NCBI GenBank assembly: GCA_009914755.4
Contig: CP068257.2
Span: forward strand, 43,136,001-43,200,000
Direction of reading: 5' to 3'
DNA length: 64,000 bases
Origin: the human T2T-CHM13v2.0 reference genome, Homo sapiens
The position numbers were made by a program, and so were the translations under genes. The notes under the pieces were generated by a model that saw only the letters and a list, made by a program, of their open reading frames with translations, had not been told where the DNA came from and did not search any database. Below, one piece after another: positions 1-64,000 of the stretch (its first letter is position 1; the number at the start of each line of letters is the position of its first letter).

Positions 1-805
1 TCTTCATAGTTGCATTTTATAGCTAACCAATTTGAAACTACTTCAATTACTCTTACCTATCAATTGTATTTTTTAACTTTTTATTATGGAGAATTCCAAA
101 AACACACTCAAGTAGACAGCGTGTGATGAACCTCCATGTTATCATCTAACTCAGGCGCATGGCCAGTCTCCCTGAAAGAAGGCACGCTTCTGAGCATCCC
201 CTGTGCACACAAGACTGAAGCAGCTTTGAGATAAGAAAAGAAGTACCAAATGGTCTCTCTCAGGCAGCCGCCCACTACCTATGTGTACCAATATCTGCAG
301 TAAATGAGAAGTCCTAAACGAGGGTTAGGACAGCAAGTCTATTGGCAGACGGCATTTCCACCAGTGAAGTGGCCGGGGGTGGGGGGGTAGTCCTGAAAAC
401 CCCTATGGCAAAGATGTAAAAGGAAGAATGTAAAAGGAAAAAATAAAAACTACAGCTGTTCAGAAATTCCAATTCCTACTACTGGACACATTTTCAAATA
501 AGCTACAGTACAATTCACTTAAATGACCTTATTTTTTTCCTCCTTTTAAAATTAATATATATTAATTTTAGGGCAAAAAAAGATTTACAAAAAGGAAAAA
601 AAATTTCAATCCGAAAAAAGAATCACTTTTAACATTTTTGTGCTTACTTCTCCAGTTATATATACATTTACATGTGAATTTCTTTTTCAAGAGGAAATTA
701 TAACAGTGCTACTGCTTTTCCCAGTCAATATAACACAAATACTACTTTGTATCATTGATTCTTCTTTTAGATCATTTAAAAAATCTACATCACATTCTAA
801 CATAT

Positions 806-1170
806 ATGATATAGTTTGGGTGTGTCCCCACCCAAATCTCATCTTGAATTGTAGCTCCCATAATTCCCACATGTCATGGGAGGGACCCAGTGGGAAGTAC
901 TGAATCATGGAGGCACATCTTTCCCGTGCTGTTCTCGTGATAGTGTACAAGTCTCACGAGATCTGATGGTTCTGTAAAGGGCAGTTCCCCTGCACACACT
1001 CTCTTGCCTGCCGCCACTAAGATGTGCTTTTGCTTCTCCTTTGCCTTCTGCCATGATTGTGAGGTCTCCCCAGCCATGTGGAACTGTGAGTCCATTAAAT
1101 CTCTTTCCTTTATAAATTACCCAGACTTGAATATGTCTTTATTAGCAGCGTGACAACAGACTAATACAAT
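806..1170 (+). mobile_element. Solo THE1-family (ERVL-MaLR) LTR, probably THE1B.
   Basis: It starts TGATATAGTTTGGGTGTGTCCCCACCCAAATCTCATCTTGAATTGTAGCTCCCATAATTCCCAC. It ends ...CCTCTTTCCTTTATAAATTACCCAGACTTG...GACTAATACAA. Both match the THE1 LTR consensus. Confidence 0.8.
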
Positions 1171-1555
1171 ATATAACTTAATTTATTCTTGTGTTAAAAA
1201 CCCAGGTTAAGTCAAAATTTTCACCATTACAAATAACACTATGACAAAGATTAGCATAACCCCTTCTGAGCACACACCCATGTGTAAAACTTCCTCCCCA
1301 GTGAAGTAGGGTGGCTGGGTCAAATGGCATCCGGTTTTAGGTGCCTGTTGTCTTTTATCTATATTAAACTGACCTTCAAAATTGAAATCATGTGCTTAAT
1401 ACCACCATGCTTACTTGGCTGAATTTCAAAACATAAGAAGTGTTTTCTAAAGATCTACATCATAGACATATAGAATATACCACATTTCAGGTGGCTGATA
1501 ATATTATCTCCGTACCTATCCTGGTACCACAAAAACTACTTCCAAAAGCACTTAC

Positions 1556-1674
1556 TGTTGGGATGAAACATCTCACAGGTAAATCTCATCTTTGGGGGAC
1601 TTAACGGGTAATCAAGTGGGAAACTCAGGATGGCAGGAAAAACACCAAACTCAAAGCAGGTGTCTTCTGGGCCC
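1556..1674 (-). CDS. UBE2G2: UBE2G2 coding exon 4 (ubiquitin-conjugating enzyme E2 G2). Encodes (M)[39 protein letters not shown]. 119 nt, phase 2 at the start and phase 1 at the end.
   Basis: The reverse complement of 1556-1674 translates to the conserved UBC-fold segment of UBE2G2. It is flanked by the acceptor ttctag|GGGCCC (AG = revcomp of 1675-1676) and the donor CCCAACA|gtaagt (revcomp of 1550-1555). The exon is too short to appear in the 60-aa ORF track. Confidence 0.85.
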
Positions 1675-1769
1675 CTAGAAGATATAAAATACGTAGACTG
1701 AACTTCAAAGTACATTTTTCAACGTCGACCACAATTGACAAATGGGTTAAGAACATTTTTACCACTTTA

Positions 1770-2117
<348 letters not shown>

Positions 2118-5100
2118 CTAAGTAACAATGAATTGGTACTTTCTTTTCAGTGGAAAGCAATGTCCCATTCTCCAGTTTCAATCTGGTCTAAATCTTAGGT
2201 ACAAGTACAAAGACTGAATTCCAGGCAGTTTTCACATTTATGAAGGTTAAGAGTCAAGCAGCAGAACCTCTTGATAAGAAGGGGATCAGAGAAAAGAACT
2301 AATGTCAATGCTCTAAGATCTGGGAGTTTTTTCTGCAGATGTGGTACAATCACATTTTAGGATAAGGGTATGAATTACGGCACAGGGTATAGCAAGATTA
2401 CATTGTATTTCAACAGATGTGGGGCTAAGAGTTGTATTTCAAAGGTGATTTTTAATTTTTAAACGTGCCCAAGAAGGCATCTTTGCAACCTTCAAGAAGC
2501 AGATGAAGAGCACATGTGATCACTGCTGCATGCTCGGTGAAAGGCTAGGCACACAGGCACCACCACTCCAGGCTGCACCTGCAGGCCCATGTGCTGTGCC
2601 TCATCCCACTGATGCAACATTGGAGCAACTCCCCGTCATGGGCACAGACACAGGCACTGAGTCTCCCTGGACCTATACTTTCCTCACGTGTAAATGGAAG
2701 AAATAGATGAAACCATTTCAGAAATCCTGCTTAAGGTTTAAAACCCAACAAGTATAAATTAACACTATCTTGACCAACAGTTCAAGGCATGATGGCCACA
2801 GGAGAGGAAGAGTGTCAGCCATACTATGCCTGTACCTTCACACCAGGGACGAACTCCTCTTCTCCTACAAATCACATTAATAAAACACACATTGGAGGAG
2901 TTCTAAAAGATCTTGCACCATCTTTCTTTGATAAGGAAGCAGGACTGCTGAATGACAGCGGCAGACAACGAAACAGTGGAAGTTGCACTGGGTGTGACTC
3001 ATCAGATCAATAAATAGGTCAGTAAACCCGTTCTCCGTCTACGAACTGAAAGAACAAGTCCCTTCCTAAACAGCTCTGCTCCTCTAACAACAAAGGCTAA
3101 GGCAGAAAGAACAGTCGTGCAGGGGCCGAGGCCTGGATGAGCAGAGGACAGTCCACACCAGACCTACTGCCTTCAGAAAGAATCCAGGATATGGCACAGG
3201 AAAAAAATAATTTAAAAAAATATACGTTTTAAATCTTCAGTTAAAAAATAGATTTCTTAAAAGTAAAAATTTGTTTTAAAAATCTTAAAATTATCTTGGT
3301 TCAGTGAAATTAATAACAACAGACTTGGAAATATTTATCTCTATAATTAAAGGAAAAAGACAAAAATCAAAAAGAAACTGAACGAAGAGCTTTAGCTTTC
3401 ACCTGGAGGCGGCACTCAGGGCTGTCGGCAGCAACAGCAGATGCCAGCACGGCTCATGGCCCTAGCAGGGCTGATCTGCGGGCAACAGTCAGAAGAGAAC
3501 AAAGCAGTGATTGCTTCATGGAGACAAGATTTTTCAATCTAAAAGACAAATTTTGATTCTGAAAACTGTCTTTGCTACCTTTTCAGAAGAAGATAGCGAA
3601 TATGGCCACTTTGTTTTGGGGAGCTGGGGTGGGGGGGGGGTACTGTGTGACAGTCCCCAGAGCCTCAGCATGACCAGCACAGGGAACGCCACCGAGGGAG
3701 GCACGAGCATGAGCTCTTGCTACTGGTACAACAGCCGCGCTGGAGAGGACAGTGCCCGGATGAGTACCCCCCCCCGGCCCACACTGGCACCCAGCGCCCG
3801 GCAGCCTGGGGACGCCTCAAGCCTGGGTTACTCTGCTCCCCCTGCAATGGCCTGAACAAACACATTCCTGAAGCCCCGCCTTCTCAACACAGGGTGGGCA
3901 CACACCATGTATCAGAGTGAGGCGTGGCCACCCCGAGCCTCCTGTCCAGTACAAGAGCTCAGAGCAAACGATAACCACCACCCATTCATTCTCCACACGC
4001 CCTCTGATGAAAGGGCACCAAGGATTGTGGTTTTCATTTTACTGTCAAGCAAGGCTGGAAAATCCAAGGATGAAATGACTTAGTCAAGGTCCTAGATCAA
4101 TTTAGTATTAGAGTTAAGAGAACACAGTTCAAACTGCGAAATCAGAAGTCAGGCACATAAAGATACTATCTTTAAAAGTAACACTGTTCATATGTCAGGA
4201 ATGCTTGCCAGCACTCAATATTTCTGGCACCTCTGAGTCCAGAATAAGAAAAAATGTCTGGGGTAGTGTTTTTGGAATGAGCCAAATGGTATTTGCTCAA
4301 TACTTTGATAACAGTTCTTTGTTTCTCATAATAGGGCTTTCTTTAAAAAAAATTTTTTTTAATCCACCAGGTCGTTCCTAGCCTCAGAAGCATGACCAAA
4401 CATTTCCTGAAGTGCGCCCACATCTTAAATATCAAAGTTATTTGCAAATGCTCCGGTTTACTACTGGTTTGAAACTGGGATTTCTTTCTCTTTTCTAGAA
4501 CGCCTGGCGCCCAGACAGGAGGGCAGATGGGCAGTGGTGTGCAGCAGCATGCCTGACCCCATGGAACATGCCTTCCAGGCAACTCCCGAGCCAGGAGTGG
4601 GAGACGCCACAGTGCTGTTTTTGGACAAGTTTTATTGCCATACTCCCAGACAACCTCACTTCTCTTTCACCGAAGATGGCCTCACCTGGGAATCTTCAAA
4701 AGAAACAACAACAAGGAGGACACAAATATATCCAAAGCAAATGTAAATTTTTCAAAGCCTGCAAATTATGCTGCCTTATTGATTGAAATCATGACCTAAA
4801 CTCTTTCGGAGCTGAGCTAAGGACAAGCATTAGATTAAGCATCATAATGACCCTGCACTCTACACAGGAGGCACGCTTGCAACAGCTCAGACTGTTTTGC
4901 TGTCTTGTGGGTGAATTAGATACAAAAGCAAATATTGAAAACACCCATGGCCTACTCCTGACTAGCAATTCTCTCTCCTCACAAAGGACAACTGCCTTGT
5001 CACTGTCCTCCTCCAGAGTTGTGACCATTCCTCAGCAACAGTGTGGGTCACTTATATGCCAGTGAAAAGCGAAGATCAGCCTCTTCTGTCTTTCCACACT

Positions 5101-6539
5101 CAACTCAAGGGAGAGATTGTTCTTCTTTGCATTGCCTTTCTAACACTTTTTACTTTCTAGATAAGAGAAGCAGCAGGCAGGTCAGAGTGCCTTATGGAGC
5201 ACCCAGGGCAAGTGGGTGCCCTGAGCTTCGCCGGCAAGCGGTGTTCCAGGAACTGGTGCGCTCGCCACTTCAGCTGCACGCAGGTGTTGGGAAAGCCGAC
5301 TGCTTTTGCTGCTGTTCTCTTTATCAAGTTTGTCACAGCACATAGACAAGAAGTCTCCAACGCACATGTGATAAAGAATTAAAATCACAGAGAATGCAAA
5401 CTCATCCATCAGTATTTAAAACCTGAAGTGGATGACTAAGGGACGATGGCCCTCCAAAAGCTGGAGCCAGCTGAGCTGGAGACGGGAAGGGCAAACTGCT
5501 TCATGGGCACCCTCCACTCTGGGGGAAGGATAAGCACCTCCCTTACGCTACAGAATCGACAGAGGGCACCCAGCAGGAAGGGCATGAGGGCTCCCGGCAT
5601 CTGAGCTTGGGTGCGTCTCCTTCCTTCAGTCCCTGCTCTGCAGTTCAGCAAAAGCTTCTTGCCGATGTTCCCACCCCACTAATGCCCAGGACAGCAGGAC
5701 CAAGGTGGGCTGCACACACAGCCCCCACACTGGGCACTTTAAAAGCCCTAGGACACTGGCTCTGCTATGCCAGGTTGTGCTTGTGGCTGTGCCAGGCAGT
5801 GAGGAGTTAAATAGAAACTGATCCCAATACCCTCGTAGCAAGAGGACGAGGCTGTAAGAAGCCGTGATTTGGGGAAGTGCCTTCCTGCACTTTCCTCCAG
5901 CACTTGGTCTCCACCAGGATGACATATTTGACCCTCACCCCCAGAGCAGGGCCCTGGCTCTGGTTTAAACCCAGAGATCCCCTGTGTTTCCTTTCTGTTT
6001 TGTGGTGTTCTAAGCACCCCAGGCGATACTCAGGTAGATAACCAATGCTAAGAACTGCTCGGAAGAAAAGGGGGAACATTTCCATTTTATGAAATCATAG
6101 TAGGGGCAAATATAGCTTTTGCTCCATATAATTATTTTCATAGTTAAACCTGTCCAAAAGGCATCTACAGCCATACCCTAATTATTTTTTGCAATATAGA
6201 TGTTTCTTAAAATTTTTAAATCTAATATATTTGAACTATAAAGTGTACTAAATAAGTTCATCAATTATAAGAACTTTATAGTATATTCTAACATAGACAA
6301 TCACTTTTACAACATAAACTTTGACCTTATTTAACTAGGAAAATAAAAGAATGTTGGAAAATATTCAAATACAGAAGTATATAAAATAAAAAGCAAATAC
6401 CTCCCTCACTCCCCCTCCCAAAATCACCTCCTTGAGGTAACCAGAGTTAAGTTTGGTTATTGTTCCAGCTTTTCTCTATGTGTGTATAAATTCACATACT
6501 CTAATCTACAAAACTGGATTTCTAAAAATTCAAATGTAT

Positions 6540-8133
6540 CATGGCATTGCTGAGAATTTTAAAACACCTAAATAAATGGAGAGACAGTCCATGTTCATGG
6601 ATTAGAGCACTCAGTACTGATATGATGGCAATATCCCTCAAACTTATCTAAAGATTCAATGTAGTCTCAATCAAAATCCCACCAGGCATTTTGTAGAAAT
6701 TGACAAGCTGACCCTAAAATGTAATGGAAATGCAATGGCCTAGTAAACAATCTTGAAAAAGAACAAAGTTGGCGGACTTAAATTTCCCAATTTTAAAACT
6801 TACCATGAAGCTCCAGTAATCAAGACAGTGTAGTAATGGCCTAAGGATAGGCATAGATCAATGGAATGCAATTCAGAGTCCAAAAATAAATCCTTGCATT
6901 TATAGTCAACTGATTTTTGACAAAGGTGCCAAAATTATGCAATGGGGAAAGAACTGTCTTTTCAACAAATGGTGCTGAGACAACTGGATAACCACATACA
7001 AAAGAATGAAACAGACTCCCACCTAACTCCATACATGACACTAAGTCAATCAAAATAGATCAAAGGCCTAAATGTAAAAGTGAAAAAACACAAAACTTCT
7101 ACAAGCAAACATAAGAGAAAATCTTTGCAACCTTGGGTTATATACAACACCAAAAGCATGCTCTATATAAGAAAAAAAATGCAAAATCACACTTCATCAA
7201 AATTAACAACTTTTTAGTTTCAAAAGACTCTATTAAGAAAACAAAATGGAGAGTTGCAGATTGGAAGAAAATATTTAAAAATCCTATGTCTAATGAAGGA
7301 CTTGTATCAAAATATATTTTAAAAACTCTTAACGTTCCATCAACAAGAAAACAACCGAATATAAAAATGGGGAAAAGTTCTGAAGTTCACCAAAGAAGAT
7401 ACATGAACGGCCAATAAGCCCATTAAGAGATGCTCAACATCATTAGTCGTCAAGGAAATCCAAGTCAAATCTGTAAGGAGACCCCACTTTACACCCACAA
7501 GAACAGCTGTTATCAGACAACAGCAGTGTTGGTGTGGAAGTGGAGAAACTGGAATGCTCATACACTGCTGCTGGGAATGCAAAATGGTGAGCTACTCTAG
7601 GAAGATAGTCTGATAGTTTCTTAAAACATTAAACGCAAATTTACTCCACACCCCAGCAATTCCACACCTCTATATCTGGTCTAGAGAAATGAACTCCATG
7701 TCCACACAGACAGTGTGACAAGACAAGTGTTTACAGCAGCATTGCTCAAAAGAGCCAAAAAGTAGGAAGCCCAAATGTCCATCAACTGGGGAATGGAAAA
7801 GGAAGGAGCTGCTGATACATGGTATAACATGGATGAACTGCAAATACATTCTGCCAAGTACAAGAAGCCAGGCACAGATGATTAGACAGTGTATGATTCC
7901 ACACATAGGAAAAGTCAGAAAAGGCAAATCTATAGTCAGAGGAAAGAGCAGGGATTGCCTGGGGGTTGGAATGGGAACTGTCTGCACATAGACATAAGAA
8001 TCTTTTTGGAAATGTTCTAAAACTGGACTGTGGTGATGACTACAAAACTCTAGAAATTTACTAAAACCACTAACTTTTATACTTAATGCAAGTAAAACTT
8101 ACAGTATGTAAATTATCTCAATAAAGCTGTTTA
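6540..8133 (+). mobile_element. L1 (older L1M/L1P subfamily) 3' fragment covering the ORF2 C-terminus and the 3' UTR.
   Basis: It contains L1 ORF2-end and 3'UTR signature strings (..gatgctcaacatcattagtcgtcaaggaaatccaagtcaaa.., ..cccagcaattccacacctctatatctggtc.., ..agtaaaacttacagtatgtaaattatctcaataaagctgttt). An Alu is inserted immediately after it. Confidence 0.75.
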
Positions 8134-8524
<391 letters not shown>

Positions 8525-11038
8525 CTATTATTCTAGAATCCGCCTTTTCCATTTATATTGTGTACATCTTTCCATGCCAGGATGAAAATTCCACCTGAAC
8601 TGTTTTACAGCTACATGGCATTACTCTATATAGATGCTCCATAAATTATGTGGAACAGTGATGTTTCCTTTTTTATTATTATTACTGCAATGAATGTGGC
8701 AATAACTTCTTCATATAGGGATCTTTGTGACACTTTTGTTGAAGAAAATGCTATGGTGAGATTACATACAATACAAATTATAAACACCTATTTTATTATC
8801 TCGGGTTTATTTCAGCAAGGCATAATACTGCCAAGAGATGCCCTGTGACAGTCTTCGGTCAACAAGAAACCTGGACATAAAGGGAGGCTGCTGTGCCCCG
8901 GACACTGGCCCCCAGTGTGAGAAGGGCTCCTGGTAGAAGCCGCGGCAGCCTGGGAGCCCTCAAGCTGGCTGCCATGAGCCAGCTGGAGAACCTGGGAGCA
9001 TCCATCCACCAACTGGGCCCCAAACACACCATTCAGTAAAGGAAGGTCCTTCTTATTTCACCACAGCCTCTAGAACCACTGGTCTGGGGAGGTGACAGCA
9101 GTCAGGCATGAACCAGACAAGAAGGTCACCAAGCCAGCTGATTTGGGAATGCTGGGGCAGGACACAGAGGACAGCAAGCGCCAAGGGACTCCACGCCTTG
9201 TCCGGCCACTGGGGATGAACAGCTGTCTAGGACTCCTTCTGTCCCACATAAGTGCATCAATGAAAGAGGGCACCCACCCTCTCTGCAGCTACACCCCCGT
9301 CACCGTGGCTTAGTGGCAATGGGGTCACGGGCCATGGACCCTAGAGCTGGGCAAGAACTGTAACCATCTGTCTAGAAGATGCTGATAAACCTCTCTGTTT
9401 TGATCCAAATAAGTCAAAGAGAGGCAAAGTGACTGGGCCAAGAGCAGCAGGCCATGCTAGCACCCACAGCCACGGTGGCCACATCCCCTGGTGTGCCGCC
9501 ATCCCAGCCACGCTCGATTTGATTGCAGGCTCAGACTCCACCATGAGCGTGGCAGGGTCAGCAGAGTTATTCCCGGTGTTTAAAGACACAGCCTGCGGAC
9601 TCTCATTATTTAGTCCTCTCATTCACTAATCTGTTCTATTCTCCATCCTAATCCCTCAACCCTGGTCTTCCAAGGTAAAGATTTCAGTGCATCTTTGACA
9701 TGTCTGTATCTTCAGACAAGGGCCCTAACATATCAAAGGCACTTAGTGTTTGTTGCTTAGATATCTAAAATGACATTTTCTTCACTGGCCCTTAAGGCAA
9801 GCACAACAGCAAAAACCAACAGCCGTTCGACTTCTGTGAGGCAAGCACGGGTTTTAGAAATACTAGGGTAGAGAGGCGGCCCTGGAAGCCATCAAAGAAT
9901 AAAGAGAAAAAGAAGAAACTTATCACCAAGGAGCAAAGACTTGGCCAGATGTCTGCCAAAATAGCAGGGTGAGACAAATCGATGGGAGGACAGTTAATTC
10001 CCTAATAGGCATTTTAAGTGCACTTGTAAACGGCCTCTTGTTTGTGAAGGGTCTGGAACAGGACCAAAACCCACAAACTCACTAGGATCTTCAAGCAGGG
10101 GAATTCCAAACTAATGCAAAAAGCCTTGTTCAAACACAGAAGTGCTCTACCTAAAAATAGTTCTAATTACTTTTTAAGACAGGTTTTCAAAATATTGGTT
10201 TAATTTTACACTGTTTATTTAAAATTGGTAATAGTTACCCTAATCGATTTTTAACAATGAACATTTTTTTAAAACCACACTGGACGGCTCAACTGTTCCT
10301 TTAATGAGCTTCCAAATAGGCCTACGGAGGAGCCAACACCCCACAAATACTGCAGACACGACAGGCGCCTTCAACCTCTACACACAGACAGGCCTCCCGC
10401 CACTCTGGGCCTCTGCAGCAGGCGTGCTGCCCCGCTGGCATGAGTGCAGGTGCGCCTGCATTAACACATGAAACAAGCAGGTTACACATCAGTTCATGTA
10501 TATGATCTCCTGCTTCTACAGAAATAAAAAGAGCTGCCCCGATACAAGTATACAGCCGCACAGTCCACTAATGAGGACAGCCCAGACTGTGGGACTCGCC
10601 ATCCATCTCATAACTGCCTTGGGGGCCACATTACACACAAACACAGATTCCAGAAACCTTCAGACACCGAAAAAACATGTGCCATAGGCCCAAGCAATTA
10701 GGATATTACAAATGATCAGGAAATGGCAGGCGTGCTGTACCATCTGAATAGCGTTTGATGATTTTTTAAAAACATTTTGTTTATCCAAAATACTAATTTT
10801 CATATCAATTTAACCTCCACAGACAACACTTAGCTGCAATCTGTTTCTCAGACCAACCCATAGAGCATTAAGAATTAATGTGATCCAAGCAACTGGCGAA
10901 TTCCAAAAGCATCATGAAGCTTAAGATCACTTCAAGCCAGAGCCCACACTTGTTTCACAGCCCTCACTTTTCCGGTCCTTGCCCTCTAGAGCACTTCTCA
11001 ATGCAACAAAATCCAACCCAAGACCTTGCTGCAAATTA

Positions 11039-11402
<364 letters not shown>

Positions 11403-12179
11403 TTACAAATTTCAACTTCCTAAATTTTATTTAACCTCACTTTGCTGAAAATACACTAAGAATGGCCAAAAATTGCACATCTAAGGTAGAAAGAAGAAAA
11501 AGCAAAGTGAGTCAAGGCCATAGAACACTCTAAAATCAGGGGTCCATGTGTTTCTCTTTCCAAGCAACGTCACCCTAAGTTAAATGCCACGAATCCCAGA
11601 ACCACACTGCTCACTTACTAAGCCATGTCTTGGGTCGGAAAGAACACAAGGCCAACAAGTCCAGACAAGGCAACAGAAAAAGGAGATGCAGCACACGAAG
11701 ATACGAACTGGGAGGAAAGGAGAAGAAAAAGAAGTCCTGGCCCAAAGGCAGGGCAGGCAAGGCTGCGCTAACATGCCTGGTGTGGTCAGACACATCTTTG
11801 AGGACCCTTTTCTCGTCAAAATTTCACACCTGAAGGGGCTACTTCTGGAAGCCAAAGCCACCTACGCCATTTGAGGTTATTTTAACCACGATCATACAAC
11901 ATTCCAAAATTACCACCTTAAAACTCTCAAATATATAATACATATATTACATAATTATAACTAAACCTTTGACTGGCTCTAAGGAAACACTCATTTCTTT
12001 TGGATCAATGCTCAGGTTCTCTGCTTTCAGACCAGCAGCCTAGACGAGAGCTGGGCATTACTGGAGAACTCAGTCTTTTTTCCAGCTGATGCTTTTGGAC
12101 ACAGTCACACTGCTGATGTGATTCTTACATCTGACTTCCAGCAAAGCCCTAAAAACTAGTACACCTAAAATTAACTTAC

Positions 12180-12225
12180 ATGATCAATGCCTCCCATTCA
12201 AAAAAGTTCTCTTCATTCATGGGGC
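12180..12225 (-). CDS. UBE2G2: UBE2G2 coding exon 3 (46 nt). Encodes (G)PMNEENFFEWEALI(M).
   Basis: The revcomp reads ttacag|GCCCCATGAATGAAGAGAACTTTTTTGAATGGGAGGCATTGATCAT|gtaagt. This is an exact peptide match to UBE2G2 residues about 27-41. The AG acceptor and GTAAGT donor are canonical. Confidence 0.85.
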
Positions 12226-12319
12226 CTGTAAGGTGAGAAAAAATTTCACAACATTTTAACTTTGAAGGAACTTTGGCAATTAAAAGTAAATTATAAGGAA
12301 GTTAACTTTGGTACCTTAC

Positions 12320-12355
12320 CTGCTACAATTCCTTCCGGAGGATTCAGTGTTAATT
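12320..12355 (-). CDS. UBE2G2: UBE2G2 coding exon 2 (36 nt). Encodes (Q)LTLNPPEGIVA.
   Basis: The revcomp reads tatag|AATTAACACTGAATCCTCCGGAAGGAATTGTAGCAG|gtaaggt. It continues the reading frame from the exon 1 terminal C (the C|AA Gln codon). Confidence 0.85.
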
Positions 12356-12498
12356 CTATAAAATTAATAAGTAAAACCATTACCAAACAGAATAAATGTT
12401 ACATTGTCATTTTAACAAAACACCTTTACAAAATATATAAGCCTATAAACCATAGAATATGCATATTAACAAGTGAAAATTCTGTTTGCCCAAAGTGA

Positions 12499-12847
<349 letters not shown>

Positions 12848-13361
12848 CAAATAGTTCTTTATACCAACAAAACATAGACTTTTCTTTTTCTTTTTCTTTT
12901 TACAAATGCAAAAGCAAACATAAGGGGTACACTGTCTTTCCAAACTGTTCCTGCTGGTTACTTTGTTGCTTAGTTTTGAGACAGGGTCTCACTCTGGTTG
13001 CCCAGGCTGGAGTCCAGTGGGCAACCAGAGTGAGACTGGGGAAATTAATAAAACAGTAAGCAAACATACAGAAAAAAAAAAATCAATGAAACCAAAAGGT
13101 GGTTCTTTGAAGAGACAGAAAATTAATAAATCCTTGCCAAATAAATATAAGGTATAAGGACTGAAAAAGAAATAAAACTCATTATTCACAGATGCTATGT
13201 CCATATATACAGGAAAGCCCAAAAGAATCTAAAGATAATTAGTAAAAGTGAGTTTGGCACAGTTGCTGAATATGAGGCATATATATATCTTTCTAAAAGA
13301 TATATAAAAATGCAAACAATCCAGAATAGCCAAGACACTATCTTTAAAAAGAATAAACAGA

Positions 13362-13685
<324 letters not shown>

Positions 13686-14329
13686 CTATGAGTTACCAAG
13701 CCTTCCTTACAGAGCTATGGAAATTAAGGCAACGTAGCACTGGCTCAAAGTTAAATTGAACAATGGGGCACAAGAGAAAGCCCAGAAGCATACCTGTACC
13801 AACAGAGACCCTGACTCGAGGGAACACAGAGCTATGGCCCAGAGGCAAAGGGCAGTCTTTTCCATGAATGATGCTCATCTCTAAGACAAAAAAAAATCAA
13901 ACTTTCCCCATCTCACACCACATATAAAAATCAAAATAGGTAAGAAGAAAAATGGAGGCAGAGTTGAAAAGAGCCACTGTCAGAGTCAACACGAATGATG
14001 CTGTGGTCCAAACGCTTGCGTCCCCCCAAAATTCCTATGTTGAATCCTAATGTATGTGGTATTGGGAGGTGGGACCTTTGGGAGGAGATTAGGTCAGGAG
14101 GGCAGAACTCTCATGAATGGAGTTAGTGCCTTTATAAGAAGAAACGAGAGATTTGCCTCTGGCCATGTAAGGGCACAAGGAGAAGACAGTCATCTGCAAA
14201 CCAGGAAGACAGCCCTCACCAGACTTCCCAGCCTCCAGAATTGGGAGCAATAAATGTTTGTTGTTTAAGCTCCCTGGTCTTTGGTATTTTTTTACAGCAG
14301 CCTGAACTGACTAAAACAGATGGCAAATA

Positions 14330-14698
14330 AGCACATGAGAAAATGCTCAACATTGTGAATCATAAGGGTAATGCAAATTAAAACCACAATAAGATACAGC
14401 TCAATAGCTTCAGCATTATCAGTATCTTTAGTCACAAAAGAATGGCCAAAATTAAAGACTTAAAGTGCTGGCAAGTTTAGCAAGTAGATCTCTCATGCAC
14501 CACTGATGGGAATGCAAAATGGTTTGGTTACCCTTTGGGAAAGAAGTTTGACCATTTCCACTAAAATTACATATATATTGACTCTAAGACCCAGCAATTC
14601 TACTGGGTCTTATGTTGCCATAGACTTTTGTGTGAATGTTCATAGTAGCTAAATTCGTAATAGCCCCAAACTGGAAACAACCCAAATGTCCATTGATA
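14330..14698 (+). mobile_element. L1 ORF2-3' fragment, interrupted by the MaLR insertion at 14699.
   Basis: Strings present are aaatgctcaacattgtgaatcataagggtaatgcaaattaaaaccacaataagatac ... cactgatgggaatgcaaaatggtttgg ... cccagcaattctactgggtcttat ... aaactggaaacaacccaaatgtccattgat. Confidence 0.7.
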
Positions 14699-16938
14699 TG
14701 GTTTGGCTTTGTGTCCCCACACAAATTTCATCTTGAATTGTAATCTCCAGGTGTTGAGGGAGGAACCTAGTGGAAGGTGACTGGATCATGGGGGCAATTT
14801 CCTCCATGCTGTTCTCATGACAGTGAGTTCTCATGAGATCTGGTGGTTTTATAAGTGTTCGAAAGTTCCTCCTTCACTCTTCTTTCTTGCCACCTTGTGA
14901 AGAAGGTGCTTGCTTCCCCTTCGGCTTCTGTCATGATAAGTTTCCTGAGGCCTCCCTAGCCATGTGGAACTGTGAGTCAATTAAACCTCTTTCCTTTATA
15001 AATTATCCAGTCTCAGGGAAGTTCTTATAGGAGTGTGAAAACAGATGAATACAGTAAATTGGTACCAGGGGTACTGCTATAAAGATAACCTGAAAATGTG
15101 GAAGCAACTTCAGAACTGGGTAGCAGGCAGAGGTTGGAACAGTTTGAAGGGCTTAGAAGAAGGAAGATGTGGGAAAGTCTGGAACTTCCTAGAGACTTGC
15201 TGAATGCTTTTGACCAAAATGCTGATAGTGACATGGACAATGAAGCCCAGGCTGAGGTGGTCTGAAAAAGAGAAGAGGAACTTCTTGGGAACTGGAGCAA
15301 TGGTCACCCTTGCTATGTTTCAACAAAGAGAATGGTGAGATTTTGCCCCTGCCCTAGAGATCTGTGGAACTTTGAACTTGAGAGAGATGATCTGAAATTG
15401 GAACTCGTGTTTAAAAGAAAGCAGGGAATAAAAGTTTGAAAACTTCGCAGCATGACGGTGCAATAAAAAAGAAAAACCCATTTTCTGGAGAGAAATTCAA
15501 ATAAGTAACAAGGAGCCAAATATTAATCGCCAAGACAATGGGGTAAATGTCTCCAGAGCATGTCAGAGATCTTGGCAGCAGCCCCTCCCATCACAAGCAG
15601 GGAGGCCTAGGAGGGAAAAATGGTTTTGTGGGCCAGGCCCAGCCCCGCTGCTACTCTGTGCAGCCTTGGTACTTGGTGCCCTGTGTCCCAGCTGTTCCAG
15701 CTCCAGCCATAGCTAAAAAGGGCCAAGGTACCGCTCAGGCTGTTGCTTCAGAGAGTACAAACCCCAAGCCTTGGCAGCTTCCACGTGGTGTTGGGCCTGT
15801 GGGTGCAAAGAATTCAATAACTGACGTTTGGGAACCTTCACCTACATTTCAGAGGATGTAGGGAAACGCCTGGATGTCCAGACAGAAATCTGCTGCAGGG
15901 GCAGGGCCCTCATGGAGAACATCTGCTAGGGCATTGCAGAAGGGAAATGTGGGGTTGGAGCTCCCAGAGTCCCCACTGGGGCACTGCCTAGTGGAGCTGT
16001 GAGAAGAGGACAACCATCCTCCAGACCCCAGAACGGTAGATCCACCAAGAGCTTTGCACTGTGCACCTAGAAAAGCCAAAGACACTCAATGCCCACCATG
16101 AAAGTAGCTGAAGGGGGTGGGTGTGGGAGGGCTGTACCCTACAAAGCCACAGGGGCAGAGCTGCCCAAGACCATGAAAGCCACTCCCTGTATCAGTGTGC
16201 CCTGGATGTGAGACACGGGGTCACAAAGGAGACCATTTTGAGCTTTAAGATTTAATGACTGCCCAGCCGGATTTCGGACTTGCATGGGGGCCTGTAGCCC
16301 TTTGTTTCGGCCAATTTCTTCCATTGGTAATGGGAGTATTTATCCAATGCCTGTATTTCCATTGTATCTTGAAAGTAACTAACTTGCTTTTGATTTTACA
16401 GGCTGCTAGGCAGAGGGGACTTACCTTGTCAGAGATGAGACTTTGGACTTGGACTTTTGAGTTAATGACGAAATGAGTTAAGACTTTGGGGGCCTTGCTG
16501 GGAAGGCATGATTTGTTTTGAAATGGAATGGTTTTGAAAGGAACATGAGATTTGGGAGGGGTAGGGGGAGAAATGACATGGTTTGGCTTTGTGTCCCTAC
16601 CCGAATCTCACCTTGACTTGTAATCCCCAAAGTGTTGAGCGAGGAACCTGGTAGGAGGTGACTGGATCATGGGGGCAGTTTCCCTCATGCTGTTCTCGTG
16701 ATAGCGAGTTCTCAGGAGACATGATGGTTCTATAAGTGTGTGGCAAGTTCTTCCTTGGCTTGCTCTTCTCTCTCCTACCGCCTTGAGAAGAGGTCTGTTT
16801 CCCTTTCTGCCATGACTATAAGTTTCCTGAGGCCTCGTCAGTTATGCAGAACTGTGAGTCAACTAAACCTCTTTCCTTTATAATTACCCAGTCTCAGGTA
16901 GTATCTTTATGGCAGTATAAGAACGGACTAATGTACCG
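14699..16938 (+). mobile_element. Full-length ERVL-MaLR element of THE1/MST type. The 5' LTR is 14699-15045, the THE1-int-like internal region is 15046-16577, and the 3' LTR is 16578-16938.
   Basis: Both LTRs begin ATGGTTTGGCTTTGTGTCCC and end ...CTTTCCTTTATAA(A)TTA(T/C)CCAGTCTCAGG. The internal part matches THE1-int (tggtaccaggggtactgctataaagataacctgaaaatgtggaagcaacttcagaactgggtagcaggcagaggttggaacag...). The two LTRs are about 80 percent identical to each other, which indicates an old insertion. Confidence 0.8.
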
Positions 16939-17989
16939 ATTAACCGTTTAATGAACCCACAACCTTGGGTAGAACAAGGCCTACCCAAGGAAAAATTATT
17001 TCACTCAAAATACCACTAACACCTGCTGAGAAGCCCTGATCCAGGAAACAGAGGTCCTGAAGAGACCTAAGTGCTGTCACAAGGGTGTGCTGACACCCAG
17101 CAGTGAGAGAAGGCAGAGTGGCAAGGAGGGGCCAGCAAGGCAGGCCAAAGGCAAGTGCTGGCCCCAAGGGCCAAGTGCATTAAACATTTCAGGGGTGGGT
17201 GGGAACTGAATGTGAATGAGGTCAAGTACCAAGCCGACTAAGACCTTGGATTTCACAAGCCACACCCTGATGTTCTCCCTTTGTGTCTCTTCATGTGGAG
17301 TAGATCAGGAGAAATAACCACAGAACCTAATTTGCTAGGCTTCCTACACCCAGTCATCTAAAATCTAGTCCCATTCTTGTGTCTCAAGCCAAACCGCCTA
17401 ATTATAAGAAAAAAATAACAGATTAAGGCAGATAGACTGTAAACTGCTAAGCAGGTGGGGTGCGGGAGAAACACAATGTCAGTGGGCAACTAAGTAGAGG
17501 CCTGGCAGCAGAACACACAAAAGCTTTACAAATCACCTTCGTGGGACCATGAAGAAGAGCTCGTACCAAAGAGAGCTGGCTTTATTCTTCATCTGGAGTT
17601 CCCCTTTGGCACTCCCCTGCGTGACACCCTCCCTTAGGGAGGGGAAAGGGTGGTCTAAAAACTGCAGCTCCAGACCTGCTCCTGGCAATGCAGGCTCAGC
17701 ACAGAGACCTGCCCGGGTGTGCGCTGGCCTTCCCGCCAGCTTTGTTATTCAACAGTGGCCTCTACTGGTCAATAAAGAATTGCAGCAAATGAGTTCAGAG
17801 GCTGGAGGGAATGGTTCAGGGCACTTGATTTTTTCCATTTTGTTTTTTGCTTCCAAAGCATATACACGCGTACACAAAATAATATACAGTTTCATGTTTA
17901 CTGATAAGAAACAAGTTCAAAAAAAGAGACGAATCTTGGTATCAGGGAAATTTTCAGAGGCCATTCCTTGCCACTTAAAATAGTGGCTT

Positions 17990-18290
17990 AACAAATAGCT
18001 ACCACACAAAGTGAAATATAACCTTTGACCCAGCAATTCCATTTCTAGGAATCCATCCCACAGATAACATTGGTGAAGATAAAAAATGTATACACAGGCT
18101 ATTCATTTCAGGACTATTTGTAAAAACAAAAAGAAATTAAAAAGGACTTGAGTGTCTATCAACAGAGGACCAGTCAAATTATGATACATATACCAGTGGG
18201 GTACTTTGCAGCTATAAATACCTCTACATGCTAGTACAGAACAAACTTCAGGACATATTACATGAAAAAAAAGAAGGTGGAGAAAAGTGT
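17990..18290 (+). mobile_element. L1 (L1M/L1P) 3'-region fragment.
   Basis: Strings present are ..cccagcaattccatttctaggaatccatcccacagataacattggtgaagataaaaaatgtatacacaggctattcatt..ttgcagctataaatacctctacatgctagtacagaacaaacttcaggacatattacatgaaaaaaaagaagg. Confidence 0.6.
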
Positions 18291-18750
18291 GTGACTAGGG
18301 CCTTTAATGAGGTAATTAAAATTAATGTGGTCATTAGGGTGGACCTTAATCCAATCTGACTAATATCCTTTTAAGAAGAGATGAGGACACAGGCATAGAG
18401 GACAGAGCCTCAGAAGAAACCAGCCCTGCCCTATCCTTGATCTTGGACTTCCAGCCTCCAGGACTATGAGGAAATACATTTCTGTTGTTTAAGCCGTGCC
18501 CAGCCTGTGTGGTAGAGCAGCCCTAGCAAACACAGTGCTGAAACAACTGCACTGCCATTTACAAATAATTTACAAATAAACCTTGGCCTTTATCTCATAC
18601 CATATGGAAAACTTTGATATGGATCCCAAACCTAAATACAAGAGCTGAAACTATAAAACATCTAGAAGAAATCATAGGAGAAAATCCTACTGCCACCTGA
18701 TGTTTGGCAGTTATTTCTTAAATATAACACAATAGCAAGAAATATTTTAA

Positions 18751-19095
<345 letters not shown>

Positions 19096-19248
19096 AAAGA
19101 ACTAAAACTTAAGAAAATCAACACAATTTTGAAAGAAGCAAAGACTCAAGTCACTTTATCTAAAAAGACATATGGATGGCAAATAAACACGTGAAATGAT
19201 GCTCAACATCACGAGTCTTATGGAAATGCAAATGAAAACCTCAGTAAG

Positions 19249-19985
<737 letters not shown>

Positions 19986-21702
19986 TTAATACACTGCTAG
20001 GGAAATGTGAACTAGAGGAAAACTGTTTGGCCGTTTCTTTAAAAATTAAACATACACTTCCCATTATAACCCTGGTTATTTACACAGGAGAAATAAAAGC
20101 ATATATCCACAGAAAGACATGTACATTTAGGACATGCACACAGGGGGAAGATGGCCATGCGAAGATGGAGGCAGAGATTAGAATTACACTACCTCAAGCA
20201 AGAGAATGACAATAAACGCCAAGGATGACCAACAATCACCATTAGCTGGAAGAGGCAAGTAAGGGTTCTCCCCTCGAGCCCTCAAGAGGAAGAATGACCC
20301 CATCAACACCTTTATTTTAGATGTCTGGCCTCCAGAACAGTAAAAGAATAAATTTCTGTTGTGCTAAGCCCCCCATGGGCAGCCCACTTCTACCTGGGTC
20401 TATCTCTGACACTCCTAGGAAAGGCTGGATGATGAATGAAGACAGAACATCAAGACAAGACAGCAGTTTACAACAATTGAGTTCTTTCCTGGCTCTCCTT
20501 TTTTCCTGTTTATGAACCTAGGCAAAATCATCTTGTCTGTTGCTCAATTCCATAAAATCTGTAAAATTAGGGGGCTTGAACAGAATCATAGCCAAGGTCC
20601 CACCACCTCTGAATTTCTGCAGTTATATGACTACTCCCAAATACAATAAAGTGTGCATGAACATCTAACCAAATTTATCTAAACCCCTTCTATGTAGAGA
20701 TTGATTCTGTCAAGTCCACCTTTACACTGGAATGTGCTACCTTAAAATACGTTATGAGGACAAACTAGATGTTAAGATACACACACAAAAAAAACCAGTA
20801 AATGATACACAAAAAAAACCCACTAAATTTTATCACATTATTAAGATACAGGAAAAACAAAGTCCCCTCAATAACACACTGTATTCATCTTCTGTCACTG
20901 CTGTAACAAATTACCACAAATTTAGTGATTTAAAACAATACTCATTGATGATCTCAGAGTTTCCAAGCGTCAGAAGTCTGGACACAGCATGGGCCAGCTA
21001 GTTCTCTGCTCAGAGTCTCACCAGGGCTGCCACTCCAAGTTCATTGAGGTTGCTGACAGAATTCACTTCCACGGGTCTGTTGGTCTGGGATCATTCTCAG
21101 CTTCTTGAGGCTGCCCGCCTTCCTTAGGTCATGGCTCCTTCTTCCATCTTCACAGCCAGCCACAGAAGGTAGAGATCTTGTCATATGTTGAATCTCTCTG
21201 ACCACCCCCATCCTGCCTTCACTGACTGCTTTTGAGCCTTATGTTATTATTGGATCCTTCACGGTAATCCAGAATAATCTCCCACTCTTTAGGTCTGCTG
21301 ATTACTAACCTGACTTGCATCTCCAAAGTCCCTCCACCGAAGTACTAGAAAGTGCTTGAATAACAAGGGCATGGGAATCTTAGTGAGGTATGTTTAGAGT
21401 TCTACCTTCTACACATAGTCCAAAATTTCATGTTAACATGTAAAAACACACAACACACTTCCGTGACAAACCTTCGGAAATCAACCATTATTTAGGTCTT
21501 ATTACTGCAAACTAATTGACAATATAATTGAAATAACAGATGAAGCTTCTGTCAGGACAATAAAAGGGAGAACATATCTTTGCTAATGCAAATATCCTTA
21601 GAAAATGCAAGTTCAACAATGCAAAGACTGGCCTGAAGCAGCAGCCTGAACTTAATTTCCTATGCAGGGGTTTAATGATTTTCTTCTCAATAAAAATGAG
21701 AA

Positions 21703-22063
<361 letters not shown>

Positions 22064-22276
22064 CTAAAACAGAGACACAAACACAAACCAGGATACCAAG
22101 AAATGGTAGGTGTTCACACATCTGACCCACCAGCCAGGTTTCCCATGAGGACACAGAAGTAATAGTCCCCCACATCCAACCCTCTGTTCGAGTATGAACA
22201 TTGTCAGAATCAAAATGGAGTCACTTTCGCCAAACCCTGACAACATAGAGGGAGGTCAAGATGAAGACAGAAAAAT

Positions 22277-22445
22277 CAGCCAGGTGTAGGGGCACATGCC
22301 TGTAGTCTCAGCTACTCAGGTGGATTAAGTGAAAGGATAGCTTGAGCCCAGGTCAAGGCTTGCAATGAGCTGTGGTTGTGCCACTGCACTCCAACCTGGG
22401 TGACAGAGCAAGACCCTGTCTCAAAAAATAAATAAATAAATAATT
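22277..22445 (+). mobile_element. Alu right-arm fragment with an (AAAT)n tail.
   Basis: The sequence is cagccaggtgtaggggcacatgcctgtagtctcagctactcagg...ccactgcactccaacctgggtgacagagcaagaccctgtctcaaaaaataaataaataaataa. Confidence 0.8.
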
Positions 22446-22499
22446 ATTATTTGCCAAAATATGCTTAATTTTTATTGCTAAAAAATGCTAACAATCATA

Positions 22500-24900
22500 T
22501 GAGCCTTCAGCAGGTCATAATCTTTTTGCCGGTGCAGTCTTGCCCGGATATTGATGACTGCTGACTGATCAGGGTGGTAGTTGCTGAAGGCAGGAGTGGC
22601 TGTGGTAGTTTCTGAAAATAAGACAACAATTAAGTTTGCCACAGGGACTGACTCTTACTTTCACAAAAGATTGCTCTGTAGTCTGTGATGTTGTTTGACA
22701 GCACTTTACCCACAGTGGAACTTCAGTCAAAACTGGAGTCAATACCCTCAAACCCTGCGGCTGCTTTATCAACTAAATTTATGGAATAGTCTCAATCTTT
22801 TGTCATTTCAACAATGTTCACAGCATTTTCACCAGGAGTAGATTCCATCTCAAGAATCACTTCTTTGCTCATCTGTAAGACTCAACTCCCCATCTGTTCA
22901 AGTTTGATCATGAGATTGTAGCAACTGAGTGACATCTTCAGGCTCCACCTCTAATTCCAGTTCCCTTGCCATTTCTACCACACCTGCAGTTGCTTCCTCC
23001 CCTTAAAGTCATCCATGAGCATTGAAATCAACTTTTTCAAACGCCTGTTGTTGATATGGTGACCTCCCATGAATCACAGATGTTCTTAATGCCATCTAGA
23101 ATGATAAATCCTTTCCAGAAGACTTTTGATTTTCTTTGCCCAGATCCATCAAAGAAATCACTTTTCATGGCAGCTATGGCCTTATGAAATGTATTTCTTA
23201 AATAAGTCAAAAGTGCTCCCGGATCCATGGGCTGCAGAATTGGTGTTGTGTTAGCAGGCACAAAAACATTTATCTCCTTATACCTCTCCATCAGAGCTCT
23301 TGAGTGACCAGGTGCACTGTCAGGAATAGTATTTTGAAGATAATCTTTTTTTCTGAGCAGTAGGTCTCAACAGTGGGCTTATATTCAGTAAACCATGCTG
23401 TACACAGATGTGCTGTCATCCAGGTTGTTTTTCCATCTCTAGAGCTCAGAGTAGATTTAGCATAATTTTTAAGGGCCCTAAGATTTTCTGAATGATAAAT
23501 GAGAACTGGCTTCAACTCAGTCAACTTAAAGTGACCGACATTAGCCCCTAACAAGAGTCGCCCTGTCCTTTGAAGCCAGTCATTGACTTCTCTCTAGCTG
23601 TTTACGTTGTATATGGCATCATCTCCTCCCAATACCGTATAAGGCTATTTTACGTACCTTGTAAATCTATTGCTTAATTTAGGAGCCACTTTCATCTTGA
23701 TCTTAGCTAGATCTTCTGGAGACCTTGCTGCTTCACCTTGTGCTTTTCTGTTATGGAGACAGGTTATTTACTTCAATCTCATGAACCAACCTCTGTTAGC
23801 TCCCAATTTTTCTTCTGCAGCTTCCTCACTGCTCTCAGCCTTCATAAAACTGAAGAGTTAGGACCTTGCTCTGGATTAGGCTTTGGCTTAAAGGAATGTT
23901 ATGGCTGGTTTGATCTTCTATCCAAACCACTAAAACTTTCTCCATATCAGCAGTAAGGCTTTTTCACTTTATCATTCATTGTGTTCAACAGAGCAGCACT
24001 TCTAATTTCCTTTAAGAACTTTTCCTTTGCATTCACAACTTGGCTAACAAGAGACCCAGCTTTCAGCCTATCTTGACTTTCAACATTCCTTCCTCACTAA
24101 ACTTAATCATTTCTAGCTTTTGATTTGAAGTGGGTAGAGTGCAACTCTTCACTTCAACACTTGAGCCCACTGTACAGTTACTATTGGCCTAATTTCAATG
24201 TTGTTTTGTCTCAGGGAAGAGAGAGGCCGGGAGAGAGATGGGGAAACAGCCAGTCAGTGAAGCACACACAACATTTATTAGGACTACCATCTTTTATGGG
24301 CATAGTTTGTGATGCCCCAAAATAATTACAATAGTAACATCAAAGATTACTGATCATAGATCACAGTAATAGATTAAAATGTAAGAGAGAGACACGAAGC
24401 GAGCAAAAATGGTGCCAACAGACTTGCTTCCATGCAGGGTTGCTTGTAAAAAACTTGTAAACTTGTAAAAAATGCAAGATCTGCGAAGTGAAGCTCAATA
24501 AAGCAAAGCGCGCGGGAAACTGAGGTGTGCCTTTATGTTCTGCTTTAGCAGACACTAGGTGGCGAGCGTTATTTGAACGTTTACAGGAGGCCCTGTGTAT
24601 CTGCGGCTGCATATCCATGGATTCGACCAACCAGGAATACAAAATATTTGAAAAAAATAACAATAAAAAATGACGATTTAAAAATACAAGTAAAAAAAAA
24701 TCAGTGTAACTATTTGTGCAGCACTTACATTGCATTAGGTACTATAAGTAACCTTGAGATGATTTAAAAGTTATGAGAGGCTATGCATACATTAAATGCA
24801 AATACCACGCCACCTTATAGTAGGGACTTGAGCATCCGAGGATTCTGGTATCTGCAGCGGGGCCTGGAACCAATCCCCTCCAGATACCAAGGGAAGAATG
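22500..24900 (-). mobile_element. Tigger-family (pogo/Tc1-mariner superfamily) DNA transposon relic. It carries decayed transposase reading frames on the minus strand.
   Basis: The minus-strand ORFs 23037..23291 and 23291..23554 carry pogo/Tigger DDE-transposase signatures: ..[14 protein letters not shown].. (compare LQPLDQG) and ..[14 protein letters not shown]... The terminal region at 24780-24900 is TIR-like (..gcatccgaggattctggtatctgcagcggggcctggaaccaatcccctccagataccaaggg). Confidence 0.75.
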
Positions 24901-25749
24901 ACCATACGTGAGTGAGCCTGTATTTGCAACGTTTTGGTCTGCTTAAGCCAAACATCAACTCTTACTGGGCGGTGTCACCAATAGTTTTACGAAATCAAGC
25001 TACATGTATATTCACCACTTATTTTTTTTCTCACATTCATTCTTTTAGCTTAACTTTCTTCCAAAATTATCCTCAATCTAATTACAAAAGCAGCAGCTAA
25101 CTTTATTAAGGGTTACACATCAGGTATTTTGCTAAGCACTTCACCTGCAGTATCAAGTTTAACCTTTTAAGACAAGGAAACTGCAGAGACAGAGAGAGGA
25201 ACAAGGTCAAAGAGCTAACAAGCAGAGAGGCCGGGTCTGAACTCAGGCCCTGCTCTTAGCCGGCTACTATCTCGTCTCCATCGGCGACTCAGGCTCCTGG
25301 CGCTTTCAACACAATGGTATTCCAAGACTTCTCGCAGCAGTTCTTCCAAGCGGGCATTCGGTGTAAAACGATGGAATGCCGAGTGTTCCTAGGTTCTCAT
25401 TTCTCCCTTCGCTCTCCTCAGACATTAGAAATATCTAATTTACCGGGTAGGAAAGCACTCAAGAGGTTTCCTCAACACTACCTAGGAGGAGTGACAGGTG
25501 GCACTGTTCAAAAACCCTTTTCCTTCATTAGAGGGAAAGCCAAAATCTGACCTTTCAAAGCTCCACCAACGAGCCTTTCCCCTTTTAACGCATACACTTT
25601 TCCCTCCTAATTCCGCAGCAGCAAGTCAGGCCTTCTTCCTCAAGCTCTCACTGCACGTTCTCAAGGCTGCCAAGAAAAGAAAAAATAGAAGAGAAAAAAA
25701 CAAGCCCGCAAAGACTCAACTGTGTGTGCTCTCAACTAACACGGCGCCG

Positions 25750-26830
25750 GCGCTGCCTTTACTGATGCTGGGAAGGCTTCTCTTCACGACTTCACGCGTG
25801 AGAGTGGGCAGCGGGCGCAGGGCGCGGCACTCCGCGGGACCCACAGGGGGGCTCACGGTGGAGGCCCCGGGCCCGGCTCCCCCGCCAGGCTCCCTGCCCC
25901 AGCCCCGCCGGACGACGCGGGCCCGGGAGCAGGAACGCGGGACGCTGCTGACGGCCCGGGTCCCCAGACTCACGTTTGTACTCGGCCATCAGCCTCTTGA
26001 GCGCGGTCCCCGCCATGGCCCCGCAACAGCTGCGCCGAGCGACCTCGCCTCAGCCGCGCGCGTGCCTCCTGCCCCGACACCGGGGACTGCTTCCGGGCCA
26101 CCGTCGCGGGCCCAGGAACTCTTCCGGGGCGTGGCGCGTGCGCGATCGCCGAGGCGCGCTGTCCGGGTGGTGGGAGCTCAACCCGCGACCGCGGCTACGG
26201 TTCTCTTGGCTCCTGCCCTCGCCTTAGTCGCTCTGCGGGGTTGGTTCGGTCCCGGCACTTCCAGAGGCCTCAGGGTCCTGGTCTTGTAGAGACTTCCTGA
26301 ACGGTGGCGCCTGTTCCAGTGTGTGTGCGCTAACTGCCTGTTCTGTGCCAGCCGCGCGTGGCCGAAGGGCGGGAGGACGGGGGTTGTGGAGGGGAGGATG
26401 GAGGTTGGGGAGACAGGGCGGGGACGAGATAAGAGGTCGGGGGGTGGGGAGGATGGTCGCGGGGCGGTCTGGGGCTGGAGACAAGGGGCCTGAGGTGCGG
26501 GTACGCACTGAACATTCCAACCGTCCCCAGCCGGCCGGGTTTCAGGTTTGAAAAGGTGGGAAGGTTAGCTGTCCTGGCGCTTTTCCTCCACGTGTTGTGC
26601 GGCTCCGCTGGAGTTCGGGTCCAGCACCTTCTACTCCGAGGGAGAGAGCCGCGGGGAGAGCCCTGTTCGGGCCCGCGGCTCGAACTGACCGCCGGCTCTG
26701 CCGAGCAGCCTCGACCCCAGGGCACCCCCGGGAGAGAGGGCGCGGCTCAGGTCCCTGCCCGAACCCCTGGGGTGCTGAGAGACTCCCCAGCGCCCCGCGT
26801 GGGCTCCCGGCCTCTCCACAGTTGAGGATC
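25750..26830. promoter_or_regulatory. UBE2G2: CpG island and TATA-less housekeeping promoter of UBE2G2. Contains ETS-like CCGGAAG motifs and a G-rich upstream block.
   Basis: There is very high CpG density and GC content around the exon 1 start codon. Motifs gcttccgggcc (26089-26099) and ctcttccgggg (26130-26140) are present. A G-rich run on the plus strand spans 26340-26520. Confidence 0.75.
25974..26016 (-). CDS. UBE2G2: UBE2G2 coding exon 1, running from the start codon to the splice donor. Encodes MAGTALKRLMAEYK plus the first nt of the Q codon.
   Basis: The ORF-track entry 25792..26016(-) begins MAGTALKRLMAEYK, the UBE2G2 N-terminus. The revcomp is ATGGCGGGGACCGCGCTCAAGAGGCTGATGGCCGAGTACAAAC|gtgagt. 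The donor is the revcomp of 25968-25973. The 5'UTR extends upstream (higher coordinates) into the CpG island, and the TSS is not resolved. Confidence 0.9.
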
Positions 26831-28756
26831 CTGTAAGGGGCGAGCCCTTTTTCCCATAATGGCTGTAGTGAGTGGGTGTGCTTTCCCGATTGACCCGCTG
26901 TGAGGTGAGCGATTTTAACCCACATCCTTACTGACTTCACAGCACAGTAGGTGCTTCGTGGCTGTCCGGTGCAAGGATGTATATACACACACACCTTTGC
27001 AAAAAAAGTTTGCATCTCTTGCCTGGCTGTTTGTTGCAATAATCTATCATTTGTCTTTTCCTTTCCAGCATTGCAGATGATCCCTTGAAAAGAAGTCTGA
27101 TCACATTCACACTCTGCTCCGCCCATTTCACTCAGTAAAGCTGAAGTCCTGCAGTGCTTTGCTCTGCCTCCGGTCACCCCGCCATACTCCCAGACCCTCC
27201 CTCCCTCTCACTCCACTCCAGCTGCCCTGGCCTGGTTCAGAGTCCCTGACTCTTCCCTCCCCGGAAACACTTTCTGGCGGCTCTTGTCCCCGACTCTTCC
27301 CACCTGCTCTTTCAGTCTTTGCTCAAATGTTGCCTCTTCAGTGTGGCCTAGGCCGTCACCACCCGGCCTTCACCGCATACCTTTTTCTCTGCAACACCTA
27401 CTCAACACACCGTACTATAGAACTTACTGGCATGCTATAAATGTATTACCCTTATCTGTTGCCTCTAACCAAAAGCGTGTTCCATGAGAGCCATGGGTCC
27501 CTGCCTACTTCTGTCTTGTTTCTGGGGCAGCCTCTGTACCTGGACATCGTATACTCTTAACACGGATTTGTCAAATCAAATGAAATTTAACAATACAAAC
27601 TTCACAAGTATGCATAGTGTAGGAAAATTCCCCAAAATTCAAAATTTCAGTCTACCTCCATCTTTTCAAATGACCACAGTGCTTTATAAAATGACATGGT
27701 CCTTTGAGACTGTTTCAGAGAGTAATTTGTGCAAATGCAATGTGCAAAAAGTCACAGTGGAGGTGTTTCCTCCCCCATTCAAGAGCTGCTCTCTCTCTAA
27801 TCAGACAGCACCCCACACCCCAAGGCAGTCTGTCCAGTGCTCCTAAAGGAGAGCAGCTCCCCTTTTCCAGTTATGGGAGATGTGGGCAATAAAGCATTAC
27901 TGTCAATGCCGTGATGTTCACTGCAACATATGCTTGATGTTTTCATAATTTTATCCATCTTTTTCAGACATCTTACTGCAGAACACTGTATGTTTTCCAA
28001 TTATTATTTTTCAGAAATGTGGTTTACAGCTTCTATCAGGATTAGCTTCAGCTTCAAGTGACAAAAGTCACTTGAAATATGAGTTGCTGAAACAAGATGG
28101 CAGTCTCTCCCCTCAACAGGACTGTTACAACACCTTATCTTCAGAGAACCAGGCTCTCTGCAACATTTCAGGGACGTCGTTCAGTACCTTATGTGGAATT
28201 CAAGCTTAGCTGGGCATCCTATGTTTTAACTGGCTAACTCGTGGAACTCTCAACTTGGATCAAGTGGTAGTGGAGTCCCAGGGACTCTGAGCAGCCAGTG
28301 TGTGATACTGCAGGGCAGCACACCCTGGGGAGGCCAACTGTACAGAATAAAATTAATGCTTTCTATCTTTAGCAACTAAAGTTCTGAAATATAAAAAGGA
28401 CCTCACAGCTTAACCCATGTTATACGGTGGGGTTTTCCCATGAACATCACGCGTTTCCAGCTGGGCACTCCTGCAGCATGGCTAAGATGACAACTCAAGT
28501 TCCCTGGGAGTGGGGGTTCCTGGGATGTGAACCTTTCGGTGCAAAAACTGGAGAAGTTCCAGTTGGGACCCCAGGCATAGATACTAGGATAAATAGGGCC
28601 TCTCTCCTCCAGGAGCATCAATTTAACCCAAAGATTCTTGGAGTCAGTTTCACATAAGTAATCTTGTTGAAAATAGTAATCCCAACAGATCTATTTTTCC
28701 AAATGCACCATTTGCATAAATCTCAGAAAAAAGACAACTTCAAGAACATACCTTTG

Positions 28757-28851
28757 CTGGGCACCATGGCTCATGCCTGTAATCCCAACTACTTGGCAGG
28801 CTGAGGCACGAGGATCACTTGAGGCCAGGAGTCTGAGATCAGCTTGGGCAA
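28757..28851 (+). mobile_element. 5' Alu fragment (about 95 bp), abutting a MaLR LTR fragment at 28852-29036.
   Basis: The sequence is gctgggcaccatggctcatgcctgtaatcccaactacttggcaggctgaggcacgaggatcacttgaggccaggagtctgagatcagcttgggcaac. It is followed by atttatggtttggatttgtgtcc...ccatgattataagtttcctgaggcctccctagccatg...ctttataaattacccagtctcagg. Confidence 0.8.
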
Positions 28852-29364
28852 CTGATTTATGGTTTGGATTTGTGTCCATGCCCTTCCTCTTCTGCCATGA
28901 TTATAAGTTTCCTGAGGCCTCCCTAGCCATGCTTCCTGTACAGCCTACAGAACTATGAGTCAATTAAACCTCTTTTCTTTATAAATTACCCAGTCTCAGG
29001 TAGTTCTTTATAGTAATGTGAGGATGCACTAATACAGCAATATAGTGAGAGCTCCATCTCTACAAATCTTTTTTAGAAAGACAGGACATCCTGCTGGTTC
29101 TGCTGTGAGGTGTTGTGGGTGGAAGTTCAAGCAGCGCTGCCCTAATACATCCACATATGCTCCTGGCCATTATTCTTATCTAACCTACGGTGCCTGGGAC
29201 ACATCCCTTTCCTCATTGATTTTGGCAGCCGCTTCGCCCCAGGCTGCCTAGGGAATCTGGCAGATGTCCCCATCCTGTATTGTGCCTTAATCCGTGCACT
29301 CTTCCTGGTGCAAGTGAATCACGTGTTCCATCTCCACAGCTGCCCATCTTTCTTCACCTTGGGT

Positions 29365-29835
29365 TCATTCAACTGATGGGCTAAAACAGCTCATTTTCAA
29401 CCTGGGTTTTGTTACACCACTGCACACTGGGAAATTCTTAAAGCCAAATCAATGTCAGTTCAGTTTCAAAGCAGATAGGTAAGTTGTCCATGGCAGAAGG
29501 AAAGCTGACTTACATTCAAACACCAGAAAACGAGAGATGTCCTAGACTAACACCCAAGCTCACCTGCCTCTAAAATCCACCCTTTCTTTACATACGAAAC
29601 CCAGGAGAGGGAGGGTAACATGTCACAGTGATGCCAGCTCAGACAGCTGTCAGCCAGGAGGTCTCTGAGGAGAGGATGCATCCCTCAGCAGGAAGAAGGC
29701 TGGACTAGCATTGGTGATGTGCCAGGGGAGGGGAAATGAGCTGCCAGGCGAATACTAACCTTCCAGCGGCTAGCTTTTCAATCAAAGTTTCTCAGTGCAG
29801 TGGCTGCCTGGAATGGTCAATTCAAACACTGAATT
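29365..29835. repeat. Copy A of a roughly 470-bp low-copy repeat (paired with 33668-34130). It lies in the SUMO3-UBE2G2 intergenic spacer.
   Basis: It aligns at about 92 percent identity over about 470 bp, in the same orientation, with 33668-34130 (ctaaaacagctcattttcaacctgggttttgttacacc...ggtcaattcaaacactgaat). There is one 14-bp indel, and most mismatches are CpG transitions. Confidence 0.85.
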
Positions 29836-30119
29836 GTACCAGTATGCCCCAACCTTCAAATGCAGTGTTTAGTAGAAGCCAAGAGACAGAATACCAAACT
29901 ATATTTACTGTTTACAGTAGTAAAGGACAACAAATAATGTACAAATTGGTGAATAAACACAACAGAGCCAACAAACATCCCACCCGAGCCCATACAGCAA
30001 ACAGGAAATGAGAACATTTCAGCAAGATTTCAAGCAAGCAAGAGATGATGGGTCATTGTTCAGGTGACTGTAAAAAGGCAGAGAATGGCCACCAAGCAGC
30101 AATGGAGCCTCAGGGAAGG

Positions 30120-31218
30120 ACAATAGGCAGAACTATGAAAATGTTTAATTGGTATAGATCCCAAAATATTTCACAGAACTGAAATCACCAGACTAATGCA
30201 TAAATTCAATACCTATTTGGAAAGCAGCACGGCACAAACCCACGAGAAGAACATGAAGTCATCATTCCATGGGTTCATTTGTAACCACACTTGGAAGTAG
30301 CTCTTATACACGACAACATAACTGCAAATTCAGCAATACTTAGTCTTACTTTTTTATGTATAGACCATAATCATTCATCAGAAGCAAATACTAGAAGAAA
30401 TCTGAGGCCACAACACCATTACCAAATGAGAAATGTGGGAATTTCTTCAATATTAAGAGGGAGAAAAAGGCCAATTTTGGTTGTGCCAATCCTTGCCTGT
30501 GTACCAACGCCAGGTACTGAGCAGGGAGTGGGGTGGGAGGGGTGGCAGGGGGGTGGGTCCTGGGCCTCAGACCCCGAGGTTACATGCTTGAGGGCCAGAG
30601 AGCACGTGGGGTCAAATTACCAAAAGACTCGGTTATTTTTTAACCTTTGAAGAAGCATTCCAGTATTTTCCCTTCAACTTTTCCATATACTGACAAAGCT
30701 TAAATTTGCAATATTTAGCATTTTAATCACCTGTGCCTGTAACAGCAAGTGACAGTCTGTCCTCCCTACCAACCTTGCCCCCAATACCTGTCCAACAGCT
30801 GCATCCCCACTGCGGGAAACACCAATTCTCTATGTGACTGGAGTGAGCAGGGGAGAGGCAACCAACTCAGGAGTCAGATCCCTGGCCAGACTAAAAGCGA
30901 ACATTCAGGCTATAATTTTGGGGTTAAAAAAATGTTGTAGGAGGGGGGGAAAACACAAATGAGCACACAAAAGTACCCACAATATCTTGCAACTCATTTT
31001 ACCTGAACAAAGATAACAATTCTGATTGGCCCAATTTAAGTTACAGATTCATCCCTGCAGATATAGTTTTGAGTTGCACTTGAAGTACATCAAAGAGAGG
31101 AAAATCATCGTGGTGAATGTCCTCGAGTTTCCGCAGACACCTTTGTGGTCGGCATGGTCACGTGCTCACCATTCAACAGCAATGCGAGGATGGACGGCCC
31201 GGGCTGGGGACGGGCCCT
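30120..31218 (-). other. SUMO3: SUMO3 3' UTR. The end is approximate. A candidate poly(A) signal ATTAAA lies at the revcomp of 30144-30149, with alternatives near 30722-30727.
   Basis: It is contiguous with the stop codon. No canonical AATAAA was found on the minus strand between 29.8 and 31.2 kb, only ATTAAA variants. The 3' end cannot be fixed without cDNA evidence. Confidence 0.4.
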
Positions 31219-31308
31219 CTAGAAACTGTGCCCTGCCAGGCTGCTCTCCGGCACACCTCCCGTCTGCTGCTGGAACACGTCGATGGTGTCCTCGTCCTCC
31301 ATCTCCAG
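31219..31308 (-). CDS. SUMO3: SUMO3 coding exon 4, including the stop codon. Encodes [29 protein letters not shown].
   Basis: The revcomp of 31219-31308 is CTGGAGATGGAGGAC...CACAGTTTCTAG. The [20 protein letters not shown]-terminal tail is diagnostic of SUMO3 as opposed to SUMO2 or SUMO4. The acceptor is the CAG revcomp of 31309-31311. Confidence 0.93.
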
Positions 31309-32498
31309 CTGTCATGGTTGTCACAACAGGCACAGCGAGAGAGAGGGGAGCCTGTTAGTTTTCATCAGAGAGTGGGAAGATCCTCACTGGCATGAGTGTT
31401 CCCTGACACTAGCGACATCACCTGGTCACACCTTGGCTCTTGTCCGTCCCCTCACTGCAGCTCAGCACGCATGGAAGAGGCATTGCTGTATGCTCACTAC
31501 AGCCCTTACGGTTCAGCAAGCTTCCCCTAACAAAACTCACAAAAGCAGATTCAAAGCTAAAATGTTAACTGAGAGAAAAACTGAGTCTAGAAGATAAACT
31601 GAAATGTCTAAAATTCTTACTGAAAATTACACAAAATCAGATTCTAATTAAGAACATCTGATTAGCAGCACTGAGTCCTAGGACCCACAGGAGCCTTGCG
31701 CTTTATACCAAGTGCGAGGGACCATGCCATGAAAGCCAAAGCCCCCAGCTCACAGAAGGGCCCGTCAAGTGAGGGTCCATTGCCAGCTTCTCCCCGCCCC
31801 TCCCCATTTAAAGCCCAGGCAAGGTAGTGAAACACCCCCGCTCACTTCTCTCCTCCTGACACAGTGGGCGCAAAACACCCACCCTGATCTTCTTCCATCC
31901 TCTAAGCAAGAGGAAGCTTCTGCCAGTTCCTACACAGACTCAGCAAGGCTGGAAGTAGTCATGCTCCCAGATGGAAAGGAGTCCCATCAGGGCTGTCGGC
32001 CACCCTCACCCTGCCACCGACACTATGGGCTGGAGGGAGAGCCCCCAGGCAGGGCTCCCTCTGCCTCTCGGTCCACCTGTCCACAGCCAGCCCCCTGACC
32101 CCCAGTCAAGCCCCAGAGACTCCACGAGGCCCTCCCTGCTCAGCTGCTCTCAGCAGCTTCTCCCTGGTGAACACTCCCAGAGCTGCCACTGCCTCAGCGG
32201 TGTGTAGGTTTCCTCAAGTAGGTACAAATGGATACTTGTTGCAAAGATGTTTTCAATATTTATTAAATACTGAATAGTAAATATTTAAAATCTTAAATGT
32301 TTTGCAAAAATATTTCCACATAAAACATTCCAGTGGATTCTCACAACATTGAAAGGGAGAAAAAGCAGGTATTGGTTCCATTTATGGACAGACAAAACTG
32401 AGACTCCACAAGATGAAGTGATGCTTGGTCACGGGGCCATCAGCTGACAAATGACAAGAGCTGCAACTTGAACCAAGTTTAAAAAAAAACTCTGTTTC

Positions 32499-32790
32499 GG
32501 CCGGGCGCGTTGGCTCACGCCTTTAATCCCAGCACTTTGGGGGGCTGAGGTGGGCAGATCACAAGGTCAGGAGATCGAGACCATCCTGGCTAACATGGTG
32601 AAACCCCGTCTCTACTAAAAATACAAAAAAATTAGCCGGGAGTGGTGGTGGGCACCTATAGTCCCAGCTACTTGGGAGGCTGAGGCAGGAGAATGGCGTG
32701 AACTCAGGAGGCAGAGCTTGCACAGTGAGCTGAGACTGCGCCACTGCATTCTAGCCTGGGCAACAAAGCGAGACTCCGTCTCAAAAAAAA
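32499..32790 (+). mobile_element. Alu (S type) in SUMO3 intron 3, antisense to the gene.
   Basis: The sequence is GGCCGGGCGCGTTGGCTCACGCCTTTAATCCCAGCACTTTGGGGGGCTGAGGTGGGCAGATCACAAGGTCAGGAGATCGAGACCATCCTGGCTAACATGGTGAAACCCCGTCTC... Confidence 0.95.
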
Positions 32791-33314
32791 AAGTCTGTTT
32801 CCAGGTCCAAAGCTCTTTCCATGACAGTATGATGCCCTGCAACGTGATAGATGAAATCTCATTCATGTCTGCATGTGCCTGAGAGAAACGAGCTGTGCAG
32901 ACTGATAATCAGGGGTTATGGCACATTCTGCCCACCCACGTCACTTGTGCAAGATGCTTAAAGGGCACAAGAATCCAGCTGGCCCCTAAGCTGCACACGG
33001 GCTACAACAGCAAGCGTCCAGACAATGAGTGGGAAGGGGCCGCTGAGTGGTCCTTGCACCCCCGCTTCCCTTACAGTGAGGACGGGCCCAGCACTTGGCT
33101 CCATCTCCAAACAGCAAGAATGATGTCTGCAAAGCAGTTTTCTCATTTGAAAATTTAAATTTAAAATGTGAAAAATAAATAATCTAATAATCAATATCAT
33201 TAAGGCATTCTGTATGAGCTCCCACCTACAATTCTCAAATAAGCGTATCCCAAATGGCAGTTACCCCGCACAAATCGGAAGTCGCCCTGGAACCACGCGA
33301 AGCCAGCTCCGTAC

Positions 33315-33386
33315 CTGTGCTGGAGTGTCAGTTTCATTGATTGGCTGCCCGTCGAACCTGAATCTGATCTGCCTCATTGACAAGCC
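33315..33386 (-). CDS. SUMO3: SUMO3 coding exon 3 (72 nt). Encodes [24 protein letters not shown].
   Basis: The ORF-track entry 33261..33554(-) contains ...[24 protein letters not shown] followed by the intron read-through VRSWL. The donor is CAG|gtacgg. The acceptor tttcctttccag|GGCTTG is the revcomp of 33387-33399. Confidence 0.93.
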
Positions 33387-33500
33387 CTGGAAAGGAAAAG
33401 CAGTGGCCATTAGTCTCACTGGCAAGCCCTGGAAAGGAAAAGCAGTGGCCATTAGTCTCACTGACAAGCCCTGGAGAGGAAAAGCAGTGGCCATTAAACA
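33381..33500. repeat. Tandem array of a 42-bp unit (2.7 copies). Each copy carries the SUMO3 exon-3 acceptor context, a polypyrimidine tract followed by CAG|GGCTTG.
   Basis: The units are 33381-33422, 33423-33464 and 33465-33500 (caagccctggaaaggaaaagcagtggccattagtctcactg[g/a]). They are over 95 percent identical to each other. Read on the minus strand each copy gives atggccactgcttttcct(t/c)tccag|GGCTTG(T/C)CA. Confidence 0.9.
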
Positions 33501-33667
33501 TTTCCAGATACGGCTTAATTCAAAAACCAAATATTTTAATCCAAGTATCAGCATTCTGATATGCAGATTTATGATCCAGCTCAGTATTAAAAACTCACCA
33601 GTGGGCCTACAATCTCTTTCACGCGGTGCCTGACACCACTGCTTTCAGAACCCACTCTTCTACCATC

Positions 33668-34130
33668 TTCTCTCTGATGAGCTAAAACGGCTCATTTTCA
33701 ACCCAGGTTTTGTTACACCATTGCATACTGGGAACTTCTTAAAGCCAAACCAGTGGCAGTTCAGTTTCAAAGCAGATAGGTAAGTGGTCCATGGCAGAAG
33801 GAAAGCCGACTTACATTCAAACACCAGAACACAAGAGACGTCCTAGACTAACATCCAAACTCATGTACCTCTAAAATCCACCCTTTCTTTACATACGAAA
33901 CCCAGGTGAGGAAGCGTAACACGTCACAGTGACGCTAGCTCAGACAGCTGTCAGCCAGGAGGTCTCTGAGGAGCAGGAGAAAAGCTGGACTAGCATTGGT
34001 GATGTGCCAGGGGAGGGGAAATGAGCCGCCAGGTGAATACTAACCTTCCAGTGGCTAGCTTTTCAATCAAAGTTTCTCAGTGCAGTGGCCGTGTGGAATG
34101 GTCAATTCAAACACTGAATCTTCTCTGTCC
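33668..34130. repeat. Copy B of the roughly 470-bp low-copy repeat (paired with 29365-29835). It lies in SUMO3 intron 2, about 280 bp upstream of exon 3.
   Basis: See copy A. The plus-strand ORFs 29736..30011 (MSCQANTNLPAASFSIKVSQCSG..) and 34021..34308 (MSRQVNTNLPVASFSIKVSQCSG..) are paralogous artefacts of this duplication. Confidence 0.85.
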
Positions 34131-35159
34131 TGGTGCCCTGACCTGTCCTGGGTCATCCCTCCCATCTTTCCAGAAGCCGAGTAGAACTTCTACAATGCTG
34201 GCACCACTACTTCCCCCCTTTACAAAGTTCTCAGCAAGGAACAGGTTGTGTGCCAATGAGGGACAGATAAGAAGGCTGCATGAGGCCGGGGAGCAGTTAC
34301 CACCATGACTTTGGCCTTGAGGAGGGCAGCAGGAAGGAGAGCACGCAGCCTTTCTGCGTCCTGAGGGAATGGAGAAATGTGGTCAGGGGCAGAAACATTT
34401 CCTCAACGAGCAGTTTTGATTTAACTGAAACAGGACAGACGGGGTTAAAACGTGCATCTCTGCTCCCTCCTGAAACCCCACTGAAATGAAGTAAATCAAA
34501 AAGGCACAAACAGGAAGGACAAAGAAAACGGGAGTGGGGATGGGCAGATATGTCAATGCTGGGCTGAGCCAGAGGCTACTGAGGCGTGGACACTGGTGGT
34601 CTGATGGACACTGGACCAGGATCCTAGGGCGGAGGGACTGGGCACGCCCCAACCTGTGAGGCAGAGCTGTGGCAGGCAGCTGATTCTGAACAGCTGCCTG
34701 GAAGTTCACATGCAGACCCCTCAGGCAGGACCCCCACAACCCTGTGCCTCCCACGGCAGCACACATGAGATGTGCTTTCTGAGAAGGTGGGTGCGGAGCT
34801 CCAGGCGCAGGGCGGAAACAGGCCCACGAAAGCGCGTGCCCTCAACACTGTGCGCCAAGTCCCCTCTCCCCTCCAGATGCGCCTCCAGGAGGCTGGCCGG
34901 AGCCTGGAGGACTCAACTCTCAAACTGTAGCATCTGGGCGCCTCCAGAACCTGCAATCCAGACAGATCACCCCATGTGGATGCACAGCCCTGGCAGCACA
35001 GCCATCCATGTACACAGCTTTTCAGCAGCTTCTCGGTGCTCCATGCTTGCACAGAAGTCAGCCTGCGTGAGAGCAGTCAGGGAAAGGCTCACTGTGCAGC
35101 AGCCCAGAGAGGAGGGGAGGAGCGCAGAGGAGAACGGACAGGAAGGAGGCAGGAGAACA

Positions 35160-35500
35160 CTCCCAACACAGGCACACACATGCCCACACCCACACATGCC
35201 CACACCCACACACATGCACACACCCACACATGCACACCCATGCACACACCCATGCACACACCCACACATGCACACACCCACATATGCACACACGCACACA
35301 CCCACATACACACACGCACACACCCACACATACACACACACGAATGCACACATGCACACACCCACATACACACACATGCACACACCCACATATACACACA
35401 GGCACACACCCACACATACACACACAGGCACACACCCACACATACACACACATGCACAAAGACACGGACATACACACCACACACACCTACACTCACGATT
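35160..35500. repeat. Complex (CA)n/(CACCCACACATG)n microsatellite, about 340 bp, in SUMO3 intron 2. It is an alternating purine-pyrimidine tract.
   Basis: The sequence is cacacacatgcccacacccacacatgcccacacccacacacatgcacacacccacacatgcacacccatgcacacacc... It gives rise to the long spurious ORFs 34656..35519(+), 34967..35503(-) and others. Confidence 0.9.
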
Positions 35501-35559
35501 CAAATTCTATGGGAAGTAAAAAATACTACTACCTTCAGAAAACAATCAATTGCTACTGA

Positions 35560-35849
35560 GGATGGGTGCGGTGGCTCACACCTGTAATCCCAGCACTTTG
35601 GGAGACCGAGGCAGAAGGATCACTTAAGCCCAGGAATTCCAGACCAGCCTGGACCACATAAGGAGACCCCATCTCCACAAAATAAAAAAATGAGCCAGGC
35701 GTGGTGGCGTGTACCTGGAGTCCCACCTACTCGGGAGGCTGAGGTGGGAGGATCACTTGAGCCCCAGGGCTCAAGGCTGCAGTGAACCATGATCACACCA
35801 CTGCGCTCCAGCTTGGGGGACAGAGTGAGACCCTGTCTCAAAAAAAATA
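35560..35849 (+). mobile_element. Alu (plus) in SUMO3 intron 2.
   Basis: The sequence is GGATGGGTGCGGTGGCTCACACCTGTAATCCCAGCACTTTGGGAGACCGAGGCAGAAGGATCACTTAAGCCCAGGAATTCCAGACCAGCCTGG... Confidence 0.92.
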
Positions 35850-36322
35850 AGTTGCTACTGAGAAAAAAAGAACACTCAAAGAACAGAAAGAAAAAAGAAC
35901 TTTTGGAAATTAAAAATCATGACAGAGATGAGAATGTCCACAGGAAGTGGAAAGATAAAGTTGAAATGACCTCCCGGAAAGAAGCCCAAATGCAACAATA
36001 AAGCCCAAAGCAAAATGGGAGAAAAATTATCAAATTTAAAATATCTAGGACAATGAGCAGCAGGAGGAACAGGAACTCCAAAAAGAGGGAACAGAGTCTG
36101 GAGAAGGATACAAATTATCAGAGAACTAACATAAGGCATATTTCCTGAATAAAAATAAACGTCCAGACCCATAAAGTGCCCAGCAGCATGAGTGAGAAAA
36201 TCACCCACCTCTGAGGCACATAAGGAAACACTGAATGCCAGAATATGGTCCCAGATACTTCCAGGGAAAAACCAAGTTACAAACAAAGCACAGAGAATCA
36301 GAATCCACTGAACTTCTCACCC

Positions 36323-36649
36323 TTTTTTTTTTTTTTTTTTTTTTTTTTGAGACAGGGTCTTGCTCTGTCACCCAGGCTGGAGCAGTGATATGACCTCAGC
36401 TCCCTGCAGCCTCCACCTCCTGGGCTCAAACAATCCTCCCACCTCAGCCTCCTGAGTAGCTGGGACTATAGGCTTGCACCACCACACCTGGCTAATTTTT
36501 TTAATGTTTCGTAGAGACAGGGTCTCCCTGTGTTGCCCAGGCTTGGCACTGAACTCCTGACCTCAAGTCTTGAATTCCTGACCTCAAGTGATCCTCCCAC
36601 ATCAGCCTCCCAAAGTGCTGGGATTACAGGCATAAGCCACCATGCCTGG
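36323..36649 (-). mobile_element. Alu (minus, A(28) tail) in SUMO3 intron 2. It forms an inverted pair with the Alu at 35560-35849.
   Basis: The sequence is T(28)GAGACAGGGTCTTGCTCTGTCACCCAGGCTGGAGCAGTGATATGACCTCAGCTCCCTGCAGCCTCC...CCCAAAGTGCTGGGATTACAGGCATAAGCCACCATGCCTGG. Confidence 0.92.
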
Positions 36650-38247
36650 TGAACTTTTCACTTTTAACATTGGGAGCTATTCTCATGGCTGACCTCTGAA
36701 ATAAAAAAGAAAAAAAAGTTTCAACCGAGAATATTACGTGCAGCCACATACTGAAGTGTGAAGGTTTATAAAAGCAAAAGTCACGTTCAGCCATGCAGTG
36801 TCTCAAAGACGCTGCCCTTCTGTGCCCGTTCTGACAAGACCCTGGAGGATGTGCTCCACCACAAAACACAAAAGGGAGGAGGACTAATCCAGGAAACACC
36901 CAAGAGAGAACCCAAGTTTCTAGAAGGATTTGAACAGGAGGCCCTGGACCACGGCTGAGCAGCCAGCCTCACAAGCAGCAGTGCAGGTGGGGCAGGAGGG
37001 GAGCTCCGGGAGAGCAGGGGGAAGGGCAGAGCCCCCCCCACATGTACACGGCCCCACACGCCTGCCATCCCGCAGCGCAGAGGAGAACATGGGCACCCGG
37101 GAAGTCACACACACAGTGGCCACGAGCCCAGGCAGTACAAACTCCAGCAAGGGCCAGGGCCCAGCATCAGGCAGAGGCTGGATCACGGGGCCTACACGGC
37201 GCCAGGCCACTCACTCTGCTGGGAAGACCGGGACCTGCGTGTCTGGAAGCTCAGTCTCACCTTTCGCAGGTGAAAATAAGATCTGCCCTCAGCAAACACA
37301 AAGAAAGGAAGTCAGGGGCTGCTTGCCAATAAAGAATGCAAGGCAGTCGCCAGTGACTGCCCCTATGAGCAGGGTATCCAAAGTGGGAGGGAAAGAGGAG
37401 GAAATCTAACTGAAAATCCACAGGCAAAAGAGTAAAATAAAAGGGCAACGAGTTGCTGTATTTTCAAAGCGGCTGAAGAAAAGCAGCCTCTAGGTCCCAC
37501 TCAGGCAAGCAGGGCTCCCTGGGGAAGGGCGCCTGGCTGCAGGGCCGGGCCCCCAACACACCAGGCAGCAGCTGGTGGGCAAAGCCTATAAAAGTGGCCT
37601 AGAGAGGGACCCCCTGGCCCAGGGTGAGTCCGCCACAGCGTTACCAAGAACAACAGACACACACACACCACGTCACAAACAGCAGCCAGAAGGCATCCAC
37701 CCAGCTGGGCACTGCCAGTGGGGCAGCTCATTATCCTGAAACTGGGGAAGAAGGGGAAAGAATCACGCGCTTTCTTGCCTTTCCTAACAAAATGGAAAAC
37801 CACACCGCACATGAGGGCAGTGTCTCTCCAGGGTCAGGCCAGCTCATACGCGAGGACAGGGTGACAGCGGCGTGGGGCACACGCCACCTGCAGCCCCAGA
37901 ATGGCCAGACCTGAGCAGGGCCCCCAAGAGCCTTCAGCATCACAGACTTCACAGATGTTAGTACCCCATGGAGAACACAGCACCCCGGGCAGCCGCCCTG
38001 TCAGGAAGAAAAACCCACCACACTTCTCCGAGCCTCTAGGTCCCTCCACCTTATAAAAGGCCATGGGGGACAAGCCCAGCCTGGACTAATTTTACAGCAC
38101 AAGCCCCCGCCTGCCCATCCACGAAGAGGGCACCTCGGGCAGCTGCATCTGGGTCCAGCCCCGAGACGCTCGTGCTCTGGGGATGCCTGGAACGCACAGG
38201 ACCAGTGCGCACACGGGGAGGCTCTGCGGGGGAGCAAGGTGCCGCAC

Positions 38248-38376
38248 CTGCCTCTCGCAGTAGGCCTTCATCAGCTTGCTCAGCGGCGTGTGCCTCTTGA
38301 TCTTGAACTGCACCACGGAGCCGTCCTGCCCGGCCACCTTCAGGTTGATGTGGTCATTCTCTGTCTTCACACCCTC
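38248..38376 (-). CDS. SUMO3: SUMO3 coding exon 2 (129 nt). Encodes [43 protein letters not shown].
   Basis: The ORF-track entry 38092..38565(-) contains this exact peptide. The single N in TENDHIN distinguishes SUMO3 from SUMO2, which has TENNDHIN. The acceptor is ttctgcag|GAGGGT and the donor is GAGAGGCAG|gtgcgg. Confidence 0.95.
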
Positions 38377-38690
38377 CTGCAGAAGACACCAGAGACTGGC
38401 CTCAAAACTGTGTCTCAAAATAACCGCGACTTGAATGGGCAAGTCTTTAGGTAATTGTTGGCTTTTTAAAGTCATCAAAACCAACCTAATTCTTAAAATT
38501 CTCCAGCAATTCAGAGTCACTCGTGATGGTTTTATTTTTACACAGAATTTATTTTTAACTTCCACTTGTTAAGCATCCATGTGTAAAACAATGCAAGCCT
38601 AGGGTCCTCTGACATTGTTAATTCAAAGAAAAAAACAAAGTCTAGGGAAAAATAAGAGAAAATCCATCTTTATTTTAAAGTTATTCTTGT

Positions 38691-38818
38691 GGGCTGGGCA
38701 CAGTGGCTCACACCTGTTATCCCAGTACTTTGGGAGTTGACGTGGGAGGATGGCGTAAGCCCAGGAGTTTGAGACCAGTCTGGGCAACAGAGCAAGACCC
38801 CATCTCTTTTTTAAAAAA
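38691..38818 (+). mobile_element. Free left Alu monomer (FLAM-like) in SUMO3 intron 1, about 315 bp from the exon 2 acceptor.
   Basis: The sequence is GGGCTGGGCACAGTGGCTCACACCTGTTATCCCAGTACTTTGGGAGTTGACGTGGGAGGATGGCGTAAGCCCAGGAGTTTGAGACCAGTCTGGGCAACAGAGCAAGACCCCATCTC. Confidence 0.85.
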
Positions 38819-41079
38819 TTCTTATGAAACCAGTAAAAACACATATCCAAAAGTCATGCAGCTATACAGCACTAGTAAAAGAAACCAAAAACAGAAGAAA
38901 ACATTTGTGACTCAGAGGAACCCTATGGGACATTCAAGTGGTGATTTCGGGAATCCAACTGAGGACGGCCACTCCCCACAGCAGGCGGCCAGGCTCCTTC
39001 TCGCTGCCCTGACATCAGCAAATGTGAGGGAAGCCACCTCCGAGTACTTTCTGGTTTCAAACTGTCCTATCTGAGCGGCAGTAGGTGGTACTATTTTATT
39101 TTTTAATTCATGCCATACTTGAAGCTACTCAACAATGGCACAATCGGGGTGTCTTGTTGCCTGAAAATGCATTTTGAGTTGAGGCAAAAAGCTGATGTCA
39201 AGAGACTGGGAGCCAACTTCGGGGCAGCTCAGTCTGAGCCGAAAAGTGGGGCACCCCTCTGCCGGCCTGCACTGCTGGGATAAAGTCGTTTGTGAGTGAA
39301 GCAATGAGGCAGGGCCCTCCGGCTCACTCTGAAAGTCAAGTCTGGGGCGTCCTGGTACCCTTTCACCCCATGCTGAGCTGCTGCCCTCAGGAAGCACTGT
39401 ACATCACACGCCTGTTCTCTCCACTTCTCCTTTCCTTCCCTGGCTGGGAGAGGGACAACTGTCCCAGCGATGCCTAAATACAGGGAGTGGGATGTAGAAG
39501 GCTCGCCTGAGGGTGAACCCAGGGACTGCATCCATGCTTGCTTCCCTGGGGTATGCACCCTGGGGAGACCCTGGGGAGGCATGGTGCTCTGTCAAGGGAG
39601 CTAGAGTGGCCTGCAAGGGGCCTTGGCAGTGAGGGGCTCCAGCTGCGAGCCTGAAGGTGCGTGTCCTGGGGCGGCACTCACCCCCCGACTCCAGTCTTGG
39701 GCCAGACACCCCTGCCCACTCCCGGGATGCCAGTGGCTTGGCGGCAGCCTGAGTGGTGAGCTGGCACACCCCCATCTCCCCATCCCGAATGTGGCCTCCA
39801 GCACAGAGACAACTGGCCTAGGAAGGAAGAGCATGCAAACAGCTCCAGGCAGGATGGAAGTGGGGACCCCTGCATGAGCCCCCTTCACTTCCCCAAGCAT
39901 GAGGATGCACTGGCTTCTTTAGGGAAGGAAGGTATGAGTGTGTTCAAAGGCACAGATGCAGGGCCCAGACGTCCCCCACAGGGTAATGGCTGCAGCCCCG
40001 GGGGGAATGGCTGCAGCCCCGGGAGAGGCTGGGGCAGGGCAGGGCCGGCCACAGTGCCTCTGCTCCAAACAGATGGACACCAGGAATGACGATCTGTCCC
40101 AGACCCCTGGTGAATTCCTAATAAGCAAGTGAACTCGTGAGTTAAAAAGTGAAGCCCTAAAAACATGGGCCTCAGTTTGCTACAGTCAATCCTCCACCTC
40201 AGCTATCCAGGGAAGTCAGAACCATTCTCCTGCCTGACCTAAAAGCTCTTCTTTCCAGCACCACCGGGCCCCAGAGTCCACCTCTTCCCCTTCGTCAGAG
40301 CCCCAGAGGGCAGAGCTGCTCCCACATGGGCTCAGAGGGGACCCACCAGAAGCGGGGCCTGTGAGGTGGCAGCCACTCAGTCATTCTGGAATTAAACAAG
40401 TGTTTTCAACGGAACTGGAGCCTGAGATTGACCACATGGCAGAGCTAAGTGTAAATACTGCTGAGAAAATTAATATCATATGTATTTTATTACATTTACT
40501 CTTCATTAAGAGGAAGCCACCTACAAAAACATAAAGGACATTTATATTTGACCTAGTTTTAACAAGTATTTAAATATTCAAACAACCCCAGAGTGGGAGA
40601 ACTTTGACTTCACTGGAGTCAAAATGTAAAAAGCAAAGGTCACCCCAAATGCCATCTGGATAGGGCAGGTTTCCCTGGAGTCTGACCACAGCAAGCAGAG
40701 TGCAGACTTCCATAGAGGCCGCGACCATGGTTCCTGACGGTTCCATCCCACTTCCCGCCAGTGTCTGGCACTGAGCCTCCACCCTCATCTGTAAAGGGAG
40801 GGTGGTCACCTCCAGGACCAGGCCAGTATCAGAGACAGCCTCTTTACAGAGCCTTCAGCTCTAGTCATCTTCCACTGGGATGTAACATAGAGGCCGACAG
40901 TGCACACCAAGGGCTTCGGAAAGGTTCTCTTTTTATGAACACTGGAGAATGCGACTACAGACCCTCCCGAGAAGGAATGGCCAGTGCACCTGAATGCAGG
41001 GTGCATACCCCAGGACTGAGACTGGAGGGAGGCACACCCCAGCATGGCAATGGGGGAGACTAAAGCCCACCCAAGGCTG

Positions 41080-41680
41080 GATAAGGAGGGGTGGGCGCGC
41101 ATGGTGGGGGAGGCGCAATGCAGAGAAGTGGGCGCACACCGTGGGGCGTGATAGGGAGGGGTGGGCACACACTATAGGGGGCGTGATGGGGAGGGGTGGG
41201 CGCACATCGTGGAGGGGGTGATGGGGAGGGGTGGACGCACACTGGGGGTGTGATGGAAAGGGGGACGCGATGGATAGGGGTGGGCGCACACTGGGGGACG
41301 CGACGGGGAGGGGTGAGCACACACTGGGGGTGTGATGGAGAGGGCGACGCAATAGGGAGGGGTGGGCGCACACCAGGGACGCGATGATGGGGACGGGTGG
41401 GCGCACACCAGGTGGCATGATGGGGAGGAGTGGGTACACACCATGGGGGGCGTGATGGGGAGGCGTGGGCGTACACCGGGGGGCGCGATGGGGAGGGGTG
41501 GGCGCACACCGGGGGACGCGATGGAGGCGGTGGGTGCACACGGGGCGCGATGGGTGGGAGTAGGTGCACACTGAGGGCACGATTGGGGAGACACGAAGGA
41601 GAGGGGTGGGCGCACACTGGGGGACGCGATGGCCGGGACGCGATGCGGAGAAGTGGGTGAATACCGGGGTCGCGATGGGC
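41080..41680. repeat. GC-rich minisatellite with a unit of about 32-35 bp and about 18 copies. The consensus is gatggggaggggtgggcgcacac(c/t)gggggacgc. It lies in SUMO3 intron 1, next to the promoter CpG island.
   Basis: The period is visible by eye. Each unit has two or three CpGs, with GGGG runs on the plus strand. It generates the spurious proline-rich minus-strand ORFs 40933..41781, 41060..41617 and 41172..41708. Confidence 0.9.
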
Positions 41681-42397
41681 GCCCTGGAAGGACGGCAGTG
41701 CTGCTCACAGGGGCCAGGCCCCTCAGAGCGCGCCCCTTGGGGGTAACCCCAGACGCTTGTTCCCGAGCCGACTCCGTTCACTCGACACAGGATCCCGCAC
41801 CCAGGGCGATGCCGGGGGAGAGGGCGACCCCAACCAGCAATGACTCAGGAGAGGAGCACGCAAAGACGCTTCGGGGACACTGCTGGGGCGGGATCCGAGG
41901 GCGCCGCGCTCTGCAGGAGCAGCAGCGCGGGGCCCGACACCGGGCGCTCAAGGAGGCGCTGGGCGCGCGCCTTCCCAGCTGGGGAGGAGACGGGCGTGGA
42001 GCGGAGGCGTGGCCAGGCCCGGAGGGGGCGGAGCTCGCGGCACAGCGCGCTTCGCGGGGGCAGAGGGGGCGCACCTTGGGCGGGCCCACTTAGGGGCGGG
42101 GCTCTAGAGGGCGGGGAGGGGCGGAGCCTGTCAGGGGCGGGACGCGGGGCGGAGTCAGGGTGGGGGCGGAGCCGGGCTGGGGGCGGGGCGCGCCGCCGAG
42201 CGCAGCCGGGCGGGGGAGGGGAGCGGCGCGGCCGGACGGGAGCGGGGGAGGGGCGGGGGCGCGGGCGGCGCCGCAGGCCTGGGCGCGGGTCCCCGTGGGC
42301 GCCGCCGTCTCCAAGGGCCGCAGGAGCGGCGCGCGGCGGCGGAGGCGCCCGGGACGCCCGCGATAGACGCGCGTGCAGGCGGGGTCGCCGCGCTTAC

Positions 42398-42418
42398 CTT
42401 GGGCTTCTCCTCGGACAT
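42398..42418 (-). CDS. SUMO3: SUMO3 coding exon 1 (ATGTCCGAGGAGAAGCCCAAG, encoding MSEEKPK). The 5'UTR extends about 80-150 nt upstream to roughly 42500-42560.
   Basis: The revcomp of 42392-42418 is ATGTCCGAGGAGAAGCCCAAG|GTAAGC. The ORF-track entry 42155..42550(-) contains AAMSEEKPK. The exon lies within the CpG island. Confidence 0.92.
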
Positions 42419-42569
42419 GGCTGCGCGAGCGGCGCGGGGAGGCGGCGCGGGGGAAGCAGCGCGGAGCGGGCGAGTCACGCTCTCGGCCCCGCCGCTCTCC
42501 CGCCGCAACTGTGCGCGGGGCCGCGCTTTATCCCCCAAATCCCGGCGCACCCGTTGGCCGGCACGGGGG

Positions 42570-42575
42570 TCACGT
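42570..42575. promoter_or_regulatory. Palindromic E-box CACGTG (USF/MYC-MAX type) about 150 bp upstream of the SUMO3 ATG.
   Basis: The sequence is gtcACGTGgc at 42568-42577. This is a motif match only. Confidence 0.3.
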
Positions 42576-43517
42576 GGCTGCGCGCGTTCACGAGGCGCGC
42601 TCCCCGGGGCGTCGGGCGCGCGCAGGCCGGGCCGCGGCTCTGGGCGGTTGGAGATGCGTCACGGGGCGGGTCCCGCGCGACCCCGGCGGGCGCGGAAGCC
42701 CTAGGGCGCTGTGGGGCGCGGGCCAGGAGCGTTTACGGGGAGCCCGGGCCCTGGGGACCCTTGCCCGCCTCCCCGCGTCGCCCGGGCCCCGACTCCTTTC
42801 CTGGGGGCCGCGTTCCTGGGGCGCCGGGAAGTGAGGCCGGGGCCGCCGCCCATGGCCGCAGGGACCTGGGGCGGAGGAGGGAGGACGCTGGGGTTGACGT
42901 TCCCTCTCAGGAGCCGCGGACAGAGCGGAGAAGGCGGCCCGCGGGGTCCCGTCCGCGGGGGCCGCGCGAATCGGGCCAGCACCCTAGACGATTAGGGGCG
43001 CCACCCGCCTCCCTGCCGCCGCGGTTTCCTGTCAGCCCCAGGCCGGGCTCCTTTGGCCAACGCTCCTACGGGGCTGCCCCGGGCCCTCCACACCCGTCCT
43101 CAAGAAGACCCGTTTTACCTGTGAAGAAACTGAGGCACTGGGAGGTCAAACCACCCCCAGGTCAGCGCTGGTGAGCGGCGCCGAGCTTGGCCAGGCCGCC
43201 ACGTCGGCGAGCGCGGGCAAACCCAGGCTGGACGCCGCCAGTGCCGGCGGAACGGGGACCTCGTGGACGCGGGAAACGCGCTGGGCCGGCAGGACGGCCT
43301 CCCCGGACTTGCGGGCGCCATTCCTGGGGTGCCTGGCCCGCCCCGGCCTCCATGTCTGTGATCCCAGGGCCTCGGATGGAACGGACCTGAGGGCGGACAC
43401 CCCTGCGTCCCTCAGGAGTGCCCGGGTGGTGCCAGCCGGGGCGTGGCGGAGGTCTCATCTGATGGTGAGCCCGGCCGAAGGCGGGGGAGGCCGCACTTCA
43501 GGCTCAGCTGGGAAATG

Positions 43518-43600
43518 GCAGGGCCTGGATTTGAACCTAAGCGTCTGAGCCGTTTCTGTCCTGCCTGGGAAAGGCTCAGCCAACTGAGCAACGTCGCAAA
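43518..43600 (+). mobile_element. MIR-like SINE core fragment.
   Basis: The sequence ggcctggatttgaacctaagcgtctgagccgtttctgtcctgcctgggaaagg resembles the MIR core GGCCTGGATTTGAACCCAGGTCTGTCTGACTCC. Confidence 0.35.
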
Positions 43601-44680
43601 GCCATGGAGACAAGTCTTCATGGACCATAACTTCACAAACCGTCTTCTACTCAAAAATTCATTTTCTTGGCTAGAGCCCCCACTTAGGAGGGGGAAGGCT
43701 GCTGAAGTCTTTCGGGGAGAGGGTCTGAGAGTCAGCCCCAGTCCCAGGCAGGTCATAAGGTGTGGTCCCTTCCTTCTGGAACCTGGAGCCCAGGGCCTCA
43801 GCAGAGGATGTGGAGGTGGGTGGCCAGCTCAGACGGTCCCGGGAGGGGGCTCCGCAACCAGCCCCTTCCGAGGGGACGTGGCGCCTCAGAGCCCACAGAT
43901 TGCTGGCCCTGGAAGTGCCCTAGGGCAGGCAGGGTTCAGAGAGTTATCGACTCCAAGACACCGTTAATCATAAAACAACACGACCGTAGGTAGCACAGAC
44001 ACACTAAACTCCGGCAGGCTGTGGATGACGGCAGCCCGCTTCAGTGTTGTGGAAGTGAGAAACACGCAGCTTAGAAATCATGAGACACAGAACCCAAATG
44101 TGTTACCGCTCGAAATTACGCCAGTTGCTGTGTCACGAAGTGATGCGTGACTACAGTCATGGATAAGGGAAAAAGAGGCTCAGATGACATTAGGTTTTAA
44201 AAAGCCAGGCTATAAGACAATGGTGGTCTGAATTCAATTCATGCTGTGTCTGTCTCCCACACTGTGACCTGCCCCGAATCCTTCATGTGACAGCAAAGAT
44301 GCAAAAAGGCTCTGTCGCAGCTGTGGGGACACAAAGGACACCGCTGGTGGACCGAACGCCAAGAGGTTTCTGAAGGACACAGCCAAAGGGGATCGAATGG
44401 ACGGAGGAACCAGAGCTCAGGAAAAACCGTGGCCTACCACGAGCACAGGGTAAAGAACCCAAATGGCCAGAGCCCCTCCGGAGGGTCGCCACACCTGGCG
44501 ATGGTCCCAACAAGAAGACTCATGAGAAGGCAGGGAACTGGCAAATGAGTAACAGCATTGCTGACATGAAAGCTCGACCCACATGTGACTAGGAGAGGGG
44601 TCCTGGCTGAGGACGCAAAGAACTGCGAGACAAAGTCACAGGACTCTCCCATGATGGAGAAGTTAAGAGAGGAAAGGTCA

Positions 44681-45077
<397 letters not shown>

Positions 45078-45080
45078 TCA

Positions 45081-45411
<331 letters not shown>

Positions 45412-45782
45412 AAATTTCTCTGAACTAAAGAAATATTTGACTCCATAAATGGAAAGGGCCCCTGAGTATCCAATGGCTGAGTGAGAAGACTGACACAGAT
45501 GCTTGGCATGTGAGGAGAAATCCCTGAGGCGTTCAGAGACGTTTCTACTTACAGTTAGGGAGGACTGGTTGCCTCAGACAAACCCAACAAAAATAGCCCA
45601 AAAATCAGTATAAAATATTCTTTAAATCTGTTTAAGGCTATCAGCTACCAAAAGAAGTCTTTCTGTGAGGGGCAAAGACCTTCCCCCACCTCAAAAAGAA
45701 AAGGGAAGAGTTTTTTTCCTTTGAGGCACTTGGTGATTAGTATCCTGTGTTAGCCTAGACTTCCATAAAAACATACAGACCG

Positions 45783-46088
<306 letters not shown>

Positions 46089-46879
46089 CAGACTGGGCAG
46101 CTTAAACCATTGATAGTTATTTCCCAGCCTCCAGACAGTTCTAGAGACTGGAAGCCCAAAATCAGTGAGCCATCAGGGTTGGTGTCCGGTCAAGCCTCTC
46201 CTCCCAACTTGTATGCAGCCAACTTGGCGTGTTCTCACAATGGCCTTTCTGCTGTGTCTGCAGAGAGGGAGAGATCTCTGGTGTATCTTCCTCCTTTTGC
46301 AAAGACACCAGTCCTCTGGGATTAGGGCCCCACCCTTATCACCTCAGTTAACCTTAATCACCTCTTTAAAGGTTCTGTCTCCAAATGAAATCACATTGGA
46401 GGTCAGGGCTTCAACATGTGAATGCTGGGGGGACACAATTCAGTCTCACATATGCAGTGGAAAGAAGTTGACACACTGAGCAGAGCTTTTGCATCTCCTA
46501 GGGTTGGGGAGACAATAATTGGTGACAGCCCACAAGATAGGGAGACTCTGATGAGTGACCCAGACCTTCAGCTGAGAGCACTGAGGGCTGCAATAGGGGA
46601 GGAAGGCTGAGGGGTGAGTAGATCGTCCCTCTCAAAGTCTGAAACCAAGCTTCCAAAGGGCTGACTCCCAGACTAAGTTGATCTGCTCTCTTTCCCACAG
46701 CCAGCCCAAAGCAAAAGGAAATATGCAGAGGTAAATAGCATCATCCAGGGCCTCAAATTAACTAAAATATTTCCATATACAATATCCAGATTTAAAGTTT
46801 ACAAAGAAAACCAGGAGACAAATGATCCAAAACCAAAAAATATATATATAAATAAAGTAGGAATAATTCCATGGGATTA

Positions 46880-47760
46880 TCATGTCAACAGGATATTGAC
46901 ATTATCATACACTTTAAGGTAATGTGATTAATATGTTCAAGAAAATAGATTATGAGATGGAAATGTTCAGCAGAGAAGTGGGGTATATAAAAAACAATTT
47001 AATGGAAATTAAAAAAACAATAGCTGAAGTTATAAATTCAATGGATGGGTTTGAAACAGATTAGACACAGTGAAAGAGATGATTAATGAACTGAAAGATA
47101 GGTCAGAAGAAAATATTCAGGCTGGGTGCAGTGTAATCCCAGCACTTTGGGAGGCGGAGGTGGGTGGATCACCGGAGGTCAGGAGTTTAAGACCAGCCTG
47201 GCCAATATGGCAAAACCCCATCTCTACTAAAAATACAAAAAATTAGCCAGGCATGGTGGTGGGCACCTGTAATTTCTTGAACCCAGGAGATGGAAGTTGC
47301 AGTGAGCTGAGATCACGCCATTGCACACTAGCCTGGGCAACAGAGCAAGACTCTGTCTCAAAAAAAAATTGATCAAAGGTAACAAAACACAGATTACAAA
47401 TGTACTATCAACATCAATCAGAATAGATTAAAAAAACACGTGGTTACATTCTAAACCTGCTGAAAACTAAAGACAAAGAGAATAGAAGCTAGACATATAA
47501 AGGAGAAACTAAAGGACTTACACCTGACTTTGTGACAAAACCATGGAAGCCAGGTGACAATGGAATTAACATCTTCAACGTGGTGAAAGAAAACAGCTAT
47601 CTACATAGAATTTTATACCAAATGAAAACATCATATAAAGGCAGAAGTGAAATGAAGATATTTCAGAAAAAGCAAATCATAGAGATATGTGAAAGGCAAA
47701 TAAAAACTTGGGACCCCAATTCACTCTGCCAAAAGGAAAAAATTAAGCTGAAAGCTGAGT
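46880..47760 (+). mobile_element. Old L1 ORF1-region fragment, with an internally deleted Alu inserted at 47129-47369.
   Basis: It reads as an L1 ORF1-like coiled-coil/RRM sequence (..gaaattaaaaaaacaatagctgaagttataaattcaatggatgggtttgaaacagattagacacagtgaaagagatgattaatgaactgaaagatagg.. ; ..ttcaacgtggtgaaagaaaacagctatctacatagaattttataccaaatgaaaacatcatataaaggcagaagtgaaatgaag). The Alu body is ggctgggtgcagtgtaatcccagcactttgggaggcggaggtgggtggatcacc. Confidence 0.6.
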
Positions 47761-48441
47761 CATGCAAGAAGCTGCCTTTCTTTTAGTTCCTAAGCAGATA
47801 GCTAGAGATAAAAGGTTAAACATCACCACAAGTAGCTGCTCTAAGTTCACCTTATCTTATGGAAAGTGCCAATTTGCTGGGCATAAGATGAATACACAAT
47901 TGACTCCTCCCCACCGGCTCCTTTTCTCTTGCACCATGTACATTCAGTCATGTGACCACACCCTTCCTCTTTCCCCTCTAGCCCACTTTTCCTCTTTAAA
48001 TACTGAAGCCCTCAGAGTCATCTTTGGAGAAAGGCACAGACCACAGGCTGTTTCTGTGATTCCATGCTTTTTTCTCCCAGGAGTTGTTCTTAACCTTGGC
48101 AAAGTAAACTTCTAAATTGATTGAGACCTGTCTCAGATACTTTTTGGTTTGCAGAATTAACTGCCAGAAAGCATACACTAAAATAAATACTAAAAGGATT
48201 TCTTCAGCAGAGGGAAAGTGGCCCTGGACGGAAGTATGAAGTACAGGAAGGAATGAAGAACAATAAAAAGCCTGCATATCTGGGTAAATCTAAATAGACA
48301 ATGACTGCATAGAACAACAATAATAATGTCTTCTGGAGTTCTAAATAGATGTGGAATTAGAAGAAGTGATAATGACAGCACGAGGCAGGAGGAATTAACG
48401 TGTTCTAGGGTTGTTGCAGTATCTAAAAAGTGGTAAAGGGG

Positions 48442-50675
48442 GTTCTAGCAGGTGAGGGATGTCTGAGCTGAAGCCTGAGGATAAAGAAGAGCCTGCCGCT
48501 CTCCCTCTCCCTCTCCCCACGGTCTCCCTCTCCCCACGGTCTCCCTCTCCCCCTCTTTCCACGGTCTCCCTCTGATGCCGAGCCGAAGCTGGACTGTACT
48601 GCTGCCATCTCGGCTCACTGCAACCTCCCTGCCTGATTCTCCTGCCTCAGTCTGCCGAGTGCCTGCGATTGCAGGCCCGCGCCGCCACGCCTGACTGGTT
48701 TTCGTATTTTTTTGGTGGAGACGGGGTTTCGCTGTGTTGGCGGGGCTGGCCTCCAGCTCCTAACCGCAAGTGATCCGCCAGCCTCGGCCTCCGGAGGTGC
48801 CGGGATTGCAGACGGTGTCTGGTTCACTCAGTGCTCAATGGTGCCCAGGCTGGAGTGCAGTGGCGTGATCTCGGCTTGCTACAACCTCCACCTCCCAGCC
48901 GCCTGCCTTGGCCTCCCAAAGTGCCGAGAGTGCAGCCTCTGCCCGGCCGCCACCCCGTCTGGGAAGTGAGGAGCGTCTCTGCCTGGCCGCCTATCGTCTG
49001 GGACGTGAGGAGCCCCTCTGCCTGGCTGCCCAGTCTGGAAAGTGAGGAGTGTCTCTGTCCGGCCGCCATCCCATCTAGGAAGTGAGGAGCGCCTCTTCCC
49101 GGCCGCCATCCCATCTAGGAAGTGAGGAGCGTCTCTGCCCGGCCGCCCATATTCTGAGATGTGGGGAGCGCCTTTGCCCCGCCGCCCTGTCTGGGATGTG
49201 AGGAGCGCCTCTGCCCGGCCGCGACCCCGTCTGGGAGGTGAGGAGCGTCTCTGCCCAGCCGCCCTGTCTGAGAAGGGAGGAGACCCTCCGCCTGGCAACC
49301 GCCCCGTCTGAGAAGTGAGGAGCCCCTCCGCCCGGCAGCCGCCCCGTCTGGGAAGTGAGGAGCATCTCCGCCAGGCAGCCACCCCGTCCGGGAGGGAGGT
49401 GGGGGTCAGCCCCCGCCAGGCCAGCCGCCCGGTCCGGGAGGTGAGGGGCGCCTCTGCCCAGCCGCCCCTACTGGGAAGTGAAGAGCCCCTCTACCCGGCC
49501 AGCCGCTCCGTCCGGGAGGGAGGTGGGGGGGTCAGCCCCCCGCCCGGCCAGCCACCTCGTCCGGGAGGTGAGGGGCGCCTCTGCCTGGCCGCCCCTACTG
49601 GGAAGTGAGGAGCCCCTCTGCCCGGCCAGCCGCCCCGTCCGGGAGGGAGGTGGGGGGTTCAGCCACCCGCCCGGCCAGCCGCCCCGTCTGGGAGGTGAGG
49701 GGCGCCTCTGCCCGGCCAGCCACCCCGTCTGGGAGGGAGGTGGGGGGGTCAGCCCCCCGCCCGGCCAGCCGCCCCATCCGGGAGGGAGGTGGGGGGGTCA
49801 GCCCCCCGCCCGGCCAGCCGCCCCGTCCGGGAGGGAGGTGGGGGGGTCAGCCCCCCGCCCGGCCAGCCGCCTCGTCTGGGAGGGATGTCGGGGGGTCAGC
49901 CCCCCGCCCAGCCAGCCACCTCGTCCGGGAGGTGAGGGGCGCCTCTGCCTGGCCGCCCCTACTGGGAAGTGAGGAGCCCCTCTGCCCGGCCAGCCGCCCC
50001 GTCCGGGAGGGAGGTGGGGGGGTCAGCCCCCCGCCCGGCCAGCCGCCTCGTCCGGGAGGTGAGGGGCGCCTCTGCCTGGCCGCCCCTACTGGGAAATGAG
50101 GAGCTCCTCTGCCCGGCCACCACCCCGTCTGGGAGGTGTACCCAACAGCTCATTGAGAACGGGCCATGATGACAATGGCGGTTTTGTGGAATAGAAAGGG
50201 GGGAAAGGTGGGGAAAAGATTGAGAAATCAGATGGTTGCCGTGTCTGTGTGGAAAGAAGTAGACATGGGAGACTTTTCATTTTGTTCTGTACTAAGAAAA
50301 ATTCTTCTGCCTTGGGATCCTGTTGATCTGTGACCTTACCCCCAACCCTGTGCTCTCTGAAACATGTGCTGTGTCCACTCAGGGTTAAATGGATTAAGGG
50401 CGGTGCAAGATGTGCTTTGTTAAACAGATGCTTGAAGGCAGCATGCTCGTTAAGAGTCATCACCACTCCCTAATCTCAAGTACCTAGGGACACAAACACT
50501 GCGGAAGGCTGCAGGGTCCTCTGCCTAGGAAAACCAGAGACCTTTGTTCACTTGTTTATCTGCTGACCTTCCCTCCACTATTGTCCTATGACCCTGCCAA
50601 ATCCCCGTCTGTGAGAAACACTCAAGAATGATCAATAAAAATAAATAATTAATTAATTAATTAATTAATTAATTA
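48442..50675 (+). mobile_element. Full-length SVA retrotransposon (hominid-specific composite). Its parts are a 56-bp 5' extension at 48442-48497, the (CCCTCT)n hexamer array at 48498-48565, the Alu-like region at 48566-48940, the GC-rich VNTR at 48941-50130, the SINE-R (HERV-K derived) at 50131-50636, and a poly(A)-derived (TTAA)n tail at 50637-50675. It is flanked by a 17-bp target-site duplication AAAAAGTGGTAAAGGGG.
   Basis: The hexamer array and the Alu-like segment (tgatgccgagccgaagctggactgtactgctgccatctcggctcactgcaacctccctgcctgattctcctgcctcag) match SVA. The VNTR units (gccgccccgtctgggaagtgaggagcgcctctgcccggcc, about 35-50 bp) and the SINE-R (gggatcctgttgatctgtgaccttacccccaaccctgtgctctctgaaacatgtgctgtgtccactcagggttaaatggattaagggcggtgcaagatgtgc...) are also SVA parts. 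Identical 17-mers occur at 48425-48441 and 50676-50692. Confidence 0.9.
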
Positions 50676-50854
50676 AAAAAAGTGGTAAAGGGGAGGACAG
50701 ACAAGTTTAAGTTATTTTCAGAAATGCAAATATTCACTGGGTTTTCCATCCACGGATCCTCACTGAAAGAATCATCATGGATTCACTGCAGCAAAATGCA
50801 GATGGAACTCATGACAGGGACATTCAAGCAGGATCAGTGTGTGCTGTTGAGTGG

Positions 50855-50935
50855 ACCGTGCACTGCACAACTCCAGGAACATTTGGAACCCAACTCCAGG
50901 AACATCTGGAACCCAACTCCAGGAACATCACTGGT
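50855..50935. repeat. Short tandem repeat, a 21-bp unit (ggaacccaactccaggaacat) in about 3 copies.
   Basis: The sequence is caactccaggaacatttggaacccaactccaggaacatctggaacccaactccaggaacatcactgg. Confidence 0.8.
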
Positions 50936-51344
50936 TTTAAACTACAGTGTGATCGATGAGTTCTTTGAGAGTTCTGTATTGTTTCCTGGCTGGAAAAGAA
51001 AAGTGAGCAAAGAAACCAGCAAAAGTCATTTTTAATACTAAATACTTTGTGCTGCATACTGTAAAAAAAAAAAAAATACGGTATCTGGGATTAAAATCCC
51101 AGCAGATTGTAACACAGCAGATGTAAGGTATAGATGGAGGAGAAGGAGACAGGAAGAAGGGAAGTACAAGCATACTACAGTTCTTGTCTGGTTCAAGGTG
51201 AAAACATAGATAAAGATATTAATATTTGTTGATAGAATAATGGGAGTTTAAACACATATAAAAATGCTCAAGTTATGTATGCACTTTCCTGTATGTATGT
51301 TTCATTTCAATGAAAAAGTGGTTTATAAAGAAAAAAATTTACCC

Positions 51345-51572
51345 ACCTGGCCAACATGGTAAAACCTTGTCTCTACTAAAAATACAAAAATTAGCCAGGC
51401 ATGGTGGCAGGCATCTGTAATCCCAGCTACTCAGGAGGCTGAGGCAGGAGAATCTCTTGAACCCAGGAGGTGGAGGTTTCAGTGAGCCTAGATTGTGCTA
51501 CTGCACTCCAGCCTGGGCAACAAGAGCAAGACTTTGTCTCAACAAAAAAAAAAAAAAAAAGAAAAAGAAATT
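51345..51572 (+). mobile_element. 5'-truncated Alu (plus) with an A-rich tail.
   Basis: The sequence is ctggccaacatggtaaaaccttgtctctactaaaaatacaaaaattagccaggcatggtggcaggcatctgtaatcccagctactcaggaggctgaggcaggagaatctcttgaacccaggaggtggaggtttcagtgagcc... Confidence 0.9.
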
Positions 51573-52959
51573 AGGATAATCTGAAGGAAATTAAAAGTAG
51601 CTTTCAAACCACTGGGAGAAAAGCAATACAGCAAAAATCAACCAATGTAACAAATTCATTAAAAGAGATATAAACAATAAAAATAATAATGGAAGACAAT
51701 GCGTAGCACTTATGTGAAATGCATTCCTCTATATCTTTATATGTATTAATGATAGGAGGTAGCTACTATTATCGTGCCATTTTACAGATGTGGGAGCTGA
51801 GGCAAAATCATACAAAGGTAAGGTTCCACCTAGAATCTAGAAATCTGGGAAGAGCATTGCCCCTAACCTAAAAACAGAAACGCCGAATGACCTACAAAAT
51901 CATCACTGTTCTTAAATCTACCAGGGAGCTGAAATTGCAATGTAATCAACCTGAAATCCAAGGATAGACAGGGTAATTGGCTCACCCTTGACAAGGAACA
52001 GGAGGAAGATGGAGCTGCTGTAAAAGTGGACGAGAAGAATTCAGACAACCTTATTAGAAAATTGCTTAAGACCAAGCGTGGGCTTCTGTGCGAATACAGA
52101 ACCCCAAGAACTGGAGACACAATGGAGGCTCACCCTGCTTATAGGCTCTTCCACACATCACACCCTGGGCACTCACAGGAAAGGCTGGAGCATGTGGGAG
52201 GCCAGAGGAAGCAATATGTGATGGCAGAGGCCCTGGGAGGGGAGGAGCCACCACTGTGGCGGGGAGTAGGGGAAAAACCCCACCAGACAGTTTTTCCCTA
52301 TGGAACAGATGCCTTAAGATGCCAGGGAGAGAGGAGCAGAAAATCCTGTCACCTAGGGACCTGTTGTGGCTGGGGAAAACAACAAGAAAATAATTCCACC
52401 TCTAAGGGAGGGGTTGAAACATATGTACACTCAGCCCGTCAGAGGTCTTCCATCTCCAGGGAAGGAACAGGATTACTGAAAAAAATTCCACTCTGAGACT
52501 CAAGGATGTGAGTCCTGCCTGAGACTGAGCAGGACCAGGGCAGAGAGAAACAAGCAAGAGCAGCCCTCCTGAGTGAGGGGCACCAACAGGCCCTGTCTCA
52601 AGGGCAGACATGCAAAGAAGACCTAAGTTAAAGGTGCAGAGCAGGCTCATTGAGAAAAGTCCTGCAGCAAACCATCCTCAACCCTAAGTTCAAGGTCATG
52701 CTACCCTCAAGGTGACCACAGCAACAGCAAAACTCAAATCCAGCTCAACTCCTAGCTTGATTGACTCAAACCCCCATGATGGCAACCTAATGGGGAATGT
52801 CCATTTCCAGATAGAAATACTGTTGTCTCACATACAATGGCTGGCTTTCAGTAAATAATTATGAGGCACAAAAAAAAAAAAAAAAAAAGGGAAAAGAAAA
52901 ATCACAACCAGGAGACAAAAATCAGTAGAACCAGATTCAGATATGACTCAGATGCAAGG

Positions 52960-53700
52960 ATTGTCAGATAGGAATTTATCTTAAAGGTTCTAGTGGAAAC
53001 AGTAAACAATATGAATGTCAAGGTGAGGAGCTTCAGCACAGAGATTGAAATGCTAAGAAAGAGTCCAGTGAAAATGCTAGAGAGGAAGCCCACCTCCAAC
53101 AGGCTCATGAATAGGCTCAACACAGCCAAGAAAAGAAGCAGTGAGCTTCCAGATAAGTCCACAGAAATTATCCAAGCTAAAAAACATGAGGAAAAAGTGG
53201 AAAACAAACAAATGAAAACATCAGACGTAAAAGAGCAAGCAGAAGCCCTGGAGTAATCTCAAATGGTCTAACATATGTGTAATTGGAGTAACAGAAGAAG
53301 AAGAGAGAATGAGGGAGAATAAATATTTTTAAAATAATGGCAAATTTTTTTTCAGGAATAATGAAAGACACCACATCACACATCCAAGTTCAGAAAACCA
53401 TAGCCAGGATTAAAAATCTTTTTTTAGAAAGAAAACACCATATTCAGCTGCTCAAAACCAAAGATAAAGAAAACATCTTGAAGGCAAATAGAAAAAAAAA
53501 AAAAAAAAGGACACATTACACCCAGAGGAACAAGGATAAGAAGTACAACACACTTGTTAGTAGAAACTATGCAAGCCAGAAGACAATGAAGTGACATCTT
53601 TCAAGACTATGAACCCAGATTTCTATACCCAGCAAAACACCTTCAAAAATGAAGAAGAGACTTCCAATGCTGGACAATACGGAGCAAGCTCTTTCCAGCC
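52960..53700 (+). mobile_element. Old L1 ORF1 fragment (coiled-coil and RRM region).
   Basis: Plus-strand ORF 52993..53256 is L1 ORF1p-like (..SFSTEIEMLRKSPVKMLERK..SELPDKSTEIIQAKKHEEKVENKQMKTSDVKEQAEALE). Plus-strand ORF 53337..53594 contains ..IQLLKTKDKENILKA.., the conserved L1 ORF1 motif KLLKTKDKEKILKAAR. Confidence 0.7.
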
Positions 53701-54775
53701 TACATTCTTACTGAAGACAACGGAAAGCTCTGGATAACACATAAAAAAGTATCTGAGGACTCGGGAAAGTTAACAGTAGGAAGCAAATTAGGGAATGAGA
53801 CTGAAACACAAAGAAAAAGCTGGTGAGTGATCCCAAGTATTTTTCGTCTTTCATCACCCAGCTTAGACCGCAGGCTGACCCCCGTGTGGAACTGCACAAC
53901 ATGTGTGGACAGAAAAAACTACAAAAGAAATTGTTTTTTTTCTGGCCAGAGGAAAAGAGACCCTGCAAGCCAAAGCATGTGGATTGAATTCAGATTTTTT
54001 GTTTGGTTTGGTTTTTCACTTTTTTAATCTTTCCCAGCCCTCTCCCAAGAGTGTCCCGTCATAGCGCTGCACTAGGGTGGCAGAATGGACCCCAAACCTC
54101 AAGAGAAATACACATTTTCTGGCCACAGACCCTAGAAGAAAGGAGCCTTGTGATCCAAAGAGCATTAGGGAAGTTCCTGTTATTTTCCCCTCTCTTTTCT
54201 CTTGCTGCTTAGTCCATGGGCAACGTCCCTGAAACTGTGGTGGAGTATGGGTGGTTAAAGTTCCCAGAGAAATCCCTTCCTTGTAACCAGAGGACTGGTA
54301 AAGGGGGCTCTTGGGGGCTGGTGAATGTGGTAGAAATCTCAGCAAGGAGAGAATTGAAGACAGGGGTCCCCTGACTCTGTGAATGAATCAACCCTGAGCT
54401 GGGCATGGTGAGGCAATTCAAAGCAACATAGCAACAGCTTTGAGAAAGAACTGAGAGTGAAATCTTGGCCCCTGGGAGGTGGGACAGAGCTCGCATTCTG
54501 AAACTGACAGGACAGGGTGCTTGACAAAACAAAAAGAAAAAAATCATCATCCTCCAAAGGATTTTAACAGGACCCAGAGTCTCACAGCATATCAAAGTGG
54601 CCAGTATAAGATTTAGTTACTTGGTATACAAAGAACAAGGAAAATGTGATTAATTCTCAAGGGAAATGACACCAACATATGTCAACCCAAAATGATGTGG
54701 GTGTTAAGATCACCAGACAAAAACTTTTGCTGGTTGCTTTTTGTTGCTGTTTGAATTTTTTTAGAGATGGTGTTA

Positions 54776-55460
54776 CCAGTGGAGGGTGTCCAGGTTCTTG
54801 GCGTTTTGAACAATGAATTGGATGAAGCACACAAAGCAAGGAAAGAATGGAGTGACAAAAGCAGAGACTTATTGCAAATGAAAGTACACTCCACATGGTG
54901 GGAGCCGCTGGAGAATAACGGCTCAAGACCCCTTACAGAATTCTCAGGGGTTTTGATACCCTCTAGAGACTTCCCATTGGTTACTTGGTGTCCATCCTAT
55001 GTAAATGAAGTAGTGGCCTGCAAACATTCTGATTGGTTGTGGAAAGCAACCAATCAGAGGCTGAAGTGAAGTTACAAAGATTACGCCCTATGCAAGTGTA
55101 TGATTGGTTGCGGAAAGCAACCAGTCAGAGGCTAAAGTGAAATTACAAAGTTACGCTTCTATGCAAACAAAGACTTGGCCTGCAATCAGTCTGATTGGTT
55201 GCCAATCAGAGGCTGAAGTGAAGTTACAAAGTTACACTCCTATGCAAACGTCTGATTGGTTGCAGGAAGCAACCAAGCAGAGATACCTTCAATTTTCCAT
55301 CTGCCACACCCAAAAGGGGTGGGGGTGGGGGTGGGGGTGGGGGTGGGGGGATTTGCAAAGGCAGCCTCCAGTTCTTTTGTTACTTAGGTGTGGAAAGTTG
55401 GGGTTTTCCTTCTGATTTAGTTCTAGGAAGTCAGCATGAATTGGCCTTTAGGTTCCCTGC
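54776..55460 (-). mobile_element. Solo LTR12-family (HERV9) LTR in minus orientation. The U5/R end is at 54776. The U3 region at 55000-55330 carries tandem repeats of about 62 bp, each with an inverted pair of CCAAT boxes, followed by a (GGGGT)n tract.
   Basis: The revcomp of 54776-54960 reads ...CTCCAGCGGCTCCCACCATGTGGAGTGTACTTTCATTTGCAATAAGTCTCTGCTTTTGTCACTCCATTCTTTCCTTGCTTTGTGTGCTTCATCCAATTCATTGTTCAAAACGCCAAGAACCTGGACACCCTCCACTGGTAACA, which is the LTR12 3' terminus. The repeats read tctgattggttg(c/t)ggaaagcaaccaatcagaggctgaagtgaagttacaaag four times. The upper boundary is approximate because an Alu fragment follows at 55487. Confidence 0.75.
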
Positions 55461-55486
55461 TTCCAGACCCTATTCTCCTGTCTCAC

Positions 55487-55631
55487 CGGGGTCTTGCTCC
55501 GTGGCCCTGGCTGGAGTGCAGTGGCAAAATCATAGCTTGCTGCAGCCTCGAACTCCTGGGCTCAAAGCGATTCTCCCGCCTCAGGCTTCCAAGTCACTGG
55601 GACTACAGGCGTGTGCCACCGCACCCAGCTC
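55487..55631 (-). mobile_element. Alu 3'-half fragment (minus).
   Basis: The sequence is ggggtcttgctccgtggccctggctggagtgcagtggcaaaatcatagcttgctgcagcctcgaactcctgggctcaaagcgattctcccgcctcaggcttccaagtcactgggactacaggcgtgtgccaccgcacccagct. Confidence 0.85.
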
Positions 55632-55989
55632 TGCTGATTGCTTATTTAAGTAAAAGTTAAACTCTATTGAAATCATTAGAAAGACCAAGGTTCTCAGCAG
55701 AGAAGTAGAAAATATATTTTTTAAAGAAACTCAGAATTTAAAAATAATAATATCAGGAACTTTTTAATTCCCTGACTAGCCTCAAAAGCAGAATGGAGTT
55801 GTCAGAGGAAAGATTCAGCGAACCTGAAGGGAAGTCAGTAGAAATGATCCAATGTGAAGAACAGAAAATATTAAAACTAAACTAAACTGAGCCCCAGACA
55901 CCTGTGGGGGAAAAACAAAAGGTCTAATTTTCATGTCATTTTGGAGTCCCAGAAAGATTGGTAAAGAAAAACTGTTTGAAGAAATAAAG

Positions 55990-56600
55990 ACTCAAAAAAA
56001 ATCACAAATTTAGTGAAAAGAGATCAATGTATAGATTCAAGAAGTTCAGCAAACCCCAAAGAAGATAAACTCAAAACCACAATCAGGAACGTGATAATCA
56101 AAGATAAAGAAAAAAGTCTTGCAGTCAGCCAGAGGAGAACAGTACCTCACCTTCAGGGGAAGCAGTTCGAGCCACTGCACACTCCTCATCAGAAACCGTG
56201 CAGGCCAGGAGGCAGAAATGACCCTGTGAAAGCGCCGAAGGCAATTCAGTTCAGAATTTAATATCTAGTGAAAATGCTCTTCAGGAAAGGCAGTGAAAAG
56301 ACATTCTCAGACGAAAGAAAATAAAGAGAATTTATAGCCAGCAGGCTATGTTTTAAGAAATGATAAGGAAGTTCTTGAGGCAGAAGGGTATACGATAACC
56401 AGACAAGGAAGTGAAGAACCCCAGAATGGTTAAAATTAACTAAATATAGAAAACATTTGTTCCAGATTTTTAATCATCTGAAAGATAATTAACTGTTTAA
56501 AACAGGAACCAACAAACTTTTTCTGCAAAAGAACAGACAGTAAATATTTTATGCTTTCCTAGCCAAAGGCTGGGAGAGTCCTCAACTCTTTAAACAATTC
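55990..56600 (+). mobile_element. Old L1 ORF1 C-terminal to inter-ORF fragment.
   Basis: Plus-strand ORF 56013..56261 is L1 ORF1-like (..IIKDKEKSLAVSQRRTVPHLQGKQFE.., compare KLLKTKDKEKILKAAREKRHITYKGTPIRL). Confidence 0.5.
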
Positions 56601-56605
56601 TCATC

Positions 56606-56735
<130 letters not shown>

Positions 56736-56756
56736 AGAAATAATATTATTTTATTT

Positions 56757-57046
56757 TATTTTTTGAGATGGAGGATTGCTGTGTCGCCCAGGCTGGAGTG
56801 CAGTGGTGCAATCTCAGCTCGCTGTAACCTCTGCCTCCTGGGTTCAAGCAATCCTCCTGCCTCAGCCTCCTGAGTAGCTGGGCAGCACAGGTGTGCGGCA
56901 CCATGCCTGGCTAATTTTTGTATTTTTAGTAGAGACGGGGTTTCACCATATTGGCCAGGCTGGTCTTGAACTCCTGACCTCATGATCCGCCCGCCTCAGC
57001 CTCCCAAAGTGCTGGGATTACAGGCATAAGCCACCGTGCCCGGCCT
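56757..57046 (-). mobile_element. Alu (minus).
   Basis: The sequence is TTTTGAGATGGAGGATTGCTGTGTCGCCCAGGCTGGAGTGCAGTGGTGCAATCTCAGCTCGCTGTAACCTCTGCCTCC...GCTGGGATTACAGGCATAAGCCACCGTGCCCGGCC. Confidence 0.93.
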
Positions 57047-57909
57047 AGAAATAATATAATTTTAAAAAAGAAAGGCAAAGTCCTGTGGGAGAAAGAATAC
57101 CTAGATGCCGAGGCAAGAGACTAAAGGCACAAACTGTTTCAGTATAATAAAGAAAATAGAATAAGAATAGTCATAATACAAATTAGATATACAGATGATC
57201 ATGGACAATTATCAATCATTATTATAAACATTATTAATCATTAGCTTTTAACATTACTCTTTGTTACATTACTAATATAACCTAGGAATAACCGGCGGAC
57301 ATAGGGTCAGGTGCTGAAGGGACATTGTGAGAAGTGACCTAGAAGGCAAGAGGTGAGCCCTCTGTCGCGCCCGCATAGGGGCCGCTTGAGGGCTCCTTGG
57401 TGAAGCGGTAACGCCGGTGTCTGGGAAGGCACCTGTTACTTAGCAGACCTCGAAAAGGAGTCTCCTTTCCTTGGAGGAGTCAGGGAACACTCTGCTCCAC
57501 CAGCTTCTTGTGGAAGGCTGGATATTATCCCGGCCTGCCCGCAGTCATCCGGAGGCCTAAACCCCTCCCTGTGGTGCTTCAGTGGTCATGCTCCTTGTCC
57601 ACTTTCATGCTCCTCCCGTACTCCTGGTTCCTCTTTGAAGATAGCGGTAGAAAAAATAGTGGAAGTCTTAAAGTGTTTAATCTTTCTTGTAAATGCAGAG
57701 AAGAAAACGCTGATGTATGCTGCCTTCTGTCTCTGCTTTGGCTACCTAAGAGGGAAGGGCCCCCTGTCCTATGATCACGTGACTTGCTTCACCTTGTCAA
57801 TCCCTTAGAAGATTCACCCTCCTTACCCTGCCCCCTTGTCTTGTATGCGATAAATATCAGCACGCCCAGCGGTTCGGGGCCACTATCGGTCTCCTCGTCT
57901 TGGTGGTAG

Positions 57910-58351
<442 letters not shown>

Positions 58352-58934
58352 CCTTTTGACATTTTACATTTAAAGTGTTTAAAATGTAAAAACCAAATAA
58401 ATAAATAAATAAAATAAAATAAAATGTAAAAACCATTCTTAGCTCGTAGGTAGACTGCACTTCATCCATGGGCCATCGTTTGCCAACCCTTGGTCTAAAA
58501 CAGACAGTTGCCATATAGTTGGTTTACAGCATTTGTAAACGTCAATCATAACTCAGCATTGTTATGGTGATGACGTCGTCATTGGTTATGACATCATCTA
58601 TAGATTCAACATAACCCCAACCAAAATCTCAGCAGGACTTTTTGTAGAAATCAACACTCTGATTCTAAAAGTTCTAGGGAAAGGCAAAGGAACTAGAAAA
58701 GTTCAGGGAAATTTAAGGAACTAGAATAGCCAAACAGTTTTGCAAAGAACAGAATCAGAGAACTCACCATACCTGACTTGAAGTCTTAATATAAAGTCAC
58801 AGTCATCAAATGTGAAGTGACAGGCACACAGATCACTATCCCTGAACACACTGACAGATCAGAGGTGGACACACACACAAATGGCCCGTTGATTTTTCAC
58901 ACAGGTGCAGCGACAATGCACTGGACAGAAGACA

Positions 58935-59125
58935 TCTTTCTGTGCACAGAGAGACCTCCACGCCGACCTCAGTGGGGAGAATATGCCTTTCCGTGCACGG
59001 AGAGACCTCCACGCCAACACTGGTGAAGGAAATATGCCTTTCCGTGCACGGAGAGACCTCCACACTGACACTGGTGGAGAGAAGACGCCTTTCTGTACAT
59101 AGACAGACCTCCACACTGACATCAG
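58935..59125. repeat. Minisatellite with a 51-bp unit in about 3.8 copies (ctttccgtgcacggagagacctccacgccaacactggtgaaggaaatatgc).
   Basis: Four consecutive near-identical 51-mers are present. The overlapping ORFs 58836..59219(-), 58905..59102(+) and 58942..59193(+) are artefacts of the repeat. Confidence 0.9.
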
Positions 59126-60680
59126 GCCCGGTCCCTGATGACGAAAGGCCCATTTTCCTCACGATGCGCCCACCACCTCCCACTGCTTCCTGACCCCAAA
59201 CAAGGTCACATCCCAACACGGAATGCTGCAGGGTTGCAAGCCCTCACCAACGTGTTCAGGCCAGGGTTGGAGAAATATATAGCGTACCAAGCCTGGCAGG
59301 TGAAATAAGGCTGGATTGGGCCGGGGGCACTGACCTAGGACATAGGGATTACTGTGTTGCATGAGGTACTTGGAAATGAGTTCCTCATCTGGCTGATAGA
59401 CTCTCGGGCTGCACTGTGGCCAATTAGCTTGACACGATGGCCTTCCTGGCGTCCTCCGTGTGTGGCCCCTGCACCAGCGGCATCTACGTCACTCAGGGAC
59501 TGGTCCCAAAGGTGGATTCTTGGGCCCCTTCCCAGGCTTGCCAAATCAGAGCCTTGGGGACCTGTGTCCTGGCGAGCCCTCCAGAGGGTTCCCATGCTGT
59601 GAGTGTGAGATGCGAGTTATGTGTGAATTCTTTAGGAATCCTGCTGACACGCAGCCTCTGACCCAGCAGGTCCTCGGTGGGGATGGACACTAGGTACTCC
59701 AGGTGCTCCAGGTGCTGCCAGTGCTGCTGCTGGAGGGGGTGCCTGCGAGGAGCCTCTGGAGCAGGGTTCTCAGCTTTGGCTAGACATTGGATTCACCTGG
59801 AGAGTAAAAAGAAACACTCGTGCCAGGCCCGCGAGGTCCATGCGTTGGTGCAGGGTCTGGCAGTGCAGGTATAAACACTCCTCGGTGATTCCATCGTGTA
59901 GCCAAGGCGGAGTCGCTGCCACAGAGGGTGAAGCGGAACGCTCACGGAGATAGGCGCTGGGTGGTTTGTGTGCAGCCTGCCTGCTCTCTCCCGGCCACAT
60001 CCGGACACTCCCTGAACCAGGTCATTAAGGCGTGGGAAGGCTCACAGTTCCCTGGTGAGATTTCTGAGGCCCAAGACGTTGCAAGGGAGACGGGCTCCCA
60101 GATCTCAGGGGCGACGACAAGAACCCGGCGTGCTGGATGCCAGGTGTCAGCACTGAACGTGAGAGACAGTGGGAGTGGGCATCGCTGTAAGCCACGGAGG
60201 GAGAGGAACTCAGAGCTGCCTGAGCCACAGCGATGGTCGTGGTGGTGAATCCATCACAAGGAGACAGAGGCAAAGCTACCAAGCTATTGCCTGACATCTA
60301 CAGGCAGGAAAACTCTAGGTCTGTTGGTCAAAACCCAACTGGAATCACCACAGTGGGGCCTCCTGAGCATCTTCCCGAGGTGCCTGGGACTTTGAAGGGG
60401 GAGCCTCCCATGGGTGTGGGCCACAGATCAGCCCCTGCTCCTTCCAAGGCCCCCTGGCCATTTTCAAGGGTCACGGAGTTCCAGGGAAGGACAGCACCCT
60501 CCAGGGTTATTAGGTGCTGGTTCTGCAGGGCCTGGCCAGCCAGCAAGGTCCCTGGCTGGAGTAGGGTCTCCCCGCAGTCGACCATACAGTGGGCCCAGCA
60601 GGAACACACACATTTAGCAACTGGCGGAGTCTCCTCTCTTCACTGTCGTTGCAGAAAGGGCCGAGTGAGACCACGTGCAC

Positions 60681-61300
60681 CTGCAGCCCCCACCCCTCCC
60701 CAACCTTACCCCACCCCTGCAGCCCCCACCCCACCCCACCCCTGCAGCCCCCACCCCACCCCGTCCCCACCCCACCCCACCCCACCCGTGCAGCCCCCAC
60801 CACACCCCTGACCCCACCCCACCCCTGCAGCCCCCACCCCACCCCATCCCCACCCTACCCCTGCAGCCCCCACCCCACCCCACCCCTGCAGCCCCCACCC
60901 CACCCCGTCCCCACCCCACCCCACCCCACCCCTGCAGCCCCCACCACACCCCTGACCCCACCCCACCCCTGCAGCCCCCACCCCACCCCATCCCCACCCC
61001 ACCCCACCTCTGCAGCCCCCACCCCACCCCTGTCCCCACCCCACCCCACCCCTGCAGCCCCCACCCCACCCCTGTCCCCACCCCACCCCACCTCTGCAGC
61101 CCCCACCCCACCCCTGTCCCCACCCCACCCCACCTCTGCAGCCCCCACCCCACCCCTGTCCCCACCCCACCCCACCTCTGCAGCCCCCACCCCACCCCTG
61201 TCCCCACCCCACCCCACCCCTGCAGCCCCCACCCCACCCCATCCCCACCCCACCCCACCCCTGCAGCCCCCACCCCACCCCTGTCCCCACCCCTGTCCCA
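60681..61300. repeat. C-rich (plus strand) minisatellite with a unit of about 42 bp in about 15 copies (ctgcagcccccaccccacccctgtccccaccccaccccacc). The complementary strand is (GGGGTGGGG)n rich.
   Basis: The sequence is strictly periodic with CTGCAG punctuation. It explains the spurious ORFs of 232-318 aa at 60589..61488(+), 60614..61570(-), 60675..61373(+) and 60706..61290(-). Confidence 0.92.
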
Positions 61301-61872
61301 GAGAGAGGGAACTAGAGACACTACCAGAGCCTGGGAACTGTGGAGGTCAAGGTGCCAGTCAAGGCTTGCATGACACGCAGTGCCCGTGTTGTGAGCAGAA
61401 TCGTGTCTCCCTAAATTCCAGTGTTGAGATCCAAACCCCTGGGACCTCAGTGGGACTGTGTTTGGAGACAGGCTCCCTACAGAGATGATTATGTTAAAGT
61501 AGGTCACTAGGCTGGTCCCTGGCCCCATCTGACTGAAGTCCTTGTAAGAGCAGATGAGGACACAGACCACGTGAGGACCGGGGGAGGAGATGCCGTCTGC
61601 ACGCCCAGGAGAGAGGCCTCAGGAGGAACCGGCCCTGCCGCTCCAGGACCTCAGACATGCAGTTTTCAGGGCTGAGAGGGAGCCAGTGTCTGTGTGAGCC
61701 ACCTGGCTGTGGCGTCTGTCCTGGCAGCTGCAGCACACACACCCCACGGTCCACGAACCCCCTTCACAGCTGTCGCCAGAGCCACGTGGGGCTTGGAGAA
61801 GAACTGGATTGTCACGCTCTCAGTCAGGTGGTGATGCCAGTCACGCGAGGCTCCGAGGCAGCAGGTTTCAGG

Positions 61873-62034
61873 GGCACCTCCGTGCAGTCCCCGGCACCCA
61901 GGGTGCAGCCCCCAGCACCTCCGTGTAGCCCCCGACACCCAGGGTGCAGCCCCCGGCACCTCCGTGTAGCCCCCGGCACCCAGGCAGTCCCCGGCACCTC
62001 CGTGTAGCTCCCGGCACCCAGGGTGCAGCTCCTG
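61873..62034. repeat. GC-rich minisatellite with a unit of about 41 bp, made of two roughly 20-bp half-units (gcacctccgtgtagcccccg / gcacccagggtgcagccccc), in about 4 copies.
   Basis: The sequence is ggcacctccgtgcagtccccggcacccagggtgcagcccccagcacctccgtgtagcccccgacacccagggtgcagcccccggcacctccgtgtagcccccggcaccc... Confidence 0.85.
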
Positions 62035-62329
62035 GCCCGGCCTCTGCTTTGCCGGTTGCTTCCAGTCCTAGCAGCAAAGATCGCAGAGCCTCTGTCCTCT
62101 TGGGGTGCGGGGCAGAGCACGGGCACCATCTCCTCAGGGCTGGGCCCCCGTTCTTGCCCTACGACTCTGCAGAGACAATCGTGTGACTCGCAGCTCATGA
62201 ATTAGCCTGGTAGACAGGAGGCCGGAGAAGCCCGGATGCCTGGCCTGGGTGCCCGTGTGTCCCAGGGGACAGACCCTGCCCAGCCCAGGGGCCTGCCATG
62301 CTCTCTGGACGTGTTGGGATGTCTGAGGG

Positions 62330-62425
62330 TGGGGCAAGAGAGAGAGAAGGAGAGGGAGAAAGGGAGAGAGGAGCGGAGAAGGAAAGAAAGGTAAAGAAGG
62401 AGAGGGTGGGGTGGAGAGAGAGAGG
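62330..62425. repeat. Homopurine (GA-rich) tract of about 95 bp.
   Basis: The sequence is caagagagagagaaggagagggagaaagggagagaggagcggagaaggaaagaaaggtaaagaaggagagggtggggtggagagagagagggggga. Confidence 0.85.
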
Positions 62426-62944
62426 GGGGACAGGGCTGCTGTAGGTCCCTGTGGCCACGGCACAGGGTGGCTGTGGGCTGGGGGGCCTAAGGTTGGGGCC
62501 GGCCTATTCCTTGTGTGGGTGTGTGGCTCTGACCCAGCAGCAGGGCCATGCCTTTGCCCGTTGGAGCCCGGCTTGGAGCAGGAGCAGGTGGGGTGTAGGG
62601 CCAGGCTGCGGCACCAGTGGCCCTGGGGCCTGGGAACCTGCCTGCGGTGCAGGCGTCTGCCCTTCCTAGAGGAGGCGCTGGGTGAGACCCTCCAGGGTGT
62701 TTGGGGCCAAGCTGTGCGCACCTCTGATGCCAGCTGTTCTCGGTTTGGAAAGCGCTCACTGTGCATGTGGCGCTGGGGGCTGAGCTGCACGTTCCAGGCC
62801 CCCCCCCAGGCCCCCCGCACACATCGTGGCCCACAGCCATGAGCCTCGCAGCACCACCATAAAGGGGAATCATAAATAGGGACCAGGTCCCAGAAGGTGC
62901 ACACAGCGCGCAGGGCACCAGCGCCCGGGTACGCCCCGCCCACC

Positions 62945-63025
62945 GCTCCCAGTCTCACCCCTCCCAGACTCACCCCTCCCAGACTCACCCCTCCCAGACT
63001 CACCCCTCCCAGACTCACCCCTGGG
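62945..63025. repeat. Minisatellite with a 15-bp unit (cctcccagactcacc) in 5 copies. It is followed by an approximately 40-bp direct duplicate.
   Basis: The sequence is ctcccagtctcacccctcccagactcacccctcccagactcacccctcccagactcacccctcccagactcacccctggggctgctgg. The (ESGRG)n stretch in ORF 62870..63103(-) mirrors it. Confidence 0.9.
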
Positions 63026-64000
63026 GCTGCTGGCCCCGCCCACCCCTCCTAGGCTCAACCCTGGGGCTGCTGGTCCCGCAGAGCTGGGCAGCTGCTGCCT
63101 CAAAGCCTGGCCAGGCAGCCGGAGCGGGCAGGGGATCCCCGGAGCAGAACTTCAGGTTGAACATGGGCTTCCACCTCACGTGGAAGGAAGACAGCTGAGG
63201 CGTGGGTGTGAACAGGCTCTTGGGCAGTGGCTGTCAGGAGCCCAAGGCCAGGGGCATGCACAGAGCAGGGCTGGAGGGTCGCTGAGCAGGGGCCTGGGGA
63301 GGCTGTGTGGCTGGGCCTCTCAGAGCCATCAGAATGTGACAAACTTCCAGCCCCACCAAAGGCCACCAGGGGCACCCACTGCAGAGGAGGCCCCTGCTCA
63401 AGTGGAAGGTGGCCTGTCCCCTAGGCCTGTCCCCAGGCCCCCCATCCGCCCTTGTCAATGGGTCCATGTACAAGGTGGGCACGGTGACTCGCGGGGGCTC
63501 TGCACCTTCACCCCCTTCCCAAGCCTGCTCCGTCTGCTCTCCCAAGGCCTGGCATGGCACTGTCGTCGGCCCTCCTGCCCGGTCACTGTGAGCTGGCCAC
63601 TCCTCTCGACTGGTGGGGTAGTGGTGGCTGCCAGCGACCACCCCCTCCCCGTGCCCCTTCAGGCCCAGCGGTGGCGAAGGCTCCCACTGTGCCATCAGGG
63701 GCTGCCATCCGTCATGCTCAACCCCGCCCACACCTCTGTAAGGAACTCCGTGATTAGATTTGCCTGTGCTTTTTGTGGTCAACAGTTTCACCTGGACTGA
63801 GCCAGGCAGTTCCTTTGCTGGCTTTGCCTGGGCTCACTGACATGGCCGTGGTCAGCTGCTGGCCCAATGAGGGCTGGACAGTCTGAGATGACCTCGGCCA
63901 CATGTCTGGTGTGTGGTGCTGGCTGCGGCTGGGCTCCCATCTCCAGCAGGAGAGCCTGGGCTTCTCCACCCAGCAGCATTCCCAGAGGGGAGAGGAGAGA

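What the first reader, a model, noticed from the sequence alone, without database searches (positions are those of the whole stretch)
54776..55460. Solo LTR12 (HERV9) with four tandem roughly 62-bp units, each carrying a perfect inverted CCAAT-box pair
Each U3 repeat is tctgattggttgYggaaagcaaccaatcagaggctgaagtgaagttacaaag. The sequence GATTGG...CCAATCAG is a palindromic NF-Y double site. Both boxes have the flanking CAG and the 27-bp spacing typical of cooperative NF-Y binding. A (GGGGT)n run at 55313-55345 with Sp1 and G4 potential follows the repeats. LTR12 U3 repeats are known NF-Y/Sp1-dependent cryptic promoters that become active under HDAC inhibition and in germ cells. This LTR sits in the SUMO3 to PTTG1IP intergenic region, about 12 kb upstream of the SUMO3 TSS, in the same transcriptional orientation as SUMO3. 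It could drive read-in or alternative-TSS transcripts.
Basis: partly seen in the sequence, partly recalled or inferred. Interest (0 to 1): 0.5.

Follow-up and report, generated by a model that had tools for sequence, protein, structure and literature searches.

The report
MER51-type solo LTR, not LTR12
This is an old, decayed solo retroviral LTR of the MER51/HERV4 family (not LTR12/HERV9) whose inherited enhancer repeats carry back-to-back CCAAT boxes; this family is already known to bind NF-Y, so the finding is ordinary.

Summary
There is a 715-bp solo LTR at window 54771-55485, about 12.3 kb upstream of the SUMO3 start codon. It is inserted in an Alu right arm with a 4-bp target duplication. 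Its sense strand is the minus strand, the same as SUMO3.

It has four repeat units with inverted CCAAT boxes, but the details differ from the finding:
- Unit spacing is 71, 91 and 61 bp, not about 62.
- Only two of four inverted pairs are intact, and one of those has a 10-bp deletion.
- The box offset is 18 bp, not 27.
- The G-run is (GGGGGT)n and is a locus-specific expansion.

It is not LTR12. Every published LTR12 hallmark tested is absent, and a genuine LTR12 copy shares only 30 nt around the poly(A) signal.

Seventeen related copies were recovered. Some are proviral and adjoin the published HERV4 (MER51-int) consensus on both sides. They also carry a tRNA-Arg primer-binding site and the HERV4 env motif. 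A SOX2 motif sits where it is reported in MER51A.

MER51A/E are already known NF-Y-bound, mostly enhancer-like elements. The TATA box and poly(A) signal of this copy are mutated. It is a known element type of low interest.

The parts
54771..55485 (-). Solo LTR of the MER51 group (LTR of HERV4/MER51-int), 715 bp. On the sense (minus) strand it runs TGAGACAGG...CTGGTAACA.
   Evidence: It is 69-83% identical over its full length to 17 independent copies. Proviral copies adjoin the HERV4 consensus on both sides. It differs by 12.6% from the mixed family consensus.
54767..54770 (.). Target-site duplication, copy 1 (+ strand ATGG).
   Evidence: The joined flanks align colinearly with an Alu right arm. 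The alignment is gapless at the junction only when one 4-bp copy is removed. The inferred original is ACGG, and this copy shows a CpG-decay change.
55486..55489 (.). Target-site duplication, copy 2 (+ strand CCGG).
   Evidence: It matches copy 1 at 2 of 4 positions. The duplication is supported mainly by the continuity of the Alu.
55490..55631 (-). Upstream part of the host Alu right arm (a 5'-truncated Alu or a free right monomer) that the LTR split.
   Evidence: Alignment to positions 134-276 of an AluY-like reference.
54731..54766 (-). Downstream part of the split Alu: its last bases and A-rich tail.
55028..55282 (-). U3 enhancer repeat array of four units that start at 55028, 55099, 55190 and 55251 on the + strand. 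Each unit ancestrally had an ATTGG-13 bp-CCAAT inverted pair. All four sense-strand CCAAT boxes are intact (55259, 55198, 55107, 55036). Only two antisense partners are intact (55050, 55202).
   Evidence: The 18-bp offset is found in 28 of 30 arm pairs across the family copies.
55316..55350 (+). (GGGGGT)n microsatellite with six G-runs of 4-6 bases. On the LTR sense strand it reads (ACCCCC)n. It has G-quadruplex potential on the + strand.
   Evidence: The other family copies have only GCAAACCCCCACC or similar at this position, so the expansion is specific to this locus.
54976..54980 (-). Promoter-proximal CCAAT box (sense GTAACCAATGGGAA), about 20-30 nt upstream of the TATA position.
   Evidence: It is conserved in nearly all family copies.
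54947..54961 (-). Degenerate TATA box: GGGTATCAAAACCCC here against GGGTATTTAAACCCC in the family consensus.
54868..54874 (-). Degenerate poly(A) signal: CAATAAG here against CAATAAA in the family consensus.
   Evidence: This is the only stretch with marginal similarity to LTR12.
54809..54815 (-). SOX core motif CATTGTT in U5, starting 45 nt from the LTR 3' end. The family consensus has CTTTGTT here.
   Evidence: The position corresponds to the SOX2 motif reported at 587-599 of the 634-bp MER51A consensus (PMC13063735).
55421..55429 (-). GAS-like TTCCTAGAA, starting 10 bp 3' of the distal CCAAT box at 55440-55444. It is conserved in the family.
   Evidence: This is a motif match only; function was not tested.

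Best explanation
WHAT IT IS. The segment is a solo LTR left by an ancient HERV4 (MER51-int) gammaretrovirus-like provirus. It belongs to the MER51 group of LTRs; the subfamily is not resolved. It inserted into an Alu right arm, made a 4-bp target duplication, and later lost its internal part by LTR-LTR recombination. It has since diverged by about 12%.

THE REPEATS. The four repeats are the ancestral U3 enhancer of this virus family. Each unit originally held two optimal NF-Y sites (RRCCAATCAG) in back-to-back orientation with an 18-bp offset. Units come in a 71-bp and a 91-bp form.

INFERRED MECHANISM.
- NF-Y trimers bind the intact boxes: four sense boxes, two antisense boxes, and one promoter-proximal box.
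- By published contact limits (-7 to +17 around the first C of CCAAT), two NF-Y trimers on one 18-bp pair would just abut. This is the same one-position overlap as the 24-bp tandem minimum seen in LTR12. Double occupancy is therefore possible in unit 1 only.
- At this locus the element most likely acts as NF-Y-bound chromatin without activity, or as a weak distal enhancer-like element.
- It is unlikely to act as a promoter, because its TATA box (TATTTAAA to TATCAAAA) and its poly(A) signal (AATAAA to AATAAG) are mutated.

THE G-RUN. It is a locus-specific microsatellite expansion of a short CCCCCACC seed. It is not a family feature.
For: SHOWN
- Limits, TG...CA ends, split Alu and 4-bp duplication.
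- Seventeen related copies, at 69-83% identity to the window element, from human-contaminated metagenome contigs.
- Orientation follows from the consensus TATA box GGGTATTTAAACCCC and poly(A) signal CAATAAA.
- The 3' LTRs of L003, L006 and L010 are preceded by sequence 78-84% identical to the very end of the published HERV4 consensus.
- The 5' LTRs of L007 and L016 are followed by its leader. The consensus itself starts with the U3 of this LTR.
- The primer-binding site is TGGTGAGCCAGCCAGGAG or TGGCAAGCCAGCCAGGAG, which is tRNA-Arg(ACG). This matches 'HERV4 PBS: R'.
- The env motif [23 protein letters not shown] matches the HERV4 motif [23 protein letters not shown].
- The Vargiu et al. supplement states that the LTRs of HERV4 are MER51A/MER51B or MER61D.
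- The SOX2 core CTTTGT starts 45 nt from the LTR end, which is position 590 of the 634-bp MER51A consensus.
- The 18-bp inverted-pair geometry is found in 28 of 30 pairs across copies.

FROM THE LITERATURE
- MER51A/E are enriched in NF-Y ChIP-seq and lie mostly in enhancer-like elements (PMC3730095, PMC12065363, PMC5529029).
- NF-Y contact limits come from PMC4982600.
Against: - No direct alignment to a Dfam or Repbase MER51 consensus was possible. The subfamily, and even MER51 versus the other LTRs linked to HERV4 (MER61D, HERV4_LTR), rests on indirect evidence.
- The two copies of the target duplication agree at only 2 of 4 positions.
- NF-Y occupancy, chromatin state and transcription at this copy were not testable here. 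Published figures say only about 5-20% of MER copies are bound.
- The back-to-back co-occupancy argument is arithmetic on published contact limits, not a measurement.
Confidence: 0.82

Rival explanations
1. It is a solo LTR12 (HERV9) whose U3 E-repeats act as an NF-Y/Sp1-dependent cryptic promoter inducible by HDAC inhibitors.
For: It has multiple CCAATCAG boxes and is an ERV1 LTR with a tRNA-Arg family relationship. A 30-nt stretch around the poly(A) signal resembles LTR12 (25/30 identical, E 0.013).
Against: The hallmarks below are those listed in PMC11853044.
- The GCCAGCAGTGGC start-site repeat, the AATAAAA box, the GATA motif TCTGTATCTAGCT and GTGGGGA are all absent on both strands. The two longer motifs were allowed up to 2 mismatches; the two 7-mers were searched exactly.
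- The repeat period is 71/91/61 bp with 4 units, not about 41 nt with 5-17 units.
- U5 has no 72-bp repeats.
- There is no alignment to the genuine LTR12 3' part in L019 beyond the 30 nt.
- Proviral relatives adjoin HERV4, not HERV9.
Confidence: 0.02
2. It belongs to another LTR family used by HERV4-type proviruses (MER61D or HERV4_LTR), or to an undescribed relative, and not to MER51A-E.
For: The Vargiu supplement and the Repbase table list MER61D and HERV4_LTR beside MER51A-E as LTRs of HERV4/MER51-int. No labelled LTR consensus could be aligned in full.
Against: - The SOX2 core motif sits at the position reported for MER51A and is said to be shared by MER51B/C/E.
- The CCAAT richness fits the NF-Y-bound MER51A/E.
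- The start of the HERV4 consensus matches this LTR.
- Several length variants were recovered, as expected for a family with subfamilies A-E.
Confidence: 0.1
3. It is a MER57 LTR, the other NF-Y-bound 'MER' group.
For: - MER57 is also NF-Y-bound.
- The published MER57B1 module order is CCAAT, then a STAT site, then a TALE site. This resembles CCAAT(55440-55444)-TTCCTAGAA-CTAAATCA at the 5' end of this LTR.
- A MER57-type env fragment lies upstream in locus L006.
Against: - MER57 proviruses use a Leu primer-binding site and the env motif LNNRIALDYLLA. Proviral copies of this LTR have an Arg site and the HERV4 env motif.
- Those copies adjoin the HERV4 consensus at both junctions.
Confidence: 0.02
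4. The LTR is an active alternative promoter that drives read-in or alternative-start transcripts of SUMO3.
For: It has the same orientation as SUMO3 and lies 12.35 kb upstream. It has a proximal CCAAT box and several intact NF-Y sites.
Against: - The TATA box and poly(A) signal have decayed in this copy.
- A full-length SVA in the opposite orientation (48499-50680) lies between the LTR and the SUMO3 CpG island.
- Published NF-Y-bound MER51 sites are mostly enhancer-like or unmarked, and few are promoters.
- No expression data were available here.
Confidence: 0.06

Closest known systems
MER51A-E LTRs of HERV4 / MER51-int (ERV1, HERVFRD-like supergroup)
   Same: - Proviral relatives adjoin the HERV4 consensus on both sides.
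- tRNA-Arg primer-binding site.
- HERV4 env immunosuppressive-domain motif.
- SOX core motif 45 nt from the 3' end (position about 590 of 634).
- Many optimal CCAAT boxes.
- Age consistent with a simian-specific family: inserted in an Alu, about 12% divergence.
   Different: - This copy has four U3 units (715 bp) against a published MER51A consensus length of 634 bp.
- It carries a 10-bp deletion in one unit, three mutated boxes, a mutated TATA box and poly(A) signal, and a private (GGGGGT)n expansion.
- The subfamily could not be named.
LTR12 / ERV9 (HERV9) LTRs
   Same: - ERV1 LTR with repeated NF-Y sites of the CCAATCAG type in U3.
- tRNA-Arg-type provirus.
- NF-Y-bound in ChIP-seq as a family.
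- Tight packing of neighbouring NF-Y sites: 24 bp in tandem in LTR12, 18 bp back to back here. Both leave a one-position overlap of the published contact limits.
   Different: - LTR12 repeats are about 41 nt, direct, in 5-17 copies, with GATA and GTGGGGA motifs.
- LTR12 has the GCCAGCAGTGGC start-site repeat, the AATAAAA box and 72-bp U5 repeats.
- None of these is present here, and the sequences do not align.
Double CCAAT-box modules of cellular promoters (31-33 bp tandem spacing, e.g. TOP2B and cell-cycle genes)
   Same: Two high-quality NF-Y sites form one module.
   Different: The pair here is inverted (back to back) at an 18-bp offset, not tandem at three helical turns. No cooperative binding has been shown for this geometry.

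Membership tests
LTR12 (HERV9 LTR) | U3 holds 5-17 tandem E repeats of about 41 nt (PMC11853044). | tested here: not met
   There are four units spaced 71, 91 and 61 bp apart. Tandem Repeats Finder gives a period of 71.
LTR12 (HERV9 LTR) | The repeats carry the GATA motif TCTGTATCTAGCT and the G-rich motif GTGGGGA beside CCAAT. | tested here: not met
   Neither motif occurs on either strand. There is also no WGATAR core.
LTR12 (HERV9 LTR) | The start site lies in GCCAGCAGTGGC (GCCANNNNTGGC), with AATAAAA about 30 nt upstream. | tested here: not met
   Both are absent: GCCAGCAGTGGC allowing 2 mismatches, AATAAAA by exact search. Both are present in the genuine LTR12 copy L019.
LTR12 (HERV9 LTR) | U5 holds 72-bp B repeats. 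| tested here: not met
   No repeat was found in 54771-54870. L019 shows them.
LTR12 (HERV9 LTR) | Sequence similarity to a genuine LTR12. | tested here: not met
   blastn against L019:1-513 finds only 25/30 nt around the poly(A) signal (E 0.013) for the window copy, and nothing for the family consensus. Only the 3' 513 nt of an LTR12 was available.
MER51 group (LTR of HERV4/MER51-int) | The LTR flanks the HERV4/MER51-int internal sequence in proviral copies. | tested here: met
   The 3' end of the HERV4 consensus aligns at 78-84% identity up to the LTR start in L010, L006 and L003. Its leader aligns after the LTR in L016 and L007. The consensus start aligns to this LTR.
MER51 group (LTR of HERV4/MER51-int) | Primer-binding site for tRNA-Arg (HERV4 'PBS: R'). 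| tested here: met
   TGGTGAGCCAGCCAGGAG (L007) and TGGCAAGCCAGCCAGGAG (L016, L018) start 6 nt after the LTR end (after TATTT). Vargiu et al. list both as R (ACG).
MER51 group (LTR of HERV4/MER51-int) | Env immunosuppressive-domain motif [23 protein letters not shown]. | tested here: met
   The env remnant of L003 reads [23 protein letters not shown].
MER51 group (LTR of HERV4/MER51-int) | SOX2 core CTTTGT at 587-599 of the 634-bp MER51A consensus, shared by MER51B/C/E. | tested here: met
   The family consensus has CTTTGTT starting 45 nt from the 3' end, which is position 590 of 634. The window copy has CATTGTT at 54809-54815.
MER51 group (LTR of HERV4/MER51-int) | Full-length alignment to the Dfam/Repbase MER51A-E consensus, with a subfamily call. 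| not testable with these tools
   No repeat library is available. Searches of paper text for consensus fragments found nothing.
Solo LTR (generic) | TG...CA termini, a target-site duplication, and no internal retroviral sequence beside it. | tested here: met
   The LTR runs TGAGAC...GTAACA. The flanks rejoin into one Alu right arm with a 4-bp duplication, of which 2 of 4 positions still agree.
Functional NF-Y site cluster | CCAAT boxes with favourable flanks (RRCCAAT[C/G][A/G][G/C]). | tested here: met
   There are three GCAACCAATCAGA-type boxes, one box with a CAT flank, one AACCAATGGG box, and two antisense CAACCAATCAGAG boxes.
Functional NF-Y site cluster | NF-Y occupancy in cells. | not testable with these tools
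   Only family-level ChIP-seq statements are available from the literature.
G-quadruplex-forming tract | At least four G-runs of 3 or more bases with short loops. | tested here: met
   Six runs of 4-6 G are separated by single T at 55316-55350. A fold with G-quadruplexes allowed is preferred, at -88.3 against -35.0 kcal/mol (RNA parameters, indicative only). Formation in vivo was not tested.

The most novel reading that the evidence does not exclude
This MER51 solo LTR has been co-opted as an NF-Y-dependent distal enhancer, or a weak upstream start site, for SUMO3. In this reading the back-to-back 18-bp CCAAT pair is a true double NF-Y module at the tightest sterically allowed packing. The locus-specific and possibly length-polymorphic (GGGGGT)n G-quadruplex tract would then modulate its activity.
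Probability: 0.08. Interest if true: 0.35.

Novelty: already known. Interest (0 to 1): 0.12.

Why it matters
It matters little. MER51 LTRs number about 1,180 copies for MER51A alone. They are a described, simian-specific ERV1 family with published NF-Y and SOX2 binding.

The useful outcomes are three:
- A corrected annotation: MER51/HERV4, not LTR12. The HDAC-inhibitor and germ-cell promoter expectations from LTR12 should therefore not be applied to this element.
- Corrected geometry of the CCAAT modules.
- The 18-bp back-to-back CCAAT pair is an ancestral, family-wide design. It equals the minimum packing distance implied by published NF-Y contact limits. This is testable for anyone studying NF-Y on MER51 elements.

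Tried and rejected
- A genome-contig scan for the family unit found nothing.
- A viral-contig scan for an LTR12 promoter pattern found nothing.
- Full-text searches for sequence fragments of the unit and of the family consensus gave no relevant paper.
- The NF-Y/TE paper has no supplementary files held as text.
- A protein search with the env TM remnant returned 174 hits, but none of the 120 listed carries a useful name, so it could not name the virus.
- The PDB search placed the env TM equally close to syncytin-1 and syncytin-2, which does not discriminate.
- I searched the SOX2/BRN2 TE table for estimated hg38 coordinates of this copy and found no entry. The coordinates came from memory, the table lists only bound elements, and the file is truncated.
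- A MER57 identity was considered because of a CCAAT-STAT-TALE-like order at the 5' end. It was rejected on the primer-binding site, the env motif and the junction evidence.
- My own recalled LTR consensus sequences were used only as leads. The LTR12 comparison rests on locus L019, which carries the literature-defined LTR12 hallmarks.

Full report
LOCUS AND BOUNDARIES

The window is human.
- tblastn with the SUMO3 protein (recalled from memory) finds three coding exons on the minus strand at 38379-31222.
- The first coding exon, ATGTCCGAGGAGAAGCCCAAG, starts at 42418 inside a CpG island at 41-44 kb.
- UBE2G2 exons lie further down the minus strand at 26016-1557.
- PTTG1IP gives no hit, so it is not in the window.

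The feature is an LTR with TG...CA ends at 54771-55485 (715 bp). An earlier estimate was off by two bases and was corrected. The sequences on either side are the two halves of one Alu right arm on the minus strand. Joined, they align colinearly with an Alu. The alignment has no gap at the junction only if one copy of a 4-bp duplication is removed (ATGG and CCGG on the + strand, inferred original ACGG). This is therefore a solo LTR with the 4-bp duplication typical of gammaretrovirus-like elements. It lies 12.35 kb upstream of the SUMO3 ATG.

THE OBSERVATION

Four related units start at 55028, 55099, 55190 and 55251, so the spacing is 71, 91 and 61 bp. Tandem Repeats Finder reports a period of 71.
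- Unit 2 has four substitutions, including CCAAT to CCAGT.
- Unit 3 has a 10-bp deletion that brings the two boxes to within 8 bp of each other.
- Unit 4 keeps only 32 nt and has CCAAG.

In intact units the ATTGG and CCAAT pentamers start 18 bp apart, not 27. The element holds nine CCAAT/ATTGG pentamers against 1.5 +/- 1.2 in shuffles. It is the densest such tile in the window. The G-run is G4-T-(G5-T)x4-G6 at 55316-55350, with a 6-nt period.

ORIENTATION AND FAMILY

One scan of metagenome contigs with a 22-nt unit core returned 18 human-contaminant contigs. Seventeen hold copies of the same LTR, at 69-83% identity, and several are full length. Their alignment gives a consensus that fixes the sense strand as the window's minus strand. 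It reads:
- TGAGGCAGGAGAATAGGG at the start;
- then one to four CCAAT-palindrome units;
- then AACCAATGGGAAAC;
- then GGGTATTTAAACCCC (TATA box);
- then TTTCAATAAATC (poly(A) signal);
- and CCACTGGTAACA at the end.

The four-unit layout of the window copy, with 71-bp and 91-bp unit types, is also found in L005 and L009. It is therefore inherited and not a local duplication. The C-run is only GCAAACCCCCACC or similar in the other copies, so the (GGGGGT)n tract is a private expansion.

NOT LTR12

A 2025 review lists the LTR12 hallmarks (PMC11853044):
- 5-17 E repeats of about 41 nt carrying CCAAT, the GATA motif TCTGTATCTAGCT and GTGGGGA;
- a start site in GCCAGCAGTGGC;
- AATAAAA about 30 nt upstream of it;
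- 72-bp repeats in U5.

None of these motifs occurs in the element on either strand; the two longer motifs were allowed up to two mismatches and the two 7-mers were searched exactly. The repeat periods do not fit either.

A pattern built from these hallmarks retrieved a genuine LTR12 3' part, L019:1-513. It shows AATAAAAGC, GCCAGCAGTGGC and the 72-bp repeats. blastn between it and the window LTR finds only 25/30 nt around the poly(A) signal (E 0.013). It finds nothing for the family consensus.

WHAT IT IS

Some of the recovered copies are proviral.
- L007, L016 and L018 have TGGTGAGCCAGCCAGGAG or TGGCAAGCCAGCCAGGAG starting 6 nt after the LTR end, after TATTT. The supplement of Vargiu et al. 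2016 lists both as tRNA-Arg(ACG) primer-binding sites.
- L003, L006 and L010 share an internal sequence and a polypurine tract just before the LTR.
- L003 encodes an env TM remnant with [23 protein letters not shown].

The same supplement prints a HERV4 consensus.
- Its last 280-350 nt align at 78-84% identity to those three upstream flanks, ending essentially at the LTR start; two of the alignments run 4 nt into the LTR because the printed consensus itself ends in ATGAG.
- Its leader aligns to the sequence after the LTR in L016 and L007.
- Its first 120 nt align to the U3 of this LTR, including the window copy.

The supplement describes HERV4 as follows: its LTRs are MER51A/MER51B or MER61D, its internal sequence is MER51-I, its primer-binding site is R, and its env motif is [23 protein letters not shown]. 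MER57 proviruses, in contrast, use a Leu site and LNNRIALDYLLA.

A 2026 paper reports the following for MER51A: 1,180 copies, a 634-bp consensus, simian specificity, and a SOX2 motif with core CTTTGT at 587-599 (PMC13063735). In the family consensus here, CTTTGTT begins 45 nt from the 3' end, which is position 590 of 634. The window copy has CATTGTT there, at 54809-54815.

The window copy differs by 12.6% from a mixed consensus. It sits inside an Alu, as does L017. Both facts fit a simian-age family.

I could not align to a Dfam consensus. The subfamily, and strictly MER51 versus MER61D or HERV4_LTR, remains inferred.

HOW IT LIKELY WORKS

Family-level ChIP-seq shows that NF-Y is enriched on MER51A/E. 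Bound MER51 sites are mostly enhancer-like, and few are promoters (PMC3730095, PMC12065363, PMC5529029).

In the window copy:
- All four sense-strand repeat boxes are intact. Three have the optimal AACCAATCAG context.
- The promoter-proximal AACCAATGGG box is intact.
- Only two antisense partners are intact.

Across copies, the sense box is intact in 30 of 35 arms and the antisense box in 21 of 33. The 18-bp offset holds in 28 of 30 pairs.

Published NF-Y contact limits are -7 to +17 from the first C of CCAAT. They give a 24-bp tandem minimum (PMC4982600). By my arithmetic on those numbers, two trimers on a back-to-back pair with an 18-bp offset both reach the same single base pair. This is the same one-position overlap as the 24-bp tandem case, so double occupancy is just possible. 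This is an inference, not a measurement. It applies only to unit 1 here; the pair in unit 3 is too close.

The TATA box (TATCAAAA) and poly(A) signal (AATAAG) of this copy are mutated. A full-length SVA in the opposite orientation lies between the LTR and the SUMO3 CpG island. I therefore rate promoter use as unlikely. NF-Y-bound but inactive chromatin, or a weak enhancer-like role, is most likely.

The G-run has clear G-quadruplex potential on the + strand, which is antisense to the LTR. It is not a family feature.

VERDICT

This is a real element whose sequence features are partly as described, but the family assignment was wrong and several numbers were wrong. It is an ordinary member of a known, already NF-Y-linked repeat family. 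Interest is low.

Noticed in passing
window 48499-50680 (+ strand): A full-length SVA retrotransposon: (CCCTCT)n at 48499-48575, an Alu-like part, a VNTR at 48935-50136, a SINE-R part, and an AATAAA plus A/T-rich tail. It is flanked by the 15-bp target duplication AAAGTGGTAAAGGGG at 48427-48441 and 50677-50691. It lies between the LTR and the SUMO3 CpG island, antisense to SUMO3.
   Followed up: partly
window 60729-61293 (C-rich on + strand, G-rich on minus strand): A minisatellite with a 42/84-bp period and about 14 copies, built from CCCCA/CCCCACCCC motifs. It gives 15 G-quadruplex-type arrays on the minus strand.
   Followed up: no
window 30471-31035: A second, smaller cluster of six CCAAT/ATTGG pentamers just downstream of the last SUMO3 coding exon. 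It includes an overlapping inverted pair, CTGATTGGCCCAAT, at 31025.
   Followed up: no
L006:1-1040: In this proviral copy the 3' end of HERV4 is preceded by an env remnant with the motif LNNRIALSYLLA. That motif is the MER57 type in Vargiu et al. It suggests a recombinant or nested provirus.
   Followed up: partly
L019:1-1210 (contig CAVXBB010000006.1, labelled an uncultured Acidobacteriaceae MAG): The first 1.2 kb of this contig, deposited as bacterial, is human: the 3' part of an LTR12 followed by an AluY. This points to human contamination in a public metagenome-assembled genome.
   Followed up: no
L007:2985-3793 and L017:437-959: Another copy of the family carries a later full-length Alu insertion inside its U3 repeats (L007). 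Another copy is itself inserted in an Alu, like the window copy (L017). Together these bracket the family's activity within the period of Alu amplification.
   Followed up: no
window 55161-55167 and 55242-55248 (minus strand): Two of the four window units contain an octamer-like TTTGCAT; every unit carries a SOX-like CTTTGT (ACTTTGTAAC). These motifs are conserved across the family. This may relate to the reported SOX2 binding of MER51 elements.
   Followed up: no
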